The translations under genes were made by a program, and so were the position numbers. Source: a virus (taxonomy: Duplodnaviria; Caudoviricetes). From it: a stretch of 47,849 bases of DNA. Shown in pieces: positions 1 to 47,849 of this stretch (positions are counted from its first letter, which is position 1; each line of letters starts with the position of its first letter). The notes below the pieces were generated by a model, which saw nothing but the letters and a program-made list of their open reading frames with translations, searched no databases and was not told where the DNA came from. The stretch is from positions 1 to 47,849 of the IMG/VR virus record IMGVR_UViG_3300008255_000178; one strand, 5' to 3'.

Positions 1-123
1 GCCAGCAGCGGGAGCCCATCAGTATCAACGCTGTCGTGAGCCATCACATACTTGTAGGCACACACGATGGCGGCGGTGACGGAATTAACCTTTCCCGCCT
101 TTGGGCTGCACACGACAAAGCAA
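1..123. repeat. Terminal 123-bp direct repeat (identical to 47727-47849); circular-assembly overlap
   Basis: Bases 1-123 (gccagcagcg...acaaagcaa) recur exactly at 47727-47849; the repeat lies inside queE. Confidence 0.95.
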
Positions 124-530
124 CGGTTCCGCTCGGTTATATCCTTTGAGCAGAACTCGGGGAAACCGATAGTGGGCGGGGGCAGTGTGCCGTTCGTTTC
201 AACCTGCACTGTGTAACCAGCTTCAAGCAGTTGCTTGACGAGGCGATGAATGTTTTGACGGAAGGGTTCTCCGCCCGTGATGACCACAAGTGAGGGCGCT
301 TTGCGCATCTCGCTGACGTACTGCACCAAGGAGGCGGGGCTAGAAGTCCAGCGGTCGGTCGTGTAGTCGGTGTCGCAGGCTGGACATTGCAGGTTACAAC
401 CAGCAAGCCGAATGAACACAGCGGGGTGACCAGTGAAAGGGCCTTCGCCCTGGATGGTGTCGAAGACCGAATGGACTTCGAGGGTGGATCCGTCGCTGTC
501 GCGACGCTTTTCGATTGGTTGAGTATTCAT
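1..530 (-). CDS. queE: 7-carboxy-7-deazaguanine synthase QueE (radical SAM), 5' part; continues across the junction to 47537 (about 239 aa total)
   Basis: Manual translation from ATG at 530 gives MNTQPIEK...FDTIQGEGPFTGHPAVFIRLAGCNLQCPACDT (CxxxCxxC)...VITGGEP...ETNG, in frame with ORF 47537..47839. Missing from the ORF track because it is split. Confidence 0.93.
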   Translation of the reverse strand, partial: MNTQPIEKRRDSDGSTLEVHSVFDTIQGEGPFTGHPAVFIRLAGCNLQCPACDTDYTTDRWTSSPASLVQYVSEMRKAPSLVVITGGEPFRQNIHRLVKQLLEAGYTVQVETNGTLPPPTIGFPEFCSKDITERNRCFVVCSPKAGKVNSVTAAIVCAYKYVMAHDSVDTDGLPLL

Positions 531-623
531 GCGAATCCCATAGGTTGCAGGCTTGCGCCTGGGAGGTAAGGGCGCCCACCCCGCATGGCACAGGGTGGGC
601 GGTGCGGCATTGTACCGCGGAGC

Positions 624-1157
624 TTACTCGGACGTCGCAGTCGGGAGGACGATGCGGCCGCTCAGGCCGTGGAACTTCTTCCAGCGAGCGTATTCGGTGC
701 GAATGTTGCTCGGGTTGAGACCGGCAGCGACACCGGCTTCCAGCAGGTTGGCGATCGGGACAGCTTGGCCCAGTTCTTGGGACAGGCGGTCAGCCAGGCC
801 CCACACTTGGCCGCACAGACCGTCAGGGCCCGGGCGACGGATGCCGTTCTGTTCAGGCTGGCGGTTGGCTTCCTTGGCAGCTTTGGCGTCGGCCTTCGCT
901 TGTTCCTTGGCAGCTTTGGCAGCTTCGCGCTCGGCCTTGGCGGCTTCCTTTGCGTCGAGCTTCGCCTGCTTGGCGGCTTCGCGTTCAGCTTTCTTGCCTT
1001 CCTTCTCAGCTTCCGCAGCAGCCTTCTTGGCTTCGCGTTCGGCTTGCTTGGCGGCTTTCGCTTCAGCAGCGGCAGCGGCCTTGGCTTCCTTCTCGGCTTG
1101 CTCTTGGGCCTTGGCCGCAGCTTCGGCGTCCAGTTGCTCTTGGGTCTTCTCGGACAT
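624..1157 (-). CDS. Hypothetical protein: Ala/Lys/Glu-rich coiled-coil N-terminus plus shared C-terminal helical domain (paralogue 1)
   Basis: AGGAG RBS; C-terminal NGIRRP..GLCGQVW...NPSNIRTEYARWKKFHG matches the ORFs at 1986 and 40150. Confidence 0.8.
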   Translation of the reverse strand: MSEKTQEQLDAEAAAKAQEQAEKEAKAAAAAEAKAAKQAEREAKKAAAEAEKEGKKAEREAAKQAKLDAKEAAKAEREAAKAAKEQAKADAKAAKEANRQPEQNGIRRPGPDGLCGQVWGLADRLSQELGQAVPIANLLEAGVAAGLNPSNIRTEYARWKKFHGLSGRIVLPTATSE

Positions 1158-1209
1158 GATTAACTCCTAAGGGTGGATATCGTGGAAACGTCTTGGTGAC
1201 GTGCTTCGC

Positions 1210-1238
1210 AGTTTATAAAAAGGGAAACGTGAGCGCAA
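1210..1238 (-). promoter_or_regulatory. Sigma70-like promoter TTGCGC-N17-TAAACT
   Basis: Intergenic, 17-nt spacer, same boxes as 14204-14232. Confidence 0.65.
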
Positions 1239-1244
1239 CTACTG

Positions 1245-1817
1245 TCAATTGTTCAGTCGAAGTTTCTGCCACTCGCCAAGTGCAGTCGAACTCGTTGTCT
1301 TCTTGATGTCATGGTTCGCTTCCAGTTCAGCCATGATGGTCTTACGCAACGGAAGGACGATGGAAACATCTTTCGGGGCACCAGCTTCGTTCCACATGCG
1401 GTCAGCCACCTCGAAGATGGTGGCGCGATTGCCGGAACGTGGGGCGCTCGGTGTTCTGGCCGGTGCAACGGTATTGGCGGCAGGGCGATCGCGGCCTGTG
1501 CCGGCCTGCACGGGCTCGGCTTCCTCGTTAAACAGCGCGGCAGTGTGCTTTGTAAGGGGCTTGCCGGTTGTCAGCAGGTAAAACAGATAAGAAATCAGGT
1601 TGTCTCGGTAATCGCTAACAGGACCAACAATGTTCCCCGCGTTACGGTACATGAGCGCAATCTCGAGGCGAGTGACCCGCAAACGATCGAGCGTCTTCCG
1701 AAACTGGTCTTGACCGTCAGATGACAGAACGATGTACCTGTCCTCAGTGTGGCCATCCTTGGGCTTGTCAAATAGCCCGTCCAGTTGCAGCGTCTCGCGA
1801 TCGAATACGAAATACAT
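1245..1817 (-). CDS. Hypothetical protein with a divergent copy of the shared C-terminal helical domain (possible paralogue 4)
   Basis: ATG at 1817 after AAGGA; C-terminal PRSGNRATIFEVADRMW...TTSSTALGEWQK loosely parallels the other paralogues. Confidence 0.7.
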   Translation of the reverse strand: MYFVFDRETLQLDGLFDKPKDGHTEDRYIVLSSDGQDQFRKTLDRLRVTRLEIALMYRNAGNIVGPVSDYRDNLISYLFYLLTTGKPLTKHTAALFNEEAEPVQAGTGRDRPAANTVAPARTPSAPRSGNRATIFEVADRMWNEAGAPKDVSIVLPLRKTIMAELEANHDIKKTTSSTALGEWQKLRLNN

Positions 1818-1818
1818 C

Positions 1819-1989
1819 TCAGTTCCTTTGTTTATAAATCCACACGTTGTTGGCGCAGCGATACACATCCCGCTCCGGAACCCACATGCGGCCAGCAGCC
1901 CGATCGGAGTCGGTGTGCTGATAGACGCAGTCCGTGGGCTTGCTGCAACCACACAGCGCCAGCAAGCCCAGGATCAGAAGGGTTCTCAT
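1819..1989 (-). CDS. Small predicted lipoprotein (56 aa)
   Basis: MRTLLILGLLALCGC signal peptide and lipobox; ATGA overlap with the upstream stop. Confidence 0.65.
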   Translation of the reverse strand: MRTLLILGLLALCGCSKPTDCVYQHTDSDRAAGRMWVPERDVYRCANNVWIYKQRN

Positions 1990-2594
1990 TTTGCTGCGCG
2001 ACCCTTGATGCCCATGAACTTGCGCCAGGCGTAGAATTCGCAGGACACATTCGTCCGGTTCCATCCGTTGGCGTCAGCAAGGTCAGCAAGGTCGCCCGCT
2101 TTGATCTCGGGGTTCTTGTCGAACTCGGCCCACACTGCGCCGCACACAGTTCCTTCGGACGGACGCTTCACACCGTTGCGCTCTTCACGTTCCTTCTGGA
2201 TGGTATAACCCTTGCGCGAGACGCGGGGCACAGCGGGAGCGGCAGGCTTCTCGGTACGGGTGCGAGCTTCACCCTTTTCCTTCGCTGCCTTAGCTTCGAC
2301 CCGCTTTCCATCGACCACACGGTAAGAGGTGCCGACTTGTGGGGTCGGTGCGGTGGGCGCAGCAGTAAGGCCGAACATCTGCGCGAGGGCGCTCCTTTGT
2401 GCGGGAGCGGCTTCCTCTTCTGCGGCAGGTTGTTCTTCGGCAGGCTCGGACTTGGCGTAATGTGCAACCAACGCGGCACGCATTCCGTCATTATTCAGTT
2501 TGCTGTACGACACACCAGCTTCGCGGCAGGCAGCGCGGAGTTCTTCCTTGCCCATTGCGTCGAACTTGGAGGCGGTGTTGGTGGTTGCAGTCAT
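1986..2594 (-). CDS. Hypothetical DNA-binding protein: N-terminal HeH/Rho-N-like motif plus shared C-terminal domain (paralogue 2)
   Basis: TAAGGAG RBS before ATG 2594; FDAMGKEELRAACREAGVSYSKL motif; C-terminal NGVKRP.EGTVCGAVW...GWNRTNVSCEFYAWRKFMG. Confidence 0.8.
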   Translation of the reverse strand: MTATTNTASKFDAMGKEELRAACREAGVSYSKLNNDGMRAALVAHYAKSEPAEEQPAAEEEAAPAQRSALAQMFGLTAAPTAPTPQVGTSYRVVDGKRVEAKAAKEKGEARTRTEKPAAPAVPRVSRKGYTIQKEREERNGVKRPSEGTVCGAVWAEFDKNPEIKAGDLADLADANGWNRTNVSCEFYAWRKFMGIKGRAAK

Positions 2595-2650
2595 TTCGTT
2601 TCTCCTTACGGTGGTTAAGATGTTTGCACTTGCGTTATGTGCATGACCGT

Positions 2651-2679
2651 AATGTAAGAGAGAATAATCAATCGCGCAA
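2651..2679 (-). promoter_or_regulatory. Sigma70-like promoter TTGCGC-N17-TACATT
   Basis: Intergenic, 17-nt spacer, AT-rich upstream. Confidence 0.65.
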
Positions 2680-2709
2680 GCCCCTTGAGCAAAATATTTT
2701 TGATGGAAG

Positions 2710-4407
2710 TCAGAACGGGATGTCGTCATCAAAGTCCGCAGCAACGGGGGCCGCTGTGCGGGGCGCTGCTGTGTCGGTCGTGGGCGGTGCTCCTGCTTCC
2801 TGCTGCCCGAACGCGGTTCCATCAAAACAGTGCGTCAGGATCTCGGGGTACTGTTTATTGACCCATATACGGAGGTGAGTTGCAGCGGTGAGCGTGTCCG
2901 CCACCATAAGTGCCTCCGCTGTGCTGGCGGGGAATGCTGCGCTGCTGCGCTCGCGCCACCATTGACGGGCCTTGCGCTGTGCGAACCCGTCATGCTGGAT
3001 GCAGACGTATTCGCTGAACGACCGGAGGCCACAATAGTACGTCACCTTCATCATAGGTGGGCGACCGGCCTTCTCGTGTGTTGCGTAGGTGATGTGATCA
3101 ACCTTGAACACCTCCACCAGCGGAGCCTCACCCCGCAACAGTTCGTCGCTGGCCGCAGTCTGCTTGATCTTGACCTGGAAAGTAAATTCTGCCCCGCAGT
3201 AGCAGCAGTGAGTCACGCTTGCGTGATTGTAGGTCGCACAGCTTCCGCACAGCTTGACAGGTGCTTCGCCACCAGCCTTGGCACCCTTCTTGCGAGGGAT
3301 GACAGGGTCGTTGATGGGGCCGAGCCGTCGGGTGTTACCTGCAAAGTCCAACACGAGGCAATTCTCTTTCCCTGTCCCCGGACTTGGGCGAGTGCCTCGA
3401 CCGAGCATCTGCACCCATAACACAGTCGAAGCGGTAGGCCGCAGAACGACGATCAGGTCAATGCCCGGGAAGTCGAAGCCTGTGGTCAGCACGTTGTTAT
3501 TCACTGCGGCGCGATACCTACCAGCCTTGAAGTCAAGAATGGCTTGGTCGCGCTGCGCATCGCCCATCTTGCTGTGGATGCCCACAGTTGGGATTCCCAT
3601 GTCGTTCAGCATGTCGGCAATGTTGCACGCATGTTCCACACCTGACGCAAAGATCAACCAGTGCTTCCGGTCGTGTGCCAGCTCGAGGGTCTCGCGAAGT
3701 GCAGCATGTGTGATCTCGTACTTATCGACCGCGTGCTGGAGCTCGGACTGCACGAATTCACCGCCCCGCATGTGAATTCCATCCGTGTCAAGCATTTGCT
3801 TCGTCTGGCGGGGCACCAACGGCGCAAGGAAGCCCTCGGCGATCAGTCGGTTGAATGCGTGCAGGCCGGTGATGTCGAAGCAGATGTCGGTGAAGATGCC
3901 GTCATCGGTAATGCGACCAGTTCCAAGACGCCACGGTGTTGCAGTCAGCCCCACGACCTTCAGGTAAGGATTGACCTCGCGCAGTGCGTTCAGGAATGCT
4001 TGGTACATCGTTTCGTCGTTGGGACTGACGAGGTGTGCTTCGTCAATAATGACGATGTCAATGTGATGGAACTGCGCTGCCTTCTTCGCGACCGAACCAA
4101 TTCCAGCGAACGTGATCCTGCGGTGCAAGTCGCGGCGGTTGAGCCCTGCGCTATAGACGCCCGCTGGTGCAGCAGGCCACAGCGTCATCAGCTTCTCGTA
4201 GTTCTGCTGAATCAGTTCCTTCACGTGCGTCAGTACCATTACCCGCTGATTCGGGAACTGGTAATAGATCGACTGCAAGAACATCGCAATGATCACGGAC
4301 TTACCTGTGCCGGTAGGCAGTGCCAGCACAGGGTTTCCGCTCTGCGCCGAGAAGTATTGATAGAGACTGCTGACCGCCTCTACTTGGTAGGAGCGCGGTT
4401 GAAGCAT
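2710..4407 (-). CDS. Superfamily 2 DNA helicase, RadD/YejH-like, with zinc finger and SSB-like acidic tail
   Basis: PTGTGKS, DEAH, TAT, LTTGFD and QMLGRGTR motifs; CxxC...CxxC; ends DFDDDIPF. Confidence 0.92.
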   Translation of the reverse strand: MLQPRSYQVEAVSSLYQYFSAQSGNPVLALPTGTGKSVIIAMFLQSIYYQFPNQRVMVLTHVKELIQQNYEKLMTLWPAAPAGVYSAGLNRRDLHRRITFAGIGSVAKKAAQFHHIDIVIIDEAHLVSPNDETMYQAFLNALREVNPYLKVVGLTATPWRLGTGRITDDGIFTDICFDITGLHAFNRLIAEGFLAPLVPRQTKQMLDTDGIHMRGGEFVQSELQHAVDKYEITHAALRETLELAHDRKHWLIFASGVEHACNIADMLNDMGIPTVGIHSKMGDAQRDQAILDFKAGRYRAAVNNNVLTTGFDFPGIDLIVVLRPTASTVLWVQMLGRGTRPSPGTGKENCLVLDFAGNTRRLGPINDPVIPRKKGAKAGGEAPVKLCGSCATYNHASVTHCCYCGAEFTFQVKIKQTAASDELLRGEAPLVEVFKVDHITYATHEKAGRPPMMKVTYYCGLRSFSEYVCIQHDGFAQRKARQWWRERSSAAFPASTAEALMVADTLTAATHLRIWVNKQYPEILTHCFDGTAFGQQEAGAPPTTDTAAPRTAAPVAADFDDDIPF

Positions 4408-5345
4408 CAGAACACCTCGTAATGATTGCAGGCAGCGAGTTGAGCTGCTTTGTCAAGCACAATCGGATCTTCCCATCCTTGCTGATCTGCTTCAACCCGC
4501 ACAGCGTCGCTCGTGCAGTACCAGTTCCCGTCCTCGCGTGCCTCGCTATGCTTGCACGTCCGGCAGTTGCGAGCCGGCGCAGCCTTGAGGTGACAGACAG
4601 GCTTGTGGTCACACCAGCTACACGCGAACCAGCCCGGTGACTCGCTGATGCGTGCAGGAGCTTCCTTCAGCAAGATGATCTGACGAGCGCGGTCGCTGAA
4701 CTGGTCTGCCGTTGCAGTGTCGAGCGTCACAATCTCGAAGTAGAAGTCATCGTCGTTCTTATTGACTGCACCGTACAGCGCAACGGGCAGGCCCATCTTT
4801 CGCATGTAGGTATTCATCTGGACATAGTGCTCGAACTTTGCAGCGCGAACGCCTTCCTTGACCAGCTTCTGGAACGACTTGTCGTTGTGAGTCTTGAACT
4901 CGAGGAGGCAAGGTGTGTTCGGTGGGAGATCGGGGATGCCGATAGCCACACCGTCGCCCGAGCCGCCAAAGTGCCCGCCGACGTCGCTGATGCGGAATTG
5001 TTTGCCGTTCTCGTCTTGCTGGTAGATTTGCACACCGATCGTCAGTAACGCAGCAATGAACCGACCTTCTTCAAGGTGCCCGCGGTTGAACAGGCGCAAG
5101 ATGCGTCCCTTGAACTTGGGAATGGTTGCCCAGCGGAACCCGTACCAGATAGCGCGACCGCATTCCCCGCCAATGACCGACGCCCCGAGGTGCGTGCGGA
5201 ACGGGTCGTCGTGCCCGCGGTATGCGTCACCAATGTGAGGGAGCACGCGCTGGAGGTGCTGGCGGTAGGCTGCGCCCTGGTCAGCTGTAATAGCGTCGTC
5301 AATTGCCTTGAGCGTCTTAACTGCTTTCTGAACTGTTCTCATCAT
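4407..5345 (-). CDS. Cas4/RecB-like PD-(D/E)XK exonuclease with Fe-S cysteines
   Basis: GASVIGGEC, GSGDG...LEFKT, QMNTYM, CSWC...C; start placed at MMRTVQK. Confidence 0.82.
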   Translation of the reverse strand: MMRTVQKAVKTLKAIDDAITADQGAAYRQHLQRVLPHIGDAYRGHDDPFRTHLGASVIGGECGRAIWYGFRWATIPKFKGRILRLFNRGHLEEGRFIAALLTIGVQIYQQDENGKQFRISDVGGHFGGSGDGVAIGIPDLPPNTPCLLEFKTHNDKSFQKLVKEGVRAAKFEHYVQMNTYMRKMGLPVALYGAVNKNDDDFYFEIVTLDTATADQFSDRARQIILLKEAPARISESPGWFACSWCDHKPVCHLKAAPARNCRTCKHSEAREDGNWYCTSDAVRVEADQQGWEDPIVLDKAAQLAACNHYEVF

Positions 5346-5748
5346 CAACCCTTTCAACGTGGATACCGGCGCGGCGCAGGAACTCGATCCCGTCCTCGTT
5401 GCGATACACGTCGCGATAGAATACTTCCTTGACCCTTGCGCCTTGGAGTCGCTTGGCGCATTCAATGCAAGGTGCGGTCGTTACAAACACGCTGGCGCCA
5501 ACGCTGCTCAACGTGCTTCGAATAATCTTATCCAGCGCGTTCTGTTCCGCGTGTATCACTTCTGGCAGTGTAGCGGAACCGTCCGGAACTTCACAACGGT
5601 TATCCCATCCACTAGGCGTCCCGTTGTATCCAGGAACGACAATATCGTCGATGACAATAACGCATCCAACCTGACGGCGCTGTGCATACGAAAGCCCCGC
5701 GTAGGCTTGCGCGACTTTCATATGCACCCGCTTGAATTTATCTTTCAT
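5317..5748 (-). CDS. dCMP deaminase
   Basis: VGCVIV, GYNG, HAEQNA and PCIEC zinc motifs. Confidence 0.92.
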   Translation of the reverse strand: MKDKFKRVHMKVAQAYAGLSYAQRRQVGCVIVIDDIVVPGYNGTPSGWDNRCEVPDGSATLPEVIHAEQNALDKIIRSTLSSVGASVFVTTAPCIECAKRLQGARVKEVFYRDVYRNEDGIEFLRRAGIHVERVDDENSSESS

Positions 5749-5936
5749 GGGAGTTTGTGCTTATCACGACACGGAGCACAGACGCCCTTCACCAGTCGCC
5801 CGCTCCACTCACCACACAAGTCGCATTCGCCGGGAACTCCTGCCGGTATCTTTGCGGCACGCTCACGCACTGCTGCGATCTCGGATGCTTCCAGGATTTC
5901 AGTTCTTACCTGACTGATATCAGCTTCGTCTGCCAT
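5745..5936 (-). CDS. DksA/TraR-type C4 zinc-finger protein
   Basis: MADEADI start; CDLC...CAPC. Confidence 0.75.
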   Translation of the reverse strand: MADEADISQVRTEILEASEIAAVRERAAKIPAGVPGECDLCGEWSGRLVKGVCAPCRDKHKLP

Positions 5937-5949
5937 TGTCTTCCCCTCA

Positions 5950-5981
5950 AAGTAAAAGGGCGCACCCTTTCGAGTGCGCCC
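5950..5981 (-). terminator. Intrinsic terminator after the SSB gene
   Basis: GGGCGCAC/GTGCGCCC stem followed by TTTTACTTT on the minus strand. Confidence 0.75.
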
Positions 5982-5992
5982 GTTGTGTCAGC

Positions 5993-6769
5993 TTACTGCT
6001 GCGGAGCTGCCCAGGGCGGGGTTGCTCCAGCGGCCGGAGCTGCTGCCTGCTGCATCCAGGGCGGAACAGCGCCAGCGGGTTGCGGTGCAGCTTGCGGAGC
6101 TGCCTGCGGTTGCGGTGCAGGCTGTGCGACAGGTTGCTGAACCGGAGCAGGTTGTGCCGGTTGCTGTGCCCACGGCTGCTGGGCTGCGGGCGGTTGCCAT
6201 GCGGGTGCAGCCGGGGCAGGGGCCGCAGCAGGCGGCGCAAACTGCTGGGCCGGTGCTACGGGGGCTGCTGCCGGTTGCTGTGCCCACGGTGCGGCCTGCG
6301 GGGCTGCTGCCGGTTGCTGTGCCCACGGTGCGCCACCCGGAGCAGCGCCACCAACAGGGCCATCAACTTGCTCGTTGATGTTCTTGAACGAGGTGATCTC
6401 GTTGCTTGCCTCGTAGTCACCGGAAGCAGCGCGAACCTTGACCTTGACCTTCAGCGGGCGACCGTGGAGCTGCTGGCTGTCCTGCACCTGCATCACGCCG
6501 ACCGCATGGCAAATCGCGCTCAGTTGCTTGTACGCGATTTCCTGTGCCACCGGATTGGCGTTCTTGAGGTTCAGGCCGGTGAAGACCTTGCGGTTCGCGT
6601 ACTGACCGTCGAGGATGGTGAAACGCAGCGACAGACGGAGACCGCCTTCAGCTTTGGTCGGCTTCATTTCCGACTCGTCGATCATCACGTTGTACCAGCC
6701 TGCCGGGACGGGATCTCCGCCACCAGTATCGGGAGCGACTTGGGTTGCGTCAAAATTCAGTTGTGCCAT
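5993..6769 (-). CDS. Single-stranded DNA-binding protein (DUF669-like) with Pro/Ala/Gln-rich PW-repeat tail
   Basis: PVPAGWYNVMI...EMKPTK...GQYANRKVF...L.GRPLKVKV OB-fold pattern; next to the AAA ATPase. Confidence 0.78.
   Translation of the reverse strand: MAQLNFDATQVAPDTGGGDPVPAGWYNVMIDESEMKPTKAEGGLRLSLRFTILDGQYANRKVFTGLNLKNANPVAQEIAYKQLSAICHAVGVMQVQDSQQLHGRPLKVKVKVRAASGDYEASNEITSFKNINEQVDGPVGGAAPGGAPWAQQPAAAPQAAPWAQQPAAAPVAPAQQFAPPAAAPAPAAPAWQPPAAQQPWAQQPAQPAPVQQPVAQPAPQPQAAPQAAPQPAGAVPPWMQQAAAPAAGATPPWAAPQQ
6261..6332. repeat. 33-bp direct repeat (period 39) encoding APWAQQPAAAP; partial third copy near 6155-6175
   Basis: ggggctgctgccggttgctgtgcccacggtgcg at 6261 and 6300. Confidence 0.85.
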
Positions 6770-6773
6770 GATT

Positions 6774-7454
6774 TCAAACTCCTAGGATTTTGTTGAAAAG
6801 TTGTGCCAGGTGAGGCGGTTCTACGGCAGCCAGGGCACCTGAGCGATCCTTGGCTTCGTATTGCATGTCAGGCTGAGTCTGGAGGAAGCGATAGGACTCA
6901 CCCTGCGGGGTCTTGTTGATACCGAGACGGAACACCTCGTCGAAGAAGTACGGCAGCTTCGAACCGAGCTTGCTGCCGGGCATGGCGGGACCGTACCTGA
7001 CCACACCTGTGAGCTCGTCCTTGCTAGGCTCCATCTTGGCGCTCATATAGACGTTCATTCCGGGGAGGTCGCGGTAGGCGCGGATCACGCTTTCCATCTT
7101 CTCGATCAGCTCACCATACGCTTGGCGCGGGTCTTTGACCTGCCGCTTTGCGTTGTTGAGCACAACCTCAGCCACCTCGGACAGACTGTCGATGCACACC
7201 GTCTGGAACTGCTTGGCTTCCGCGCTGCTGGAGAGCCACTGGTGAGCTTCGGTAAGGTCTTGAACTGTGGTAATCTCGATCATCGGGATACGCAGATTGC
7301 GAAGCGACAGCTCTCCGCCTTCCGCGCTGAGGATAATCGGGTTCGGTGCAGTTGAGCAAAGAACGGTCTTACCCATCCCCGCGCCACCATACACCAAAAC
7401 CTTGACCCCGTTCATCTGGGCAGCTTGGTCGGTAGTTGTGAATTTCAATGCCAT
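6774..7454 (-). CDS. AAA-family ATPase, Sak4-like ssDNA annealing protein
   Basis: YGGAGMGKT Walker A, VCIDSLSE Walker B, AKDRSG motif; paired with SSB. Confidence 0.8.
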   Translation of the reverse strand: MALKFTTTDQAAQMNGVKVLVYGGAGMGKTVLCSTAPNPIILSAEGGELSLRNLRIPMIEITTVQDLTEAHQWLSSSAEAKQFQTVCIDSLSEVAEVVLNNAKRQVKDPRQAYGELIEKMESVIRAYRDLPGMNVYMSAKMEPSKDELTGVVRYGPAMPGSKLGSKLPYFFDEVFRLGINKTPQGESYRFLQTQPDMQYEAKDRSGALAAVEPPHLAQLFNKILGV

Positions 7455-7524
7455 TTAGGCTCCTTGGTTATCTCGTATTGCTACGGTGAAAGCATTGTAG
7501 CAATTTCGCGGGGTTGTGTATTGA

Positions 7525-8478
7525 CTACAGGTCGCTCTTGCTTCGAATGGATTGGAAGGTCGGGAAGCGCGGTTTATCCTTGACACCTTTCGGAAACATC
7601 TTTGCCTTTGCGACCTGCCCAATCAGCAAGTTTGGCTCCTGGAAGTATCGAACGCGGTCGTCGTGCGTCATGCTACCTGCCCCGATCTTAACAATCGAAC
7701 CTTCGGCGAACAGAACCGCACCCTTGGCGTCCAAAATGTCTTTGATGACACGCCCCATCATTGCGCCCACCATCCCATTCGGGACCATGTTCTCCTGATG
7801 GGAGCTTCGGAACTGCAACCCGAGCTCGTTGGTCTGCGCTTCGTTGGTGTTGGTGACACCTTCAATGATCTCCGTCACTTCCACTTCGAAGTCGATGAAC
7901 CTCTTGATCCGCAGCAGCCCGCCTTCCTTGACGGTGGAGCGCCCTTGCTTGTGCATCCCTTGCGGGTCACGAATGATGGTGCCCTCGTACCCCATGTCGA
8001 GCCACGTAGCATCCACCTCCAGAAGTTGCTCAAGACTTGCACACATGACAGACGGGATACAGCGCAAGTGATGCGACAGGTCGTGCAAGTGCGGATCCGC
8101 TCGCAGTGCAGCAACCCGCGCCGCCATTGCTACGAGGCGCTGGCTGTACGGGAGATCGGCCGTTTCCGGTGTGACGTAGTCAAAGACGTGCCACAGGATC
8201 CACGGTGCGCCCTCGATGGTACTGAGTGCGGATGTGGTCAGCCTGCAGAGGTCCGGGTGGCACTCGTGCTCCGCAGCCATTTCACCGTCGAAGCCCGCCA
8301 ACGACGAGTGGCTGAAATATCCAGTCACATGCCGGTTGGCGTGCTTCTTCAAGCTGCGCCCGGTTAGCGTCCCTGTCATGTTCAACGCACGAACCCCGTC
8401 AATCTTGGGCTGCGCTATGACAGGGAAACGAATCTTCGATTCGTCGTAATCGGAAGCGAGCATTGGCTTGGATATCAT
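7525..8478 (-). CDS. ATP-dependent DNA ligase
   Basis: KPMLA, QPKIDGVR (adenylated Lys), FDGE, EGTIIR, LLRIKR, PRFP; start moved to ATG 8478 overlapping the HNH stop. Confidence 0.92.
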   Translation of the reverse strand: MISKPMLASDYDESKIRFPVIAQPKIDGVRALNMTGTLTGRSLKKHANRHVTGYFSHSSLAGFDGEMAAEHECHPDLCRLTTSALSTIEGAPWILWHVFDYVTPETADLPYSQRLVAMAARVAALRADPHLHDLSHHLRCIPSVMCASLEQLLEVDATWLDMGYEGTIIRDPQGMHKQGRSTVKEGGLLRIKRFIDFEVEVTEIIEGVTNTNEAQTNELGLQFRSSHQENMVPNGMVGAMMGRVIKDILDAKGAVLFAEGSIVKIGAGSMTHDDRVRYFQEPNLLIGQVAKAKMFPKGVKDKPRFPTFQSIRSKSDL

Positions 8479-8993
8479 TTCCATTCCTCCATCGTTTTTG
8501 ATCCTTTGGATAAGTTGCAAGGAGCGCACAGTAACTGAACATTGTCGTCCGTATTTGTTCCTCCGCGTGAAAGCGGAATAACATGATCCAGATGCGGGTT
8601 CTTCAATTCGCATCCGCAACCATTGCAAAGCCCGTTCTGCTTGTCGTGCAATTCCTTACGAATTCCAGAGCTTAATTCGCCCACACTGTAATCACGTCGC
8701 TCTTGGTTCTTCGCAGACATATAGTCCAACTGCCTACGCCATTCCTCTTCAGTATGGTTTTCCTTCAAGTGGCGCTGGCTATCCCAAGGGCGACGGTTTC
8801 TGGAACGAGCGTCCAAGGCTCTAGCGTGTTGCGGGTTGTTTGTCTGACGAATAAACATATCGTCCGCGTGGCACTGTAAGCAGCCACGGTTCGAAGTAGA
8901 GCGTTCCGCAACATGCCCGCGACCGCAAGGCTTGCCTGTGAAGTACCGGAGCAGGCCTTGTGCTAGAGCTTCAGACCTCGTTACCAATTTCAC
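8475..8993 (-). CDS. Free-standing HNH endonuclease
   Basis: N-terminal YFTGKPCGRGH zinc motif; C-terminal CNGC...HLDHVIPLSRGG...NVQLLCAPCNLSK. Confidence 0.88.
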   Translation of the reverse strand: MKLVTRSEALAQGLLRYFTGKPCGRGHVAERSTSNRGCLQCHADDMFIRQTNNPQHARALDARSRNRRPWDSQRHLKENHTEEEWRRQLDYMSAKNQERRDYSVGELSSGIRKELHDKQNGLCNGCGCELKNPHLDHVIPLSRGGTNTDDNVQLLCAPCNLSKGSKTMEEWK

Positions 8994-9139
8994 AGTGGCA
9001 CCATCTCGCGACGGATGTTTCCACGCTGGCCCTTGAACGTCACCAGCATCGGCGGAGGGGTGTAGCCCCAGGCCTTCGCGGTGTGGTAGGCGACCGGCTT
9101 GGGCGCCAGTCGCTGGATGAGTTGGATTTCACGTGCCAT
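8990..9139 (-). CDS. Small hypothetical protein (49 aa, MAREIQLIQRL...)
   Basis: Manual ORF; TAATG overlap with the thyX stop and GTGA overlap with the HNH start; AGGAG upstream. Confidence 0.6.
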   Translation of the reverse strand: MAREIQLIQRLAPKPVAYHTAKAWGYTPPPMLVTFKGQRGNIRREMVPL

Positions 9140-9804
9140 TACAGTGTCTCCTTGAATGCGGCCACAGCAAAGGGAACGATCGGCTCAACCAGCTCCAGCA
9201 TGGCTTCCGCATACACGCGGATTTCCTTCTGTGCGTGCTCGTGCAGACGCAGGCACAGGAAGTGGAACAGGTTATGCAGATCGACGGTTGCGAACATGCG
9301 CGAATAAGTCGAGCAGGGTAACACGCTGCGAGCCAGCTCACGCGGGCAACCTTGCGCCAGGAGTTCCTTGTAGAGCGCAAAGGCGTCCATCATGGACTTC
9401 CGCATGTAGCTCTGCATCAGAACCGCGTTGCTGTGTTGCTCGTCGGTTCGCATCTGCTTGTTCGACGTGTGCTGGTGCGTGATGTCGTGCAGCTCGGGAA
9501 CGTAGAACTCTTCCGGGAGCTCGCTGTAACGGGCGCTGACCTCGTTGTAAGACCACGTCCTGTGACGGTGCCACTGCCGGAACACAAACAGCGGAGCCTT
9601 GACTTCGAACGTAAAGGTGACCGCTTCGAACGGGCTGGTGTGGTGGTTCTTCATCAGGTAAGCGATCAACTTCTCGTCCTTACCTTCATCTTCACCAGTG
9701 CGCCAGTCAGCGTCGTAGCTTACGCGGGCAGCGCGGACAATGGACAGGTCGTTGCCCATGTGATCCACCAGCCGCACCAGACCATGATCAAGAACTTGCT
9801 TCAT
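9139..9804 (-). CDS. thyX: Flavin-dependent thymidylate synthase
   Basis: AARVSY, HTSPFE, RQWHRHRTWSYNEVSARY ThyX motif, RELARSVLP, HAQKEIR. Confidence 0.95.
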   Translation of the reverse strand: MKQVLDHGLVRLVDHMGNDLSIVRAARVSYDADWRTGEDEGKDEKLIAYLMKNHHTSPFEAVTFTFEVKAPLFVFRQWHRHRTWSYNEVSARYSELPEEFYVPELHDITHQHTSNKQMRTDEQHSNAVLMQSYMRKSMMDAFALYKELLAQGCPRELARSVLPCSTYSRMFATVDLHNLFHFLCLRLHEHAQKEIRVYAEAMLELVEPIVPFAVAAFKETL

Positions 9805-10235
9805 GCTTGCTCACCTGCTTTCTTTGCCTTTGCGGGCAACACGATTTCCAGGGCCGGCGAACCGGGCTTCACGATCAGGGCGCGGTCAAAGAGCTGGCGC
9901 TGCTCTTCGGTCAGCGTGCGGTATTCCTTCAGCACGAGGCTCGGCTTGTACTGCACCAGCGCGTCGGCGGAGATACCCGCTTGCACGAACTGCTCTTTCA
10001 TGGCACCAAGGGCACCAGGATCGATTTCGCGGTTGATCGTGTGCTTACCCTTGAGAACCCATCCGTCAGCGAGCGGTGCGGAGTTGGTGCCCTCAACGGG
10101 GGACGGGAAGTACGCGCCGAAAATCTTTTGGCGCAGCAGCATCTCGGACGCCTTGATGCTCTTCAGTTCGTCTTGCAGGCGATACCATTCCGCGAGGTCT
10201 TCTTGCGTCACGGTGTTGGCGGGAATGTTGGTCAT
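9801..10235 (-). CDS. Hypothetical phage protein
   Basis: ATGA-coupled ORF with genome-typical codon use. Confidence 0.75.
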   Translation of the reverse strand: MTNIPANTVTQEDLAEWYRLQDELKSIKASEMLLRQKIFGAYFPSPVEGTNSAPLADGWVLKGKHTINREIDPGALGAMKEQFVQAGISADALVQYKPSLVLKEYRTLTEEQRQLFDRALIVKPGSPALEIVLPAKAKKAGEQA

Positions 10236-10456
10236 GCTGCCTCCAGCGTCAGTTGATCACCATCATCGTTGAGGGTGCAGTTAAGTGGCGCCTCGCACAC
10301 CGGGCAGTCATGTGTCCAGGTTCCGGACTTTTCAGACCGCACAGTCTTCTCGAGGCGGGTTGCGAGCTCTTCAATCAAAGGGCTCTTCGGACGAGCGTCA
10401 TCGACGTAGCGAAGAAGCTCTTCGTCCGTAAGGTTGGAATATTTGGTGTGCGCCAT
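10232..10456 (-). CDS. Hypothetical protein with CPVC motif
   Basis: Coupled ORF in the operon. Confidence 0.65.
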   Translation of the reverse strand: MAHTKYSNLTDEELLRYVDDARPKSPLIEELATRLEKTVRSEKSGTWTHDCPVCEAPLNCTLNDDGDQLTLEAA

Positions 10457-10458
10457 GA

Positions 10459-10812
10459 TTAAGCCTTGTCGGCGCGTTCCTGGGCGTGTTTGTCGCTGTA
10501 CGTCCCGGAGCTGTAACGCTTGGACAGCTTGGCGATGTTGTGCTCAAGCACTTCCTGGCGGGTGATGCCCAACCCCTGACGCAGGCCTTCCATGTAGAAC
10601 TCAAGGTCGCCGAGTTCCTCAACCACGTTGGCGCGGTCGATGGGCTTGCGGTAGATCGCTGCTTTCTTGATAGCGTCCAGCAGTTCGCCAGCTTCACCAG
10701 CGATGCCGACTGCCATGTGCAGCGAGTGAGCGTCTTCGGGTGTCAGAGTGGCGACAATATCCGCGCCGGGTTTGGCAAGTGCCTGGACAAGTTCGGGGTG
10801 AGTAATGGACAT
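10459..10812 (-). CDS. MazG-like nucleotide pyrophosphohydrolase
   Basis: GIAGEAGELLDAIKK...EELGDLEFY...NIAKLSKRY. Confidence 0.9.
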   Translation of the reverse strand: MSITHPELVQALAKPGADIVATLTPEDAHSLHMAVGIAGEAGELLDAIKKAAIYRKPIDRANVVEELGDLEFYMEGLRQGLGITRQEVLEHNIAKLSKRYSSGTYSDKHAQERADKA

Positions 10813-10851
10813 CGGATTCTCCTTGGTTATGTGCGTTAGCGCACGTTCGTT

Positions 10852-10880
10852 ACTGTACTGTAACGGGCGTTACTTCACAA
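10852..10880 (-). promoter_or_regulatory. Sigma70-like promoter TTGTGA-N17-TACAGT
   Basis: Intergenic, 17-nt spacer containing a GTAAC/GTTAC inverted repeat. Confidence 0.55.
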
Positions 10881-10883
10881 GCT

Positions 10884-13130
10884 CTACAGGACATCAGGGA
10901 GGCTGACAATACGATACGCCTTGCCGTGGAAGTTCCATTCGACCGGAATCTTATCCTTCGGCACCTCGACGAGATACCCGCTGTCCATCAAGCTGCGAAT
11001 GGTGTGGTCAAGTGCAAGCGTCTGGCCCAGCTTATGCTTGACGAATGAGTTCGTACGTTGCAGTCGGATCTGGAGGTACTTCCTAGCGACCACACCAGCC
11101 TTCCGCATGTCGTCGGGTATCTTGTAACCTGCCGCGATGGGGTGTTGCAGGTAGTCGGCAAGGATTGACAACAGCTTGCGCTCGCGCACGACATCACCGT
11201 CGCCCACGTCACCGTCGGACATCTTACGCCGCATGATGGAAATGTCGCGGTGAATAAGGTTGAGCGCCCATTCCGCGTGCTCCTCCGTCACAACAGGCGA
11301 CCCCGGACAGTCCGTCACAGCAAGCAACCCCGCAACCTTGAGCGCCTTGAGGTGCGCCCGGTTCCACATTTGACGCCAGGACTCGTCGTCCGTTGCGTTG
11401 ATCTGCTGGTCACAATGCTTGTCGAATGCGTCCAGCATGATCTGGGCTTCACGCGACAACGCAACGTCAAAGAACCCGCCGGGCGGGCACTGCATCACAA
11501 TGTCCGCTCCGTTCAAAAGGATGTTCTTTAATTCCTCCGGGATGGGCACACTGTTCGCAGTGTTGAATTCCGGTCGCAGGCCTGCATATTCGATAACAAT
11601 GAAGCGCGACATGAACCCGTCTTGCATCATGGTATTCGTAAGCGACTCGTAGAACGTGTCCGGTGTCGTTTCGCCAATCATGCTATAGGCAACACCATTG
11701 ACCGAGGCGACGTTCTTTTCCTTGTCGCTGTACCCGATACCGCCAACGATGGTGCCCGCCGACGACTTTTGATACAGGTTCGTCATGACGGTGCGCAACG
11801 ACGACATCGGGCCCTCAGTGTGGTCATCACTCATCTTGCGCAGCTTGCGACCCCATTCACCAGCCACATTGACGAAGCTGCCGCGTTCGCTATTGCTGAT
11901 CGCTTTCACCAGTGCCGGGCCAGATGCGTAGTCGCTGAAATCCACAAACGCAGAGAACGCCGTTGCACCGGAACTCATCATAATGTGGCACAGCTTGCTG
12001 ATGCTGCTGTGCATGGCTTCTTTACCGACAGCACTGCGGGCGACAAGAACGATATAAAGGTTGAGGCCGCTGCCGCTGATGTTGTATGCACGTCCGTAGA
12101 TGCCTGCTACCAGCCCAAGCGCCGACACGATTGCAACCTCGCGCACCGGACGCGGTGCGAGTGCGTAGAACCATTGAGCAAGCTGGCCAACAATGCCTGG
12201 AGGCCAATCCAGCGTCGATTCCGTTGCAACGGGGAGCAAGCGTTGTGGCGCAGCCTGTGCAACAAGCTGCACAGCGTTGGCCTGGGCCGCAGCAGCCGCA
12301 GCGTCCTCGCGTTGCTGCCGACCGCGAATCATTGCCAGCGTGCGGTCAATATAACGATTGTTCTTCTGTGCTTTGTCCCGTTGTCCAAGACCTGACAGAC
12401 GGAACAGTCTGCGAACTTGTTCATTGGACTTGGTGTAGAAGCACAGCATTGACAGCAGCGACAAGTCCGCCTCGGATTGTGATGGGTAGCCAAGCTCTGC
12501 CCATCCACCTGCCCAGAGGGCTTTGAATTTGTCGCCGTTTGCAGCGTCAGCCGCCTTTTGCCAGAGCTCTTCGTCGGTAATGGTTTCATCCTGCTCCACC
12601 AGTTCAATATGATTGGTCTGTGCAGCAGCGCGGATCTCCGCCACCAATAAATCCAACAGCTCTTGACGGTCTTCGACGGGCTTTTGGAATCCAGGCAGTG
12701 CGTCACCTGTGCAGATGATGAAGCGTTGCTGTGAATACACCTCCACACCGTCACGCCTGCAACCTGTGCCCACCTTACCCCTGACCCAAATGTGCAAGCC
12801 CTTCCCGCTGCGACTGCGCTCAGTGTAGCTGTCAAACGCTTGCACAATCTTCCAGAACCTGTCAAGCTGGTCTTGCGGCGTGTTGTCTTTGACGTCAAGG
12901 TCAATGCAGGTAAAGCAATCGTCGTCGGACAGGACGAAACCAATCCCGGCACCGTCACCCCATTGGGCCGCTGTAAGCGCGGCGCTGTACCAGTCCGACC
13001 AGTTACTCGGGTTCGTTACGCTGGCCCGGTGCCCGCTCGTTGTGTAAGGGCTCTTGTCGGGCGCCGCCACGCACCATTTCGGCACATAGCGCAGTTCGTC
13101 CGGTAGAGCTTGCCATTGCGCTGGAATCAT
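10884..13130 (-). CDS. Primase-polymerase/helicase fusion (AEP primase N-terminus, helix bundle, C-terminal P-loop domain)
   Basis: GIGFVL...CIDLD, ERSRSGKGLHIW, EVYS..RF; SQSEADL helix bundle; degenerate Walker A ARSAVGKE. Confidence 0.85.
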   Translation of the reverse strand: MIPAQWQALPDELRYVPKWCVAAPDKSPYTTSGHRASVTNPSNWSDWYSAALTAAQWGDGAGIGFVLSDDDCFTCIDLDVKDNTPQDQLDRFWKIVQAFDSYTERSRSGKGLHIWVRGKVGTGCRRDGVEVYSQQRFIICTGDALPGFQKPVEDRQELLDLLVAEIRAAAQTNHIELVEQDETITDEELWQKAADAANGDKFKALWAGGWAELGYPSQSEADLSLLSMLCFYTKSNEQVRRLFRLSGLGQRDKAQKNNRYIDRTLAMIRGRQQREDAAAAAAQANAVQLVAQAAPQRLLPVATESTLDWPPGIVGQLAQWFYALAPRPVREVAIVSALGLVAGIYGRAYNISGSGLNLYIVLVARSAVGKEAMHSSISKLCHIMMSSGATAFSAFVDFSDYASGPALVKAISNSERGSFVNVAGEWGRKLRKMSDDHTEGPMSSLRTVMTNLYQKSSAGTIVGGIGYSDKEKNVASVNGVAYSMIGETTPDTFYESLTNTMMQDGFMSRFIVIEYAGLRPEFNTANSVPIPEELKNILLNGADIVMQCPPGGFFDVALSREAQIMLDAFDKHCDQQINATDDESWRQMWNRAHLKALKVAGLLAVTDCPGSPVVTEEHAEWALNLIHRDISIMRRKMSDGDVGDGDVVRERKLLSILADYLQHPIAAGYKIPDDMRKAGVVARKYLQIRLQRTNSFVKHKLGQTLALDHTIRSLMDSGYLVEVPKDKIPVEWNFHGKAYRIVSLPDVL

Positions 13131-13366
13131 GCAGTGACTCCCCGACGAGCATCCAGCACGACCTTCCAGGCTGCGAGGTAGTCTTTCACCTTGTCGCGTT
13201 CCCAGATAAAGATCTTGCCCTGAATGTCAATCGGGTCGGGGAGCTTACCAGTGCGCCGAGCCAAGAGGATTGTGGTACGGGTCACGCCCAGCGTCTCCAT
13301 GATCTCCGAACTGGTGATATACCGTTCGTCAAATTCCCGCTGGGCGTCATTAGCCTTTGACGTCAT
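13127..13366 (-). CDS. AlpA/excisionase-like helix-turn-helix protein
   Basis: YITSSEIMETLGVTRTTI...GKLPDPI...IWERDKV. Confidence 0.75.
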   Translation of the reverse strand: MTSKANDAQREFDERYITSSEIMETLGVTRTTILLARRTGKLPDPIDIQGKIFIWERDKVKDYLAAWKVVLDARRGVTA

Positions 13367-13400
13367 GATTGTTTATCCTGTGGTGGAGTAATTGCGTTGC

Positions 13401-13429
13401 ATTGTACCGAGCCGGCTTAGGCTTCGCAA
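13401..13429 (-). promoter_or_regulatory. Sigma70-like promoter TTGCGA-N17-TACAAT
   Basis: Intergenic, 17-nt spacer. Confidence 0.65.
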
Positions 13430-13435
13430 CGTGAG

Positions 13436-14173
13436 TTAAGGAATCCACTTCGGAGCTCCGCGAGCCTTAAGCATGTTGAGTGCAATACGTTGTTCCTGCA
13501 CCTTTTGCTGAACTTCCGCAATACGAGCAGCGCATTCACGCTCGATGACTTCCACCTGTTCGCGCACAGCGGATTCGCAAGCCTTGAGCTCGTTGGACTT
13601 GTCCAGGACTTCCTTTTTATACGCCCGGCAGCTTTCAATCCATTCCTTATAACGTCCGGCCTGCTCTTCCTTTGCAGCGTGCGCGGCATCGTTGCGAGGG
13701 CGACCGCGCTTCTTTGGCTTGTGTCCGCGAATGTCTTCGAACCGCAATTCTAATTCGTATTTGCAGTGCATGAGAAAGCTATTCGCGTCATACACAAGGA
13801 ACAACGGCTCGCCTTCCCACCAGCTTTCCCCCGTTGTGAGCTGATAGAAAGGGCGCGAAAAATATTCAAACTGCTTTTGGAACCGTTCCTGAATGTTTTC
13901 GTGCTGGCTGGTAAGCAACTCCGGATCAGGATCATCTTTGACCACACTGATGCCCGTCACTTCGATCATGCGAGGGAACTGCCCGAACCTTATGCAGTCA
14001 AGGATCAGGCTTTCCATATTTTTGATTAGAGGAAAATGTTCTTCCGGGAACCCCGCATTTATAAGAAGTGTAGGCAGGCGGGCTTCCATGTCCGCACGCG
14101 CTTCCGCAAGCTGATCCGCGTTGTCGGGATGGAATAGGTGCTGGCGTACTTCTCCGAACTTTGTTTGATACAT
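13436..14173 (-). CDS. Hypothetical protein with AT-hook-like KKRGRPR and C-terminal coiled coil
   Basis: TAAGGAG RBS; first gene of the leftward arm. Confidence 0.75.
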   Translation of the reverse strand: MYQTKFGEVRQHLFHPDNADQLAEARADMEARLPTLLINAGFPEEHFPLIKNMESLILDCIRFGQFPRMIEVTGISVVKDDPDPELLTSQHENIQERFQKQFEYFSRPFYQLTTGESWWEGEPLFLVYDANSFLMHCKYELELRFEDIRGHKPKKRGRPRNDAAHAAKEEQAGRYKEWIESCRAYKKEVLDKSNELKACESAVREQVEVIERECAARIAEVQQKVQEQRIALNMLKARGAPKWIP

Positions 14174-14203
14174 GATTGACTCCTTATGGTTGTGACGCGG
14201 TGC

Positions 14204-14232
14204 AGTTTATTTGGGCGTCACCTTGAGCGCAA
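14204..14232 (-). promoter_or_regulatory. Leftward sigma70-like promoter TTGCGC-N17-TAAACT
   Basis: Same boxes as 1210-1238. Confidence 0.7.
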
Positions 14233-14239
14233 GCATGGG

Positions 14240-14650
14240 AGGGTGAGTATAAAAAGAGCGTGGCTTTGGCGCAGTTGCTAACGCAAGAACTGCGATTAGC
14301 AAATTAGCAGAAATAGGGCATACCCCCTAGGAACACCATTTCTTTTTGGTGGTGGTATGGTGACCCCATTACTCACTCACCATACCATACTGATAAAGAT
14401 ATACCTTATCTCTATTACTAACTACTAATTTATATATGTTATATAGGGTATATAAGGAGCACTGGTAAGGGTTTGCAGCGATTAGCATCGGGTGCTTTTT
14501 GGGTTCGTTATTATGCCAAAAGTGCGTTAGCAAGGGCTGAAATCGGTGCATTCTTTTTGCTATCGGTATGAATTCGAAAAATCCGCAGAAATCATATGAG
14601 CAATGCGGCACACCGTTGCGACAATCGCCGCGAGCACTGTGGTCATAATT
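14240..14650. other. AT-rich non-coding region between the divergent arms; candidate replication origin
   Basis: Very AT-rich core at about 14390-14455, 11-bp inverted repeat at 14353/14377, GCGATTAGCA direct repeat at 14292/14478. Confidence 0.45.
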
Positions 14651-14658
14651 AACGTGCG

Positions 14659-14687
14659 TTGCGCTCAAGCTGGTGTGTTCCTATACT
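14659..14687 (+). promoter_or_regulatory. Rightward sigma70-like promoter TTGCGC-N17-TATACT
   Basis: 17-nt spacer; AAGGAG and ATG 14716 downstream. Confidence 0.7.
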
Positions 14688-14715
14688 TGCAGCAGTTCAT
14701 TACAAGGAGCGTGGC

Positions 14716-15177
14716 ATGAAAAGGGAATACACTGTGACGGAAGAAGCCTACATCATCATTAAGCAAAGAGGTCCGCGAAATCCGATTTTGGGATCTGATA
14801 TTGCCGACGCAATGGGTGGAACGCTAGGCGGTGGCGTTGGCCCTGCATTGCGGGAGTTGATAGCAACGGAACAGCACATACACAGGAAGAAAGTTCCAGT
14901 GAAAGGCGCGAGGCCTATGTTTGCGTATTGGTACGATGAAACTTCACTTAATCCAGAATTTGGAAAACGTGAAAAGGATTTGACCAGGCGAACTTCGGAC
15001 CATAAAAGAAATCCAAAGGCAAACGACTATAATGTTCCGCCTCGTGCAATGGAACATAAGGGATCAGCAGACAAACCCGAAGTCACGATTACAATGTATG
15101 TCAAACACGGTCCTCTTACACTTACACTGACAGACGCAAAAGATTTATTCACTCAACTCAAAAAGGTATTCTCATGA
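14716..15177 (+). CDS. Hypothetical protein, possible winged-helix N-terminus
   Basis: AAGGAG RBS before ATG 14716; ILGSDIADAMGG...VGPALRELI. Confidence 0.7.
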   Translation: MKREYTVTEEAYIIIKQRGPRNPILGSDIADAMGGTLGGGVGPALRELIATEQHIHRKKVPVKGARPMFAYWYDETSLNPEFGKREKDLTRRTSDHKRNPKANDYNVPPRAMEHKGSADKPEVTITMYVKHGPLTLTLTDAKDLFTQLKKVFS

Positions 15178-15431
15178 GCGTAGGTAATAAACATCCGCAC
15201 TATCACAAAGACGTCAGCAACCTGCAGACGATCGATGTGTATCGAGTGCTCGCATTATTCAACGTCACGGACCCATGTATCCAGCACGCGGTCAAGAAGT
15301 TGCTGGTCGCTGGTGGGCGCGGTGCAGGTAAGGACATCGGCAAGGACGTTCAGGAAGCAATTGACAGCCTGGAACGGTTCAAAGAGATGCGTGTCGAAGA
15401 CACCGTCGGAAAGGACAGGTTCCAACCATGA
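15174..15431 (+). CDS. DUF3310/SaV-like protein (possible T7 gp1.7-type nucleotide kinase relative)
   Basis: HPHY...IDVY...HAVKKLLVAGGRGAGKD..KDVQEAIDSL pattern. Confidence 0.55.
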   Translation: MSVGNKHPHYHKDVSNLQTIDVYRVLALFNVTDPCIQHAVKKLLVAGGRGAGKDIGKDVQEAIDSLERFKEMRVEDTVGKDRFQP

Positions 15432-15793
15432 GCCAGTCTAAAGCGATGAGCCTGCTGGAAGCTGTGGTCAATACGGTCGTTGGCCTGGGTGTTGCAATGG
15501 TCGCCACTGCTGCGATATGCAAGGCCTACGGTATTCCGATGACGTGGGAGAACAATTTCATCATCACTTTCTGGATGACGGTGATATCGATTGTTCGGTC
15601 GTACCTGCTGCGACGCTTGTTCAACGGTGACTGGCGTGGGCGCTTGCGTCGGTTCCTGGATCGTGCGTCTTGCTGGTACGGGCAGAACGGTCGAGGTGCT
15701 CCAATACTGCACAGCCCGCGCCCCTGTGTAGGCTGCGAACGGTGCAATGAGCGTGACGCACTGCGAGCCAAGTTTGACGAGGAGTCAGCATGA
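15428..15793 (+). CDS. Membrane protein with two predicted TM helices
   Basis: Two hydrophobic segments followed by RSYLLRRLFN. Confidence 0.7.
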   Translation: MSQSKAMSLLEAVVNTVVGLGVAMVATAAICKAYGIPMTWENNFIITFWMTVISIVRSYLLRRLFNGDWRGRLRRFLDRASCWYGQNGRGAPILHSPRPCVGCERCNERDALRAKFDEESA

Positions 15794-16143
15794 CACGAAG
15801 GTTCCAGGCTCGGGAGTTGTCGAAGAAGTTCAACTCTCGTGAATTCCAGCTTGCGACGGTCATGTACTGGACGCAACGCTGTCAGGAGCTGCTGCACGAA
15901 CGCGGAACCCTGCCCCGCGAGGAACTCGAATACCTTGCAGAGCAGGCAGCGAAGTTCAAGAACGAGCGTCTGCGCGAGGGCATTGCTGGTCTGATTGGAT
16001 GGGGTGACGAAGAGCGTGCCGAGCTTGAGACGTTCTGCGCCATCGCCCTGGAAGTCATGAAGCAGGCGAGCCCGAGCAAGTTGCGTGAGGCTGCGCTTCG
16101 TGTAGAATTGCGGGTCTTAATGAACGAGAAGGATACACAATGA
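15790..16143 (+). CDS. Hypothetical protein
   Basis: ATGA-coupled, GAGGAG RBS. Confidence 0.7.
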   Translation: MTRRFQARELSKKFNSREFQLATVMYWTQRCQELLHERGTLPREELEYLAEQAAKFKNERLREGIAGLIGWGDEERAELETFCAIALEVMKQASPSKLREAALRVELRVLMNEKDTQ

Positions 16144-16562
16144 CCCGAATCAATCTAGTCCCGCCTGAAGAGCTTATGGATCAGCACTTGTTCGCTGAGT
16201 TCCGTGAGATCAAGATGGTGCCCAAGTCCCTTGCTCGTAGCATTGCGGCACGTGGCGTCGAAGGTGTGCTGAGTCGTATTCCACCAGCATTCACGCTGAA
16301 CACTGGACACGTCAGCTTCTTCTACGATAAGGGTGCCTACTTGGTGGAGCGGTATGCGCTGCTGAGGGCGGAGCTAGAGCGACGTGGCATCAACTTCAAC
16401 CGTGAGTCAGAGCTCGACCCGGACGGAACCATGCTTGCGGCGCCTTGGTGTGGTCACTACACTGCAACTCCGGAAGCGTTGCGTATCATTCGTGAGCGCA
16501 TCGCTGAAAAGATTGCTCTGAAACCGCACTGGTATCGCTATGAAGGGAAACCGATCATATGA
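16140..16562 (+). CDS. denV: Pyrimidine-dimer DNA glycosylase (T4 endonuclease V-like)
   Basis: MTRINLV...LMDQHLFAEFREI (catalytic Thr2/Glu23), FTLNTGHVSFFYDK, KPHWYRY. Confidence 0.92.
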   Translation: MTRINLVPPEELMDQHLFAEFREIKMVPKSLARSIAARGVEGVLSRIPPAFTLNTGHVSFFYDKGAYLVERYALLRAELERRGINFNRESELDPDGTMLAAPWCGHYTATPEALRIIRERIAEKIALKPHWYRYEGKPII

Positions 16563-17218
16563 CGGGCTTTGAGATTGCTCTTACCTGCTTGGCTCTCAAC
16601 GTGTTTAAGGAAGCACGCGGGGAGCCCGTAGCGGGCCAGCACGCCGTCGCATTGGTGACGCTCAATAGGGTATATCAGAGCGGGCTCGATAAAGACGTGT
16701 GTCACGTTGTATTCGAGCGCAAGCAATTCAGCTGGACGATTACGGACAGTGAGGGTGGCGTCCTGCTTCCGCACAAGCGCCCTGACCGCACCAGCAAGGA
16801 ATGGAAGCGTGCGGAGCAGTCTGCACGCGAGGCGCTTTACATGGAAGACTTCACAGGTGGCGCCACTCACTATCACGAAGTCAAGATTGTGCCTTACTGG
16901 TCAGCGTCAATGGAGCGTGTTGGTCGGTGGGGCAATCACTATTTCTACAGGAGCAAGAATGGGAATCAATATCAGGCAGAAGGGTCAGGAGGGCGAGCGC
17001 GAGATTCAGCGTGCCTTGGAGCCCATTATTCGCAAGCTGATGACCGATGGGGGATACCCGCTTCCAGAGAAACCAATCGTCCAGCGCAACCAGAATCAGA
17101 GCGCAGTTGGTGGCAGCGACTTGTCGAATACGTTCGGGCTCGCTATCGAAGTGAAACGCCAGGAACAACTGTCAATCAACACATGGTGGAAGCAGTGCGA
17201 GACCGCTGCAAACGATAA
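16559..17218 (+). CDS. SleB-like cell wall hydrolase with C-terminal extension overlapping the next gene
   Basis: CLALNVFKEARGE...VTLNRV...VCHVV...QFSW...GATHYH...GNHYFY. Confidence 0.85.
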   Translation: MTGFEIALTCLALNVFKEARGEPVAGQHAVALVTLNRVYQSGLDKDVCHVVFERKQFSWTITDSEGGVLLPHKRPDRTSKEWKRAEQSAREALYMEDFTGGATHYHEVKIVPYWSASMERVGRWGNHYFYRSKNGNQYQAEGSGGRARDSACLGAHYSQADDRWGIPASRETNRPAQPESERSWWQRLVEYVRARYRSETPGTTVNQHMVEAVRDRCKR

Positions 17219-17408
17219 CGGTGAGCATCCGGTGCTCCTGTACCGTCAGAACGGGAAGAAGTGGAAGTGTGTCACGCTGGTGTGGCTCCACCTCCCGGGC
17301 GGTATGCAGCAGCAAGCCCGCGCCGAGATGGATTGGGATTCGTTCCTGGAATGGTTCCAGCAATGGGTTCGACAGAAACTGGTGCAGGGTGAAGTTCCGC
17401 GAGTCTGA
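16959..17408 (+). CDS. Holliday junction resolvase-like PD-(D/E)XK nuclease
   Basis: RQKGQEGERE, GGSDL...IEVKRQE, WWKQ; AGGAG RBS before ATG 16959. Confidence 0.8.
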   Translation: MGINIRQKGQEGEREIQRALEPIIRKLMTDGGYPLPEKPIVQRNQNQSAVGGSDLSNTFGLAIEVKRQEQLSINTWWKQCETAANDNGEHPVLLYRQNGKKWKCVTLVWLHLPGGMQQQARAEMDWDSFLEWFQQWVRQKLVQGEVPRV

Positions 17409-17433
17409 GGTCTCTGCTTGTTAGATTGATTCA

Positions 17434-17486
17434 CGCTCCGCTATACTCCGATTGAATTAACATTCTTTCGGAGTATAGCGTGAGCG
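17434..17486 (+). promoter_or_regulatory. Hairpin sequestering the terS RBS/start, with a TATACT -10 box in its 5' arm
   Basis: CGCTATACTCCGA (17439-17451) is the perfect reverse complement of TCGGAGTATAGCG (17468-17480). Confidence 0.65.
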
Positions 17487-17926
17487 AATTAGCTGACACC
17501 CTGACAAAGCAAGAGAAGGCGCTTCGCCAACGCTTTGTCGCGGAATACTTGGCTGACTATGACGCGGTCGGTGCGGCCATTCGCCTTGGCTATCAGGAAG
17601 CATTCGCTCAACAGTACGCCAAGCAATTCCTCACCGAACCATATACGCTGAAGCTCATCAAAGAGAAGGAAGCGGAGTTCGGTATCCTCACCGAAGAAGA
17701 CCAGCATCGCAAGAAGATCGTTGCTGGCTTGTACCGTGAAGCTCACAGCCGGTTCAACAGCGGTGCGGCCCGTGTTGCTGCGCTCACGCAGTTGGCCAAG
17801 ATCATTGGCATCGAGGCTCCGGTAAAGACCGAAGTTAAGGTGACCGACACTGCCCCGGATATGAGCCACCTGACGCTGGAAGAGAAGCTGGCAATCAAGA
17901 AGAAGCTCTATCCCGATGCTCCCTAA
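17480..17926 (+). CDS. terS: Terminase small subunit
   Basis: RFVAEYLADYDAVGAAIRLGY HTH; immediately upstream of terL. Confidence 0.85.
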   Translation: MSELADTLTKQEKALRQRFVAEYLADYDAVGAAIRLGYQEAFAQQYAKQFLTEPYTLKLIKEKEAEFGILTEEDQHRKKIVAGLYREAHSRFNSGAARVAALTQLAKIIGIEAPVKTEVKVTDTAPDMSHLTLEEKLAIKKKLYPDAP

Positions 17927-19322
17927 CCTCATTGACTTCGACCGCGAGATTGCGAAGGACTCATTCGCTGAGTTCGTCAAAATGGCTTGGCCTGTGCTGG
18001 AGCCCGCTTCCGAGCTGAAATGGGGCTGGTCGCTTGACGCGATCTGCGAGCACTTGGAAGCGGTGACGAGCGGGGAGATCAAACGCTTGCTCATGAACGT
18101 GCCTCCCGGCTGCATGAAGTCGCTGCTCACTGGTGTGCTGTGGCCGGCCTGGGAATGGGGGCCACAGGGGTTGCCTGGGAAGCGATACCTCGGCACTGCG
18201 CACAAGCAAGATCTGGCGGTGCGCGACAACCTGAAAGCACGGCGCCTCATTCAGTCCGCATGGTATCAGGAACGCTGGCCCATCAAGCTAACGGGCGACC
18301 AGAACGCTAAGACGAAGTTCGAGAACGACTTCACAGGGTTCCGCGAAGCAATGGCCTTCACGTCCATGACGGGTTCGCGGGGTGACCGCGTTATCCTGGA
18401 CGACCCGTTGTCCGTCGATCATGCGAACAGTGAGGCCGACTTGCGTGCGGCGGAGCTCACCTTCACGGAAGCATTGCCCACGCGGGTGAATAACGACGAG
18501 TCCGCTATTGTGGTCATCATGCAGCGCCTGCATGAAAAGGACACCAGCGGCATCATTATGAAGCGTGAGCTCGGGTATGTGCATCTCTGCCTGCCCATGC
18601 GCTTTGAAGCGGAGCGACGCTGCGCCACTCGCATCGGCTTCGTTGATCCGCGTACCCAAGACGGCGAACTATTGTTCCCCGAACGGTTCCCTGAACACAC
18701 CGTCGTTGATCTGGAAAAGACGCTGGGCAGCTACGCCGCAGCAGGCCAGCTTCAGCAGCGCCCGGCACCACGTGAGGGCGGCATGTTTAAGAGGGCCTGG
18801 TTCCCCGTTGTGCGGGCTGTACCAGCTGGCACGCGCTTCGTGCGGGGTTGGGACTTGGCTGCAACCGAGGGGGCGGGTGACTGGACTGTCGGCGTCAAGA
18901 TTGGGCGTCAAAAGAACGGTAGATTTATCATTGCCAGTGTCGTTCGTGACCGCAAGTCGTCAGCAGGGGTTGAACGCTTGCTGATCAATACCGCGAGCCA
19001 GGACGGGTACGAGTGCAAGATCTCGATTCCGCAAGACCCAGGACAGGCCGGTAAGGCCCAGACGTCATACCTGATTCAGCAGTTGGCGGGATATACTGTG
19101 ACGTCGAGCACGGAAAGTGGCGACAAGGTCACACGCGCTGGCCCGCTGGCTGCACAAGCTGAGGCGGGGAACGTCGATATACTGGAAGGCGACTGGAACG
19201 ACGCATTCTTTGATGAAATTACCATCTTCCCGAATGGAACGAAAGACCAGACCGACGCGGCATCGCGTGCATTCAACGAGCTGGTGATGGGTTGCAAGTT
19301 TGATCTGGAGGCTATGTTATGA
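17916..19322 (+). CDS. terL: Terminase large subunit
   Basis: NVPPGCMKS Walker A, VILDDP Walker B, IMQRLH, GWDLA, KDQTDA nuclease motifs. Confidence 0.95.
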   Translation: MLPNLIDFDREIAKDSFAEFVKMAWPVLEPASELKWGWSLDAICEHLEAVTSGEIKRLLMNVPPGCMKSLLTGVLWPAWEWGPQGLPGKRYLGTAHKQDLAVRDNLKARRLIQSAWYQERWPIKLTGDQNAKTKFENDFTGFREAMAFTSMTGSRGDRVILDDPLSVDHANSEADLRAAELTFTEALPTRVNNDESAIVVIMQRLHEKDTSGIIMKRELGYVHLCLPMRFEAERRCATRIGFVDPRTQDGELLFPERFPEHTVVDLEKTLGSYAAAGQLQQRPAPREGGMFKRAWFPVVRAVPAGTRFVRGWDLAATEGAGDWTVGVKIGRQKNGRFIIASVVRDRKSSAGVERLLINTASQDGYECKISIPQDPGQAGKAQTSYLIQQLAGYTVTSSTESGDKVTRAGPLAAQAEAGNVDILEGDWNDAFFDEITIFPNGTKDQTDAASRAFNELVMGCKFDLEAML

Positions 19323-20656
19323 GCGAACAAACTGAGCAGACGCGGGACGACGGTCCATACGAGAACGTCTTCCTTAACGTCGGCACCAAGGGCGACCGCA
19401 GTGCCTACACGCGAGCAATCACGCCGCGCCTGCTGCAATATACCGAGCTGGAAGGCCTGTACGAAGGGGACGGCTTTGCTCGCCGCATTGTGGATCTGCC
19501 TGCTGAGGAAATGGTGCGAGCAGGGTACGACATTGAAGGCGTCGAAGATGACAGCAATGTCCGCGCAGAGCTGGAGGGTGTGCAAGCCCTTGAGAAGCTG
19601 TGCGACGCGATGCGCTGGGCCAGCCTTTACGGCGGCTCCCTTGTGGTCATGCTGATCAACGATGGTGGCTTGCTGGAAGACCCGCTCAACATCGAGAATT
19701 CCAAGTCGTTGGAACAGTTGCGAGTCTATGACCGCTGGCAGGTTTCGCGTCACAGGAAGTACCTTGACCCGAACGACATGCGCTTCGGCAAGACGGAGCT
19801 CTACATGGTGTCGCCGATCGAGGGGACGCCGTACATCGTTCATGAGACCCGCTGCCTCGTGTTTGATGGCGTGCCCGTACCTGACCGCATCCGCGAACGG
19901 AATGACGGATGGGGCGCCAGCAAGCTGCAACAGTGTTACGACCAGTTGATCCGCTTCGGAATGGGTCACTATTGGGCGAATCAGTTGCTCGAGCGTGCGC
20001 AGCAAGCAATCCACGGCATTCCCGAGCTGACGAACCTGCTGCGCAGCCCGGGCGGGGAAGCACTGGTTAAGAAGCGGGTTGATCTGGTTGATATGACCCG
20101 TTCGATCAACAATACGATCGTCATTGACGCGGCTGAGTCATACGACCTCAAGAGCACTCCGCTTTCGGGCGTTGCCGACATTATGGATCGCCTGGGGCTC
20201 GCTTTGAGCGCGGTGACTGGCATACCCGAGTCCCTGTTATTTGGTCGGCAGCAAGCCGGCTTAAACAGCACGGGAAAGGCTGATCTGGAAAACTGGTACG
20301 CGAAGATCGGTCAAGACCAAGGGAACATCCTTCTGCCTGCGCTGGACAAGCTGGTGACGGTGCAGCTCTACGTGATGGGCAAGTATGTTGAGGATTACTT
20401 GATCAAGTTCAACCCGCTGTCGGTTCCGTCACGCAAGGATGTCGCTGAGACCGATTACAAGCGGGCGCAGACCTTCGAGATCCTAAACAACATTGGGGCG
20501 CTGGACGCGAGCGAGATTCGGAAGATGCTTCCGGACGAGGGTTATGACATCGACAACGTCGAAACCCTGCCCGAGACGGAAGTTGAAGAACCCGCAATGA
20601 CCACACCTCCGCAGGGCGCCCCGAATGGCAACGAAGAAGACATTCAACAACCCTGA
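19319..20656 (+). CDS. Portal protein (DUF1073-type)
   Basis: Follows terL; ARRIVDLPAEEMVR, WASLYGGS, IPESLLFGRQQAGLNSTGKADLENWY. Confidence 0.9.
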   Translation: MSEQTEQTRDDGPYENVFLNVGTKGDRSAYTRAITPRLLQYTELEGLYEGDGFARRIVDLPAEEMVRAGYDIEGVEDDSNVRAELEGVQALEKLCDAMRWASLYGGSLVVMLINDGGLLEDPLNIENSKSLEQLRVYDRWQVSRHRKYLDPNDMRFGKTELYMVSPIEGTPYIVHETRCLVFDGVPVPDRIRERNDGWGASKLQQCYDQLIRFGMGHYWANQLLERAQQAIHGIPELTNLLRSPGGEALVKKRVDLVDMTRSINNTIVIDAAESYDLKSTPLSGVADIMDRLGLALSAVTGIPESLLFGRQQAGLNSTGKADLENWYAKIGQDQGNILLPALDKLVTVQLYVMGKYVEDYLIKFNPLSVPSRKDVAETDYKRAQTFEILNNIGALDASEIRKMLPDEGYDIDNVETLPETEVEEPAMTTPPQGAPNGNEEDIQQP

Positions 20657-21437
20657 CAGTCAGGAGCGAGAATACGTCCGCCTGCTGCTGCGCTACTCCA
20701 GGCAGTTGCAAGCGGACGTGAATCGCGTCCTGCTACCCAGGCTCGACGACGTGATTGTCCAGTATAAGGTGGAAGCACGCGCCGACTCCTGGATTGACAC
20801 GCTCGACGCACTGATGGCGGAGCTTGCACGGCTTGCCTTTGACGCGCTGGGCAGTGTGGTCACTAGACTGCCCGGTCAGTTCAACGCGGTCAGCAAGTTC
20901 AATGAGGGTCAGTTCAAGCTGGTTGTGAAGGCGAACACCGGATTGACGTTGCCCCCTGTGATGCCGGGCGCCCCGTCCTCGTCCTTGCTCGGTGTGAATG
21001 TGTTCCGCAGCGAACCGTTCCTGAAACCTCTTGCGGAAGGATGGGTGAGCGAGAACACGTCACTCATCAAATCATTACCGACACGTCTGCATCCCGAGCT
21101 CGAGGGTATTGTTCGACGTGGGGTAATGAATGGGCAGTCGGTCAAAGACATCAAAGAACAGATTAAGGCTCGCTACGGTGTCACCGACTACCGCGCCAAG
21201 CTGATTGCTCAAGATCAGACTTTGAAGTTGAATGCTGACCTTACCCGCTACCGCTTGCAGAGCGTGGGCGTTGAGCGGTATGTGTGGCGCAGCGTGCAAG
21301 ACAGCCGCGTAAGGCCCGAGCACGCTGACCGCAACGGCAACGAATACTCCTGGAAGGAAGGTGCGGGCGGTTCGCACCCCGGGCAGGAGGTGCGGTGTCG
21401 TTGTCGCGCTGAGGCGGTATGGGGCGAGGAAGATTGA
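20625..21437 (+). CDS. Head morphogenesis/minor capsid protein (SPP1 gp7/Mu F-like)
   Basis: RAKLIAQDQT, YVWRSVQDSRVRPEH, PGQEVRCRC. Confidence 0.9.
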   Translation: MATKKTFNNPDSQEREYVRLLLRYSRQLQADVNRVLLPRLDDVIVQYKVEARADSWIDTLDALMAELARLAFDALGSVVTRLPGQFNAVSKFNEGQFKLVVKANTGLTLPPVMPGAPSSSLLGVNVFRSEPFLKPLAEGWVSENTSLIKSLPTRLHPELEGIVRRGVMNGQSVKDIKEQIKARYGVTDYRAKLIAQDQTLKLNADLTRYRLQSVGVERYVWRSVQDSRVRPEHADRNGNEYSWKEGAGGSHPGQEVRCRCRAEAVWGEED

Positions 21438-21486
21438 TGAATCAATGCCTTTACTTTATGAATCAACCCCGCATATACTCCTGACC

Positions 21487-22581
21487 ATGGAAGCGATCCG
21501 ATACGACCGTACTGAAATCAAAGCCACTCGCACTGACGAGGGGTATTTGATTGACACGCCGATTGTAGGCCGCGTTGGCATTCAGATGTATAAGAACGCT
21601 GACGGCACAATCCGCCGAGAACTGCGACCGCCGGAAGAGGTGTTCAACGCCGATTCGTTGAAGAGCTTTGCAGGTAAGCCCGTCACTGACGAGCATCCCG
21701 GCGAACCTGTTACAGCGAAGAACGCGAAGCGTCTGTCCGTGGGCACCATGCAAGGTGAAGGTCGGCAGGACGGAGACAATGTGGTTGCACCGATCATCGT
21801 CCATGACGGCGAAATGATTGACAAGATTCTGAAGGGCGGCAAGCGCGAGCTGTCGCTCGGTTACAAGGTCGATCTTGAAGAGACGCCTGGTGTGTGGAAC
21901 GGCCAGGAATATGATGCGATCCAGCGTAACATCCGGGTCAATCATCTTGCAATCGTTCCGCGGGGTCGTGCAGGTAATGCCCGCCTCAATCTTGATCGGC
22001 ATGATGCCGTTTCTTTTAACCCTGAAGAGGAAATTAGTATGCCCACTGATAATCTTGGCCGTATTCGGCTGGATAGTGGCCTTGAATATCAGGCCGCTCC
22101 CGAGGTCATTGTCGAGGTTGAAAAACTTCGCAGTGACAAAGCCGATTTGGAAACCCGCGCTGACGCTCTGCAAAAGCAAATCGACACCGTCGCTGCTGAA
22201 CGTGACACCCTGAAATCGCAAGTGGAATCCACCGACAAGGTGCGCTCCGACGCTCTTGCTGTTGCCCGTGCTGAAGTTAAAGCCCGCGCAGAGCTGGACA
22301 AGGTCGCTGAAGTGTTCAAGGTCGATGGCGCTGGCAAGACTGACCGCGAGGTCAAGGAGCTGGTGATCAAGTCCGTGCGTACTGACGCTGACCTGACTGG
22401 CAAGTCGGAAGACTATGTCAATGCAGCGTTCGACATGACGGTGTCCATGAAGAACGACGTCGCGATGGCTGCACAGCGCCAAGCCGGTGCCCCACGTAAC
22501 GACGGCAAGGACGACAAGTCCGAGACCGGCAGTTACAAGGGCTTCATGACTCAACTCGGTAACAACAAGGAGCAGAAATAA
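21487..22581 (+). CDS. Prohead protease/scaffold (DUF2213-type)
   Basis: RPPEEVF...GKPVTDEHP, ELSLGY, NHLAIV.RGRAG; coiled-coil C-terminus. Confidence 0.88.
   Translation: MEAIRYDRTEIKATRTDEGYLIDTPIVGRVGIQMYKNADGTIRRELRPPEEVFNADSLKSFAGKPVTDEHPGEPVTAKNAKRLSVGTMQGEGRQDGDNVVAPIIVHDGEMIDKILKGGKRELSLGYKVDLEETPGVWNGQEYDAIQRNIRVNHLAIVPRGRAGNARLNLDRHDAVSFNPEEEISMPTDNLGRIRLDSGLEYQAAPEVIVEVEKLRSDKADLETRADALQKQIDTVAAERDTLKSQVESTDKVRSDALAVARAEVKARAELDKVAEVFKVDGAGKTDREVKELVIKSVRTDADLTGKSEDYVNAAFDMTVSMKNDVAMAAQRQAGAPRNDGKDDKSETGSYKGFMTQLGNNKEQK
22039..22581 (+). CDS. Putative nested in-frame scaffold protein
   Basis: Internal ATG 22039 with GAGG 8 nt upstream, at the protease/coiled-coil boundary. Confidence 0.5.
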   Translation: MPTDNLGRIRLDSGLEYQAAPEVIVEVEKLRSDKADLETRADALQKQIDTVAAERDTLKSQVESTDKVRSDALAVARAEVKARAELDKVAEVFKVDGAGKTDREVKELVIKSVRTDADLTGKSEDYVNAAFDMTVSMKNDVAMAAQRQAGAPRNDGKDDKSETGSYKGFMTQLGNNKEQK

Positions 22582-23033
22582 TGCAAACTTCAATCAGCCA
22601 ATACGGCGCACCCGCCTTCAAGGGTATGCTTGACGGCATCGGCCCGCGCAACGTGCGCAGCTACGCCGCGGAAGAAGCCATCCCGGTCGCGTACCCTGTC
22701 AAGCTGGGTACCGACAAGGAAAAGGAAGTTCTCAAGGCCACCGCTGGCGCTGGTGTGGTCGGTTTCGCCCTGCATGACCACGCACGCGAACAAACTTCCG
22801 CCGGCGTTGTACAGTACAACGCGCTCGAGACCGTCAGCGTCCTGACTCAGGGTCGCATGTGGGTCGAGACGACGGATGCGGTCGTTGCTGGTGCCACTGC
22901 CAACCTGACCGTCGCAACCGGCAAGCTGACCGACGAAGCCGTCGCAGCGGGCATCGAAGCCTTCACGCAAATCAGCGTGAAGTTTATCACTGGCACGACC
23001 GCTGCTGGTCTGGCCCTCGTGGAGATCAAGTAA
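22581..23033 (+). CDS. Head decoration/cement protein
   Basis: 150 aa, between protease and capsid; VSVLTQGRMWVE motif. Confidence 0.75.
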   Translation: MQTSISQYGAPAFKGMLDGIGPRNVRSYAAEEAIPVAYPVKLGTDKEKEVLKATAGAGVVGFALHDHAREQTSAGVVQYNALETVSVLTQGRMWVETTDAVVAGATANLTVATGKLTDEAVAAGIEAFTQISVKFITGTTAAGLALVEIK

Positions 23034-23034
23034 C

Positions 23035-24000
23035 ATGAACAAAGATCAGATGAAGTACGACGAAGCTGACCTCCGCGTCATCCAGAACACCGGCCGCTTC
23101 GATGCGAACGAAAGCGTGTTCTTCGCACGCCAGCTGGAGTTCGTCAAGTCCCAGACCTATGACATCAAGCGGGTCGCTCTTAGCGCCCTGACCCTGATGC
23201 CGGTCTCGACCGCGATTCCGGAAGGCGCCACGACCCACACTTATCGCCAGTACGACACCGTCGGCATGGCGAAGGTGATTGCGAACTACGCCAACGACCT
23301 GCCCCGCGCTGACGTGACCGGCAAGGAATTCACCAACCCGATCCGTTCGATCGGTAACGCCTACGGCTACAACGTGCAGGAAGTGCGTTCGGCCATGTAC
23401 GCTGGTGTCAATCTGAACGGCAAGAAGGCGATGGCCGCAACCCGCGCCCATCAGGAAAAGATCAATCAGCTGGCCTTCTCGGGCGACGCTGACAACGGTC
23501 TGCCGGGTCTGCTGACGAACACCAACATCCCGGAAGTCACCCTGGCAGCTGACGGCACTGGTTCGGCCAAGACCTTCGCCAGCAAGACTGCTGACAAGAT
23601 CGTTCGGGACATCAACTCCCTGATCAACAAGGTGATCACGCAGTCCAAGGGCATTCACCGCGTCAATCAGGTGTGGTTGCCGATCGAGCAGTACGCGCTG
23701 ATTGCTACCACGCAGAACAGCTCTGCCAGCGACACGACCATCCTGGAGTTCTTGCAGAAGAACCATCCGGGCGTCGAGTTCAAGCAGGTTGTCGAAATGG
23801 ACGGCGCTGGTGCAAGCGGTGCGGACCGCATGTACGCCATGGAAAACTCCATGGAAAACTGGCAGCTTGAAATTCCGATGATGATCAAGCAGTACAGCCC
23901 GCAGCAGAAAGGCCTGGAGTTCGAAGTGCCGGTCGAGAGCCGCTTCGCTGGTGTGATCATTGAGTATCCGCTGGCCTTTGCGTTCGCAGACGGCATCTAA
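23035..24000 (+). CDS. Major capsid protein (DUF2184-type HK97 fold)
   Basis: Position, size, strongly biased codons; FFARQLEFV, GLPGLLTNTN. Confidence 0.92.
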   Translation: MNKDQMKYDEADLRVIQNTGRFDANESVFFARQLEFVKSQTYDIKRVALSALTLMPVSTAIPEGATTHTYRQYDTVGMAKVIANYANDLPRADVTGKEFTNPIRSIGNAYGYNVQEVRSAMYAGVNLNGKKAMAATRAHQEKINQLAFSGDADNGLPGLLTNTNIPEVTLAADGTGSAKTFASKTADKIVRDINSLINKVITQSKGIHRVNQVWLPIEQYALIATTQNSSASDTTILEFLQKNHPGVEFKQVVEMDGAGASGADRMYAMENSMENWQLEIPMMIKQYSPQQKGLEFEVPVESRFAGVIIEYPLAFAFADGI

Positions 24001-24004
24001 GTAA

Positions 24005-24036
24005 AATAGAGGGGCTGGTTCGCCAGTCCCTCTATT
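24005..24036 (+). terminator. Stem-loop after the capsid gene (likely terminator)
   Basis: AATAGAGGGGCTGG-TTCG-CCAGTCCCTCTATT. Confidence 0.7.
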
Positions 24037-24053
24037 AACTTCAGGAGAAAGAA

Positions 24054-24272
24054 ATGAAAGTCAAAAACGTATCTGCACGACTGCATCACGTCGGCAATGT
24101 TTCCATCGCCCCCGGCGAGGAAAAGGACATCCCGAAAGGCTTCGAGAGCGCCATCAACAAGGACGAACTCGTTGAAGTGAAGGTTGCTGCTCCTGCACCG
24201 GCTGCGAAACCCGTCGCACCGAAGCCGGCCGCTCCTGTGCCCCCCGCTGCTCCTGCACCGGCTGCGCAGTAA
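24054..24272 (+). CDS. Small virion-associated protein with Pro/Ala tail
   Basis: AGGAG RBS, typical post-capsid position. Confidence 0.7.
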   Translation: MKVKNVSARLHHVGNVSIAPGEEKDIPKGFESAINKDELVEVKVAAPAPAAKPVAPKPAAPVPPAAPAPAAQ

Positions 24273-24631
24273 TGACTGAGCTCGAGTATTTCCGGCTTCT
24301 GGCGCCAGAGTTTGCCAGCGTCGCTGACGCAACGGTGGAGCAATGGCTGTCAGTTGCTGGAAACCTTGCGAACACTGGTTGCCTGGATACCGAGCGTGCG
24401 GCGATGGCGCGGGCGCTGTACGCGGCGCACATGCTTTCTCTTACCACACGCTCGGGCCAAGGTGGCGCCGCGGCCCTGGGGGCCGTTACAAGCGAGAAGG
24501 AGGGGGATCTGCAACGTAGCTATGGCGGCGTGAAAGGTGGCGACACCTACATGGGCCAGACTTCCTACGGTCAGCAGTACCTCGACATCACGAAGGCGTG
24601 TTTCGGTGCAGCAATCATGACTCGAGTGTGA
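24272..24631 (+). CDS. Head-tail adaptor (DUF4054-like)
   Basis: FR..APEFA, LYAAHML, VTSEKEGDL..SY, TSYGQQY. Confidence 0.8.
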   Translation: MTELEYFRLLAPEFASVADATVEQWLSVAGNLANTGCLDTERAAMARALYAAHMLSLTTRSGQGGAAALGAVTSEKEGDLQRSYGGVKGGDTYMGQTSYGQQYLDITKACFGAAIMTRV

Positions 24632-24632
24632 C

Positions 24633-25091
24633 ATGGCGAACGTCAAGGACATCGACCGGGGCTGGAACAACATCGTTCGCGAGCTTGAAAAAGCGAAGCA
24701 GATGGAAGTCGCGGTCGGTATCCTTGAAGGTTCCCAGAACGAAGGCACCAGCATCGCTGAATATGCGTCGTACAACGAGTTCGGAACTGATGACGTTCCC
24801 TCCCGACCGTTCATGGCGATGTCCTTCGATGAGAACCTTGCGGAGATCAACGCTGACTTCAAACGTCAAGGGGATCAGATGGTACAAGGCAAGAAAACTG
24901 CGAACGCTGCACTGACCGTGATCGGGCAGAAGCACGCTGGGCGCATCCAAGCAACGATCACCGGGCGCGACATCCTGCCCCGCCTTGCTGAAAGCACTGT
25001 CAAGGCGAAAAAGGGTTCAACGAAGACGCTGGTTGATAGCGGCGCAATGGCGAACGCTGTGCAGATCAGCATTCGTGGGAGGCAGACGTGA
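24633..25091 (+). CDS. Neck/tail completion protein
   Basis: YNEFGT..VPSRPFM, STVKAKKGSTKTLVDSG. Confidence 0.8.
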   Translation: MANVKDIDRGWNNIVRELEKAKQMEVAVGILEGSQNEGTSIAEYASYNEFGTDDVPSRPFMAMSFDENLAEINADFKRQGDQMVQGKKTANAALTVIGQKHAGRIQATITGRDILPRLAESTVKAKKGSTKTLVDSGAMANAVQISIRGRQT

Positions 25092-25471
25092 GCTTCCGCA
25101 AGCCCAAGGCAGTCCTGCGCGAATCTGTGGGCACCTACACGAACGGCAACTGGGCCCCGGGCGCCCGCAGCGCGACGACCACAATGGCGTCGGCGCAACC
25201 TGTGGTCATGGGGCACGACTTGCACGCCTTACCTGAAGGGCGCCACCTGTCCGACGTTGTGAAGTTCTATACCAATGACCGTCTTCAGGTGACTGCGGAC
25301 GGTGAAGGTGTGCAGCCGGACATCGTCGTTCATGAGGGCTACGGGTACGAGCTTATCAGCATCTTCGCAAATCAGTCCGGGGTGATCAGCCACTACAAAT
25401 ACATCGGCATGAAGGTGTTCAAATTCACATCGACAGCTGATTGGCTGTCCGGCGCACTCAAGAGGCCGTAA
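25088..25471 (+). CDS. Head closure/head-tail joining protein
   Basis: ASAQP...LHALPEGR...VKFYT motif and position. Confidence 0.72.
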   Translation: MSFRKPKAVLRESVGTYTNGNWAPGARSATTTMASAQPVVMGHDLHALPEGRHLSDVVKFYTNDRLQVTADGEGVQPDIVVHEGYGYELISIFANQSGVISHYKYIGMKVFKFTSTADWLSGALKRP

Positions 25472-26010
25472 TGACTGTCAAGGCTACGCTCTACACACTG
25501 GTGAAGGCGCTTGTTGGTGCGGAGATGCTGGTCTTCGCGGACCAGAACGCGCCGCGCCCGCCTCTGCCGTATTGGACACTTCGGCTGTCTGCACAACGAC
25601 AAGTCGGTGAGGATTCTTACAGCCAAGGTGTGGATGACAACGGCGATCAGCTTGTGAGCGGTGTGCGCGAGATCACCGTACAGGTGCAGCGCATCGGAAC
25701 CGATTCCGACGTGTCGTGTGCAGACCTCCGCGACAACCTTTCCCGCACGACTGTTCTGGAAGAGTGGCAGCGTCAAAAGATTGCACTGTACGACGTGGGC
25801 GACGTGCTCAACGTGCCGTACAAGCTAGACAATTCGCAACTGGAACCCCGCGCCAGTGTGGATCTATTCGTTCGCTTTGGCACGGAGCTTCTTGACCGTG
25901 TTGGCGTGATCGATACGGTGGAAACGTCCGCAGGATACGTCACGAATCAAGCTCCAGGGTTTGATGAGGCGGATCCGGATCTGGCGGAAGTCATCACGGT
26001 TGTGTTATAG
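25471..26010 (+). CDS. Tail terminator/neck protein
   Basis: VFADQNAPRPPLPY motif; directly before the sheath gene. Confidence 0.72.
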   Translation: MTVKATLYTLVKALVGAEMLVFADQNAPRPPLPYWTLRLSAQRQVGEDSYSQGVDDNGDQLVSGVREITVQVQRIGTDSDVSCADLRDNLSRTTVLEEWQRQKIALYDVGDVLNVPYKLDNSQLEPRASVDLFVRFGTELLDRVGVIDTVETSAGYVTNQAPGFDEADPDLAEVITVVL

Positions 26011-26040
26011 TGGGCTTGATTTGACATAAGGAGTTTTTCA

Positions 26041-27369
26041 ATGGCAACCCTTGACGATATTGTTTCAGTACAAATCGCGCTCCAGACGGCTGGTGTTGTG
26101 CGAGGCGACTTCGGTACTCCGATGATCGTCGCTCCGCTGATGACCTTCCCTGAGCGTGTGCGTGTCTATACCAGTTACAACGCAGCGTCCGAAGACGATC
26201 TGCCGCCCGCACTGCTGACCGCTCTGTCCGATTGCTTCGGCCAGATCCCGCGTCCGCGCCAAGTGAAGGTCGGTCGTCGTGCGGTGCTGAAGGCGGTCAT
26301 TGAAGTTGCTGACCTAATTGCGCTGGGCACCTATTCTTTCAAGGTCAATGGCGAGTCGTACAGCTACACAGCTGACGGCACTCCGACCAAGGCGGAAATC
26401 GCTACCGGCCTGGCGCTGGCAGTGACGAGCGACACGGACGAAGTGATCACCGCGACTGCTGTGGGCGACACGGTGGAGATCGCGTGGATCGGTGCTGTGG
26501 GCTCGGTGGAGCTGGTCAGTAACCTGCAATGGGGCGCAATCACCCCGCTGGCTGCTACCGCTGCCGTCGCTAACGACCTCGACGCAATCCTGGACGAGGA
26601 CAATCGCTGGTATGGCTTGGTGATGGTTGAGCGTGTGAAGCAGGTTCAGCTCGACGCTGCTGCCTGGACCGAAGCGAACGACAAGCTCTTCATCACCGCT
26701 ACCAACGAAGCGGACGTCCTGAACCCGTCCGTGACGACCGACCTCCTGAGCGTGCTCAAGAATACGCGGTACTATCGCACGGCAGCTCTGTTCCACACGA
26801 ACGCGGCTACCGAATACCCGGACGCAGCCTGGGCCGGTCGCGTATTCACCATCAAGCCTGGCGGCGAAACGTGGGCGCTCAAGTCGCTCGCAAGCGTGAC
26901 CCCGTCGCCGCTGACCAGCACGCAGAAGCAAACTGTGGTCAGCAAGGGTGGCAACACGTTCGAGTTCTACCAGGAACAGATCGCGCTGACGAACCCCGGC
27001 AAGGTTGCAGCAGGCGAATGGATTGACGTGATTCGCTTCCGCGACTGGCTGAAGGACACCATCCAGGTCAATATGACGCAGATGATGATCAACCGCGATA
27101 AGGTGCCTTACACCGACGCGGGGATTCAGCTGTGCGTGAATAACCTGCGGAAGTCGTTGCAGGAAGGCCAGAACGTGGGCGGTATTGCGCCGGACGAACT
27201 GGACGCCAGCAATAACACGGTTCCGGGCTTCGTCATCACTTACCCGCGTTCCGTCGAACTGGCTCCGAGCATCAAGGCGTCTCGCGTCCTGTCGCTCGGC
27301 TTCACGGCCCGCCTTGCTGGTGCGATCCACGTCGTGGAAATCACTGGTGCCCTGGCATACGAACTCTAA
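26041..27369 (+). CDS. Contractile tail sheath protein (DUF3383-type)
   Basis: IVSVQIAL..GDFG, TWALKSLASV, GEWIDVIRFRDWL, KVPYTDAG, LAGAIH. Confidence 0.92.
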   Translation: MATLDDIVSVQIALQTAGVVRGDFGTPMIVAPLMTFPERVRVYTSYNAASEDDLPPALLTALSDCFGQIPRPRQVKVGRRAVLKAVIEVADLIALGTYSFKVNGESYSYTADGTPTKAEIATGLALAVTSDTDEVITATAVGDTVEIAWIGAVGSVELVSNLQWGAITPLAATAAVANDLDAILDEDNRWYGLVMVERVKQVQLDAAAWTEANDKLFITATNEADVLNPSVTTDLLSVLKNTRYYRTAALFHTNAATEYPDAAWAGRVFTIKPGGETWALKSLASVTPSPLTSTQKQTVVSKGGNTFEFYQEQIALTNPGKVAAGEWIDVIRFRDWLKDTIQVNMTQMMINRDKVPYTDAGIQLCVNNLRKSLQEGQNVGGIAPDELDASNNTVPGFVITYPRSVELAPSIKASRVLSLGFTARLAGAIHVVEITGALAYEL

Positions 27370-27380
27370 GGAGAGAATGA

Positions 27381-27821
27381 ATGAGTGCTACTTTGACAGG
27401 TTCCTACGATCCCGCACAGGTCATCTGCACCGTCGGCGGAGTCATTCTGTCGGGCTTCAGCGATGGTGACGCCATCATCGCTCGTCGCTCGGAGGATATG
27501 TACTTCACCCGCGTCGGTGCCGATGGTGGTGTGGCTCGCGCTCGCAACGCCAACAAGATGGGCGAGTTCGAGTTCAAGCTCCTGCAGACCAGCAACGCGA
27601 ATGACCTGCTGTCCGCGTTGCTCGCGACAGACGACCTCACCAACGACGGCCTGATCGTTATCCCGATCGCAGTGCTGGACGGTTCCGGGCGATCCCTTGC
27701 TGCTGCGACGCAGTGCTGGATCAAGTCCGTGCCTGAGGCTACCTTCGGCAAGGAAGTTTCTGAGCGTGTGTGGGTCTTCAGTGCAGCGGACTTGAAGATC
27801 TTCCACGGCGGTGGCAACTAA
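27381..27821 (+). CDS. Tail tube protein (DUF3277-type)
   Basis: YDPAQV...SGFSDG...VGADG...LLQTS..ND; follows the sheath gene. Confidence 0.88.
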   Translation: MSATLTGSYDPAQVICTVGGVILSGFSDGDAIIARRSEDMYFTRVGADGGVARARNANKMGEFEFKLLQTSNANDLLSALLATDDLTNDGLIVIPIAVLDGSGRSLAAATQCWIKSVPEATFGKEVSERVWVFSAADLKIFHGGGN

Positions 27822-27834
27822 GTTGAGGGAAGTG

Positions 27835-27860
27835 AAACGGGGCCCACAAGGCCCCGTTTT
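27835..27860 (+). terminator. Intrinsic terminator after the tail tube gene
   Basis: AAACGGGGCC-CACAA-GGCCCCGTTTT. Confidence 0.75.
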
Positions 27861-27899
27861 GCTATACTCCGACTCATTGACCACAATCGAGGGATTATC

Positions 27900-28346
27900 A
27901 TGCAGCAAGAAACCTTTATCGTAGGCACGCGGGAATTCACCTGTGTGCGAATGAACGCCTTTGCAGCGAATAAGCTGCTCATGAGGCTCCAGAAGATTGC
28001 GGTTCCTGTGATCGGTTCGCTGGTGGGCGCTGGTAAGGGCCTGGGCGACATTGACGTCAAGGAAGCTGCACAGGTCATCGCGGGTAACTTGGACGAGTCC
28101 ATCATGGACAACATCGTTCTCCCGTTGTTTGCAGAGTCCCGCGTGTATTGCGTGGAGACCAAGAAATTCATCAAGGGTGGCACCGATATTGATCAGTGCT
28201 TCACGACCGAGAACCTGTTCGACCTGTACGAACTGATCTTTGAAGTCGCGAGGTATCAATTCGGCCCTTTTTTCGCCTCACTGGTCGATCGCTTTGGCGC
28301 TCTGACCGACGGCGTGAAGACGACGCAAAAGTCCCAGGCAAGCTAG
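27900..28346 (+). CDS. Tail assembly chaperone (G-like)
   Basis: Between tube and tape measure; contains slippery site C CCT TTT. Confidence 0.82.
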   Translation: MQQETFIVGTREFTCVRMNAFAANKLLMRLQKIAVPVIGSLVGAGKGLGDIDVKEAAQVIAGNLDESIMDNIVLPLFAESRVYCVETKKFIKGGTDIDQCFTTENLFDLYELIFEVARYQFGPFFASLVDRFGALTDGVKTTQKSQAS

Positions 28347-28525
28347 ACGACGAGCTGTCAGCGGAGCTGTGGATCTGGCGCCCCATCCTTGCGGGGAAGG
28401 TGACGCTCCAGGAAGTGAAAGATGGCGTTGCTTCGGTGGAGGACTTGCAGGCGCTGAATGCGCTGCTCGATATGCAGTCTGACATCGAAGCGACCCAATA
28501 CGAAGCAGCAAAGGCACAGAGGTGA
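28265..28525 (+). CDS. -1 frameshift extension of the tail chaperone (GT-like product, 27900-28525)
   Basis: -1 frame is open from the slippery site to TGA 28523-28525: ...ELWIWRPILAGKVTLQEVKDGVASVEDLQALNALLDM... Confidence 0.75.
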   Translation, partial: PFFRLTGRSLWRSDRRREDDAKVPGKLDDELSAELWIWRPILAGKVTLQEVKDGVASVEDLQALNALLDMQSDIEATQYEAAKAQR

Positions 28526-28529
28526 CGAA

Positions 28530-30287
28530 TTGATTGTACGCGAACTCATTACCCGACTCGGCTTCTCGTTGAACAGGTCTCAGCTTGACAATGCTGAGAA
28601 AGGTGTTCAGCGGGTAAAAGACCGGGCTGAGGAGGCAGCGACCGCCTTCCGGAATATGGCTGCTGCTGTGGTCAGCTTCGCTACGGTCAAAGCAATCATC
28701 AACATCGCGGACGAGATGCAAAACATCCGCACGCGAATCGGTCAGCTTCCGCAGACCGTAGGTGACGCGGGTGATGCCTTTGATGAGGTGGCGCGTCGTG
28801 CAAGCGCATCAGGCGTGAAGATTGACGCCTACGCTTCGCTCTACACGAAGGTCGGCAACGCTGCCAAGGACTACATCACAACTCAAGAAGACCTGCTAGG
28901 TATCACCGACACCATCTCGCAGGCGCTTGTCGTGGGCGGTGCAAGTGCGCAGGAAGCGTCCGCAGTGATGACGCAGTTCTCGCAAGCGTTGGCGTCAGGT
29001 GTGCTGCAAGGTGACGAGTTCCGTTCGATGGCGGAAGCTGCCCCGCAGTACCTTGACAAGCTCGCGGAGACGATGAAAATCCCTCGTGAGCAGCTCAAGA
29101 AGATGGCGTCGGAGGGCAAGCTGACCGCCAAGGAAGTGATTGACGCGACCCGTAAGATGTCGGATTACTTCGGGGACAAGTTCAAGCAGATGCCCATGAC
29201 CGTGGGCCGCGCTATGACCGTCATCGGGAACCGCTTTGCGCGGATGCTCGACAAGATGAACCGCGACTCGAACTTCGTGACCACAATCGCAAACGCGATC
29301 CTCACGGTGTTCGACAAGATTGAAGCTGGCGTCTATAAGCTGGTGGATGCGTTCGGAGGATGGGAAAACATGCTCCGCTTCGTCGGCATTGCCATCGGCG
29401 TTGCGCTTGGTGCCAAGGCGCTGTCCATCCTGGCTGCATTCCGTGCGGCCAGCTTGTTGGCGATGCTACCTTTCATCAAGATCATTGCGATCATCTCCGC
29501 CGTTGCGCTGGTGCTGGAAGACCTGTACGTCTGGATCAACGGGGGCGACTCGCTTATCGGGTCACTCATTGGGCCTTGGGAGGAATGGCGCCCTTACGTG
29601 ATGGCAGCGATCGAGATGGTGAAGGACGCATTCACATGGCTCGGGCAAGTCATTGCGGCCATCGGTGCAATCCTTGTCGGCGCATTCACGCTGGACGGGA
29701 ACTTATTCAAAGTTGGCCTGGAAGAGTTGGGATCGCTACTGTGGTCAGCACTGTCCGCCTGGGCCACTTGGTGGTGGGAAACCTTCAGCACTGTGATGGC
29801 AGCGATCGGAACGTACTTCGCCGAGCTGCTGACGCAATGGGGAACAGCAATTCGCGACGCCTTTGTGAATGCTTTCACAGCCGTTACCGCATACGTGACG
29901 GAGACGTTCGCTGCCTGGGGATCGATGATCTACAACGCGATCTTCCTGCCCATTGTCAATGCTGTGAGCGACGCATGGAACAAGGTGAAAGGGCTTGCCT
30001 CCGGTGCATGGGAGGGCGCCAAGAGCTTTGTTGGCCTAGGCAGCGACGCAGGGGCCGGCACAGGCCCTGGCGCTACCCCTGCCAGTACCGTTGCACCGGC
30101 GCAGCTTGCGCCAGCGGCTATGGGGGCGGGGCGCCCGAACGTACAGTCCAACACCAATGTCACAGTCACCGTCCCGCCTGGAACGACTGCCGAGCAAGCT
30201 GCATTCCTGCAGAACGCGGCACAGCAGTCGTTCAATAAAGGTGCTAACGATAAACTGGCGCGTGACCTTGCTGTCTATGCGCCCTGA
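28530..30287 (+). CDS. Tape measure protein
   Basis: TTG start MIVRELITRLGF; QFSQALASGVLQGDEFRSMAE tape-measure motif; Trp-periodic repeats. Confidence 0.92.
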   Translation: MIVRELITRLGFSLNRSQLDNAEKGVQRVKDRAEEAATAFRNMAAAVVSFATVKAIINIADEMQNIRTRIGQLPQTVGDAGDAFDEVARRASASGVKIDAYASLYTKVGNAAKDYITTQEDLLGITDTISQALVVGGASAQEASAVMTQFSQALASGVLQGDEFRSMAEAAPQYLDKLAETMKIPREQLKKMASEGKLTAKEVIDATRKMSDYFGDKFKQMPMTVGRAMTVIGNRFARMLDKMNRDSNFVTTIANAILTVFDKIEAGVYKLVDAFGGWENMLRFVGIAIGVALGAKALSILAAFRAASLLAMLPFIKIIAIISAVALVLEDLYVWINGGDSLIGSLIGPWEEWRPYVMAAIEMVKDAFTWLGQVIAAIGAILVGAFTLDGNLFKVGLEELGSLLWSALSAWATWWWETFSTVMAAIGTYFAELLTQWGTAIRDAFVNAFTAVTAYVTETFAAWGSMIYNAIFLPIVNAVSDAWNKVKGLASGAWEGAKSFVGLGSDAGAGTGPGATPASTVAPAQLAPAAMGAGRPNVQSNTNVTVTVPPGTTAEQAAFLQNAAQQSFNKGANDKLARDLAVYAP

Positions 30288-30296
30288 GGATAGAAT

Positions 30297-30902
30297 ATGA
30301 TCGGACTATACTTCGGCGGGCAATGGTTCCAGACCGCGTTTGGAAACCTTTACGGGAACATCGAGCTTGACGCGGTGCTGGACGAGAATCACGAATGGTC
30401 CGCTGAGGCAACGAGCAACCCCGTAGAGGTGGGCGCACCAGTCACTGACCACGTTATCGACCAGTCTGACAAGCTGAAGATCCGAGGCTTCGTTACCGAC
30501 ACCCCCCTCACCCTGAGCCAGTCTGTGTCGGGGCTTGTCAATTCGGGCAGCGTAGGGAACCGCACACAAGCGGTCTTTGACTTGCTACACCAGCTGATCA
30601 AGCTGAAAGAGCCGATGACGGTCTATACGAAGCACAGGATCTATGATGACATGGTGCTGACAAACGTCACGATCCCGCGTTCCGCTGGTGTGGGTGAAGC
30701 AATCGAGTTCAGCGCGGAGTTCATTAACATCCGCAAGGTGGCGACGCAGATGGTGGATGTACCGGAAGGCATCAACCCGAAGAAGGAAGCCAAGGGCGAC
30801 GCTGCTACGGGTAAGAAATCCGAACCGACTAAGGACGCTGGCAAGAAGCAAGCTGAGACGGTGCAGAAACCTTCCAGCACACTATCGAGGGTCTTCAAAT
30901 AA
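30297..30902 (+). CDS. Baseplate/tube initiator (Dit-like) protein
   Basis: LDAVLDENH...TSNPVEVGAPVTDH; follows the tape measure gene. Confidence 0.78.
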   Translation: MIGLYFGGQWFQTAFGNLYGNIELDAVLDENHEWSAEATSNPVEVGAPVTDHVIDQSDKLKIRGFVTDTPLTLSQSVSGLVNSGSVGNRTQAVFDLLHQLIKLKEPMTVYTKHRIYDDMVLTNVTIPRSAGVGEAIEFSAEFINIRKVATQMVDVPEGINPKKEAKGDAATGKKSEPTKDAGKKQAETVQKPSSTLSRVFK

Positions 30903-31255
30903 TGTCACTCATTCAAAAGATCCCGCTGCAACCCGACACGACGGACCAGCTTGTCAGCGTAGAGCTTGACGGCAATCCTTACATCATTCGCGTTCTGTGG
31001 AACGAGCGTTTCGGCTACTTCTCATTATCCATCAGCGCAGCAGATGAGACCCCGCTGGTGACGAATGTGAAGATGGTGAAGAACTATCCGCTGATCGGGC
31101 GGTTCAAGAACACCTTGCTTCCAGCAGGGGACTTCTACTTCGTACAAGAAAAGGGGAACGCCGAGCGTCCTGCCTATGCTGACCTCGCTGTGAATTTCGG
31201 GCTGTACTATTACGAGGCGGACGCTGTGGTCACAGCACAGCCGGTCCGAGGTTAA
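30902..31255 (+). CDS. Baseplate component
   Basis: IPL.P...Q.VSVELDG...WNER pattern and position. Confidence 0.72.
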   Translation: MSLIQKIPLQPDTTDQLVSVELDGNPYIIRVLWNERFGYFSLSISAADETPLVTNVKMVKNYPLIGRFKNTLLPAGDFYFVQEKGNAERPAYADLAVNFGLYYYEADAVVTAQPVRG

Positions 31256-31258
31256 GAC

Positions 31259-32182
31259 ATGCTATTCAACCGCGTTGCATCATTGGTCGTAGGGAAGGAA
31301 GGGGGCAAGGGCAAAGAGCTTGCAGGCCTCCGCTTTTCATTCAGCATCCAAAAGGGTTCCACTAAGACGCCGAATCAATGCACCGTGAAGGTCTGGAACG
31401 CTGCACCGGACACCCGCGCCCTCATTGAGGTGATTGGCAACGTGTTGATCCTGAAGGCAGGGTACAGCGAAGACATCGGAGCGACCACAATCTTCAGCGG
31501 CAACGTCACCCGCACGCTTACGGTGCGCGAAGGGCCCGACTGGATCACCGAGCTTGAACTGCAAGACGGGTTCGTTGAGTTCCGCGACGCGAAGGTGTCG
31601 CTGTCGTTCGGTAAGGGCGCCACCGTGTTGCAGGTCGTCACCGCTATCAGTAAGAAGTTTGGCCTGCCTGTGCGCCCGCTGCCTGCCGACGTAGCCAAGA
31701 AGCAGTACCCGGCAGGGTTTGCGTTCGTTGGTCGCGTGCGCGATGCTATGGACAAGGCGTGCGAGAATGGGGGCTTGGAATGGAGCATCCAGAACCGCGA
31801 GATCCAAATCATTAAGAAGGGTGGCGTCTTCAAGCAGAAGGCGTATGTGCTGTCCCCCGACACCGGGCTCATCGGGTCTCCGATGCAAGAGTCCAAAACA
31901 ATGACGGAGAAAGCTGCCGCGAAGGAAGGTATCACCGCAAGCCAGCCGGGTGTGCGCAAGACTACGAAGCGCGACAAAGACGGTGAGGTGCAGGAGGTGC
32001 TCCAGGTGCTCGGTTACAAGGTCAAGTCCTTGCTTCAACCGCTGATTGAGCCTGGCGGCTATGTGCAGGTGAGGTCCAAAGGCATTGACGGGGAGTTCTT
32101 CCGCATTGAGGAACTCACTCATGTGGGCGACACCCACGGCAACGAGTGGCACAGTGAATTGACTTTGAGGTACGTGAAATAA
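31259..32182 (+). CDS. Baseplate hub protein
   Basis: FSIQK...PN...VWN, LKAGY...IFSGNV, WSIQN, TGLIGSP, GDTHGNEW. Confidence 0.82.
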   Translation: MLFNRVASLVVGKEGGKGKELAGLRFSFSIQKGSTKTPNQCTVKVWNAAPDTRALIEVIGNVLILKAGYSEDIGATTIFSGNVTRTLTVREGPDWITELELQDGFVEFRDAKVSLSFGKGATVLQVVTAISKKFGLPVRPLPADVAKKQYPAGFAFVGRVRDAMDKACENGGLEWSIQNREIQIIKKGGVFKQKAYVLSPDTGLIGSPMQESKTMTEKAAAKEGITASQPGVRKTTKRDKDGEVQEVLQVLGYKVKSLLQPLIEPGGYVQVRSKGIDGEFFRIEELTHVGDTHGNEWHSELTLRYVK

Positions 32183-32877
32183 TGGCTGAGACATCGAACA
32201 ACCCCGTCGAAGCCCTGATGGGTCTTATTCGGGCACAACTGCTGGACGTGAATACCGCGATTCCCGGCGTCGTTGTGTCGTACGAGAACGGGCTTGCCCG
32301 TGTGGCCCCAACTGGTAAGAAGCGATTCGCGGACGGCGACGTGCTGGACTATCCGATCATCCCGAACGTGCGTGTGTGCTGGCCTTCGTTCTCAGGCGGG
32401 ACAGCAGGGGTCAAGGGTCCGGTGAAACCCGGCGACAAGTGCCTTCTCGTGTTCTCGCAGCAAGCCATTGACGGTACTGACGACCGCCGCATGTTCGACC
32501 TTCAAGACGCTTATGCGGTCATGTGTGACCTTGGCAATGCGGGGGCGGGTGACAGCGGCAACAATGCTGACATGACGATGTTCTTCGGGGCTGCATACAT
32601 TCGACTCACCGCGGGCGGGGCTTTGCAGATCAACGCTCCGGGCGGAACAACTATCACGACGCCCAACACGACGAACACCGGCACGCTATTAACGCAAGGC
32701 AAACTGACCTATCAGGACGGGCTGGCCGGCAACGGGGGCGCCAACGGAACACAGATCAGCGGGAACATCAACCACACGTCAGGCAGCATCACTAGCCTGG
32801 GCAAGAAGATTGACGGTTCGCATACACACGGTGGCGTTCAGGCTGGCGGCAGCAATACGGCGGTTCCCAATGCTTGA
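32182..32877 (+). CDS. Baseplate central spike (gp138/gpV-like)
   Basis: TAIPGVVVSY, PVKPGDKCLLVF, C-terminal HTHGGV iron-binding tip. Confidence 0.88.
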   Translation: MAETSNNPVEALMGLIRAQLLDVNTAIPGVVVSYENGLARVAPTGKKRFADGDVLDYPIIPNVRVCWPSFSGGTAGVKGPVKPGDKCLLVFSQQAIDGTDDRRMFDLQDAYAVMCDLGNAGAGDSGNNADMTMFFGAAYIRLTAGGALQINAPGGTTITTPNTTNTGTLLTQGKLTYQDGLAGNGGANGTQISGNINHTSGSITSLGKKIDGSHTHGGVQAGGSNTAVPNA

Positions 32878-32924
32878 CGTCTATAGCTTGATGGACCTGC
32901 GATTGGAGTGTTATCATCCTCGAC

Positions 32925-33272
32925 ATGCTTGATATTGCGCTTACCACATCCCACGATCTTGACACCAGCTCGCTAGATCTGAAGCTGGTGGATAAGGCTG
33001 AACAGGTGCGCCAGCAGGTACTGATCAAGTTGAAGCTGTGGCGGGGCGAATGGTTTCTGGACACCGAGTTCGGGACGCCTTACCTGCAACAGATTCTAGG
33101 CAAGCAATTGACGCTCTCCGGGGCCCTTGCTGCGCTGCGGAAAAGCATTCTGGAAGTAGAAGGTGTTCGACAGATCCTTTCCTTCTCCTACTCGTTCAGC
33201 AATTCAACCCGGAAGCTGACGGTTGAATTCACGGCGGACACGCCTTACGGAATTGTTGAGGTAACTGCATGA
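32925..33272 (+). CDS. Baseplate wedge subunit (gp25-like)
   Basis: LKLWRGEWFLDTEFGTPY, EVEGV, TPYG. Confidence 0.82.
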   Translation: MLDIALTTSHDLDTSSLDLKLVDKAEQVRQQVLIKLKLWRGEWFLDTEFGTPYLQQILGKQLTLSGALAALRKSILEVEGVRQILSFSYSFSNSTRKLTVEFTADTPYGIVEVTA

Positions 33273-34696
33273 GCTTGACTGAACAAGGTTTCGAGCGTCC
33301 GCGTCTCACAGAGATCAAGAGCGACTACGACAAGCGTTTCACCGACGCCCTGGGCCCGGTGAATACGAACGCCGATGCTGTGGTCGGTCAGATCATCGGT
33401 ATCTTTGCGGCTGCGCTCGACGACGCCTACGAAGCTCTGCAGAACACCTATGACAGCATGTACCCGTCCAGCGCGGAAGGTACTTCGCTGGACGGCGCGG
33501 TGTCGTTTGTGGGGCTGGAGCGCCTCGCTGCTGCGCCAACAACGGCGGTCGCTATGTGCTACGGTACTGAAAGCACGCTGATCCCGGCTGGTGCCCTTGC
33601 ACGCTCTATCGATAACCGGCAGTACGTCACGACCGCTGATACCGTGATTAGCCGTTCGAGTTCTGGTGACGTGCTGATCGAACCGAACACCGTTGCCAAT
33701 ACGACCGCCTACCAAGTGATCGCGAACGGGACCAGTGTGGTCTATACGTCCGACGCCAGCGCAACGGCTGCTGAAATTGCTTCCGGTCTTGCTGCACTGT
33801 TCGACGCTAACGTGTTCCTGGCAACTGCTTCGAATGGTGTCCTGCGCCTACGCGCCAAGGACCAGTACAGCGACTTCACCCTGACGGTCGGTACAAACCT
33901 CACCATCACCAAGCTGGGCACGCCGGTCGTCTTTACCGCGCTGGAGCTCGGTGCTTACGGGTTGCCCGCCAACTCCTTGACAAGAATTGACAGTTCCGTT
34001 CTTGGATGGGACGAAGTGAATAACCTTGTTGCAGGTGCGACGGGGCGATTCGTTGAGACAGACGAAGAGCTGCGCGAACGCCACGCGAACAGCATTCGAG
34101 TGACCGGTGCGGCAACAGCCCAAGCAATCCGCTCCCGCGTCCTTGCTGAAGTGGATTCCGTCAGCTACTGCGCCATCTACGAAAACCGTACGAACGTCAT
34201 TGACGCCTTCAACCTGCCCCCGCATTCGTTCGAGGCAGTTATCAACGGCGGACTGGATCAGGCAGTCGCGGACAAACTGTTCGAAGTTAAGCCCGCGGGA
34301 ATTGAGACGTATGGCAACACCAGCCTTCAGGTTCTTGACGAGAACGGCGACATCCAGATCTGCAAGTTCTCGCGCCCAGCTGACCGCTTTGCATGGATTA
34401 GAGTAACAGTGGATGTTCTATACCCGGAGGAGGTTCTTACACCGGAGATCGCTCACGCAATTAAGTCCGCAATCCTGGGTTTCAGTGCCACCATTGGCAT
34501 CGGCGAGGACATCATTACTCAACGCTTCTACGGCCCGATCTACGATGCAACCAGCGGCATCGGTTCCATTACCGTTGAAGCTGCACTGACAACGACCGCG
34601 GGCGGGACGCCTACTTACAGCACAGCGAACGTCAGCGTGGCGCGTTCCGAGCTTGCGTTGTTCGCGGAAACCCGAATCACTGTGGTGGGAGTGTAA
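33269..34696 (+). CDS. Baseplate J-like wedge protein
   Basis: AEGTSLD, GRFVETDEELRER, YENRT...LPPHS, KPAGIETYG. Confidence 0.9.
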   Translation: MSLTEQGFERPRLTEIKSDYDKRFTDALGPVNTNADAVVGQIIGIFAAALDDAYEALQNTYDSMYPSSAEGTSLDGAVSFVGLERLAAAPTTAVAMCYGTESTLIPAGALARSIDNRQYVTTADTVISRSSSGDVLIEPNTVANTTAYQVIANGTSVVYTSDASATAAEIASGLAALFDANVFLATASNGVLRLRAKDQYSDFTLTVGTNLTITKLGTPVVFTALELGAYGLPANSLTRIDSSVLGWDEVNNLVAGATGRFVETDEELRERHANSIRVTGAATAQAIRSRVLAEVDSVSYCAIYENRTNVIDAFNLPPHSFEAVINGGLDQAVADKLFEVKPAGIETYGNTSLQVLDENGDIQICKFSRPADRFAWIRVTVDVLYPEEVLTPEIAHAIKSAILGFSATIGIGEDIITQRFYGPIYDATSGIGSITVEAALTTTAGGTPTYSTANVSVARSELALFAETRITVVGV

Positions 34697-34698
34697 TA

Positions 34699-35427
34699 AT
34701 GCTCGACTACGCTGCCGTCGCTGTACCGCGCCTCACAGGTCAGTTTGAGAACTCGCCTAAACTGAAGGCCTTGATGGCTGCGATTGTGGGCCCGCTGACC
34801 ACATTGGAAAGCGACGCTGACGCACTTATCGCGGAGCGTTGGATCGACACTGCGAACGGTAAGCAGCTTGACGGCTGCGGACACATTGTCGGCGAAAGCA
34901 GGCAGGGTCGTGATGATGATGCGTATCGTGCGGCCATTAAGTTCCGCGTGTTCGTCAATATCTCAAAGGGTACGCCAACCGATCTGATTCGCGGTCTGAA
35001 GTTCCTTACCAATCCGACCGACTGCCAGTATCTGGAGGCGTATCCTGCCACCGCTTTGCTTTTCACGAACGGGTTCTTTGTTGATCACAAGATCCAGGCA
35101 GCAATGCAGGATCTGGCGCCCGCAGCGATCAGCCACGTACCTGTGGCGGTATCTTTCCGCGACAAGCCGTTCCGCTTTGCGAAGGAACCAATTCCAGGAG
35201 AGTTTTTTGTCAATAACGCTGCTGACTATTTGACAGCGAACGGAAGTGACATTCAAGTCAGCCAAGGTGCTCTGGCAACAGGGTCCGCAACGCTGGGCGG
35301 TGTTGTTCCCGCAGAGCTTGACGTCGGAATTGGATACCTGGACGTTGGCGGGCCGACGCTCGCTGTGTATAATCCAAACAGTTTGAACACACTCGGTCAT
35401 CATAATCTCACAGGGGTCTTTCAATGA
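34699..35427 (+). CDS. Baseplate wedge/fibre attachment protein (DUF2612-like)
   Basis: QFENSPKL, IDTANGKQLD..GHIVG..R, DDDAYR. Confidence 0.78.
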   Translation: MLDYAAVAVPRLTGQFENSPKLKALMAAIVGPLTTLESDADALIAERWIDTANGKQLDGCGHIVGESRQGRDDDAYRAAIKFRVFVNISKGTPTDLIRGLKFLTNPTDCQYLEAYPATALLFTNGFFVDHKIQAAMQDLAPAAISHVPVAVSFRDKPFRFAKEPIPGEFFVNNAADYLTANGSDIQVSQGALATGSATLGGVVPAELDVGIGYLDVGGPTLAVYNPNSLNTLGHHNLTGVFQ

Positions 35428-35867
35428 TTCAGTTCGCTGAAGATTACGTCGGTTATCCCGACGGCCAGCAGAATGTGGGACAGCCCCCTGACGCAGTGCT
35501 GTCACAAGGCTTTATTCCTGAGACTGCTGGTGGGCGTGGGCAACCCCTGCCAGCACAATGGCTCAACTGGCTCTTCCAGAAAGTGTTTCGCTACATCAAC
35601 CGCGATCGCGTCAGCGATGCCAACGGGGTGGGCCTTTTTACCGTACCGAACAGCGTCATTCGCCTGGAGGCGTTTGACCGCGCCGACCCGAACAAATACA
35701 TCATCGCTATCGGGTACAAGGGGGCAGCGGACGCCGTGCATACGCTGAAAGTGATCAACAGTGCCACCCTTACCCTTGGCACGGCCACGGTCGGCGGCAA
35801 TCAACCCGTAAGCGGCGGAGCCAGTGTGGTTATTATGGCAACGTCCCGTCAATTTGGAGATCTGTAA
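35424..35867 (+). CDS. Tail fibre-associated protein
   Basis: GFIP...PAQWLNWLF fibre-anchor motif. Confidence 0.65.
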   Translation: MIQFAEDYVGYPDGQQNVGQPPDAVLSQGFIPETAGGRGQPLPAQWLNWLFQKVFRYINRDRVSDANGVGLFTVPNSVIRLEAFDRADPNKYIIAIGYKGAADAVHTLKVINSATLTLGTATVGGNQPVSGGASVVIMATSRQFGDL

Positions 35868-35869
35868 TT

Positions 35870-37114
35870 ATGGCACTCACCGCAACCGAGGAAGCTCTAG
35901 TTCGTCAATTAATCAACCAACAAGCTGCAATTCTATCCTTGGCAGGTAACGAATCAACCATCACATCTAAACTTGGCGCTACAAAAGTCACGCTCTCGGA
36001 TCTGGTTGCTGCTAGTACGTTGGCCGGAGCGGACCTTTTTCTGACTCGACAAGGAGTGACCGAAAAAAGTCTGAGAGCGGACATCCTCGCCGATTATGTA
36101 AAAGGCACCCTAAATCTGTCGATGCAAGGAAGTAATATCCTTATCAACGGAGGATTCGCAATAACCCATCGTGGGGAGACGTGGCCTGCTATAGCGCATT
36201 TCACAGTCACGGCGGCGAGGTGGAGATTTGGCCAATCCGCAGGATCCGCTCAATTCCAGCTGAGTAGAATACAGGATGCTCCTACGCCTGCAAGCCAATT
36301 TTCCCTTAACGCAGAGGTGACCACTGCGAGCCCGAGTCCCGCTTCGAACAGCGAAGCGCATATTCGCTATGCAGTAGAAGGCAGGCAGGCAGGTCTTCAG
36401 ATAAGAGATAAGGTTGTAACTCTGTCATTCTGGGTAAAAACAAATTATCCAGGAACATATTCAATTGCAATAGTCAAGCCTGATAGTTCTGGGGCAACAG
36501 AGGAGACGTATCTCGCATCTTATACGGTCAATGCGTCAGGCGTATGGGAGAAAAAGTCTATCGTAATAGACTTGTCGGCTTCTGTGAACAGGACTTGGAG
36601 GCTTGACCAAAATTATGCAATTAAGCTCCGGTTTTCCTATTACGCGGGCTCCTCTTTCACAGGAAATCAAGGTTGGCAATCCGGTAATCTTATTGCCGTG
36701 TCCGGGAGCCGAAATCTTGCGAACAGTGTTGGAAATTATCTGAGAATTGGCGAAGTAAAGCTAGAGAGCGGAAATACAGCAACCCCATTCATACAGAAGG
36801 CCATCACGCAAGAGCTTATCGATGTTCAGCGGTACGAATTGATTGTTGGTAGCAGCAATTTAGATTCTGTCGGCGTAACCGGATACGCCGGAGCAGCAGG
36901 TGAAACGGCGTATCAGACAATTCAGTACCCCACAACAATGAGGGCTGAGCCTATTCCAACGCTTGCGACATTTCAAGTGGCGAACTGCGCCCAGCCTACA
37001 TTCCTACCAGGACTGAATAGTGGAACTCTTAAAATAACGGCGTCTGGTGTAGGCCGCTTTGCTGCCCGTAGTGGAAATTCCGGAACTCCGTTGTTCCTGG
37101 ACGCAGAACTTTAA
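35870..37114 (+). CDS. Tail fibre/receptor-binding protein
   Basis: NILINGGF, VTLSFWVK, VKLESGNTATPF...EL...QRY motifs; lower-GC C-terminal part. Confidence 0.8.
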   Translation: MALTATEEALVRQLINQQAAILSLAGNESTITSKLGATKVTLSDLVAASTLAGADLFLTRQGVTEKSLRADILADYVKGTLNLSMQGSNILINGGFAITHRGETWPAIAHFTVTAARWRFGQSAGSAQFQLSRIQDAPTPASQFSLNAEVTTASPSPASNSEAHIRYAVEGRQAGLQIRDKVVTLSFWVKTNYPGTYSIAIVKPDSSGATEETYLASYTVNASGVWEKKSIVIDLSASVNRTWRLDQNYAIKLRFSYYAGSSFTGNQGWQSGNLIAVSGSRNLANSVGNYLRIGEVKLESGNTATPFIQKAITQELIDVQRYELIVGSSNLDSVGVTGYAGAAGETAYQTIQYPTTMRAEPIPTLATFQVANCAQPTFLPGLNSGTLKITASGVGRFAARSGNSGTPLFLDAEL

Positions 37115-37126
37115 TTGGGGGTCACT

Positions 37127-37381
37127 GTGGATCAAACCATCATCAACTGGCTCTTAGCGGGATTCGGAGCACTCATCGGATTCTTACTCAATGCAGTGTG
37201 GCAAGCGGTAAAAGACTTGCAGACCGCTGACAAACAGATTGTCGAGAAGGTCAGCCAGATCGAAGTTCTGGTGGCGGGAGCATACGTCAAGAAAGACGAT
37301 TTCATGTCCCACATGACGGCACTGTTCGCTAAGCTGGACAAGATCGAAGACAAGATTGACAAAAAGGCGGACAAGCAATGA
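37127..37381 (+). CDS. Single-TM coiled-coil protein (putative holin-like lysis protein)
   Basis: WLLAGFGALIGFLLNAVW TM helix then ...LDKIEDKIDKKADK; precedes the endolysin. Confidence 0.65.
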   Translation: MDQTIINWLLAGFGALIGFLLNAVWQAVKDLQTADKQIVEKVSQIEVLVAGAYVKKDDFMSHMTALFAKLDKIEDKIDKKADKQ

Positions 37382-37752
37382 TTGACTGGAAAAAGTATCC
37401 AAACTTCAGCGAAGCAGAATTTCGCTGTAAGCATACGGGGAAATGCAACATGCAAGCCCCGTTCCTGGACGTGTTGCAAGCCATTCGCACTGAGTACGGC
37501 AAGTCCATGAAGGTCACCAGCGGATACCGGGATCCCTCGCATCCCGTCGAAGCTAAGAAGGGTCATTCCAACGGTGAGCACACGAAAGGCGCCTGCGCCG
37601 ATATCGCGTGTGACAACGGTGCGGACCGCTTCCGGCTGGTGCAGCTTGCACTGAAGCACGGCATCACCCGCATCGGTGTGGCCAAGAACTTCTTGCATCT
37701 GGGAATCGGTGGCCCGGGTCTGCCGAATAACGTCATCTGGGATTATCAATGA
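37378..37752 (+). CDS. Endolysin, peptidase M15A family
   Basis: NFSEAEFRC, VTSGYR...H, H..G.CADI, FLHL zinc ligands. Confidence 0.88.
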   Translation: MIDWKKYPNFSEAEFRCKHTGKCNMQAPFLDVLQAIRTEYGKSMKVTSGYRDPSHPVEAKKGHSNGEHTKGACADIACDNGADRFRLVQLALKHGITRIGVAKNFLHLGIGGPGLPNNVIWDYQ

Positions 37753-38279
37753 ACTGGTCAGACGTAGGTAGTTGGCTCAAGAACAACGCGGGCACTGGCG
37801 CCGCACTGGTGGGCAGCTTGCTCACCGGGAACGTGCCTGGGGCCGTTGCTGCCGGTGTTGCGCTGGTGGGCAGTGCTACTGGCACCAACGACCCCGCAAA
37901 GGCCCTAGCCGCCTTGCAGGGCGACCCCGCAACGGTGCTCAAGCTGCGCGAGCTTGCTGTGCAGGAAGAAGCAAGCATTCGCGAGCACATCCGAACGATG
38001 GAAGAGATGCGACTCAAGGACGAACAAGCTGCGCACGAGCAGCAACAGATCACCATCCGCACGGGCGATACTGCGGAAGACGAATACGTTCGCCACACGC
38101 GACCGATGATGGCTCGCCAGAGCTGGTACGCCACAATGGCATACATCATCGGATTCGAAGGGCTCAAAGCTGCGGACGTGTTCAAGGTGGGCGCGTCCTG
38201 GGACTTGGCGATGATCATTATCGCTCCGGCAGCAGCCTACCTAGGCTTCCGCTCGCTGGACAAGTTCCGCAAGAAATAA
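37749..38279 (+). CDS. Putative holin (3TM/GTA-holin-like)
   Basis: N-terminal Gly/Ala hydrophobic region, YVRHTRP, two TM segments, YLGFRSLDK. Confidence 0.72.
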   Translation: MNWSDVGSWLKNNAGTGAALVGSLLTGNVPGAVAAGVALVGSATGTNDPAKALAALQGDPATVLKLRELAVQEEASIREHIRTMEEMRLKDEQAAHEQQQITIRTGDTAEDEYVRHTRPMMARQSWYATMAYIIGFEGLKAADVFKVGASWDLAMIIIAPAAAYLGFRSLDKFRKK

Positions 38280-38306
38280 CGACCCGCATCCTTCTCCTAT
38301 GCGGTT

Positions 38307-38348
38307 GGCGGTCACGTTTGGATATGGCGTGACCGCCCTTTTTATTTT
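38307..38348 (+). terminator. Terminator at the convergence of the two arms
   Basis: GGCGGTCACG/CGTGACCGCC stem followed by CTTTTTATTTT. Confidence 0.75.
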
Positions 38349-38554
38349 CGGCAGGCAGTGCGGTAGATGCCGTCATAGTCGGGCCACCCTTTCGACGGGT
38401 CAGTCTTGTTGAGCTCCACCATCTCGCAATAATGCTCGAGCTGCGCTTGCTCGGATTCGTAGTCCATTGTTCCAGCAAAACCGAACAGGATAAGCCCCGC
38501 AAGGACGGCGCAGATGGTGTAGAAGTTGTCTTTTAGAATGCTAGTGCGACGCAT
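38342..38554 (-). CDS. Small membrane-anchored hypothetical protein
   Basis: GAGG RBS; TM helix then GTMDY...YCEMV...GWPDY. Confidence 0.7.
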   Translation of the reverse strand: MRRTSILKDNFYTICAVLAGLILFGFAGTMDYESEQAQLEHYCEMVELNKTDPSKGWPDYDGIYRTACRK

Positions 38555-38562
38555 GATGTTCC

Positions 38563-38826
38563 TCAGATGTACTGGTTGTTCTGGAGCCAACCTTTGAAGG
38601 ACTTAACGTCCCCGCGATGGACTCGCCCACGGTGCTGCCACTTGTTGCTGGGCGGATAGTACATGACGGCGCCGTGCTCGGTGTCAATGCGGAACACGTT
38701 CTTTGACTGCTCGCGGGCAGGAATGCCCATCTCTGTCAGGTGCTGAATATTCACTTCAGCCTTCTCCGCTCGGCGCTCCTTGTGGTACTGCTTGAGCGCG
38801 TTCATTTCTTCTGCCATGTCACCCAT
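38563..38826 (-). CDS. Hypothetical protein
   Basis: AAAGGAG RBS before MGDMAEE. Confidence 0.7.
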   Translation of the reverse strand: MGDMAEEMNALKQYHKERRAEKAEVNIQHLTEMGIPAREQSKNVFRIDTEHGAVMYYPPSNKWQHRGRVHRGDVKSFKGWLQNNQYI

Positions 38827-38912
38827 GTTGGGACTCCTTTTTGGTGGTTGCGGGTTGCACAGGGCCGGCAGAGGCCGCGATCGCAGCCTCGCCGGTGTAA
38901 GGGTATTGGCTG

Positions 38913-39623
38913 TCACTTCAGCCGCTTAAAGCCGTTGGCGCTGCTGCCTACTTGCTGGTTGAGGGACACGGTCTTTCCGTACTCGCGACCCTCGTAGAAC
39001 GCACCAGCCCGAAGCGAGTTGTCGGCACGCGCCTTCGCTGTGGTCAGAGACAGCCCTTCATTGTCCAGCCACTTCTGGTTCGCGTCCGCTTCGCGTTGGT
39101 GCAAGCTGACCAGAACGAGCGCGGTGCCGGGCGTGCTTTCAGTGTCGGTCTTGATCATCTCTTCAACCCGCTTGCGAATGCTATCGACCGTCCCAACACA
39201 GAACGAACGTCCCTGCGGCGTCGTGGGCGACTTGTAACGGCTGGTGGCTTCGCGCTTGACGGACTTGATCAGGAACTCCGCCATGTAACGGGCAGTGATG
39301 CAGTTACTTTGACGACCGACGAAACAATGCTTGTCCTTTCCGGACGTACCTGTGCCGCTGTAGAAGTACCGGCAGAAGAACAGTTTGGCGACCGCTTGCG
39401 CAAGGCTGCGGGCCCAACGGTCGGCGCTGATGACCACATCCTGACGCTCGCGTGCTTCGGTTGAATCGTCTTCGGGCAGGTCAGCCATCGACAGATTGTA
39501 CTTCGCCAGCAGGTTATAGGCCATGCGCAGCGCGGTCTCGCGCTCGGCTTCGGTTGCGCCTGCATCGTTGCCCAGCGCAACCATTTTCTTGACGCGCTCG
39601 AGGATCTTGTTGGTGTCGGTCAT
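38913..39623 (-). CDS. DUF2786-domain protein
   Basis: KILERVKKMVAL...ATEAERETALRMAYNLLAKYNL N-terminal motif; TAAGGAG RBS. Confidence 0.8.
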   Translation of the reverse strand: MTDTNKILERVKKMVALGNDAGATEAERETALRMAYNLLAKYNLSMADLPEDDSTEARERQDVVISADRWARSLAQAVAKLFFCRYFYSGTGTSGKDKHCFVGRQSNCITARYMAEFLIKSVKREATSRYKSPTTPQGRSFCVGTVDSIRKRVEEMIKTDTESTPGTALVLVSLHQREADANQKWLDNEGLSLTTAKARADNSLRAGAFYEGREYGKTVSLNQQVGSSANGFKRLK

Positions 39624-39633
39624 GTTCTTCTCC

Positions 39634-39840
39634 TTAGTTAGCGGTGGCGGCTTTGTAATCGGGGTGGAACACGCCGACGGAATAGGCCAGGGATTTGATT
39701 GCGTGCATACGGGCGGCGGCGTACTCCTTGCGCCACTCCAGGTCTTCTGCCTGCTTGAGGCACAGAACCGCGCTGCTCTGCATCGCGGCACCGTTGTTGG
39801 CGTGCTTACGCGCCAGATCGATAAGCTCACGGACGGTCAT
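39634..39840 (-). CDS. Hypothetical protein
   Basis: MTVRELIDLARKH...SLAYSVGVFHPDY; packed in the operon. Confidence 0.65.
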   Translation of the reverse strand: MTVRELIDLARKHANNGAAMQSSAVLCLKQAEDLEWRKEYAAARMHAIKSLAYSVGVFHPDYKAATAN

Positions 39841-39841
39841 C

Positions 39842-40051
39842 TTAGCCTGCCACGTGGAAGTGAAAATGGACACCCGCTTGGAGGGCTCGCTCGTCAAGGA
39901 AGACGGGGTAATAACGATTATCTTCCGTCTTCATTACGATGTACGTCAGACCGTCGTTGTCGGCTTCCGGGAACTTCTTTTCGACTGCCTTGATTGCGTT
40001 TTCGATGGAAGCGTAGGTCTTTGTCGTTTCGAGTTTGAGGTAGCGTGCCAT
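39842..40051 (-). CDS. Hypothetical protein
   Basis: AGGAG RBS before MARYLKLE. Confidence 0.7.
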   Translation of the reverse strand: MARYLKLETTKTYASIENAIKAVEKKFPEADNDGLTYIVMKTEDNRYYPVFLDERALQAGVHFHFHVAG

Positions 40052-40084
40052 TTCAGTTCTCCTGGATGCGTTGGACATGAGTGC

Positions 40085-40114
40085 AGTATAGTGGAACAGT
40101 TCTAACTTGTGCAA
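40085..40114 (-). promoter_or_regulatory. Sigma70-like promoter TTGCAC-N18-TATACT overlapped by a 13-bp inverted repeat
   Basis: Boxes visible; AT-rich UP-like element upstream. Confidence 0.65.
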
Positions 40115-40149
40115 GAATTATTTTAGTCGAACTGTTCCACTGGCACGCA

Positions 40150-40626
40150 TCAGGCAGAAATGCGACGCTCTGCGACGCGGCGGTTCTTGACGCCACGCGG
40201 GAGCTTGACTTGCTTGACCCGGCGCTCGGTCCTGCGACGCTCGGTCTTCTTAGCGGGGGCACCGTAGCCGTGGAAGCGTCTCCAGTTGTAATACTCGATC
40301 CGGGTGTTGTTCGCGTTCCAACCTTCGGCGTGTGCCATTGCGATCACCTCCGGCAGCGTGGGCTCCATACCAGCCTTGCGCATGGTGTCCAGCTTGGCCC
40401 AGACCGTGTGGCACTTGCCCCCATGCTTAGGGTGGCGCACACCGTTCTGGATTGCACGCTCGGACGGTGCCGCGTCGCCTTGTGACAGTGCAACCTTTAC
40501 CAAGCAGGCATGGACCGCTTCATGCACAGCAGCGGGGAGAACCTTGCCGATGTGTTCCAGGACAGCCTTCTCGAACTCAGCTTCGTTGTTGAAGGTCACT
40601 TGCTTCGGGGTCTTGTTTGCAGTCAT
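40150..40626 (-). CDS. Hypothetical protein with shared C-terminal helical domain (paralogue 3) and Arg-rich tail
   Basis: QNGVRHPKHGGKCHTVW...GWNANNTRIEYYNWRRFHG; AAGGAG RBS. Confidence 0.8.
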   Translation of the reverse strand: MTANKTPKQVTFNNEAEFEKAVLEHIGKVLPAAVHEAVHACLVKVALSQGDAAPSERAIQNGVRHPKHGGKCHTVWAKLDTMRKAGMEPTLPEVIAMAHAEGWNANNTRIEYYNWRRFHGYGAPAKKTERRRTERRVKQVKLPRGVKNRRVAERRISA

Positions 40627-40679
40627 TTCCATCTCCTTGGGGTTGAGGGTTAGGACGCATCGTTGCATCCATGACCTGC

Positions 40680-40708
40680 ACTTTAGGTGACGCACGTTAA
40701 GCCTGCAA
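40680..40708 (-). promoter_or_regulatory. Sigma70-like promoter TTGCAG-N17-TAAAGT
   Basis: Intergenic, 17-nt spacer. Confidence 0.6.
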
Positions 40709-40759
40709 TACATAGTTCCATGTAATTTGCGTTTGCGCAAGGATGTTACAATTGAAGCG

Positions 40760-42763
40760 TCAAATGTAACCAATGTCCCGAAGCATCCGTTCCGCCTCCG
40801 CTTCGTACCATTCATAATTGACATCTTGCGGAAAGGTAGCAGGTAGATCCATCAAAGGTTTTGCACCCTCCGAGCGGGGCACCTTGTTCCCGCTGTCCGC
40901 ATACACAATCTCGCCTTCCTCGCCCGCCGCATAGTACCAGCGGATGGACTTGCCGAGGAACTGACCGTCCTTCACTGCGCCACCCTTTACAGTACGCACG
41001 GACACGAACTTCCGGATGTCGGTACAGGATCGCACTGTGGTCATCACGGGCGTGCCCTTGGTAAGCAACGCAATGACCGCATCGACACAGATCTGGTTCG
41101 TGGGGTTCTTCTGCAAGCCAGTCTTGGCGTAGGCACCCTTCGTCTTGCAGCCGTCCTCCTGGTAGAGCCATTGCTTCGTTTCTTTGTCAAACTTTTTCTT
41201 GACTGCAATGTAGTTATTCACGTCCCGGCTGAAAACAGCGAGGTATTGCGTGTCTTCGGTTTCGAACCCTGTGTCGAGTTCCCATTGCTTCACAATCGCG
41301 TCGCATTCCGCTTGGCGTGCTGTGGGGCACTTGATCACGATGCCGTCCGTGTTGGCGCTGACCACATTGATTCCAACCAGCTCCAAGCGCTCGATCAGCA
41401 TCAGCAGTGATAGCTGGCCCGTGACCGTCACTTGGATCAGCAGGTCGGGCGCGTAGAGTACGGAGTACCTGCTGCCCAGCTTGCCGAAGGATCCGTTGAT
41501 GGTAATCTTCAGCGAGTCCGCGATCACCTTGTTGCCAGCGTGTTTGGCTGCAATACGGCGTTCAACCAGCGTACGATAGACGCGGAGGAAGTTGGAGCCC
41601 AAGTGTTGCGGGTACAGACCCTGATTCAAGATGATATACGGGTAATAAGACGTCACGTCGCGGTCAATCAGCAGCGTGTTGGCGTCCGCATAGTGCGCGG
41701 CACACTGCTCGGAGCTGTGCAGACCTCCGATACCCATGCGATACACTGCACCAGCAATTTCCAGGCGCAGTGCTTTCAGTTCCTCGGGCATACCGACGTT
41801 CCCGTCCTCGCTCACAATGAAGTTCGCATTGCGAACAATGTCGAGCGCCCAATTCATCAGCGAGGACTGGTACTTGATGAACGGAGGGATCTTGTATTTA
41901 TACCGCGTGCCCGGTTCAATGACGGGGCGCTGCGCACGCACACCGTTCAACCGCTCAATCTCTTCAGCAATCACAGCCTCAGCAATCTGGGCGTCAGACT
42001 TGCTGCGCAGATCCATCTTGTACTCACGGCCCATGCTTTCGCGGAGGTCAATTTGTTCCTTCAGCGACTCATGCAGAATGGCGGTGTTCGTTAAGTCATT
42101 CACGCAGTACCAGCGAACGATCGCCATCTGTTCCGGGGACAGCATGGTCTCGGGGTGGAATGGCAAGTCTTGCATCCGCGGGGCGTGCAACCTCCCTCCG
42201 TAGATCTTCAAGCTGGCGCGAAGCGGTGCAACCTCAATCAAGTCAATGTGATTCGGTTTAATCCCTTTGACCTTATACGAGCGCAGGACATCCGACGGGC
42301 GCGTGCCATTCACAATGATCTCGTTCGTCGCTGCTTTCAGCTGTGCGTTCGTCTTACCAGCCAGCGCCATCGACAGGATTGGGATGTCGTAGTTCCAGCC
42401 GTTGAAGCTCACAAGGCAGAAAGTGTTGATGATCCATTGGAGCTTGTCGCGGTTGAAGTCGTGGTTCGCTGTACGCTCGAAGTAGATCACCTTTCCGCTC
42501 GCCAGCGACGTGAAGGCGATCAGAAAATAATTGCAGTAGCACTCAATATCGAATACGAACCGTTCGCGCTTGGCAGCGGCAATCGCAAGCTCCCAGTCTT
42601 CAAACTGCGGAACGCGGAACGCCAGTGCGTCTTGCAAGCCCGGCAGGTAGTCTGGGCGCTCCCATGTACGCTCGGGCGGTGTGCGTTTGGGCTTTTCTTG
42701 CTTCGGAGGTTTCGGCGGAGGGGTATCGTTCCAGAAGAACCCTGCCATGTCTGCTCGAGCCAT
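40760..42763 (-). CDS. DNA polymerase, family B-like, with 3'-5' exonuclease
   Basis: FDIECY, FNGWNYD, YCVND exonuclease motifs; DVTSYYP, KITINGSFGK, ANTDG polymerase motifs. Confidence 0.93.
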   Translation of the reverse strand: MARADMAGFFWNDTPPPKPPKQEKPKRTPPERTWERPDYLPGLQDALAFRVPQFEDWELAIAAAKRERFVFDIECYCNYFLIAFTSLASGKVIYFERTANHDFNRDKLQWIINTFCLVSFNGWNYDIPILSMALAGKTNAQLKAATNEIIVNGTRPSDVLRSYKVKGIKPNHIDLIEVAPLRASLKIYGGRLHAPRMQDLPFHPETMLSPEQMAIVRWYCVNDLTNTAILHESLKEQIDLRESMGREYKMDLRSKSDAQIAEAVIAEEIERLNGVRAQRPVIEPGTRYKYKIPPFIKYQSSLMNWALDIVRNANFIVSEDGNVGMPEELKALRLEIAGAVYRMGIGGLHSSEQCAAHYADANTLLIDRDVTSYYPYIILNQGLYPQHLGSNFLRVYRTLVERRIAAKHAGNKVIADSLKITINGSFGKLGSRYSVLYAPDLLIQVTVTGQLSLLMLIERLELVGINVVSANTDGIVIKCPTARQAECDAIVKQWELDTGFETEDTQYLAVFSRDVNNYIAVKKKFDKETKQWLYQEDGCKTKGAYAKTGLQKNPTNQICVDAVIALLTKGTPVMTTVRSCTDIRKFVSVRTVKGGAVKDGQFLGKSIRWYYAAGEEGEIVYADSGNKVPRSEGAKPLMDLPATFPQDVNYEWYEAEAERMLRDIGYI

Positions 42764-43722
42764 TACTGACGCATCCCAATGATCGCGCCGCGCAAGCGGT
42801 CACCGAAGAACATGCAAGGCGAAGGGTATGCTGACCAGTCGATAGACTTACAAGTGCCGTTGAGGAGGTTCAGCATGTCGATCTGATAGACTCCAGTGTG
42901 GTCAAACCCTTCAATCTCATAACCCGCCCCTTCGGTTTCGTCGTCATGGGTTGCTATTTTACCGCCCCCGCGGAACAGGATGCGACCCGCTTTGTCCGTG
43001 AAGGGCTTCAGGGTCTTCAACGCTTCGAACAGGCGCTCGTCAATGGGTTGCGGGTTGCTTTCACGACCGAGCACTTTCGTCAGGTCGGGCCACTTGGTCT
43101 CAAACAACTGTGTCCGCAACCAGCGCCCATTCGTGAAGTGGAAGGTGATGGAGTTGTCGGTCAACTGCACTGCTTCAGGTGCCTCGTCAATGCGGAGCAG
43201 CTCCTTGATCGCAGCTCGAGGGATATTCAGCGGGCGCGGAACGGTGGAGCCTGTCCAATACTCCACGAGCGTGATATTGTTGGTAGCGAACGCACTCTGG
43301 CCTGACAGTAGCACACCGTTCGACCAAGGGCGGGAAGCGTCGTCACCAATGAACGGAGACACAACCTTGAGCGCCTGGAGCATTGCTGCACCGTCAATGG
43401 CCACATGCTCACCCTCGGGTTGAACGTGCGGAGTGCTTTCGTCCGGAAGGCAATCGACAAACGCTTTAAACTTACCGCTCTTGATGGACAGTCGGCCCGC
43501 TGGTGTGAGCGAAAGCTGAACGGTCTCGGTGCAGTTGGCAATCGCCTTCACCAGCGACTCAGCTTTAGGCTTGCACGCAATATCAAACGGGATCGGGCTG
43601 CACAGCGCCAGCATCCCGTTATATCCGCGGACCGTACCGCCCTCAATGACGAAGTGCGTCAGCGCAGGAATGAAGTCCTTCTTGGCGACTGCACCCTGCA
43701 CGAATTTCAGTTCTGTAAGCAT
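42763..43722 (-). CDS. Sliding clamp (DNA polymerase III beta-like)
   Basis: GAVAKKDFIPALTH, SRPWSNGV...ATN, IPRAAIKEL, KWPDL three-domain pattern; adjacent to the polymerase. Confidence 0.82.
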   Translation of the reverse strand: MLTELKFVQGAVAKKDFIPALTHFVIEGGTVRGYNGMLALCSPIPFDIACKPKAESLVKAIANCTETVQLSLTPAGRLSIKSGKFKAFVDCLPDESTPHVQPEGEHVAIDGAAMLQALKVVSPFIGDDASRPWSNGVLLSGQSAFATNNITLVEYWTGSTVPRPLNIPRAAIKELLRIDEAPEAVQLTDNSITFHFTNGRWLRTQLFETKWPDLTKVLGRESNPQPIDERLFEALKTLKPFTDKAGRILFRGGGKIATHDDETEGAGYEIEGFDHTGVYQIDMLNLLNGTCKSIDWSAYPSPCMFFGDRLRGAIIGMRQ

Positions 43723-44645
43723 TAGAAGAGCTCCTGCACTCGATGCGTGAATTGTTCGTAGTTGTTTTGGGCGTTCATCATTGCGTTGATAACACCGAAC
43801 GCCCAGAGGTTATATGCTGCACGAGATTCATAGACGCTGCTCAGACGCTCGTATGTGAATCCCTGCTTTTCCAACATCTGCAAGACGTAGTCTTGCTCGA
43901 TGGCGGTCAGTGTGGTTGCGTGTTGCCCGGCGTCGTGCCTGGACGGCGACTTCTCCGATACGGACAGCGGGCCCCAATCCGGGGTGATAATGCTGCCGAA
44001 CGCAGCGGACTGAATCCAGGAGGACGAATCCACGCTGTACCACGGATATCGCTCCATGATAGGGATCGCGGTGATACCGAAGCCATGCACCTTCAACCGC
44101 GGGCGACCGCTGCCGTCCGTCAGGTAGCGTTCCCACATGCGGTCCAGCCAGATACAGAGCTGCTTCGTTGAGCTGCCCACCATACCGCCCAGCGTGATAT
44201 ATTCGTAGTTCTGGACGTAATATTCAAGATATCGTTCGTCCTCCCCCGCGTGGAAGCAGGGGAGGGGCTTTGCGCCAAGCTGCTCCATGTGGAGCTGGTT
44301 CTGGTACGTCTTGAGCGGGTCACCGATACCGTCCAGCACGGACGCCATGACAACACCATCCTCAACCCGCCAAAGGTCCATGTTCGCTTTGATATAATTG
44401 CAGTAGGTTGGCAGGTCAATCTCGACGCCAAGTGTGTAGGCGGAGAAGGCGCCTGAGTCGAGGAAGACTTGCGCATTATCTGCACGCATCTGATCGAGAT
44501 ACCGCTGCGAGCCGATGTAGTGATACGACTCGAGGATGTGGGGGATATTATGAACGATCTCTTTTTCGCGGTCGTTCAATTTCAGGTAGCGGTTCTGGCC
44601 TCGCATGTACGAGTTCGTATAGACCGCCGCCATAAAAATGTGCAT
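43722..44645 (-). CDS. dpdA: DNA 7-deazaguanine transglycosylase (TGT fold)
   Basis: FLDSGAFS, LDGIGD, LPCFH, LGGMV, VHGFG, SVDSSSW TGT-family motifs; sits between the preQ0 genes and the replisome genes. Confidence 0.85.
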   Translation of the reverse strand: MHIFMAAVYTNSYMRGQNRYLKLNDREKEIVHNIPHILESYHYIGSQRYLDQMRADNAQVFLDSGAFSAYTLGVEIDLPTYCNYIKANMDLWRVEDGVVMASVLDGIGDPLKTYQNQLHMEQLGAKPLPCFHAGEDERYLEYYVQNYEYITLGGMVGSSTKQLCIWLDRMWERYLTDGSGRPRLKVHGFGITAIPIMERYPWYSVDSSSWIQSAAFGSIITPDWGPLSVSEKSPSRHDAGQHATTLTAIEQDYVLQMLEKQGFTYERLSSVYESRAAYNLWAFGVINAMMNAQNNYEQFTHRVQELF

Positions 44646-44715
44646 AAGACCTCCTTTCGCATGGCTGTATTTTACCAGCGCCAGGCGGACGTAACTACTT
44701 GATTTATAAGTCTTT

Positions 44716-44765
44716 CGACGATCGACCTGTCATCAATACGGTAGCATTGAACAAGTCGATCGTCG
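44716..44765. other. Long intergenic hairpin between folE and dpdA
   Basis: CGACGATCGAC / GTCGATCGTCG arms plus inner TCAAT/ATTGA pairing. Confidence 0.7.
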
Positions 44766-44805
44766 CCTGTAGCGCCGTACAGCCCGATTGCTGTCGAACT
44801 ATGGA

Positions 44806-45708
44806 TTAGTCACAAAGTCGCAGAAACTCAGCGCGGGTTTCGGGCTCGTCCTTGATAACTCCGCGAAGAGCTGTGGTCACAGTGTGATGCCCTTGCTGGC
44901 AGATGCCCCGCGATTCCATGCACAGGTGCCGAGCCTTGATCAGCACGCCAACGCCCTTGGGCTCGAGGTGCTTGAACAGCGCGTCAGCAATCTGGTCGGT
45001 GAGTCGTTCCTGCACTTGCAAGCGGCGAGCATACATATCCGCCAGCCGGGACAGCTTGCTCAAGCCCACAATCTTGCCGTTCGGGATGTACGCGATGGAC
45101 GCAGTGCCGATGATTGCTGCGAGGTGATGCTCGCAGTGCGAGTAGATGGGAATGTCCTTGACGAGAACCATCTGGTCATAAGACTCGCCGCCGTCCTCGA
45201 ATACCTTGAGCAGCTTGGCAGGGTCTTTGCCGTATCCGCCGCACCAGTGTTTCCACGCTTTGGCCACACGAGCAGGCGTCTCCAGCAGACCTTCCCGGTT
45301 CGGGTCTTCGCTGACGAATTCCAGCAGGCGCTTGATGTGATCTTCGATGCCAACTTCAGCAGTCACTTCCCAAGGGAAGACGACCCATTGACGGTGATAC
45401 GGGCCGTCCTCACGCTTGTCGATCAGCACGAAGAAAGGCTTGCCCGGGTACTCGTCGCACAGGCGTTCGCAGGTGGCGCCGCTGCCGATCAGGTCGTCAA
45501 TGAAGATGTCGGCGTCAGCGGGGTTGCTGGTGAGCTGGAAACCGAGCAGGCCTTGCAGCAGGTAAGCGACGGGGATACCGCCCCGCGGCACAGCGTAGGC
45601 CCGCAGGGCCGCGATCGGGTTGCCGGTGCCGTGCTGGTATTGGCGGATCGCTTCGGCGGTGCGGTGTGCCAGTGCGGTGACGTCGTCGTGTGTGAGGTGA
45701 ATCTGCAT
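44806..45708 (-). CDS. folE: GTP cyclohydrolase I fused to an N-terminal phosphoribosyltransferase-like domain
   Basis: C-terminal REGLLETPARV, SHCEHHL, GLSKLSR, RRLQVQERLT, HLCMESRG; N-terminal AVPRGG, FIDDLIGSGAT, WVVFPWE. Confidence 0.93.
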   Translation of the reverse strand: MQIHLTHDDVTALAHRTAEAIRQYQHGTGNPIAALRAYAVPRGGIPVAYLLQGLLGFQLTSNPADADIFIDDLIGSGATCERLCDEYPGKPFFVLIDKREDGPYHRQWVVFPWEVTAEVGIEDHIKRLLEFVSEDPNREGLLETPARVAKAWKHWCGGYGKDPAKLLKVFEDGGESYDQMVLVKDIPIYSHCEHHLAAIIGTASIAYIPNGKIVGLSKLSRLADMYARRLQVQERLTDQIADALFKHLEPKGVGVLIKARHLCMESRGICQQGHHTVTTALRGVIKDEPETRAEFLRLCD

Positions 45709-45717
45709 GTCTGCTCC

Positions 45718-46161
45718 TTAGGCGTGGAAAGATGCGCTGCACTTGGCAGTCTCTTCGATACGGACGGACACCAGTGTCACACCAGTGTCAGCGAGTTGCT
45801 GCGGGCCGATAACTTCGACCAGATGCTGGGCCATGTTCTCCGCCGTCGGGTTGAACGGTACGAACACGACCGACGGGCCAAAGAACTCGTCCGCGTGCAT
45901 GTGAAAGCAGGCTTCTTTCATGACGGGGTCGTTATCCCAGGCCAGGAACTTGTGGTCCCAATTATTTTCGACCCACATGCACAGGCGCTCTTTGATGACG
46001 CCGAAGTCAATCACTCGCCCGACGGTATCAAGCTCCGCAGCTTCGCAGACGAAGTGGATTCGGTAGTTGTGCCCGTGCAGGTGACGGCACTTGTTCTCGT
46101 GACCGACGACGCGATGGCCGGTGCTGATATCGTGGTAGCGTTCCGCGGTGATGCGTTTCAT
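45718..46161 (-). CDS. queD: 6-carboxy-5,6,7,8-tetrahydropterin synthase
   Basis: GHR...CRHLHGHNY, VIDFG, WDH, NPTAENMA, IEET. Confidence 0.93.
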   Translation of the reverse strand: MKRITAERYHDISTGHRVVGHENKCRHLHGHNYRIHFVCEAAELDTVGRVIDFGVIKERLCMWVENNWDHKFLAWDNDPVMKEACFHMHADEFFGPSVVFVPFNPTAENMAQHLVEVIGPQQLADTGVTLVSVRIEETAKCSASFHA

Positions 46162-47534
46162 TGTTCGTCCTTATAAGAAATGACTTCGGGGATGTTGTTG
46201 ATCTCGAATGCCTTGCGTCGCATGTAGCAGGGTCCGCACGTTCCGCAATGCAACTCACCGGCGCGGTAGCAGCTCCAGGTCAGGTGCATAGGGGCACCAA
46301 TGCGGTTCCCAAGTTCGACAATCTCATGCTTCATAAGGTTGCCAACAGGCATGATAACACGCATCCGCTTTCCGTCACCAACAGCGAACGGGAGCATGTC
46401 ATTGAAGCGGGAAATGAACTCCGGTTCGTTGTCAGGGTAGGCGCCAGCTTCTTCGAGGTTGTTCCCGAGAACGATGGTGTCAATCCCTCGTGCTTCAGCG
46501 AATGCAGTCGCGACGGACAGGAGCAGCAAGTTCCGGGCAGGAACCCATTCATGAGCGAACTCTGCGCCAGCTTCACCGCCCGCCACCTTACTGTCAGGAT
46601 CGAGCAGCGGGGAATCACCCTTCGAATAGACGGGCAAGTTGAACAGCGTAAGCTCTGCGCCCAGGAACTCCGCGACCGCCTGAATTGCTTTGACCTCCGG
46701 ACCCTCAGCGCGACTCCCGTACAGGAAATGAATCAGATGAACGTCCATACCGAGCTCGCGTTGCGTATAGGTTGCGCTGACCACACTGTCCAGGCCGCCA
46801 CTACACACGACCAACGCCCGCTCACCTTGTACGGTGCCGGAGTACAAGCTCACTTCCTTGCTCAGGCCTTGTGCGTCGAATAACGCGGCGCTGTAAGGCT
46901 TCAACATGCGTGACGGATACTCCTGAGGCAGGTAGTCGCGGGAGCTTGCGAAGAACACCCCGTAAGGAGTTTCGATGTACCAGACCGGACGATAATTCGC
47001 AGCGACGAACAGTTTGTCAGTGTGGTCAGTATGGGTTGCCAGGATTGCGTAGCTGCCCCGGAGCTTTCGAATCACAGTGACGAATTCGTCAAACGTGCCA
47101 TTCGCGCTTGCAAGCTGCTCCGCAATTGCTGCACTGTCGATACTGGTGGGCAGATCGTTGGTGCGGAGCTCCTTGTCGTTTGCGATGGTGCCGTTATGAA
47201 CGATAGACCATTTGTCGGAGGTGTAGGGCTGCTGATCGGACAGACGTTTCTCACGCACGAACTCCGTCGTCGGTTCAGCCCGAAGGTTGCCCACAACAGT
47301 CGCCGAGCGGCAGATCTTGTGCAACGCGGGAGCACACACTGCGCGACCGTTGCTCCGAGTCACTTCACGGTATCCCTGCAAACCCCATTCGCCGCTGGAG
47401 TTGATAACGAACCCGCGACCGTCCCGCCCACGCTCATGGCTGGTCTGCCAGACGTGCTCAAGGATATCATTCACAGCTTCGATCTTTTGGTGCGTATCAA
47501 TGCGCCGCACCAGTGCGCCAACTATTGAGCACAT
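46158..47534 (-). CDS. queC: Gat-QueC: class II glutamine amidotransferase fused to 7-cyano-7-deazaguanine synthase
   Basis: MCSIVG (N-terminal nucleophile Cys), RGRDG, HNGTIAN, DS; SGGLDS, VPARN, YPD, TWSCY...CGTCGPC. Confidence 0.93.
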   Translation of the reverse strand: MCSIVGALVRRIDTHQKIEAVNDILEHVWQTSHERGRDGRGFVINSSGEWGLQGYREVTRSNGRAVCAPALHKICRSATVVGNLRAEPTTEFVREKRLSDQQPYTSDKWSIVHNGTIANDKELRTNDLPTSIDSAAIAEQLASANGTFDEFVTVIRKLRGSYAILATHTDHTDKLFVAANYRPVWYIETPYGVFFASSRDYLPQEYPSRMLKPYSAALFDAQGLSKEVSLYSGTVQGERALVVCSGGLDSVVSATYTQRELGMDVHLIHFLYGSRAEGPEVKAIQAVAEFLGAELTLFNLPVYSKGDSPLLDPDSKVAGGEAGAEFAHEWVPARNLLLLSVATAFAEARGIDTIVLGNNLEEAGAYPDNEPEFISRFNDMLPFAVGDGKRMRVIMPVGNLMKHEIVELGNRIGAPMHLTWSCYRAGELHCGTCGPCYMRRKAFEINNIPEVISYKDEQ

Positions 47535-47536
47535 AC

Positions 47537-47849
47537 TCACTCCACGTTGATTATCTTATGGACTTGCAACTGCAAGGCGTATCCGTGTTTCATAACCGAA
47601 TCGACGCACGCTTTAAGGTTGGCGGCGTTCGTCTGGTTATCCTTGTCGTCGCAGGGTTGCAGGTAGATGACCCCGTTGAATCCGTCATGAGGTCGAGCCA
47701 CTCGAGGGGACGCACTGTGGTCAAGCGCCAGCAGCGGGAGCCCATCAGTATCAACGCTGTCGTGAGCCATCACATACTTGTAGGCACACACGATGGCGGC
47801 GGTGACGGAATTAACCTTTCCCGCCTTTGGGCTGCACACGACAAAGCAA
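47537..47849 (-). CDS. queE: QueE, 3' part (continuation of 1..530)
   Basis: VVCSPK...YLQP...LQLQVHK QueE C-terminal motifs. Confidence 0.93.
   Translation of the reverse strand, partial: CFVVCSPKAGKVNSVTAAIVCAYKYVMAHDSVDTDGLPLLALDHSASPRVARPHDGFNGVIYLQPCDDKDNQTNAANLKACVDSVMKHGYALQLQVHKIINVE
47727..47849. repeat. Terminal 123-bp direct repeat (copy of 1-123)
   Basis: Exact match to the window start. Confidence 0.95.

Follow-up and report, generated by a model that had tools for sequence, protein, structure and literature searches.

A Gpt-type phosphoribosyltransferase domain lacking loop II is fused to the GTP cyclohydrolase of a phage DNA modification cluster and may sense guanine nucleotides

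The GTP cyclohydrolase I (FolE) encoded in the 7-deazaguanine DNA modification cluster of the phage genome studied here (the window, the whole stretch of 47,849 nucleotides) carries an N-terminal domain of the Gpt-like phosphoribosyltransferase (PRT) type. The PRT domain of FolE is a real, conserved, and widespread accessory part of a known modification system, and it is apparently undescribed. It has lost the catalytic lid, and in this copy also the catalytic acid, and has kept a pocket for guanine nucleotides. We give a little short of an even chance to the reading that this domain would be, from its sequence, a lidless, Gpt-derived guanine-nucleotide sensor that tunes FolE, and not an efficient enzyme. 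The fusion gene and its neighbors are as follows.

44806..45708, minus strand: PRT-FolE fusion gene, a single uninterrupted open reading frame of 300 amino acids
45714..45719, minus strand: Shine-Dalgarno-like AAGGAG, 5 nucleotides 5' of the fusion ATG and overlapping the queD stop
44812..45348, minus strand: FolE (GTP cyclohydrolase I) domain, residues 121 to 299 (Pfam PF01227, E value 3.3e-70, profile positions 1 to 178 of 179)
45718..46161, minus strand: queD (Pfam PTPS, E value 2.5e-25)
46158..47540, minus strand: gat-queC (Pfam QueC and GATase; 43% and 68% identity to the 9g domains)
47537..47849, minus strand: queE, 3' part (PHROG 2076)
3..530, minus strand: queE, 5' part (PHROG 2076)
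43722..44645, minus strand: dpdA, a DNA guanine transglycosylase of the 9g type (PHROG 887, E value 6e-94; 67% identity to the 9g protein)

The two pieces of queE arise because the contig is a circularly permuted phage genome, with a 123-bp terminal repeat and queE divided between both ends. The order on the minus strand is queE, gat-queC, queD, PRT-folE, dpdA, clamp, and polymerase B, and the same gene order is given for the Queuovirinae in passages of PMC10484667. A first-pass annotation, made from the letters alone, had placed a complete FolE, joined without a stop, inside a deazaguanine cluster, and both points hold: the FolE domain is a full PF01227 with CEHH and HxC motifs, in which C192, H194, H195, H261, and C263 are invariant, and queE, gat-queC, queD, and dpdA adjoin the fusion. 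The 9g-type gene set for dG+ (folE, queD, queE, gat-queC, and dpdA) is complete, and on the basis of the likeness of gat-queC to that of 9g, we predict that the modification in this phage is dG+. The 9g pathway, as set out in passages of PMC6884629, shares FolE, QueD, QueE, Gat-QueC, and DpdA1 in the same order beside the clamp and polymerase B, but its FolE is a plain protein of 204 amino acids, and no match to the PRT profile was found in the 9g genome. The closest cultured homologues are from NP1-like Pseudomonas phages (73% protein identity). An assembly artefact is ruled out as the origin of the fusion, since the junction is common to 7 of 7 cluster members and is also spanned by a contig of another study (run X4). 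The runs that are labeled RNA consist of contigs and probably derive from DNA. AlphaFold2 models the full-length fusion as two domains, with a pLDDT of 94. Elsewhere in the window, three paralogues with no assigned function (624-1157, 1986-2825, and 40150-40824) match PHROG 21588, 17772, 18634, and 11298, and two of them sit just upstream of queE.

With residues 1 to 114 alone as the query, Pfam gave no significant PRT match (best PRTase-CE, E value 0.13), and a single-sequence search of the PDB gave nothing significant, with Gpt borderline (E value 0.36 to 0.75). PHROG 8995, "phosphoribosyl transferase," matches the same residues with an E value of 2e-5. A family profile built from 29 sequences matches XGPRT/Gpt structures (E value 4e-8) and, by hhalign, aligns with E. 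coli Gpt from one end to the other over 110 columns (probability 97.1, E value 6.9e-11). Results from a profile that included Gpt were left out as circular. The AlphaFold2 model of the domain (pLDDT 96) has Sulfolobus HGXPRT 4z1o as its top structural match (Z 12.0, root mean square deviation [RMSD] 2.5 Å, 106 residues aligned). XGPRT 6kp5 (Z 12.0, RMSD 2.2 Å, 105 aligned), the PH purine PRT 1vdm (Z 11.6), the ppGpp-bound 5vog (Z 11.2), and H. pylori XGHPRT (Z 11.1) also match, and the top 35 rows are PRT-fold proteins throughout. As modeled, residues 1 to 114 are a type I PRT fold of the Gpt/HGXPRT subfamily. The profile and model check proposed in the first pass thus found the PRT fold, and the four motif pairs quoted there as Gpt-like are all in register with E. 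coli Gpt. The elements of the domain are the following.

45367..45708, minus strand: Gpt-type PRT domain without loop II, residues 1 to 114 (family profile, hhalign, AlphaFold2 model, and structure comparison)
45577..45588, minus strand: loop I motif PRGG, residues 41 to 44, Gpt S36 to G39 (hhalign to Gpt; set of 312 domains)
45472..45498, minus strand: loop III PRPP motif DDLIGSGAT, residues 71 to 79, in register with Gpt
45484..45486, minus strand: Gly75, codon GGC, in place of Gpt Asp92 (hhalign to Gpt)
45415..45417, minus strand: Lys98, aligned to Gpt Lys115 (hhalign; K in 253 of 311 domains)
45367..45387, minus strand: purine hood WVVFPWE, residues 108 to 114, Gpt W134 to D140 (hhalign to Gpt)

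The roles of loops I to III are taken from passages of PMC6783271 and PMC9536471. Across the 312 domains, loop I has P in 307, R in 289, and its two glycines in 308 and 312, and the purine hood has W in 299 of 306, P in 301 of 305, W in 300 of 304, and E in 297 of 302. D71 and D72 align with Gpt D88 and D89, and the alignment also keeps K98, W108, and E114 at the 6-oxopurine positions. We take their Gpt equivalents, K115, W134, and D140, to be the 6-oxopurine residues, with K115 the 6-oxo contact. The domain thus shares its fold (Z 11.6 to 12.0), loop I, loop III, the lysine, and the W..PW[DE] hood with Gpt (1a95 and 6kp5) and archaeal HGXPRT (4z1o and 1vdm). PyrR and PurR are regulatory PRT folds, and human PRTFDC1 and mammalian GFRP, the latter a functional analogue, are further comparisons. 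The phage domain is closer to Gpt than to either PyrR (1w30, Z 9.4) or PurR (1o57, Z 5.6), and unlike them it has no RNA- or DNA-binding part and is attached to an enzyme, while the proposed use as a sensor is alike.

Three parts of Gpt are missing from the phage domain: residues 57 to 78, residues 119 to 127, and the C-terminal arm. The first stretch (T57 to E78, containing S62-Y63 and R69) is loop II, the catalytic lid, and its 22 residues bear out the earlier estimate of about 20; the model contains no such loop. The second deletion removes 9 residues. The spacer between PRGG and DD is 20 to 35 residues, compared with 48 in Gpt, and loop II is absent from 289 of 303 parsed domains. The window copy also differs from Gpt in its occurrence in a phage, its fusion to FolE, and the Gly at the position of Asp92, which we take to be the catalytic Asp of loop III; both features of catalytic competence, the flexible loop II and the loop III Asp, are therefore absent from it. 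In human PRTFDC1 the Asp is likewise changed to Gly, and that protein has far less than 1% of the activity of HPRT. Loop II comes to cover the active site during catalysis, according to passages of PMC9536471 and PMC6783271, and deletion of 7 loop II residues from T. cruzi HGPRT lowered kcat 380-fold for IMP and 840-fold for GMP (PMC9536471, in a passage citing earlier work). Judged from sequence, fast turnover by the window copy, which has neither lid nor Asp, is unlikely.

The Asp itself is common among relatives. It is present in 115 of 120 proteins listed from a word search, a count made on proteins alone, and in 302 of 312 dereplicated domains, a figure inflated by that part of the set that came from a search pattern requiring Asp. 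A different residue occurs in 10 of the 312 domains, with the other motifs mostly intact. In the window lineage, 7 of 7 cluster members carry Gly75, as do contigs of three runs covering the codon, which rules out an assembly error. Twenty-two variant sites in this lineage comprise 18 synonymous and 4 nonsynonymous changes (pN/pS 0.07, p 2e-8); the latter fall at V12, S27, Q31, and D62 and leave the motifs untouched. Purifying selection still acts on the Gly75 lineage. Members of the family may differ in function, with Asp-type members perhaps still turning over and the Gly lineage no longer doing so. The median dN/dS between loci is 0.21 for the PRT domain versus 0.09 for FolE, over the 76 of 120 pairs that were usable and that are nonindependent. 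One pair, L004 and L005, has near-identical PRT domains (dN 0.017) and divergent FolE domains (dN 0.18), a contrast that suggests recombination at the domain border.

These observations bear on two readings other than the sensor. One is slow salvage, in which guanine excised by DpdA would react with PRPP to give GMP and return to the GTP pool, which would also clear away a base that competes with the modified one; we regard it as a serious possibility that is nonetheless rather doubtful. The PRPP, Mg, and purine positions are all kept, including the Asp in the 115 of 120 listed proteins, but the lid is absent family-wide, and the window copy has lost both lid and Asp with selection intact. The other is a structural appendage, a ligand-blind domain kept only for stabilization or oligomerization of FolE, which we consider highly improbable. 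Among the 29 sequences, at a mean identity of 41%, the only invariant columns are P41 to G44, D71, D72, G77, T79, and P112 to E114, all in ligand-pocket motifs, together with A48 and A66, and the pocket motifs persist in stand-alone forms. The domain is, on the other hand, dispensable (present in 0 of 9 dpdA phages with unfused FolE) and repeatedly lost, and the FolE of Vid5 (L001: 6899-7714) bears an unrelated N-terminal extension of about 85 amino acids instead of the PRT domain, as an appendage would allow.

The fusion is common and is not peculiar to the phage of the window. The PRT domain matches 34 of 50,697 GenBank phage records, in which the annotated proteins are all named GTP cyclohydrolase, and the whole fusion protein matches 406 records. 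A word search returned 125 proteins with the domain, of which 120 were listed, and a profile search returned 875 clusters (50% identity, E values up to 1e-10). The best 150 of these 875 clusters include 57 FolE fusions, 15 proteins ending right after the domain, and 78 with another tail; 36 proteins aligned from the last class are 145 to 170 amino acids long, with a C-terminal helix resembling the first helix of FolE. Three scans of viral contigs, two of which gave the best 80 of 212 and the best 80 of 129 matches, left 123 distinct contigs after 32 repeat loci were dropped, a set that is not dereplicated. Among these listed matches, 105 are fused, 11 are stand-alone and loop-less, 5 are stand-alone and loop-containing, and 2 are unclassed.

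A survey of fused loci had been proposed for co-occurrence with dpdA and gat-queC. Among the matches listed that have flanks of 3 kb or more on each side, queD, queE, and dpdA occur in 56 of 56 fused loci, while the downstream enzymes are QueC in 29, DpdL without QueC in 14 (DpdL being assigned by 39% identity to phiST CGPG_00067), Gat-QueC in 8, QueC plus QueF in 2, and neither in 3. The PRT motifs are constant across the predicted final bases of these 56 listed loci. A domain specific to dG+ can be rejected, with Gat-QueC in only 8 of the 56. The presence of dpdA in all 56, for every predicted product, argues for salvage, guanine being the sole by-product that they share. Detached PRT forms survive, and loop-containing PRTs occur in similar clusters (BUCT-ZZ01, StAshley, and L023-L025), also in line with salvage. 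So is the occurrence of a PRT in both phiST (CGPG_00045, L027: 8998-9426) and immuto_2-6A (gp211, L026: 8893-9288), which are described as fully G-substituted with DpdA3 in PMC10516641, where the main-text discussion, in the passages covered, makes no mention of a PRT. Both proteins are Gpt-like, and no Campylobacter phage appeared in the search that yielded them. The guanine load to be salvaged is estimated at 0.6 to 1.1 mM from 27,124 G per genome, an assumed 25% exchange, and a burst of 50 to 100.

A third alternative, which we judge unlikely, is that the domain ribosylates or binds a deazaguanine, CDG or preQ0, in the manner of TubE, and acts as a sink for overflow, as a feedback signal, or as a route at the nucleotide level. 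TubE, as described in passages of PMC6112128 and bioRxiv 10.64898/2026.04.15.718813, is a CDG-specific PRT, and according to the former it is encoded with homologues of FolE, QueD, QueE, and GMP reductase. TubE/ToyH and the phage domain thus share a Gpt-like PRT clustered with homologues of FolE, QueD, and QueE, and the supplement legend of PMC6112128 names 4Z1O, the top structural match of the phage domain, as the alignment partner chosen for TubE. CDG would moreover be made in all 56 fused loci listed, through folE, queD, and queE. TubE, likened here by description and not by sequence, differs in being a stand-alone protein of 194 amino acids from antibiotic clusters that end in a nucleoside and have no DpdA. 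Against this alternative, DpdA, which uses the free base, is encoded in every one of the listed loci, and ribosylation would be in competition with it; the motifs stay the same whatever product is predicted; and the conserved Asp would face position 7 of the base, where CDG bears its carboxylate. The earlier proposal of preQ0 or G+ ribosylation, with its polymerase-dependent route, is weakened further by the scarcity of Gat-QueC and by the absence of QueC from 17 of the 56 loci. The sink cleaned by MazG that went with it fares no better, the MazG-family protein of the window (10459-10812) lying outside the dpd cluster, in a nucleotide-metabolism region near thyX (9139-9804). In the large viral contigs L023-L025 (L024: 39-10446) and L021, folE, yhhQ, and queE lie together with genes for TGT-like and DpdL-like proteins, GMP reductase, and a loop-containing PRT. 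The joint presence of folE, GMP reductase, PRT, and queE in L023-L025 speaks for the deazaguanine alternative, and the pairing of PRT with GMP reductase, like the tailoring set of tubercidin and toyocamycin, could indicate a nucleotide-level deazapurine route.

Whatever its ligand, the domain is accessory, dispensable, and repeatedly lost or regained. It is dispensable because nine related dpdA phages with unfused FolE do without it, no match to the PRT profile being found anywhere in their genomes, with Quinobequin-P09 as the positive control. The plain FolEs of these phages do not form one clade (p-AU 0.0025; the FolE phylogenies are quick trees), and fusions to the domain occur in two FolE clades; the tree of the PRT domain itself has little resolution, with 7 of 80 branches starred. 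Loss in hosts presumed to have their own Gpt was considered and rejected: P. putida MiCath and Acinetobacter HD01 have no domain, and Vibrio phages fall on both sides. Loss is likewise not host-linked in general, Vibrio and Pseudomonas phages occurring with and without the domain, which argues against salvage. Unfused PRTs adjoin folE in immuto_2-6A (loop-less, 74 nucleotides upstream), StAshley, L144, L152, and L161; that of BUCT-ZZ01 lies within its modification cluster, and that of phiST lies about 17 kb from its own. In L144 (7917-8939), a loop-less stand-alone PRT has the first helix of FolE duplicated at its C terminus and lies 16 nucleotides before a separate and complete folE. P0127, P0221, P0238, and others are of the same kind. 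Twelve rows with stand-alone loop-less forms are scattered over the tree, which suggests repeated fission. L007 has a PRT with neither FolE nor any other cluster gene. P0134 and P0228 are PRT-FolE fusions whose FolE is interrupted by an intein with an HNH domain. Loop-less PRTs are joined in P0125 to an uncharacterized helical domain and, by eye, in P0227 to a DpdA-like C-terminal fragment and in P0191 to a probable endonuclease-like N-terminal region. A single scan of cellular genomes with a narrow pattern yielded 18 loci, of which only 2 have the domain, both beside queD/queE/queC and one of them on a phage-like contig of 57 kb. L164 (CAZJFO010000004.1), a 57.5-kb contig in a Neisseria metagenome-assembled genome (MAG), has a full Queuovirinae-type cluster with clamp and polymerase and is probably a binned phage.

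Returning to the sensor, published work places the commitment of GTP to 7-deazaguanine synthesis at FolE and the exchange of the base into DNA at DpdA. The PRT pocket is of the 6-oxopurine nucleotide type and is constant across the predicted bases, from which we infer that the ligand is guanine or a guanine nucleotide. The pocket formed by loop I, loop III, and the purine hood would bind GMP, GTP, (p)ppGpp, or guanine plus PRPP, and, with loop II removed, di- and triphosphates would gain access to the 5'-phosphate pocket. Occupancy would be relayed to FolE through its first helix, and the tuning of FolE would spare GTP when guanine nucleotides are scarce; residual slow transferase activity in Asp-containing relatives would be compatible with this role. 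The partner speaks for the sensor: it is FolE and not DpdA, the fusion accounts for 105 of the 123 contigs listed and involves two FolE clades, and unfused PRTs often lie right beside folE. Two host kinases separate GMP from GTP, the substrate of FolE. Because of that distance, fusion to FolE gives salvage no channeling gain, whereas it is how a regulator would be expected to look at the first committed, GTP-consuming step.

A precedent for the open pocket is B. subtilis HPRT, in which, according to passages of PMC6783271, loop II compresses the 5'-phosphate pocket, and the pocket opens for (p)ppGpp when the loop is held away. Of two loop deletions in that enzyme, one kept full pppGpp binding, but the longer one abolished it, which counts against a lidless sensor. 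Retention of the Asp in 115 of 120 listed proteins is also higher than would be expected of an enzyme that died long ago. The stand-alone loop-less forms (11 of 123 contigs listed; 36 aligned helix-tailed proteins) mean that covalent linkage to FolE is not required, and the faster evolution of the PRT domain relative to FolE and the nine related phages without it also count against the sensor. The low pN/pS of the Gly75 lineage could come from fold stability alone. For the window copy, the sensor is slightly favored over salvage because lid and Asp are both gone while selection continues; the two remain close. A wider version of the sensor, about which we are more tentative, is that phages have made Gpt into a lidless sensor of guanine nucleotides or alarmones that acts as a dedicated regulatory subunit of FolE, either fused or docked via a duplicate of the first FolE helix. 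Such a subunit would be the phage equivalent of GFRP and would supply the missing control of DNA modification with 7-deazaguanines across hundreds of lineages of phages.

The first pass had also placed a PRTase outside the described Dpd pathway, and term searches agree: the main texts of PMC6884629, PMC10484667, PMC10516641, and PMC7472734, whose supplements with gene tables could mention one, name no phosphoribosyltransferase among the pathway enzymes. The literature searched, with subscription reviews outside its scope, gave no account of a PRT-FolE fusion. At each site, a phage that replaces between a quarter and all of its guanines uses up one GTP and releases one guanine, an estimated load of about millimolar per infection. 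How G-substituting phages manage GTP and guanine is unaddressed in the pathway papers searched, and the PRT domain is a candidate for this task. It is present and unannotated in the cultured phages NP1, PaMx25, JG054, Quinobequin-P09, and VpKK5, which makes it directly testable. If either leading reading is true, the domain would be either a regulator of FolE with a PRT fold or a natural PRTase able to function in the absence of the lid that is usually held necessary for catalysis.
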